Assembly: GCF_006345805.1 (NCBI RefSeq)
Contig: NW_021828343.1
Span: 1 to 8,702 of the forward strand
Source of the DNA: Octopus sinensis
Taxonomy: Eukaryota
Direction: 5' to 3'
DNA: 8,702 bases
How positions within the stretch are numbered: position 1 is the first letter of the stretch; each line of letters begins with the position of its first letter. The notes under the pieces are model-generated. The model saw only the letters and a list, made by a program, of their open reading frames with translations, made no database searches and was not told the origin of the DNA. A program made the translations under genes and the position numbers. Below, piece by piece: positions 1-8,702 of this stretch.

Positions 1-11
1 ACCCTAAAACA

Positions 12-236
12 TAAAAATAAATAATAAAACCACTATCTATGTCCGAGTTTGATCTTATAATATAATTGTAATAAGTTGATATGAGACATTATTTTTACAA
101 TCCTAACGAGAGGTTTTTATCGTCAGAAATACCTTCCATTTGATTCTATTGTTTAATTTATCAATTAGCTTTCCTGTTGTTATACAATTATTACAACGAC
201 CCTCACAAGCTCAATCGGCTCTTCAAGCGTGTCTTA
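12..236. repeat. Copy 1 of a ~220-bp tandem duplication; retains the empty Ginger target site
   Basis: Aligns by eye to 662-676 joined to 2530-2747, with few substitutions, small indels and a ~14-bp insertion in copy 2. It carries a single TAATA at 22-26, equivalent to the TSD in copy 2. The offset between copies is 650 bp once the Ginger element is removed. Confidence 0.9.
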
Positions 237-241
237 GGCTG

Positions 242-523
242 TTACATGCAATATGGAGACGCCTTTTCAAAGACAATGTCAGCATAACATGTGGCGTTAT
301 TCATGCAGAACATTACTAGTGGGGTATCCCCAAAGAGATCACAGGGGACTGTCTTTCCCCCTGTCTTCTTTATTATTCGGTCGATTAAGGTCGAGTTGTA
401 GTTTTTTAGGCTGATTGAGTATTGTTCTGTCTTGGTATGAAAGGAGGCGTCTATGTAGTCCTTCTCGATGTGGCTCTGCCAGTCGGGAGAGTCGATTGGG
501 TCTTTTGTGGTGAGTAACAGCAC
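242..523 (-). CDS. Orphan ORF of 93 aa (possible host exon or gene fragment), function unknown
   Basis: ORF track; visibly more GC-rich than its flanks. The frame stays open a little upstream of the GTG start (FSKSFLLPAVLLLTT, a hydrophobic stretch), but there is no in-frame ATG and no motif I recognise. Confidence 0.25.
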   Translation of the reverse strand: MLLLTTKDPIDSPDWQSHIEKDYIDASFHTKTEQYSISLKNYNSTLIDRIIKKTGGKTVPCDLFGDTPLVMFCMNNATCYADIVFEKASPYCM

Positions 524-676
524 AGCAGGCAGTAAAAACGACTTGGAAAATTAATGATGATTTTGTAAAAATAAGTTTAGCAAAAACACTAAATTTTTTT
601 TATCAGTTTGGGGTTTTATTTTTATAATTATCGAATAAATGCCATTTCAAAAAACAACTCTTAAAAATAGATAATA

Positions 677-732
677 TGTGACATGGGCGGCTGGATACGT
701 ATGGGCAACCGGTTACCTGACGTGACCTTGAA
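677..732 (+). repeat. Left terminal inverted repeat of Ginger element A
   Basis: TGTGACATGG...GATACGTATGGGC...TACCTGACGTGACCTTGAA; 45/56 identical, ungapped, to the reverse complement of 2469-2524. Confidence 0.92.
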
Positions 733-792
733 GCTTAACTTAATGTCAATATTGTAATTAATATTAAACTTCAAAGAATAATAACTTGTTAA

Positions 793-2254
793 TTATTTTT
801 TAAGTCTGGACATTGGCACAATCGAAATTTTGCTCATCGAATTTTTTATCTATTAAATTTAAATGTTTAAACTACCTCAACGCGATTGTTCGATAAAATA
901 CTGATAATTTCTGCAGATGGATAATATGGAGATTCAAACTTATCCAGTCGCAACGAAGGATTTGTTTCAAAGTCTTTTTTAACTCGAACCTAAACATTAA
1001 TTTTTATGCATACCTTATCACCAACACTAAATTCATACTTACTATTGTGAACATTCATTTTTCTGTTCATCGCTTTGTAATAATTAGAATTAGGATCAAT
1101 GGGGTTGATTTCGAACTGAAATCTTTTCGGACTTGTAAACGAATAATTACAGTCATCTACATATAGAAATTCAAATTACATGAATTTTCAATTGGACTCG
1201 GACAATTGTTTGCATCATCGACTTGGTCAGGACTCAACAAATCATTACTTGAATTATCTAAGGAATAATTTTATAATTACAACCATAAAATATTGTATTT
1301 ATTCCACTTATTCCCCGGTATCTTTCAAAAGGGCTCTCATTAGAAGATGAGTGGACAGAAATGTTATAACTGTACACTGCATTTTCTAATTTTTCCAACC
1401 ACTTTTATTATCATTGTCGATCATTTTTGCCATTTTTCTTGTAATTGACTGGTTGAAGCGTTCGACAATCCCTTGTGAGCGGGGATTGTTTGGCCTTCCG
1501 TGAATTCGTTTGATATTGAATTCCTCACATAGATTGGTCATTTCACGATTCTTGAATTCAGTCCCATTATCGGACTGAAGAAATTGACACGGACCATTTA
1601 AGAAAAATAATGATCTAAGGTTTTCACAAACTTCATTTGAGGACTTAGTGTAGAGCAGCCTCGCAAATGCAAATCTATAAAAATTGTTAAAAAAATAACC
1701 TGCTATATACGTCAATGACCGTTAAAATCCATTTAAAATTTTTATTTATAGTAGAAAAACTTTTCAGATCTATAAGATCTATCTGAAATCTTTCATTTGG
1801 GCAAGATGCAAAGACATAGTTATTTATATCTCCAATCTAGGATTTAAAAAAGTTAAAACTTTTAAGGGTCGCGCAAATTTACAAATTTCACAGTTTCGAA
1901 TGACTTTTCGAATAATCTCGTTTTTAACTGTGAATATCGTTGTCGACATTCATATTCAATTTTGTTAACTCCTCCATGCGAGAAGTCATGCAAACTATTA
2001 GCAACGATCTCCATTTCGGGTTCATTGTCTAGGCAAATCACTAGCTTGTGATCTGAATTCGCACATTTAAGATACAATCTATACATTTACAATTTGTATG
2101 ATACCTTTCATTAATTACAGTAAAATTTTCAATTTTCTTCTAACTAGTCTATATTTTTTTGCTTTGTAAGATGTTCAGGAAATTTATCCTGTAAAGCATC
2201 TTTTAAAATTTGATATTCCAAACTATTCTTTACATAACCTTTCTACGAGGACAT
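793..2254 (-). CDS. Ginger-type integrase/transposase (HHCC Zn finger, DDE core, C-terminal SH3/GPY-F-like module); 8 exons; apparent -1 frameshifts
   Basis: Reconstructed motifs: GYVKNSLEY..., LHDFSHGG...RNCEIC (HHCC), ERFQIDLID (D 1777-1779), VIDVYSR|FAFAR, LQSDNGTEF (D 1569-1571), SQGIVERFNQ (E 1461-1463), YSYNISVHSSSNESPFE, EFSVGDK|VRVKKDF, ...RLKK* (TAA 793-795). Needs 7 introns removed and 4 single-A restorations (T runs at 2154-2160, 2133-2136, 1921-1925, 1390-1394). The N-terminus is uncertain: ATG 2254 is followed by an in-frame TAG at 2243-2245. Confidence 0.85.
840..865 (-). other. Spliceosomal intron 7 (26 nt) of Ginger A integrase
   Basis: GTAGTTTAAACATTTAAATTTAATAG; removal gives NNRVE|IKNSMSK...RLKK*. 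Confidence 0.75.
990..1013 (-). other. Spliceosomal intron 6 (24 nt) of Ginger A integrase
   Basis: GTATGCATAAAAATTAATGTTTAG; ends in an in-frame TAG; removal restores FSVGDK|VRVKKDF. Confidence 0.85.
1157..1179 (-). other. Spliceosomal intron 5 (23 nt) of Ginger A integrase
   Basis: GTAATTTGAATTTCTATATGTAG; unspliced reading hits TAG, and removal rejoins an open frame. Confidence 0.7.
1258..1283 (-). other. Spliceosomal intron 4 (26 nt; alternative donor at 1280 gives 23 nt) of Ginger A integrase
   Basis: GTTGTAATTATAAAATTATTCCTTAG; unspliced reading hits TAG; both candidate donors restore the frame. Confidence 0.7.
1675..1699 (-). other. Spliceosomal intron 3 (25 nt) of Ginger A integrase
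   Basis: GTTATTTTTTTAACAATTTTTATAG; removal restores the integrase-core motif ILTVIDVYSR|FAFAR and joins two different frames. Confidence 0.9.
1837..1859 (-). other. Spliceosomal intron 2 (23 nt) of Ginger A integrase
   Basis: GTTTTAACTTTTTTAAATCCTAG; removal joins CEICKFARPLK in frame to IGDINNYVFASCPNERFQIDLID. Confidence 0.85.
2079..2104 (-). other. Spliceosomal intron 1 (26 nt) of Ginger A integrase
   Basis: GTATCATACAAATTGTAAATGTATAG; removal gives FTVINER|LYLK. A 26-nt intron sits at the same place in element B (5327-5352). Confidence 0.75.
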
Positions 2255-2468
2255 TGCTGCAAAATATACTTGCACGCTAGAAATAACTCAAGAAATTTAG
2301 GTTTTCCACCAAAAAAAATTATTTCTGATAATTAAATTCCTAAAAATATAATTTTTTGTCAAAATGAGAGAGTCTTTAGCTAATTTAGTAAATTATTAAA
2401 TGATAAGAATGAGTCGCGGTCTAATTAAAAGATTTATAATTTAATCCCATCAATGTCATAATTGCACA

Positions 2469-2524
2469 TTCAAGGTCACGTCAGGTATCGCGCGGCCCAT
2501 AGGTATCGCGCAAACCATGTCACA
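2469..2524 (-). repeat. Right (gene-upstream) terminal inverted repeat of Ginger element A
   Basis: Reverse complement matches 677-732; contains AGGTATCGCG twice (2483-2492, 2501-2510). Confidence 0.92.
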
Positions 2525-2529
2525 TAATA

Positions 2530-2747
2530 GAACCACATCTATGTCCGATTTGATTATAATATAATTGTATAAGTTGATGAATTAAATGCTTTATGAGACA
2601 TTGTTTTTATAATCCTAACGAGGTTTTCATCGTCAGAAATACCTTCCATTTAATTCTATTGTTTAATTTATCAATTAGCTTTCCTGTTGTTATACAATTA
2701 ATTACAACGACCCCCACAAGCTCAATCGGCTCTTCAAGCGTGTCTTA
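2530..2747. repeat. Copy 2 (main part) of the tandem duplication
   Basis: Near-identical to 27-236; its first bases lie at 662-676, on the other side of the Ginger insertion. Confidence 0.9.
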
Positions 2748-3269
2748 ATAGCTGCTATTATGGGAAACAGTTTCTCAATTCTCTCTGCGGGTTGTCCCGA
2801 TTTCCTTTTGTTTTTTTGTTTATATTCGAATTCTAGATTAGAAAAAATATTACATATGGTATCGATATGGAACCAACGGAGTTTGAGTTTGTTTATCAAA
2901 ATGTACGTGGAAGCCTGGTGCATCTGAACCAGGAAGAAAAGTTATATTTATCATATTTAACAAAATATCAATAAGAAGAAGATTGCTGTCAGTGTCAAGA
3001 GTGAACAAATACTTTTCTAATTGTGAAAAGACTTGGAAAAGAAGTTGTTTATTATCTAATAAGAGTGGGTATTCTACTGATTGTTAAGTAATAGAATATC
3101 TTAACCGCATTCAAAAATCTTGGAAATTTATTGATGAGTATGTTAAAATAAGTTATCAAAACATATAATCGAAAAGATTGAAAAAAGTCCTTCCATTCAA
3201 TACTTTTTAATTGTCAAACGTGGACAGTAGTAGTTTTGGTCCTAACTTGAAATAGTATTATAAGCAATT

Positions 3270-3337
3270 TTGGTACTTTTGTCGAAGTTTTTAATTATCT
3301 TCTAAAAAAACTGCGACCACTTCGACAAAAGTACCAA
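3270..3337. repeat. Perfect 19-bp inverted repeat with 30-bp spacer
   Basis: TTGGTACTTTTGTCGAAGT (3270-3288) and ACTTCGACAAAAGTACCAA (3319-3337). Confidence 0.9.
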
Positions 3338-3352
3338 TTTTTCTTTGTTGCT

Positions 3353-5155
3353 ATGTCTAATATGAAAAGAAAGGTTGACCGCGAATGCCGTGTATTCAAT
3401 AAATTATGGGAATTGAAGTATTTTTTTGCGAAAGATGAATTAAAGCAGAAAGCTTATTGTTTAATATGCCACGAACATCTCTCTGTTATGAAGGAGTATA
3501 ACATTCGACGTCATTATGAAACGAATCATGCTCCGATATATTCCAAGTACACTGGAAAGCTACGTGAGGATAAAGTTGAATCACTGAAACGCACTTTACA
3601 AATTCAACAAGGCCTTATAAAAAAAATTTTGAAAATAATGAAAATGTAACAAGAGCTGGATACGAGATAACGAAAATTATTTCACAACACGGGAAACCTT
3701 TAGTGATGGGATGTATATCAAAAATTGCATTATTGAAGCAGTTAATTGTGTGTGCCCACTAAATTCTTCCTTATTTGATGGAATAAGTTTGTCGGCGAGT
3801 TCTGTATCACGAGAACTGAAGAGCTTGGAAAAAATATATATTTACAAATTTGTGAAAAGACAAGTAATATGTTGTGGTATTCTCTTGCATTGGATGAGTC
3901 AGTTGACATTTCGGGAACATCGCAACTTCTTATTTTTATTCGTGGAGTTGATGAGAATATTTCCATAACTGAAGAACTGGCATCTGTTTGTTCTATTCAT
4001 GGAACAACCACTGGAAAAGATATTTTTGATGAATTGGAACAAACTATAAGTGACTATAACCTTGAATTGGAGAAACTGAGTTGTGTTACGATTGACGGGG
4101 CAAAGAATATGGCTGGTTTAAAAAGGGTCTAGTTGGGCAAATAACTAATAAATTGGAGGAATTACATATTTCAAACACTTTGTTCATTCATTGCATCCTT
4201 CATCAGCACGCACTATGTGCGAAGGCTCTTAATATTTCATGTGTGTTGAATCCAGTTATTCGCATAATAAACTTTGTTCGAGGGAGCTCACTTAATCACC
4301 GTCAGTTTAAAGTTTTACTTGACGATTTTGGATCTGAATATTTTGACTTACCATATTACACTGCAGTTAGATGGCTTAGCTGTGGTAATGTATTAAATAG
4401 ATTTTATAAACTCCGAAGTGAGATTGATATTTTTCTAACCAGTAAAAATAACTATTATCCCGAATTATCAGATCTTGCTTGGCTATCAAAATTATCATTT
4501 TTGGTTGATGTTACAACTCACATGAATGAGCTAAATCTGAAATTACAAGGAAAGGAAAACTTAATTTGTGATTTCTACAGGATAATTAAAGCATTTCGAC
4601 AAAAATTGATGTTATTCGAGTCACAACTTGGAGTACGTCAGTTTTCACACTTTTCTTGTTTTAAAAGTTTTTGTGAGGCAAACTGAATGAGGATCGACAT
4701 TACTTTCCAAATTGGAATTATCAAAGAATTAAAACATCATTTTTTACATAATTTTCTGAACTTGACAAAATTGAAAGCGATATAATTTTGTTCGGAAATC
4801 CATTTTCTTGTAATGTTGAGAATGTTCAACATGAATTACAGTAAGAAGTTGTTGACTTACAATCAAAAGAACACCTCAAAGATTGTCACAGACGGACCAA
4901 ACTCCCTGAGTTCTACGAATATATCAAGGATGATGAGTTTCCGAGACTAAAGAATTTTGCGATGATGATTTCTATATTTGGCACAACTTACCAATGTGAG
5001 CAAACGTTTTCGAGGATGAAATATTTAAGTCTGCCCATCGTGCAAGATTGACTGACGGACACTTAAAATCAATTCTCATGATAGGATGCAGCAATTTAAA
5101 ACCAAATATTGATGAACTTATCAAAAAAAGATCACAGTTCCATAGCTCTCATTAA
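3353..5155 (+). pseudogene. Buster/SPIN-type hAT transposase (GTF2IRD2/ZBED-like), frameshifted
   Basis: BED-type Zn finger CLIC...RRHYETNH; LALDES (D 3893-3895); TIDGA (D 4094-4096); HCILH (4189-4203); VRWLS (W 4372-4374); TYQCEQTFS (E 4998-5000); ends QFHSSH* (TAA 5153-5155). At least six -1 frameshifts and two in-frame stops (TGA 4684-4686, TAA 4842-4844). No introns needed. Confidence 0.92.
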
Positions 5156-5313
5156 AATTTTTGTTTACTTTATTTTTGTTTAAATTAGTTTTTATTGTAA
5201 AAAACACACTTATGAATTCTAGTAAAATTATAATCCTATGCACGTGCTCCGGCCCGCGTTCATTGTGTTGGGGTCAATCCGGCCCGCGAGTGCAAAAAGT
5301 TTGGTGACCCCTG
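3353..5313 (+). mobile_element. hAT superfamily, Buster/SPIN-like element; right end intact, left end absent
   Basis: Transposase 3353-5155; right TIR whose reverse complement is CAGGGGTCACCAAACT (5298-5313); subterminal TCCGGCCCGCG twice (5248-5258, 5278-5288); adjacent 8 bp CTTTAGAT fit the Buster NNNTANNN target pattern. No left TIR or matching left TSD found; the start coordinate is the ATG, not the true end. Confidence 0.88.
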
Positions 5314-5524
5314 CTTTAGATAGAGACTACGAATTAGGAATATCAAATATACCGATTATCATAAATTGATTCGCTTTTTTAATAAGTTTGTGTTTTTCGG
5401 ATTTAGATGTAGTTTATAAGGGTATTTGGAGTAGTGCATTTAAAATATTTTTATATTCACTGTCATTTTCACGTAACCTAAGAATTGAGACTATATTAAT
5501 ACAACATCTTTTGGAAGATACCAT
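5314..5524 (-). pseudogene. N-terminal remnant of Ginger B integrase with two short introns
   Basis: ATG(5524)|31-nt GT-AG intron 5491-5521|SQFLGYVK(N)DSEYKNILNAL...KSEKHKLIKKANQFMI|26-nt GT-AG intron 5327-5352|LYLK, versus element A GYVKNSLEYQILKDAL...KQKKYRLVRRKIENFTVINER|LYLK. Needs single-base restorations and has an unresolved stop or indel near 5405-5420. Confidence 0.7.
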
Positions 5525-5609
5525 TTTTTAATAAAATTACGCTAAACCCTTTTTATAATAAATTTTTTTTTTTTATTTTTTTTTTTTATATGTAATTAAC
5601 AAATAGTTA

Positions 5610-5784
5610 TTAACTAACTAAATTCCCGGCATCGTAAATGGAAACACAGTTTCCACGTACTATGGCCAAGGAAATCCTTTCGAAAAGCCACTTGGACTCG
5701 CGTGGGTCTCCCCGTTTATGGGAGATCATGCGGCCAAGCTTTTTTAGAAAGGAAAGAGACTTTTCGCCGATGACGCCGGAAGTC
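5610..5784 (-). pseudogene. C-terminus of the CRE RLE domain (non-inverted 3' segment)
   Basis: Translates TSGVIGEKSLSFLKKLGRMISHKRGDPRESKWLFERISLAIVRGNCVSIYDAGNLVS*, directly continuing the plus-strand body; followed by a 22-nt 3' UTR and poly(A). Confidence 0.9.
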
Positions 5785-7587
5785 AGCTAATCTCACTGCT
5801 TGGGCAAAAAAGATAACGGGGTCAGGCCGATCGCCGTGGGTAATGTTTTCCGCAGATTGGCCGGAAAGCTCGTTTGCCACGTTGTGATCCCCGAGTTGGT
5901 CCCGAAATTTTTGCCAGTCCAATTGGGCGTCGGCGTCAGTGGAGGGTGTGAATCGGCTGCCCATGCCGTAAGAGAACTTATGGATTCTTCATTGGAATAT
6001 CTTTTAGTTAAACTGGACATATCAAATGCGTTTAACACAGTGAGACGGGATCATTTGCTCGAGACCTGCCTTTCTCTCGCCCCCTCCGCTTATCCTCTAG
6101 TCCACCTTTCGTACTCACAACCCAGCCCCTCCTGTTTGGCGATTCCTTTATCGTCTCATCGACCGGAGTGCAACAGGGAGATCCCCTGGGGCCTTTCCTA
6201 TTTGCTATGTGTGTCAACTCCGTCGCTCATTCTGTCCGCTCTCCGGTAAATATCTGGTACTTGGACGACGCGACGATTGTGGACCTCCCCGCTCTGTCTT
6301 AGACGACCTGCGGAGCATTATCCCGGCCCTTTCATCCATCGGTCTGGAGATAAACTCAAGCAAGTCCGAAGTCCTAAACCTGAATATTCCTTCCGATTTT
6401 TTTGCCGAAACTCTGGACGCCCTGGAACCTATTCTAAAAGGCGCGCGGGTATCAGAAACAAAGGACCTTGTAATCCTTGGTTCGCCAATTGGTCACGAGG
6501 CCCTCTCACAAACGCTCATCGCCAAGGCAAGCAATCTGTCAAACATGATCGAACGGCTTTCCCTCATTGATGCCACGTCGGGTTCTTTCTTCTGCGTAAC
6601 TATTCTCAACTCCGAGGCTTTTGTACACCCTAAGGAGTTCTCCTTGTTTTCGCATGCCTAATCTGTTATCCGATATCGATTCTATCTTGAAGTCTGGAGC
6701 CGAGTATCTGTGCAACATCCATTTCGACGCTCTGGGGTGGCTTCAATCTTCCCTGCCTGTTAATCTCGGGGGATTGGCCTTCGTTCGCCGTTTATCTGGC
6801 TCTTCCTGCCTTCCTCTCGTCCCTGGCATCATCCCGTGCCCTCACTGACATCGTTCTCAGAAACCTTCCCGAACGAAAAATGTCAGTTGATCACGTGGCC
6901 GCTCTGGACCTTTGGATTCATTGTACAACAAAAGACCCAGTGACCCGTGTATCCAAGCTCAATGGGATGCCATTTCTTGTGAAGCTCTTGACGTACATCT
7001 ACGCAAAATTTCGATCAGCACAGACTTGCATGTCTCCGCGCAGGCTGCTGCACAGGGAGTGGGGCCTGGCTGGATGCTCTCCCTGTCCCTTCCACCGGTA
7101 ACCTACTAGACAAAGATTGCCTACGAATTGGTTTATCATTGCGTCTTGGATTGGAAATCTGCGAAATACACAAATGTCGTTGTGGTGCTGTCATTGACCG
7201 TTTTGGTCTACATCCCCTTTCCTGTCGTCGCAGTGCAGGGCGCGCACCACGCCATGCAGCACTTAACGACGTTATTCAGAGGGGGCTCACGGCCGCTGGG
7301 ATCCCATCAATCCTCGAACCCGTCGGGCTTGCGAGGGGAGACGGAAAAAGACCCGACGGCCTATCGACTTTCCCGTTGAGTTCGGCAAGTCTCTGTTATG
7401 GGATGCGACGTGTTCAGACACTTTCTCGGAGCTCAACCTTCCTTCTTCAGCTGTCGAGCCTGGCTCAGTCTCTCGCAAAACCGAGAAGATGAAGATTGGA
7501 AAGTACAAGGAGCTCTCTGAACGGTATCTGTTCACTCCCATCGCCGTCGAGACTTCCGGCGTCATCGGCGAAAAGTCTCTTTCCTTT
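5785..7587 (+). pseudogene. CRE-type reverse transcriptase, CCHC finger and RLE (inverted segment)
   Basis: KKDNGVRPIAVG; QLGVGVSGGCE; KLDISNAFN; GVQQGDPLGP (from 6165); WYLDD (YLDD 6258-6269); GGLGLRSA; SGAWLDALP; CRCG...HPLSC (7175-7225); RHAALND; KRPDG (RPDG 7349-7360); LLWDAT; K..KY; PIAVETSG. Ten -1 frameshifts and no nonsense codons after correction. Confidence 0.93.
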
Positions 7588-7647
7588 ATAATAAATTATT
7601 TTCGTTTTTAATTGAATGTCAAACTATGTAGGTCACGCTGTCAACAA

Positions 7648-7700
7648 TGAAGGTCACACTGGTCGCCAGCGTGGTATTGTCGCCAGCTATGGGCGCGACA
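7648..7700 (-). repeat. Solo terminal inverted repeat of Ginger element B
   Basis: Ends in ACA; contains GTCGCCAGC twice (7662-7670, 7679-7687) and AAGGTCAC, which is shared with the element A TIR (2472-2479). Confidence 0.7.
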
Positions 7701-7759
7701 TACTAATTGTAATCATACTATGGGAAATAGAACAAATTTTATTTGTTAAATTAAAAATC

Positions 7760-7885
7760 ATGAAAATCCTCACCGCGAGTAATTGTTTTTTCTTTATTTT
7801 CAGGTGAATTTACATTTGCAACTATTGGTTGACAGGTTTTGAGAGAAATTAACTCCCCATCAAGCCAATTTTTTACTGTTGTAAC
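7760..7885 (+). CDS. Possible 5' end of a host gene with a 25-nt intron, truncated by the hAT-like insertion
   Basis: AAAAATC-ATG at 7760; intron GTAATTGTTTTTTCTTTATTTTCAG (7779-7803); spliced product MKILTASEFTFATIG*QVLREINSPSSQFFTVV contains one in-frame TGA. No recognisable homology. Confidence 0.3.
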
Positions 7886-7992
7886 CAGGGTTGTTAAAAA
7901 TCATGATTTTTTTCAAAAAAATCAAAAAAATCTGATTTTTTTGATTTAATCACGATTTTTTTGATTTAAATCAGATTTTTTTGAATTAAATG
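7886..7992. mobile_element. Terminus of a second hAT-like DNA transposon with subterminal repeats (internal extent unknown)
   Basis: Starts CAGGGTTG; palindrome GATTTTTTTCAAAAAAATC (7905-7923); three GATTTTTTTGATTTAAATC-like units at an exact 20-bp period (7934, 7954, 7974); preceding 8 bp GTTGTAAC fit the Ac-family nTnnnnAn target pattern. The other end is not in the window. Confidence 0.55.
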
Positions 7993-8498
7993 ATCTTTAT
8001 TTCAAAACGACCCTTTCCACCTGGCTTATCAGAGAACCTCTCTCTTTGTACATAAACACTGAAAAACGGCCACGCAGAACGATCTATCGTAGTTCCTTAT
8101 GTCCACCGGGATCACTTAACTAGTTTGCATACGCTTTCTTTCTTGTGGTCTTCGGGTTAATAAATGTGACCGGTTCATAATGAGATACGGTTGAATACGA
8201 GTCGTTAAAAAGATCGATAATTAATATACCGATTCAAAAGGCCAATTACAATAAACGCAAACGTTCCGAACTAATGATTGAACTTTAAATTTTTGAAAAA
8301 ATGATGTTTTATATTTGAACCATGTTTGCTTTAAAATACTAAAATTATTTACAACATTAGCAAATTATAATGTGAATTATTTTATTTGATACTATAAATT
8401 GAACATTAGCAAAATTACAAGTTTGTAACACTTTAACTTAATCTAACTTAACTCTAACTTTTTTTTGGTTGAGGTGGTGACGTGCCTCTCTTGCACTA

Positions 8499-8702
8499 AT
8501 GTCTATTAAGCATTCGAAACAATCTAATGAACTAACAATCCTTACCTTCAATGTCAGAAGTCTGAAAACCGTGGCTAAGAGGCACCTTCTATGTACTGAT
8601 CTCGAAAAATACCAGGGCTCTATATGCTGTCTACAGGAGACTAAAGTAAAACACGGACTTGACGAAATACACGGAAATTATCGCCTAATACTGCTTCCCT
8701 CA
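8499..8702 (+). mobile_element. Start of an APE-endonuclease ORF of an RTE-like LINE (runs off the window)
   Basis: Open frame from ATG 8499 to the window end: MSIKHSKQSNELTILTFNVRSLKTVAKRHLLCTDLEKYQGSICCLQETKVKHGLDEIHGNYRLILLPS, with APE motifs TFNVRSL and CLQETK. Not in the ORF track, presumably because it has no stop in the window. Confidence 0.85.

What the first reader, a model, noticed from the sequence alone, without database searches (positions are those of the whole stretch)
793..2254. DNA transposon integrase gene split by seven 23-26-nt spliceosomal introns
Seen in sequence: seven GT...TAG segments of 26, 23, 25, 26, 23, 24 and 26 nt (in gene order); removing them joins ORF fragments into one HHCC-DDE-C-terminal integrase and repairs motifs exactly (DVYSR|FAFAR, VGDK|VRV). 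Established: Ginger elements are Gypsy-integrase-related DNA transposons and some carry introns; introns this short are typical of few lineages (e.g. dicyemids, microsporidia, some ciliates). Inference: this transposon lineage has adopted its host's miniaturised intron format at high density, so its transposase depends on host splicing and would be missed or fragmented by standard annotation.
Basis: partly seen in the sequence, partly recalled or inferred. Interest (0 to 1): 0.88.

Follow-up and report, generated by a model that had tools for sequence, protein, structure and literature searches.

The report
Mini-intron Ginger-like transposon, dicyemid-type genome
A small cut-and-paste transposon (window 677-2524) carries an integrase-like transposase gene interrupted by seven real 23-26-base introns, the intron format of the tiny-intron animal genome it sits in (most likely a dicyemid parasite of octopus); this particular copy is also broken by a stop codon and four frameshifts.

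Summary

They behave as introns:
- Intronless homologues from Dictyocoela microsporidia align without gaps across five junctions.
- An unbiased deletion scan recovers the lengths 26, 23, 25 and 24 nt.
- Diverged copies keep the same positions with changed sequence and 22-27 nt lengths.
- dN/dS is 0.23 when the introns are removed.

Removing them does not give one ORF. This copy still has a TAG at codon 4 and four frameshifts, three of which are absent from other copies.

The gene lies in a 1,848-bp element with about 56-bp terminal inverted repeats, TGTGA termini and a 5-bp TAATA duplication. A paralogous empty site lies in the same window. That matches Ginger2/Tdd-type structure; phylogeny was not tested.

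The host was inferred indirectly. Near-identical neighbouring transposons occur in contigs deposited as Octopus sinensis. Those contigs carry CLU and WD40 genes, and a 7tm_1 receptor gene, whose Pfam matches become continuous once 19-29 nt GT..AG segments are removed. They also lack octopus repeats. The best candidate is a dicyemid, probably Dicyema.

This is a new member of a known kind, of moderate interest. No RNA evidence was available.

The parts
22..26 (.). Paralogous empty target site (single TAATA) in an uninterrupted copy of the flanking repeat
   Evidence: The joined flanks of the element align straight through this point with window 1-110. The repeat copies are 30-236 and 2540-2747.
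672..676 (.). Target-site duplication TAATA, left copy
   Evidence: Read from the sequence. It is identical to 2525-2529 and single in the paralogous site.
677..732 (+). Terminal inverted repeat at the 3' end of the gene; starts TGTGACATGG
   Evidence: the repeat finder I1: arms 672-732 and 2469-2529, 80% complementary. Aligned with the ends of other copies.
793..849 (-). Exon 8, with stop codon TAA at 795-793
   Evidence: Translation ...IKNSMSKISIVPMSRLKK* ends where the Dictyocoela homologues end.
850..875 (-). Intron 7, 26 nt, phase 0, GTAG...ATAG
   Evidence: Same position in L009 copies A and B (27 nt) and in the second family in L005 (25 nt). An alternative donor 3 nt downstream (872) cannot be excluded.
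876..989 (-). Exon 7 (VRVKKDFETNPSLRLDKFESPYYPSAEIISILSNNRVE)
   Evidence: Strongly conserved in L009 copy B.
990..1013 (-). Intron 6, 24 nt, phase 0; retention would read an in-frame TAG
   Evidence: The deletion scan gives 24 nt as the optimum. Position is conserved in three other copies, at 27, 27 and 25 nt.
1014..1156 (-). Exon 6
1157..1179 (-). Intron 5, 23 nt, phase 1
   Evidence: It lies in a variable linker, so distant homologues do not constrain it. It is conserved in position in L009 copy B at 27 nt.
1180..1257 (-). Exon 5 (variable linker)
   Evidence: Copy B has a 6-nt in-frame insertion here.
1258..1283 (-). Intron 4, 26 nt, phase 1 (alternative 23-nt donor at 1280)
   Evidence: The acceptor is conserved in L009 copy B. 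The second family has a 24-nt intron three codons downstream. This is the least constrained of the seven.
1284..1674 (-). Exon 4: catalytic core with the second D and the E (SDNGTEF ... GIVERFNQ); frameshift near 1400
   Evidence: Pfam rve 2.2e-15. Invariant D208 and E244. The frame change between ...DNDNK and KWLEKLENAVYSYN is seen.
1675..1699 (-). Intron 3, 25 nt, phase 2, inside the catalytic core (DVYSR|FAFAR)
   Evidence: The deletion scan optimum is 25 nt, raising the score from 96 to 251. The alignment is gap-free.
1700..1836 (-). Exon 3: first catalytic D (FQIDLIDL)
1837..1859 (-). Intron 2, 23 nt, phase 0, just after the CxxC of the zinc finger
   Evidence: The deletion scan optimum is 23 nt. 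It is identical in the 97% copy in L005 and is 22 nt at the same position in L009 copy A.
1860..2078 (-). Exon 2: HHCC zinc-binding region; 1-nt deletion after 1935
   Evidence: Pfam Integrase_H2C2 2e-6. The L005 and L009 copies read through as RQRYFTVKNEII / RQSYFTVKNDII.
2079..2104 (-). Intron 1, 26 nt, phase 2
   Evidence: The deletion scan optimum is 26 nt. Same position in L009 copy A at 27 nt, GT..CAG, with diverged sequence between conserved exon edges.
2105..2254 (-). Exon 1 from ATG 2254-2252; nonsense TAG 2245-2243; 1-nt deletion after 2160; 2-nt insertion near 2140
   Evidence: The N-terminus KGYVKNSLEY aligns with KNFVKNKTEY of P0001. L009 copy A reads KKYRLADKIQNFTIINE in one frame.
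2469..2524 (-). Terminal inverted repeat at the 5' end of the gene
   Evidence: It is 95% identical to an element end in L005.
2525..2529 (.). Target-site duplication TAATA, right copy

Best explanation
Window 677-2524 is one copy of a small (1,848 bp) cut-and-paste DNA transposon of Ginger2/Tdd-like structure.

**What it encodes.** Its single gene, on the minus strand, encodes an integrase-like transposase. The protein has an HHCC zinc-binding region, a DD35E catalytic core and an SH3-like C-terminus.

**The introns.** The gene is split by seven spliceosomal introns of 23-26 nt, so the transposase can only be made from mRNA spliced by a spliceosome that handles such introns. Every intron either shifts the frame or carries an in-frame stop if retained. 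The introns have the size and density normal for the genome in which the element lives. That genome is a tiny-intron animal genome, most probably a dicyemid (Dicyema) from Octopus sinensis.

**How it moves (inferred).** The transposase would bind the roughly 56-bp terminal inverted repeats, cut at the TGT...ACA ends and insert at TAATA/TATTA pentamers, giving a 5-bp duplication.

**State of this copy.** As assembled it is dead: one nonsense codon and four frameshifts. It could move only if an intact copy supplied transposase.

**Shown:** the anatomy; the discrete insertion; homology-defined intron boundaries; positional conservation of introns among diverged copies; purifying selection on the spliced frame; mini-introns in host genes on linked contigs.

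**Inferred:** actual splicing; transposase activity; the name of the host.
For: **Protein identity**
- Pfam rve 2.2e-15 and Integrase_H2C2 2e-6 on the stitched protein.
- The closest proteins are 450-458 aa continuous ORFs of Dictyocoela roeselum and D. muelleri: 46% identity, full length, E 1e-102.

**Intron evidence**
- Junctions 1, 2, 3, 6 and 7 are gap-free against these homologues.
- The deletion scan recovers 26, 23, 25 and 24 nt.
- Introns are 19% GC against 33% for exons.
- L005 holds a 97% copy with an identical intron 2 and no frameshift.
- L009 copies A and B are 73-80% identical. They keep introns 1, 2, 5, 6 and 7 at the same positions, with lengths of 22-27 nt.
- A second family in L005, 33% amino-acid identity, has five 24-25 nt GT..TTAG segments. 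Two are at exactly the positions of introns 6 and 7.
- dN/dS against L009 copy B is 0.23 over 127 codons (dS 0.78) with introns removed.

**Transposon anatomy**
- Terminal repeats, TSD and empty site.
- The D. muelleri relative is also a TIR element: 213-bp TIRs, TGTCG termini, TATTA duplication.
- These features match the Ginger2/Tdd definition in PMC2836005.

**Host evidence**
- The window's hAT and non-LTR units are 97-99% identical to units in contigs deposited as O. sinensis.
- Those contigs carry a CLU homologue whose CLU_N and CLU Pfam matches become continuous after removing 28-, 22- and 22-nt GT..AG segments.
- They carry a 7tm_1 gene with a 19-nt intron.
- They carry a WD40 repeat that is completed by removing a 29-nt segment.
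- They share none of the repeats common to O. vulgaris and O. bimaculoides chromosome loci.
- Dicyema japonicum was collected from O. sinensis (PMC6736024).
- Dicyema introns are 26.2 +/- 1.9 nt (PMC2222250).
Against: - No transcript evidence was available, so splicing is inferred.
- The window copy is not intact.
- Introns 4 and 5 lie in a non-conserved linker. Introns 4 and 7 each have an alternative in-frame donor 3 nt away.
- Introns are about as conserved as exons between copies (71-92% against 77%), so sequence conservation alone does not separate them.
- Host identity rests on shared transposons and on annotated 'Octopus sinensis' contigs that I read as parasite DNA. No dicyemid reference sequence could be searched.
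- Ginger2 membership by phylogeny is untested. The nearest named outgroups include both Gypsy-type Pol proteins and Polinton integrases.
Confidence: 0.85

Rival explanations
1. The window is genuine octopus DNA. The element, carrying dicyemid-style introns, reached the octopus germ line by horizontal transfer from its renal parasite, and it cannot be expressed there.
For: The neighbouring hAT and non-LTR units match proteins annotated as Octopus sinensis at 97-100% identity. The matching contigs are large, at 215-669 kb.
Against: - Two of these contigs, L007 and L004, carry ordinary host genes (CLU, WD40, 7tm_1) with 19-29 nt introns. That is not an octopus gene structure.
- About 95 kb of window plus linked contigs contains none of the SINE-like repeats that cover 10-14% of bona fide O. 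vulgaris and O. bimaculoides loci.
- The dinucleotide signature also differs.
- Several diverged copies, two families, and nested hAT and LINE insertions argue for long residence in one genome.
Confidence: 0.06
2. The segments are not introns. They are short insertions or assembly errors in a decayed integrase pseudogene, such as a fragment of an LTR retrotransposon pol gene.
For: The copy does contain real lesions (a stop codon and four frameshifts). GT..TAG strings of this size are common in AT-rich DNA.
Against: - All seven have GT..TAG ends and fall in a 4-nt size range.
- Four have lengths fixed independently by homology.
- The same positions are occupied in copies 20-67% diverged, with different sequence but the same ends and size class.
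- dN/dS of 0.23 holds only for the spliced frame.
- Indels between the window and copy B are +4, +3 and +1 nt in the introns, against two 6-nt in-frame indels and one 1-nt indel in the exons; copy A's exons carry -10 and -8 nt deletions.
- TIRs, a TSD and an empty site, with no RT, argue against an LTR element.
Confidence: 0.03
3. The host is a different tiny-intron organism: a myxobolid myxozoan, a microsporidian or a ciliate.
For: - Myxobolids have 22-27 nt median introns and about 29% GC (PMC13644364).
- The closest transposase relatives are microsporidian.
Against: - The link is to an Octopus sinensis assembly, and Dicyema japonicum is that octopus's renal parasite.
- The microsporidian relatives are intronless.
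- The gene ends at a TAA exactly where the homologues end, which does not fit a ciliate code that reads TAA as glutamine.
- A rhodopsin-type 7tm_1 receptor on a linked contig points to an animal.
Confidence: 0.06

Closest known systems
[quoted passage not shown] 2010, PMC2836005)
   Same: - Cut-and-paste element with one integrase-like transposase (H2C2 zinc finger plus DDE core).
- Terminal inverted repeats of tens to hundreds of bp.
- Termini of the TGTNR type.
- Short AT-rich target duplication, 5 bp as in TDD-4/5.
- No YPYY motif and no conserved GPY/F motif.
   Different: - At 1.85 kb it is smaller than any family in their Table 2 (2.7-6.7 kb).
- It has seven introns of 23-26 nt. That paper reports 0-4 introns for Ginger1 and lists none for Ginger2.
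- The flanking pentamer is TAATA/TATTA at 4 of the 5 independent insertions examined (L009 copy B differs), plus a degenerate AGTTA at a solo TIR.
- Phylogenetic grouping with Ginger2 is untested.
Intronless relatives in the microsporidia Dictyocoela muelleri and D. roeselum (annotated 'Gag-Pol polyprotein')
   Same: - 46% identical over the full length.
- Same domain order.
- The D. muelleri copy is a 1.8-kb element with TGT...ACA ends and a TATTA 5-bp duplication.
   Different: - Continuous ORFs with no introns.
- Much longer TIRs (213 bp).
- A different host kingdom.
Ginger1 elements and the host genes GIN1/GIN2 derived from them
   Same: Gypsy-integrase-related transposase. Some families carry GT-AG introns.
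   Different: Ginger1 has a 4-bp CCGG/CCGT target, YPYY and GPY/F motifs and C-terminal OTU or Ulp1 domains. None of these is present here.
Miniature spliceosomal introns of dicyemids (Aruga 2007; Ogino 2010; Lu 2019; Zverkov 2019) and myxobolids (Hadjez 2026)
   Same: - GT..AG introns. These seven average 24.7 +/- 1.4 nt, against 26.2 +/- 1.9 nt in Dicyema genes.
- About one intron per 160-200 bp of coding sequence.
- Reduced splice-site motifs (GTa ... AG).
   Different: - These introns are in a mobile element, not a host gene.
- All twelve transposon introns seen in the two families end in TAG, and they are AT-richer than those in the CLU gene.
Polinton/Maverick integrases
   Same: The more distant hits with rve plus chromodomain include a Nematostella integrase lying next to a protein-primed DNA polymerase B. 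This fits the reported Ginger2-Polinton affinity.
   Different: There is no polymerase, capsid or ATPase gene here. The element is 1.85 kb, has a 5-bp rather than a 6-bp duplication, has TG..CA rather than AG..TC ends, and has no chromodomain hit.

Membership tests
Ginger2/Tdd DNA transposons | Transposase with an H2C2 zinc finger and a DDE (DD35E) integrase core | tested here: met
   Pfam Integrase_H2C2 and zf-H2C2, and rve. Invariant H83, H87, C117, C120, D147, D208 and E244 in alignment A1.
Ginger2/Tdd DNA transposons | Terminal inverted repeats of about 50-300 bp flanking a single-gene element, with no RT or RNase H | tested here: met
   Arms 677-732 and 2469-2524. There is one gene between them. 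The D. muelleri relative has 213-bp TIRs.
Ginger2/Tdd DNA transposons | Termini follow TGTNR ... CA | tested here: met
   TGTGA in the window, L005 and L009 copy A; TGTCG in D. muelleri; TGTCA in L009 copy B.
Ginger2/Tdd DNA transposons | Target-site duplication of 4 bp (animal families) or 5 bp (TDD-4/5), with AT-rich targets | tested here: met
   5-bp TAATA on both sides and single in the paralogous empty site. TATTA in D. muelleri. TAATA/TATTA flanks also occur in L005 and L009 copy A; the L004 solo TIR flank is AGTTA and the L009 copy B flank is ATGTG.
Ginger2/Tdd DNA transposons | Lacks the YPYY and GPY/F motifs of Ginger1 and Gypsy integrases | tested here: inconclusive
   No YPYY is seen upstream of the zinc finger. 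The C-terminus reads KFESPYY in the window, but KFESKYK and KFEEIYG in relatives. A GPY/F-like position is therefore not conserved. This was judged by eye only.
Ginger2/Tdd DNA transposons | Transposase groups with TDD-4/5 and Ginger2 in a phylogeny, apart from Ginger1 and Gypsy | not testable with these tools
   No Repbase Ginger or TDD sequences were available. The named distant hits are a Gypsy-type Pol fragment (P0005) and Polinton integrases.
Ginger1 DNA transposons | 4-bp CCGG/CCGT target duplication and a C-terminal OTU or Ulp1 domain | tested here: not met
   The target is TAATA (5 bp). Pfam finds no domain beyond the zinc finger and rve.
GingerRoot | 6-bp GC-rich target duplication and 100-150 bp TIRs | tested here: not met
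   The duplication is 5 bp and AT-only, and the TIRs are about 56 bp.
Spliceosomal (U2-type GT-AG) introns of the miniature class | GT...AG boundaries at sites where intronless homologues are continuous | tested here: met
   (five of the seven junctions).
Spliceosomal (U2-type GT-AG) introns of the miniature class | Position conserved while sequence and length drift among diverged copies, with selection on the spliced frame | tested here: met
   dN/dS 0.23.
Spliceosomal (U2-type GT-AG) introns of the miniature class | Absent from mature mRNA | not testable with these tools
   No transcript data for the source organism could be searched.
Spliceosomal (U2-type GT-AG) introns of the miniature class | Same size class as introns of host genes in the same genome | tested here: met
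   Introns of 19-29 nt in CLU, 7tm_1 and WD40 genes on contigs linked to the window by 97-99% identical transposons. The link to the window's genome is indirect.

The most novel reading that the evidence does not exclude
The seven or eight introns were gained after an intronless Ginger2-like element entered the dicyemid lineage. Its nearest relatives, in Dictyocoela microsporidia and in one metagenome contig, have none. The second dicyemid-type family has an extra intron inside the RPNxPxSQG|V/I-ERFNQ core motif.

If so, the transposon family would record recent intron gain in a genome whose introns are otherwise thought to be ancient, conserved and merely shrunken. The family would also have moved between unrelated parasite lineages.
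Probability: 0.3. Interest if true: 0.7.

Novelty: new member of a known kind. Interest (0 to 1): 0.45.

Why it matters
- **A mobile element fully fitted to an extreme host gene architecture.** Its transposase needs seven splicing events of 23-26 nt introns. Standard gene finders and TE annotators, which usually assume introns of at least 30-40 nt, will see only fragments.
- **A handle on how miniature introns arise and are kept.** Diverged copies and two families share intron positions, while the microsporidian relatives have no introns. These are introns in a non-host gene of datable copies.
- **A practical warning about a public assembly.** Several large contigs, and RefSeq proteins labelled Octopus sinensis, look like DNA of its dicyemid parasite. 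This matters to anyone using that assembly or scoring horizontal transfer between cephalopods and other animals.

Tried and rejected
- **An eighth intron at 2246-2223 (24 nt, GT..TAG).** It would remove the early TAG. I rejected it because homologues have residues there: KGYVKNSLEY aligns with KNFVKNKTEY.
- **Mini-introns to repair the two mid-gene frameshifts.** I considered a 20-nt GT..CAG segment near 1948-1929 and a 17-nt GT..TAG segment near 1403-1387. Two other copies read straight through the first site. The second would delete the conserved W...L..A..YN motif.
- **A minimal-intron path search from ATG 2254 using GT..AG of 20-30 nt.** It stalls at 2144. That is how the extra lesions were found.
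- **Gapped tblastn of homologues against the window.** It blurred the junctions, so I replaced it with the deletion scan.
- **Exact look-up of a window ORF in the assembly collection.** Nothing was on record.
- **Dinucleotide signature.** It separates the window group from two octopus chromosome loci, but it is noisy at 8-10 kb. I treat it as suggestive only.
- **The O. sinensis genome paper.** It is not in the library, so tissue source and contamination screening are unknown.
- **Nematostella hits as bona fide Ginger2 references.** The one I checked lies next to a DNA polymerase B and is therefore a Polinton integrase.
- **Metagenome scan with the family alignment.** It returned only distant integrase relatives, at most 42% identity in the core, and I did not pursue it.
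- **Intron against exon conservation as a discriminator.** There was no clear difference.
Full report
**1. The observation**

The gene lies on the minus strand. The seven GT...TAG segments are at window 2104-2079, 1859-1837, 1699-1675, 1283-1258, 1179-1157, 1013-990 and 875-850.

Removing them does join DVYSR|FAFAR and VGDK|VRV. The result, however, is three reading-frame blocks, not one ORF. The lesions that remain in this copy are:
- an in-frame TAG at codon 4 (2245-2243);
- a 1-nt deletion after 2160;
- a 2-nt insertion near 2140;
- a 1-nt deletion after 1935;
- a frameshift near 1400.

Two other copies read straight through the first three frameshift sites. Those are therefore private mutations or assembly errors, not features of the family.

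**2. Is it more than chance?**

GT..TAG strings of 23-26 nt are not rare in this AT-rich gene: 12 observed against 6.4 +/- 2.7 in shuffles. The signal is where they fall.

The stitched protein hits Pfam rve (2.2e-15) and Integrase_H2C2 (2e-6). Its best homologues are continuous 450-458 aa ORFs of the microsporidia Dictyocoela roeselum and D. muelleri, at 46% identity over the full length and E 1e-102. A JGI metagenome ORF reaches 57% identity.

In the alignment, junctions 1, 2, 3, 6 and 7 are gap-free. I then scored every possible deletion (0-60 nt, any position, no splice-site rule) against the homologues. The best lengths were exactly 26, 23, 25 and 24 nt for introns 1, 2, 3 and 6, and the GT..TAG window was within one score unit of the best placements. 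Only 0.2% of windows of that size are GT..TAG, so four such coincidences are not chance. Introns 4 and 5 lie in a variable linker and are not constrained by the distant homologues.

**3. Other copies**

Searching the neighbouring hAT transposase led to contigs deposited as Octopus sinensis (GCA_006345805.1). They hold further copies of this element.
- L005 has a 97% identical fragment with an identical intron 2 and an intact frame.
- L009 has two copies at 73-80% identity.

In these diverged copies the introns sit at the same positions. Their sequences have drifted and their lengths are 27 nt (intron 1), 22 nt (intron 2), 27 nt (intron 5), 27 nt (intron 6, both copies) and 27 nt (intron 7, both copies). 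All keep GT..AG.

A second, much more distant family in L005 (33% amino-acid identity) has five 24-25 nt GT..TTAG segments. Two are at exactly the positions of introns 6 and 7. One is at a new position inside the conserved core motif NHPQSQ|GVIERFNQ.

Read with the introns removed, the window copy and L009 copy B differ with dN/dS = 0.23 (dS 0.78, 127 codons). Selection therefore acted on the spliced frame while the family diverged. This is the strongest indirect evidence that the segments are removed from the mRNA.

**4. What the unit is**

Inverted repeats at 672-732 and 2469-2529 resolve to an element at 677-2524. It has TGTGACATGG... termini and TAATA on both sides. The joined flanks align straight through the junction with an uninterrupted paralogous copy of the flanking repeat at window 1-110, which has a single TAATA at 22-26.

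The flank is TAATA/TATTA at element ends in L005 and L009 copy A, degenerate (AGTTA) at a solo TIR in L004, and ATGTG in L009 copy B. The D. muelleri relative is itself a 1.8-kb element with 213-bp TIRs, TGTCG termini and a TATTA duplication.

These are the structural hallmarks of Ginger2/Tdd as defined by Bao et al. 2010: TIRs, TGTNR termini, 4-5 bp AT-rich duplications, and an H2C2 plus DDE transposase. They do not fit Ginger1 (CCGG target, OTU/Ulp1 domains) or GingerRoot (6-bp GC-rich duplication).

Phylogenetic membership could not be tested. The Nematostella hits with rve plus chromodomain turned out to be Polinton integrases. That is compatible with the reported Ginger2-Polinton affinity but is not a test of it.

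**5. Which host?**

The window contains only mobile-element debris, so the host had to be inferred.

*The link to Octopus sinensis contigs*
- The hAT unit (3336-5320) is 96.6-99.3% identical to units in three contigs labelled O. sinensis.
- The GC-rich non-LTR unit (5563-7594) is 99% identical to one in a fourth contig.

*Why those contigs do not look like octopus DNA*
- L007 carries a CLU/CLUH homologue spread over overlapping ORFs in different frames.
  - Removing 28-nt and 22-nt GT..AG segments gives a continuous CLU_N match.
  - Removing a 22-nt segment turns two partial CLU matches (105 and 46 bits) into one of 158 bits covering profile positions 29-225.
  - The same contig has a 7tm_1 receptor that is continuous after removing a 19-nt GT..TAG segment.
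- L004 carries a WD40 gene in which removing a 29-nt segment completes a WD40 repeat: 16 bits becomes 37 bits.
- Bona fide chromosome loci of O. vulgaris and O. bimaculoides share many SINE-like repeats with each other (6.3 kb of 31 kb). They share none with the roughly 95 kb of window plus linked contigs, apart from a distant hAT relative.
- The dinucleotide signature points the same way, weakly.

*Why a dicyemid*

Dicyema japonicum was collected from O. sinensis. Its genome is 36.7% GC, 49% repeats, and has 6.2 introns per gene. Dicyema introns measure 26.2 +/- 1.9 nt by genomic/cDNA comparison, with a median of 27 nt. Among animals, only dicyemids and myxobolid myxozoans are known to have such introns.

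My reading is that the window and these contigs are dicyemid DNA, and that the O. sinensis assembly contains parasite contigs. The alternative, that the element was transferred into octopus, is disfavoured by the host genes with mini-introns on the same contigs.

**6. How it most likely works**

A cut-and-paste transposon whose transposase mRNA needs seven splicing events. Retaining any one intron shifts the frame, or, for the 24-nt intron, reads an in-frame TAG.

The intron phases are 2, 0, 2, 1, 1, 0, 0. Four of the seven follow an AG|R exon context, read directly from the sequence.

The transposase presumably recognises the conserved sub-terminal ACCTGACGTGACCTTGAA block in both TIRs and inserts at TAATA/TATTA with a 5-bp stagger. 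Activity is inferred from homology, not shown. The window copy is non-autonomous as assembled.

**7. Comparison and novelty**

All three ingredients are known: transposase genes with host-style introns, Ginger2-like elements, and dicyemid mini-introns. What is new is this family:
- the smallest Ginger-like autonomous architecture described (1.85 kb);
- seven or eight introns, against the 0-4 reported for Ginger elements;
- a strong TAATA/TATTA target preference;
- intronless relatives in microsporidia.

I found no paper on dicyemid transposons with introns. I class it as a new member of a known kind, of moderate interest. A more interesting open question is whether the introns were gained inside the transposon.

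**8. Limits**

There are no RNA data. No dicyemid reference could be searched. There is no Ginger reference set for phylogeny. The boundaries of introns 4 and 5 rest on frame, splice sites and one diverged copy.

Noticed in passing
L007 (VCDQ01011375.1) 14398-15385 and 16877-20715; L004 (VCDQ01002078.1) 2540-3617; also L005 and L009, all from GCA_006345805.1: Contigs deposited as Octopus sinensis carry CLU, 7tm_1 and WD40 genes with 19-29 nt introns, and they lack the repeats shared by other octopus genomes. They look like DNA of a dicyemid parasite in the host assembly. If so, RefSeq proteins such as the 'GTF2IRD2-like' and LOC1152xxxxx reverse-transcriptase entries may be mislabelled as octopus.
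   Followed up: partly
window 3336-5320 (+): A roughly 2-kb hAT element encoding a GTF2IRD2/FAM200-like transposase, with several 1-nt frameshifts and no mini-introns. Copies in L004, L005 and L007 are 96.6-99.3% identical. In L005 a copy abuts, and apparently interrupts, a copy of the Ginger-like element. Relatives in O. vulgaris and O. bimaculoides are only about 62-67% identical.
   Followed up: partly
window 5563-7594 (+): A GC-rich (about 50%) fragment of a non-LTR retrotransposon: RT plus a C-terminal CCHC/REL-endonuclease-like region, with frameshifts. It is bounded by a 45-nt inverted repeat (5740-5784 / 7551-7595) and is 99% identical to L009 15673-17671. The related intact element in L005 is nearest to barnacle proteins named SLACS and to many unnamed marine metagenome proteins. 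No O. bimaculoides or O. vulgaris protein was among the top 120 hits.
   Followed up: partly
window 30-600 and 2540-3160: Two copies of a roughly 600-bp repeat. The blocks 30-236 = 2540-2747 and 542-577 = 3119-3154 are 86-98% identical, with an unrelated middle part (237-541 against 2748-3118). The Ginger-like element is inserted at the start of the second copy. The middle part of copy 1 holds a 93-aa ORF (242-523, minus strand) of unknown nature.
   Followed up: no
L005 7140-7830 (+): A 5'-truncated copy of a second, distant Ginger-like family (33% amino-acid identity). It has five 24-25 nt GT..TTAG introns, one of them at a new position inside the catalytic-core motif. One residual frameshift lies after the third intron.
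   Followed up: partly
window 7896-8001: A short array of about 20-bp units (AAATCWGATTTTTTTGATTTAA, three copies) with overlapping inverted repeats. It lies just downstream of the non-LTR fragment.
   Followed up: no
window 8165-8459 and 8535-8702: 8165-8459 is 94% identical to L009 2758-3058, an unclassified repeat. By eye, the last 170 bases read on the plus strand like the N-terminus of an AP-endonuclease domain of another LINE (LTFNVRSLKT...CLQETKV). This was not tested with a tool.
   Followed up: no
L002 3784-5597 (Dictyocoela muelleri SDVU01000034.1): The protein annotated 'Gag-Pol polyprotein' is the transposase of a 1.8-kb DNA transposon with 213-bp TIRs and a TATTA duplication. It is not part of a retrotransposon.
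   Followed up: yes

What the first reader, a model, noticed from the sequence alone, without database searches (positions are those of the whole stretch)
5552..7597. Twin-priming 5' inversion in an RLE-type (CRE clade) retrotransposon
Seen, reading the minus strand: TSD, 1.8-kb antisense body, 197-nt sense 3' end, poly(A), TSD. 37 bp (5748-5784 and 7551-7587) are perfectly duplicated in inverted orientation. The target end AATTTATTATAAA-3' can pair with the element RNA at the inversion point (UUUCUAAAAAA) at 9 of 11 positions, including the three 3'-terminal bases. Established: this is the signature of twin priming described for mammalian L1, an APE element. Inference: an RLE-encoding element without APE can also twin-prime, meaning second-strand cleavage occurred before first-strand synthesis finished; I do not recall this being well documented for the CRE clade.
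Basis: partly seen in the sequence, partly recalled or inferred. Interest (0 to 1): 0.8.

Follow-up and report, generated by a model that had tools for sequence, protein, structure and literature searches.

The report
Inverted retrotransposon copy in octopus DNA
A young copy of an octopus jumping gene that cuts DNA with a restriction-enzyme-like nuclease was inserted with its front part flipped, the footprint of "twin priming" that is otherwise known almost only from mammalian L1 elements, which use a different nuclease.

Summary
A 13-bp target-site duplication (TSD; 5552-5564 and 7585-7597) flanks a poly(A) tail, a 197-nt 3' end and a 1,803-nt oppositely oriented body. The two element segments share a perfect 37-bp inverted overlap.

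A full-length copy of the same lineage in Octopus sinensis (L085) differs by one real substitution over 1,995 aligned bp. It shows that the two segments are adjacent in the RNA and that the 37 bp is single-copy.

The cut target end pairs 9/11 with the RNA exactly where the inverted cDNA starts. That is the single best site among 1,973 positions.

The element encodes a PHD-like finger, a reverse transcriptase and a zinc knuckle plus restriction-like endonuclease (RLE) whose fold matches R2. It has no AP-type endonuclease (APE).

Twin priming in one insertion event is by far the best explanation. A second flanked 5'-inverted copy, from a different RLE family, lies in locus L084, so this is probably recurrent.

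The "CRE clade" label could not be tested. Copies sit in unrelated AT-rich sites, unlike canonical CRE elements. Which enzyme made the insertion is inferred, not shown.

This is a new member of a known kind, of moderate interest.

The parts
5552..5564 (.). Left copy of the 13-bp TSD, TTTATAATAAATT. Its 3' end on the + strand is the primer for first-strand cDNA.
   Evidence: 13/13 identical to 7585-7597. 0 of 20,000 random boundary pairs reach 13 bp.
5565..5587 (-). Poly(A) tail, A12 T A10 on the minus strand.
   Evidence: Read directly. Same-family copies carry A27 (L085), A35 (L084 short copy) and about A18 (L002) after the same 3' end.
5588..5784 (-). The 197-nt 3' segment in sense orientation: the last ~58 codons (...ETSGVIGEKSLSFLKKLGRM...AGNLVS*) plus a 22-nt 3' UTR. 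It corresponds to element nt ~2968-3164.
   Evidence: Translation. Identical to L085 except for one base in an A run. tblastn hit to residues 927-979 of relative P0002.
5748..5784 (.). Arm 1 of the 37-bp inverted duplication, the overlap between the two cDNAs.
   Evidence: Perfect reverse complement of 7551-7587. Single-copy in colinear copies L002 and L085.
5784..5786 (.). Inversion junction. The 3' segment ends at 5784. The body matches the reference from 5786. Base 5785 (A) matches neither segment (G in L085 and L001). The TC at 5783-5784 could belong to either segment.
   Evidence: Alignment to L001 and L085, which read TTCTCGGCTAATC.
5785..7587 (+). The 1,803-nt inverted 5' segment, element nt ~1193-3004. 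Pfam RVT_1 covers about 5800-6400, the zinc knuckle 7160-7225, and the RLE core runs from about 7250 onward.
   Evidence: RVT_1 E=2e-17. Profile hit to R2Bm residues 933-996. Together with the 3' segment it aligns to L085 at 99.35% over 1,995 bp. It differs from L085 by one substitution at 6713 and 10 one-base homopolymer deletions.
7551..7587 (.). Arm 2 of the 37-bp inverted duplication, at the outer end of the inverted segment.
7585..7597 (.). Right copy of the TSD. On the minus strand it is the top-strand primer AATTTATTATAAA-3', which started the inverted cDNA. 7585-7587 (TTT) is shared between TSD and element.
   Evidence: 9/11 complementarity to the RNA sequence UUUCUAAAAAA immediately 3' of the inverted segment's start. 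This is the unique best site in the element.

Best explanation
One retrotransposition event of a young octopus non-LTR retrotransposon produced this locus by twin priming. The element is about 3.16 kb and has a single ORF: PHD-like finger, RT, zinc knuckle, RLE, no APE.

**Shown**
- The two segments are adjacent parts of one element, with a 37-nt overlap.
- One 13-bp TSD flanks the composite.
- The 3' segment ends in poly(A) next to one TSD copy.
- The inverted segment starts next to the other TSD copy, at the one RNA site that best pairs with that target end.

**Inferred sequence of events**
1. The target was nicked on the window's + strand after ...AATAAATT.
2. That 3' end primed cDNA synthesis on the poly(A) tail.
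3. The other strand was nicked 13 bp away before the first cDNA had gone far.
4. The freed 13-nt 3' overhang (AATTTATTATAAA-3') annealed to UUUCUAAAAAA about 160 nt from the RNA 3' end. It then primed a second cDNA that ran about 1.8 kb toward the RNA 5' end.
5. The first cDNA stopped 37 nt past the second start site. This needs either strand displacement or a second RNA copy.
6. The two cDNA ends were joined with 0-2 nt of homology and one extra base. Either end joining or a template jump by the RT onto the second cDNA could do this.

The acting enzymes were most likely the element's own RT and RLE.
For: **Geometry and colinearity**
- Geometry read directly from the sequence.
- L002 11581-11640 reads straight through ...CTTTCC|TTTCTAAAAAAGC....
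- The full-length copy L085 15676-17669 matches window 5785-7587 plus rc(5565-5747) at 99.35% over 1,995 bp.
- Both segments therefore match the same lineage, whereas the lineages compared differ by about 25% over most of the element.

**Statistics**
- TSD: 0/20,000 random boundary pairs.
- Primer-RNA match: unique best of 1,973 sites. Only 8/5,000 random 13-mers from the window match that site as well.

**Element type**
- RLE supported by profile (R2Bm 8gh6, E=0.017, covering CCHC, RH, E and PD).
- RLE supported by fold: the top 7 PDB matches are all R2 proteins, E 7e-6 to 7e-5.
- No APE in the 978-aa ORF.

**Same machinery as other copies**
- Four copies share a nick context close to TT^ATTAT on the primer strand. 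TSDs are 7-13 bp and all have poly(A) tails.

**Recurrence**
- L084 holds a second composite in another RLE family. An antisense piece (residues ~160-245 of full-length relatives) lies head-to-head with a sense piece (residues ~259-976). A 14/15 direct repeat flanks both, with chance about 3/3,000, and there is no poly(A).

**Fit with the L1 literature**
- 5'-inverted inserts have 10-20 bp TSDs and the highest frequency of microhomology at the 5' junction (PMC4245944; PMC2912911).
Against: - There is no read-level or PCR confirmation of either junction.
- No empty site was found.
- The enzyme that acted cannot be read from the footprint.
- The 37-nt overlap means the first cDNA ran past the second priming site. 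This needs strand displacement or a second RNA molecule.
- Only about 18 RLE-LINE insertions could be inspected outside the window, so the frequency is poorly known.
- The inversion junction shows at most 2 nt of microhomology.
Confidence: 0.82

Rival explanations
1. Twin priming did occur, but proteins of another LINE carried it out in trans. An APE-type element (RTE, CR1 or L1-Tx1 are active in octopus) would have acted on the polyadenylated RNA of this element, as L1 does when it makes processed pseudogenes.
For: The copy has a poly(A) tail, an AT-rich target and a 13-bp TSD, which falls in the range typical of APE LINEs (PMC6895275). An APE-LINE fragment lies in the same window at 8481-8702. 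Octopus genomes hold many young APE LINEs (PMC13282606).
Against: Four copies of the family share a similar nick context (TT^ATTAT-like), poly(A) tails and 7-13 bp TSDs, so this is how the family normally inserts. The template differs by only one real substitution from a full-length copy with an essentially intact ORF, which favours cis action. The second inverted copy in L084 has no poly(A) tail. The RLE element R4 also makes 13-bp TSDs.
Confidence: 0.1
2. The structure arose after insertion, or from two separate events. Either an ordinary 5'-truncated copy later had its 5' part inverted, or two independent insertions landed head to head.
For: Inverting exactly the 5' part of a truncated copy would give the same topology. 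Head-to-head neighbours that are clearly independent do exist, for example L083 6505-9025(-) next to 9250-11977(+).
Against: One breakpoint would have to coincide exactly with the element/TSD boundary. Neither the 37-bp inverted duplication nor the 9/11 primer-RNA complementarity would be explained. A body lacking its own 3' end and tail is not a product of target-primed reverse transcription. The TSD flanks the composite, not either part. The copy is very young, with one substitution in about 2 kb.
Confidence: 0.03
3. It is an assembly artefact, a chimeric join or mis-oriented segment in an under-polished long-read assembly.
For: Relative to L085 the window copy carries 10 one-base deletions, all in homopolymer runs. 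This is typical of uncorrected long-read consensus.
Against: A mis-join would not create a matching 13-bp TSD around the composite. It would not place the break at the best primer-RNA pairing site, nor give a 37-bp overlap instead of a full palindrome. An independent assembly (O. sinensis GCA_006345805.1) contains a similar flanked composite in L084.
Confidence: 0.03
4. It is a cDNA snap-back. The 3' end of the first cDNA folded back and copied the cDNA itself, as described for R2-protein-driven transgene insertion in human cells.
For: Snap-back 5' junctions with antisense transgene sequence next to the target were reported for R2 proteins (PMC11371274).
Against: Snap-back can only duplicate sequence already present in the cDNA. 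Here about 1,766 nt of the oppositely oriented body (5785-7550) has no counterpart in the 197-nt segment; only 37 nt is shared.
Confidence: 0.02

Closest known systems
5' inversion of human and mouse L1 by twin priming (Ostertag and Kazazian 2001; surveyed in PMC2912911 and PMC4245944)
   Same: One TSD flanks the composite. A sense 3' segment carries the poly(A) tail. The inverted segment is the adjoining upstream part of the RNA, with a small overlap or deletion at the breakpoint. The target end and the RNA share microhomology at the internal priming site. The TSD lies in the 10-20 bp range reported for inverted inserts.
   Different: L1 nicks DNA with an N-terminal APE. This element has a C-terminal R2-like RLE and no APE. 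The host is a cephalopod. In cell assays, 5' inversions were seen almost only with L1 in human cells, plus one Nimb-2_DR insert.
R2 retrotransposon integration (R2Bm and avian R2; the 4-way junction model, PMC6895275)
   Same: The protein layout is the same: RT, then a zinc knuckle, then a PD-(D/E)XK RLE. The fold match is E about 1e-5. Insertion is by target-primed reverse transcription from a nick. The RT is known to jump templates and to add untemplated bases.
   Different: R2 is specific for 28S rDNA, makes cuts with little or no stagger, and has no poly(A) requirement. The papers held by the tools that mention twin priming alongside R2 cite it only as an L1 phenomenon, and the one large R2 5'-junction survey I checked contains no occurrence of 'inverted'. 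This family inserts in varied AT-rich sites with 7-13 bp TSDs.
'Snap-back' 5' junctions of R2-protein-mediated transgene insertion in human cells (PMC11371274)
   Same: An RLE-type protein produces insertions whose upstream junction is to antisense sequence.
   Different: Snap-back copies the cDNA itself, giving an inverted duplication. Here the inverted part is upstream RNA sequence that is absent from the other segment, which needs a second priming event on RNA.
R4/Dong, HERO and CRE clades of RLE LINEs
   Same: All have a single ORF with an RT and a C-terminal RLE. R4 makes a 13-bp TSD. Dong targets TAA repeats, and the nick context here reads ATAAT^AA on the sense strand. HERO is largely non-site-specific. 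Among molluscs, all three types are annotated almost only in cephalopods.
   Different: Clade membership rests on RT phylogeny, which I could not run. Canonical CRE elements insert in spliced-leader genes, and this family does not.

Membership tests
Twin-priming-type 5' inversion (as defined for L1) | A single TSD flanks the whole composite, not each part | tested here: met
   13/13 TSD at 5552-5564 and 7585-7597. 0/20,000 random boundary pairs reach 13 bp.
Twin-priming-type 5' inversion (as defined for L1) | A sense 3' segment ends in poly(A) next to one TSD copy | tested here: met
   5588-5784 plus the tail at 5565-5587. The 3' end is the same as in family copies L085 and the L084 short copy.
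Twin-priming-type 5' inversion (as defined for L1) | The inverted segment is the RNA region directly upstream of the 3' segment. Its 3'-most base abuts the other TSD copy, with only a small overlap or deletion. | tested here: met
   Against colinear copies L085 and L002, the inverted part is element nt ~1193-3004 and the 3' part is nt ~2968-3164, an overlap of 37 nt.
Twin-priming-type 5' inversion (as defined for L1) | The top-strand 3' end is complementary to the RNA at the internal priming site | tested here: met
   9/11 matches including the 3 terminal bases. It is the unique best site of 1,973, and 8/5,000 random 13-mers match as well.
Twin-priming-type 5' inversion (as defined for L1) | Microhomology at the inversion junction | tested here: inconclusive
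   TC at 5783-5784 could belong to either segment. Base 5785 (A) matches neither.
Twin-priming-type 5' inversion (as defined for L1) | Both segments derive from the same source element | tested here: met
   Both align without a real substitution or with only one to the L085 lineage, while the lineages compared differ by about 25% over most of the element.
Twin-priming-type 5' inversion (as defined for L1) | Direct demonstration that the second cDNA is primed from the second-strand nick | not testable with these tools
   This needs a retrotransposition assay or biochemistry.
RLE-type non-LTR retrotransposon (R2-like architecture) | Reverse transcriptase domain | tested here: met
   RVT_1 E=2e-17 on the window translation and E=3e-16 on the full-length ORF.
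RLE-type non-LTR retrotransposon (R2-like architecture) | A C-terminal zinc knuckle followed by a PD-(D/E)XK nuclease | tested here: met
   The profile hits R2Bm 8gh6 residues 933-996, covering CCHC, RH, E and PD (E=0.017). The AF2 model of relative P0121 has pLDDT 92. Its top 7 PDB matches are R2 proteins, followed by PD-(D/E)XK nucleases. Invariant columns in the alignment include E70, D83 (nearly invariant), D99 and K129.
RLE-type non-LTR retrotransposon (R2-like architecture) | No APE domain | tested here: met
   The 978-aa ORF gives only a PHD-like finger and RVT_1 in Pfam. The same holds for relatives P0002, P0004 and P0025, while P0019 gives RVT_1 alone.
CRE clade (CRE1, CRE2, SLACS, CZAR) | The RT groups with CRE references in a phylogeny | not testable with these tools
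   No CRE, R4, HERO or NeSL reference sequences could be retrieved. The protein databases give no clade names.
CRE clade (CRE1, CRE2, SLACS, CZAR) | Site-specific insertion into spliced-leader genes | tested here: not met
   Five copies (window, L001, L002, L084 short copy, L085) sit in unrelated AT-rich flanks. The clade is described as mostly target-specific in PMC4640811.
R4/Dong clade | RT phylogeny; insertion into rDNA or (TAA)n repeats | tested here: inconclusive
   The phylogeny could not be run. The sense-strand nick context is ATAAT^AA-like in 3 of 4 copies, and the 13-bp TSD equals that reported for R4, but n=4. Dong-R4 is the dominant young RLE LINE type annotated in O. vulgaris.

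The most novel reading that the evidence does not exclude
Octopus RLE LINEs twin-prime with their own proteins as a regular side-path, at perhaps 5-10% of insertions. If so, in this branch of LINEs the second strand can be cut, and its 3' end used on RNA, before first-strand synthesis is complete. This would be the first natural evidence that 5' inversion is not tied to APE-type endonucleases. It would also constrain models in which RLE second-strand cleavage depends on a finished cDNA.
Probability: 0.5. Interest if true: 0.55.

Novelty: new member of a known kind. Interest (0 to 1): 0.45.

Why it matters
How LINEs complete integration is the least understood part of their cycle: when the second strand is cut and what primes the second DNA strand.

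For RLE elements, the current models come from R2 biochemistry and place second-strand cleavage after cDNA synthesis. Twin-primed footprints are a natural record of the second-strand 3' end being available while the RNA was still a usable template.

5' inversions have been reported almost only for L1-driven events. Finding them in RLE elements of a mollusc suggests they follow from a long staggered cut plus an RT that accepts loosely paired primers. They would then not depend on the APE or on mammalian host factors.

Octopus genomes carry over a thousand very young RLE-LINE copies, so the question can be tested by a census.

Tried and rejected
- **Source assembly.** Exact look-up of seven window ORFs, including ones spanning each junction, found none in the protein collection. 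I therefore had no independent contigs for the junctions.
- **More family members by protein.** A second protein search with the C-terminal 205 aa found no further proteins of this family.
- **Metagenome scan.** A scan with the RLE-domain alignment gave 80 loci. Only L067 has matches on both strands, in a complex + - + pattern on a 3-kb short-read contig, which I left unresolved.
- **Clade assignment.** No named CRE, R4 or HERO sequences were reachable. Pfam has no RLE model. PDB hits to the RT do not discriminate clades.
- **Key paper.** The original twin-priming paper (PMC311219) is not held, so I took the defining features from PMC2912911 and PMC4245944.
- **Literature precedent.** Searches for twin priming together with RLE, R2, NeSL, SLACS or Utopia found no report of twin priming in an RLE element.
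- **Decayed-copy reading.** I first read the many frameshifts as decay of an old copy. I rejected this after alignment to L085: there are 10 one-base homopolymer deletions and only one substitution.
- **Snap-back and nested insertion.** I considered both and rejected them on geometry.
- **RNA genes.** Rfam and tRNA scans of the window found nothing.
Full report
**1.

Reading the window gives the following on the + strand:
- a 13-bp direct repeat, TTTATAATAAATT, at 5552-5564 and again at 7585-7597
- a T10 A T12 run at 5565-5587, which is a poly(A) tail on the minus strand
- 197 nt (5588-5784) that is the reverse complement of the end of an ORF plus a 22-nt 3' UTR
- from 5785 to 7587, 1,803 nt reading in sense through a reverse transcriptase (RT), a zinc knuckle and a nuclease domain

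The last 37 nt of that body (7551-7587) are the perfect reverse complement of 5748-5784 (pair I2). The minus-strand end AATTTATTATAAA-3' matches the RNA sequence UUUCUAAAAAA at 9 of 11 positions, including the three 3'-terminal ones.

The one misstatement is that this site lies at the outer end of the inverted segment, next to the right-hand target-site duplication (TSD). It does not lie at the inversion junction 5784/5785.

**2. What the element is**

- The translated body matches Pfam RVT_1 (E=2e-17).
- The nearest proteins are unnamed Octopus sinensis gene models at 65-75% identity, followed by hundreds of 900-1,100-aa proteins from many invertebrates.
- A profile of the C-terminal domain hits the Bombyx R2 protein at residues 933-996. 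The alignment runs through the CCHC knuckle, the RH, E and PD motifs.
- An AlphaFold model of a relative (pLDDT 92) has seven R2 retrotransposon structures as its best PDB matches (E 7e-6 to 7e-5). Other PD-(D/E)XK nucleases follow.
- Locus L085 from O. sinensis holds a full-length copy (14484-17669). Its single ORF of about 978 aa shows a PHD-like finger and RVT_1 and no AP-endonuclease.

**3. The two segments are neighbouring parts of one RNA**

- L002 carries an ordinary 5'-truncated copy that reads straight through ...GACTTCCGGCGTCATCGGCGAAAAGTCTCTTTCC TTTCTAAAAAAGCTTGG....
- The L085 copy matches window 5785-7587 followed by the reverse complement of 5565-5747 at 99.35% over 1,995 bp.
- In element coordinates, the inverted part is nt ~1193-3004 and the 3' part is nt ~2968-3164. 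The first ~1,192 nt are missing.
- The differences from L085 are one substitution, ten one-base deletions in homopolymer runs, one A-run length difference, base 5785, and a T in the tail.

The frameshifts that make the copy look decayed are therefore most likely consensus errors of a long-read assembly. The insertion is very young, which fits the perfect TSD and the perfect 37-bp arms.

**4. Why twin priming**

Twin priming predicts four things:
- one TSD around the composite
- a poly(A)-tailed sense 3' part
- an inverted part whose outermost base is the RNA position next to the start of the 3' part
- pairing between the second-strand 3' end and the RNA at that position

All four are met. A 13-bp repeat at the boundaries was never reached in 20,000 random trials. 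The 9/11 match is the single best site among 1,973 positions of the element. Among the 48 sites that start with TTT, it is the only one with 6 of 8 further matches.

The inversion junction itself shows 0-2 nt of shared sequence and one base (A, 5785) that matches neither segment. This is compatible with end joining, or with a template jump by the RT.

The 37-nt overlap means the first cDNA ran past the second start site. That needs strand displacement or a second RNA molecule, and I cannot tell which.

**5. Alternatives**

- *Snap-back.* This was described for R2 proteins in human cells (PMC11371274). It can only duplicate what the cDNA already contains. Here about 1,766 nt of the body has no counterpart in the other segment.
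- *Later inversion or two insertions.* Neither explains a TSD around the composite, a body without its own 3' end, the overlap, or the pairing site.
- *Assembly error.* This would not create these features. An independent assembly also holds a similar composite (section 6).
- *Trans-mobilisation by an APE LINE.* This remains possible, at about 10%. However, four copies of the family have the following primer-strand nick contexts, with poly(A) tails and 7-13 bp TSDs:

| Copy | Nick context |
|---|---|
| Window | AAATT^ATTTT |
| L085 | ATCTT^ATTAT |
| L084 short copy | TTATT^ATTAT |
| L002 | CAAAT^AGTAT |

The window insertion therefore looks like a normal product of whatever inserts this family.

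**6. A second case**

I fetched six O. sinensis loci totalling 137 kb. They hold roughly 18 RLE-LINE insertions.

In L084, a copy of a different family (about 45-50% protein identity) has an antisense piece at 9573 to ~9810. This piece covers residues ~160-245 of full-length relatives. It lies head to head with a sense piece at 9839-11979, covering residues ~259-976. The outer end of the antisense piece falls within a few bases of 9573 (9555-9579) for twelve different query proteins.

The composite is flanked by ATAAACATTGGTGAG (9558-9572) and ATAAATATTGGTGAG (12045-12059), a 14/15 match. The chance of that is about 3 in 3,000. It has no poly(A) tail and a small apparent deletion at the breakpoint.

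No DNA-level reference was available for that family, so this case is resolved only at protein level. It still suggests that 5' inversion recurs in octopus RLE LINEs.

**7. Comparison with what is known**

- Reviews state that inversions have been reported only for L1, SVA and processed pseudogenes (PMC4859970).
- In cell assays with three LINEs, 5' inversions appeared only with L1 in human cells, plus one Nimb-2_DR insert. They went with 10-20 bp TSDs, and a 5-nt overhang was judged too short to pair with RNA (PMC4245944). The 13-bp TSD here fits that rule.
- The R2 papers I could search mention twin priming only as an L1 phenomenon (PMC6895275; PMC2718515).
- I found no paper that reports twin priming for an RLE element. 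The library is incomplete, so this is absence of evidence only.

**8. The clade**

RLE LINEs are split into CRE, R2, R4, NeSL and HERO. CRE, R2, R4 and NeSL are mostly target-specific, and HERO mostly is not (PMC4640811). Among molluscs, CRE, R2-Hero and R4-Dong types are annotated almost only in cephalopods (PMC10294476). In O. vulgaris, the young RLE LINEs are listed as Dong-R4 (1,129 near-full-length copies), Hero and R2 (PMC13282606).

I could not obtain reference sequences for a phylogeny, so the 'CRE' label is untested. The family does not show the spliced-leader specificity of canonical CRE. Its ATAAT^AA-like target and 13-bp TSD recall R4/Dong, but with only four sites that is a lead and not a result.

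**9. Verdict**

The finding is real, and the twin-priming reading is well supported. It is a known mechanism seen in a LINE group where it had not, to my knowledge, been documented. The locus is resolved to the base, and a second, coarser example exists. Interest is moderate. It is one clean footprint, the acting enzyme is inferred, and the idea that RLE proteins can cut the second strand early is not contrary to R2 biochemistry.

Noticed in passing
window 5799, 6127, 6276, 6572, 6602, 6767, 6787, 6913, 7004, 7375: Relative to the near-identical L085 copy, the window has ten one-base deletions, all in homopolymer runs, against a single substitution. This looks like uncorrected long-read consensus error, so apparent frameshifts elsewhere in this window (for example in the hAT-like ORF) may be technical too.
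   Followed up: partly
window ~6830-6900; L001 9804-11343; L002 9930-11793: The window/L085 lineage is a mosaic. Its 5' half is about 98.6% identical to the L001 copy and only 76% to L002. Its 3' half is 98.7-100% identical to L002 and only 73% to L001. The switch lies in a block of about 100 bp that is nearly identical in all three, which suggests recombinant (template-switched) lineages.
   Followed up: partly
L084 9558-12059: A second 5'-inverted RLE-LINE copy from another family. An antisense piece (9573 to ~9810) lies head to head with a sense piece (9839-11979). The composite is flanked by a 14/15 direct repeat and has no poly(A) tail.
   Followed up: partly
window 5564/5565; L085 14477-14483 and 17669; L084 16902-17191; L002 9930 and 11824: Four copies of the family share a similar first-strand nick context: TT^ATTAT-like on the primer strand, ATAAT^AA on the sense strand. 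TSD lengths are 13 (window), 7 (L085), 11-13 (L084 short copy) and 5-8 bp (L002). This hints at a weak target preference reminiscent of TAA-repeat targeting by Dong.
   Followed up: partly
L085 ~17489: The full-length L085 copy has five A's where the window, L002 and the L084 short copy have six (TTTCTAAAAAAGC). This shifts the frame and ends its ORF about 45 codons early. It is either a real defect or an assembly error in that record.
   Followed up: no
window 2706-2792 (+) and 80-236 / 2592-2747: There is a very short C-terminal fragment of another RLE-LINE ORF (KLNRLFKRVLIAAIMGNSFSILSAG). Part of it lies inside a 157-bp direct repeat (97-98% identical) whose copies are 2.5 kb apart. A 61-nt inverted repeat (672-732 / 2469-2529) lies between them. 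The origin of this arrangement is unexplained.
   Followed up: no
window 3358-5150 (+): A hAT-like transposase remnant, with Spin-doc/BED zinc finger and DUF4371 matches, is interrupted by frameshifts and stops.
   Followed up: partly
window 1389-1721 (-): This is a fragment of an integrase core domain (Pfam rve, E=5e-8), presumably from an LTR retrotransposon remnant.
   Followed up: no
window 8481-8702 (+): This is the start of an AP-endonuclease domain (Exo_endo_phos, weak, E=0.002) running off the end of the window. It is probably the 5' part of an APE-type LINE.
   Followed up: no
window 7896-8001: A cluster of 20-nt tandem and inverted T-rich repeats (AAATCTGATTTTTTTGATTTAA and variants) lies about 300 bp downstream of the insertion.
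   Followed up: no
L067 864-3109: A metagenome contig shows relatives of the element in a + - + pattern: residues 154-452, then antisense 752-919, then 722-963. It could be a rearranged copy or a short-read assembly chimera.
   Followed up: no
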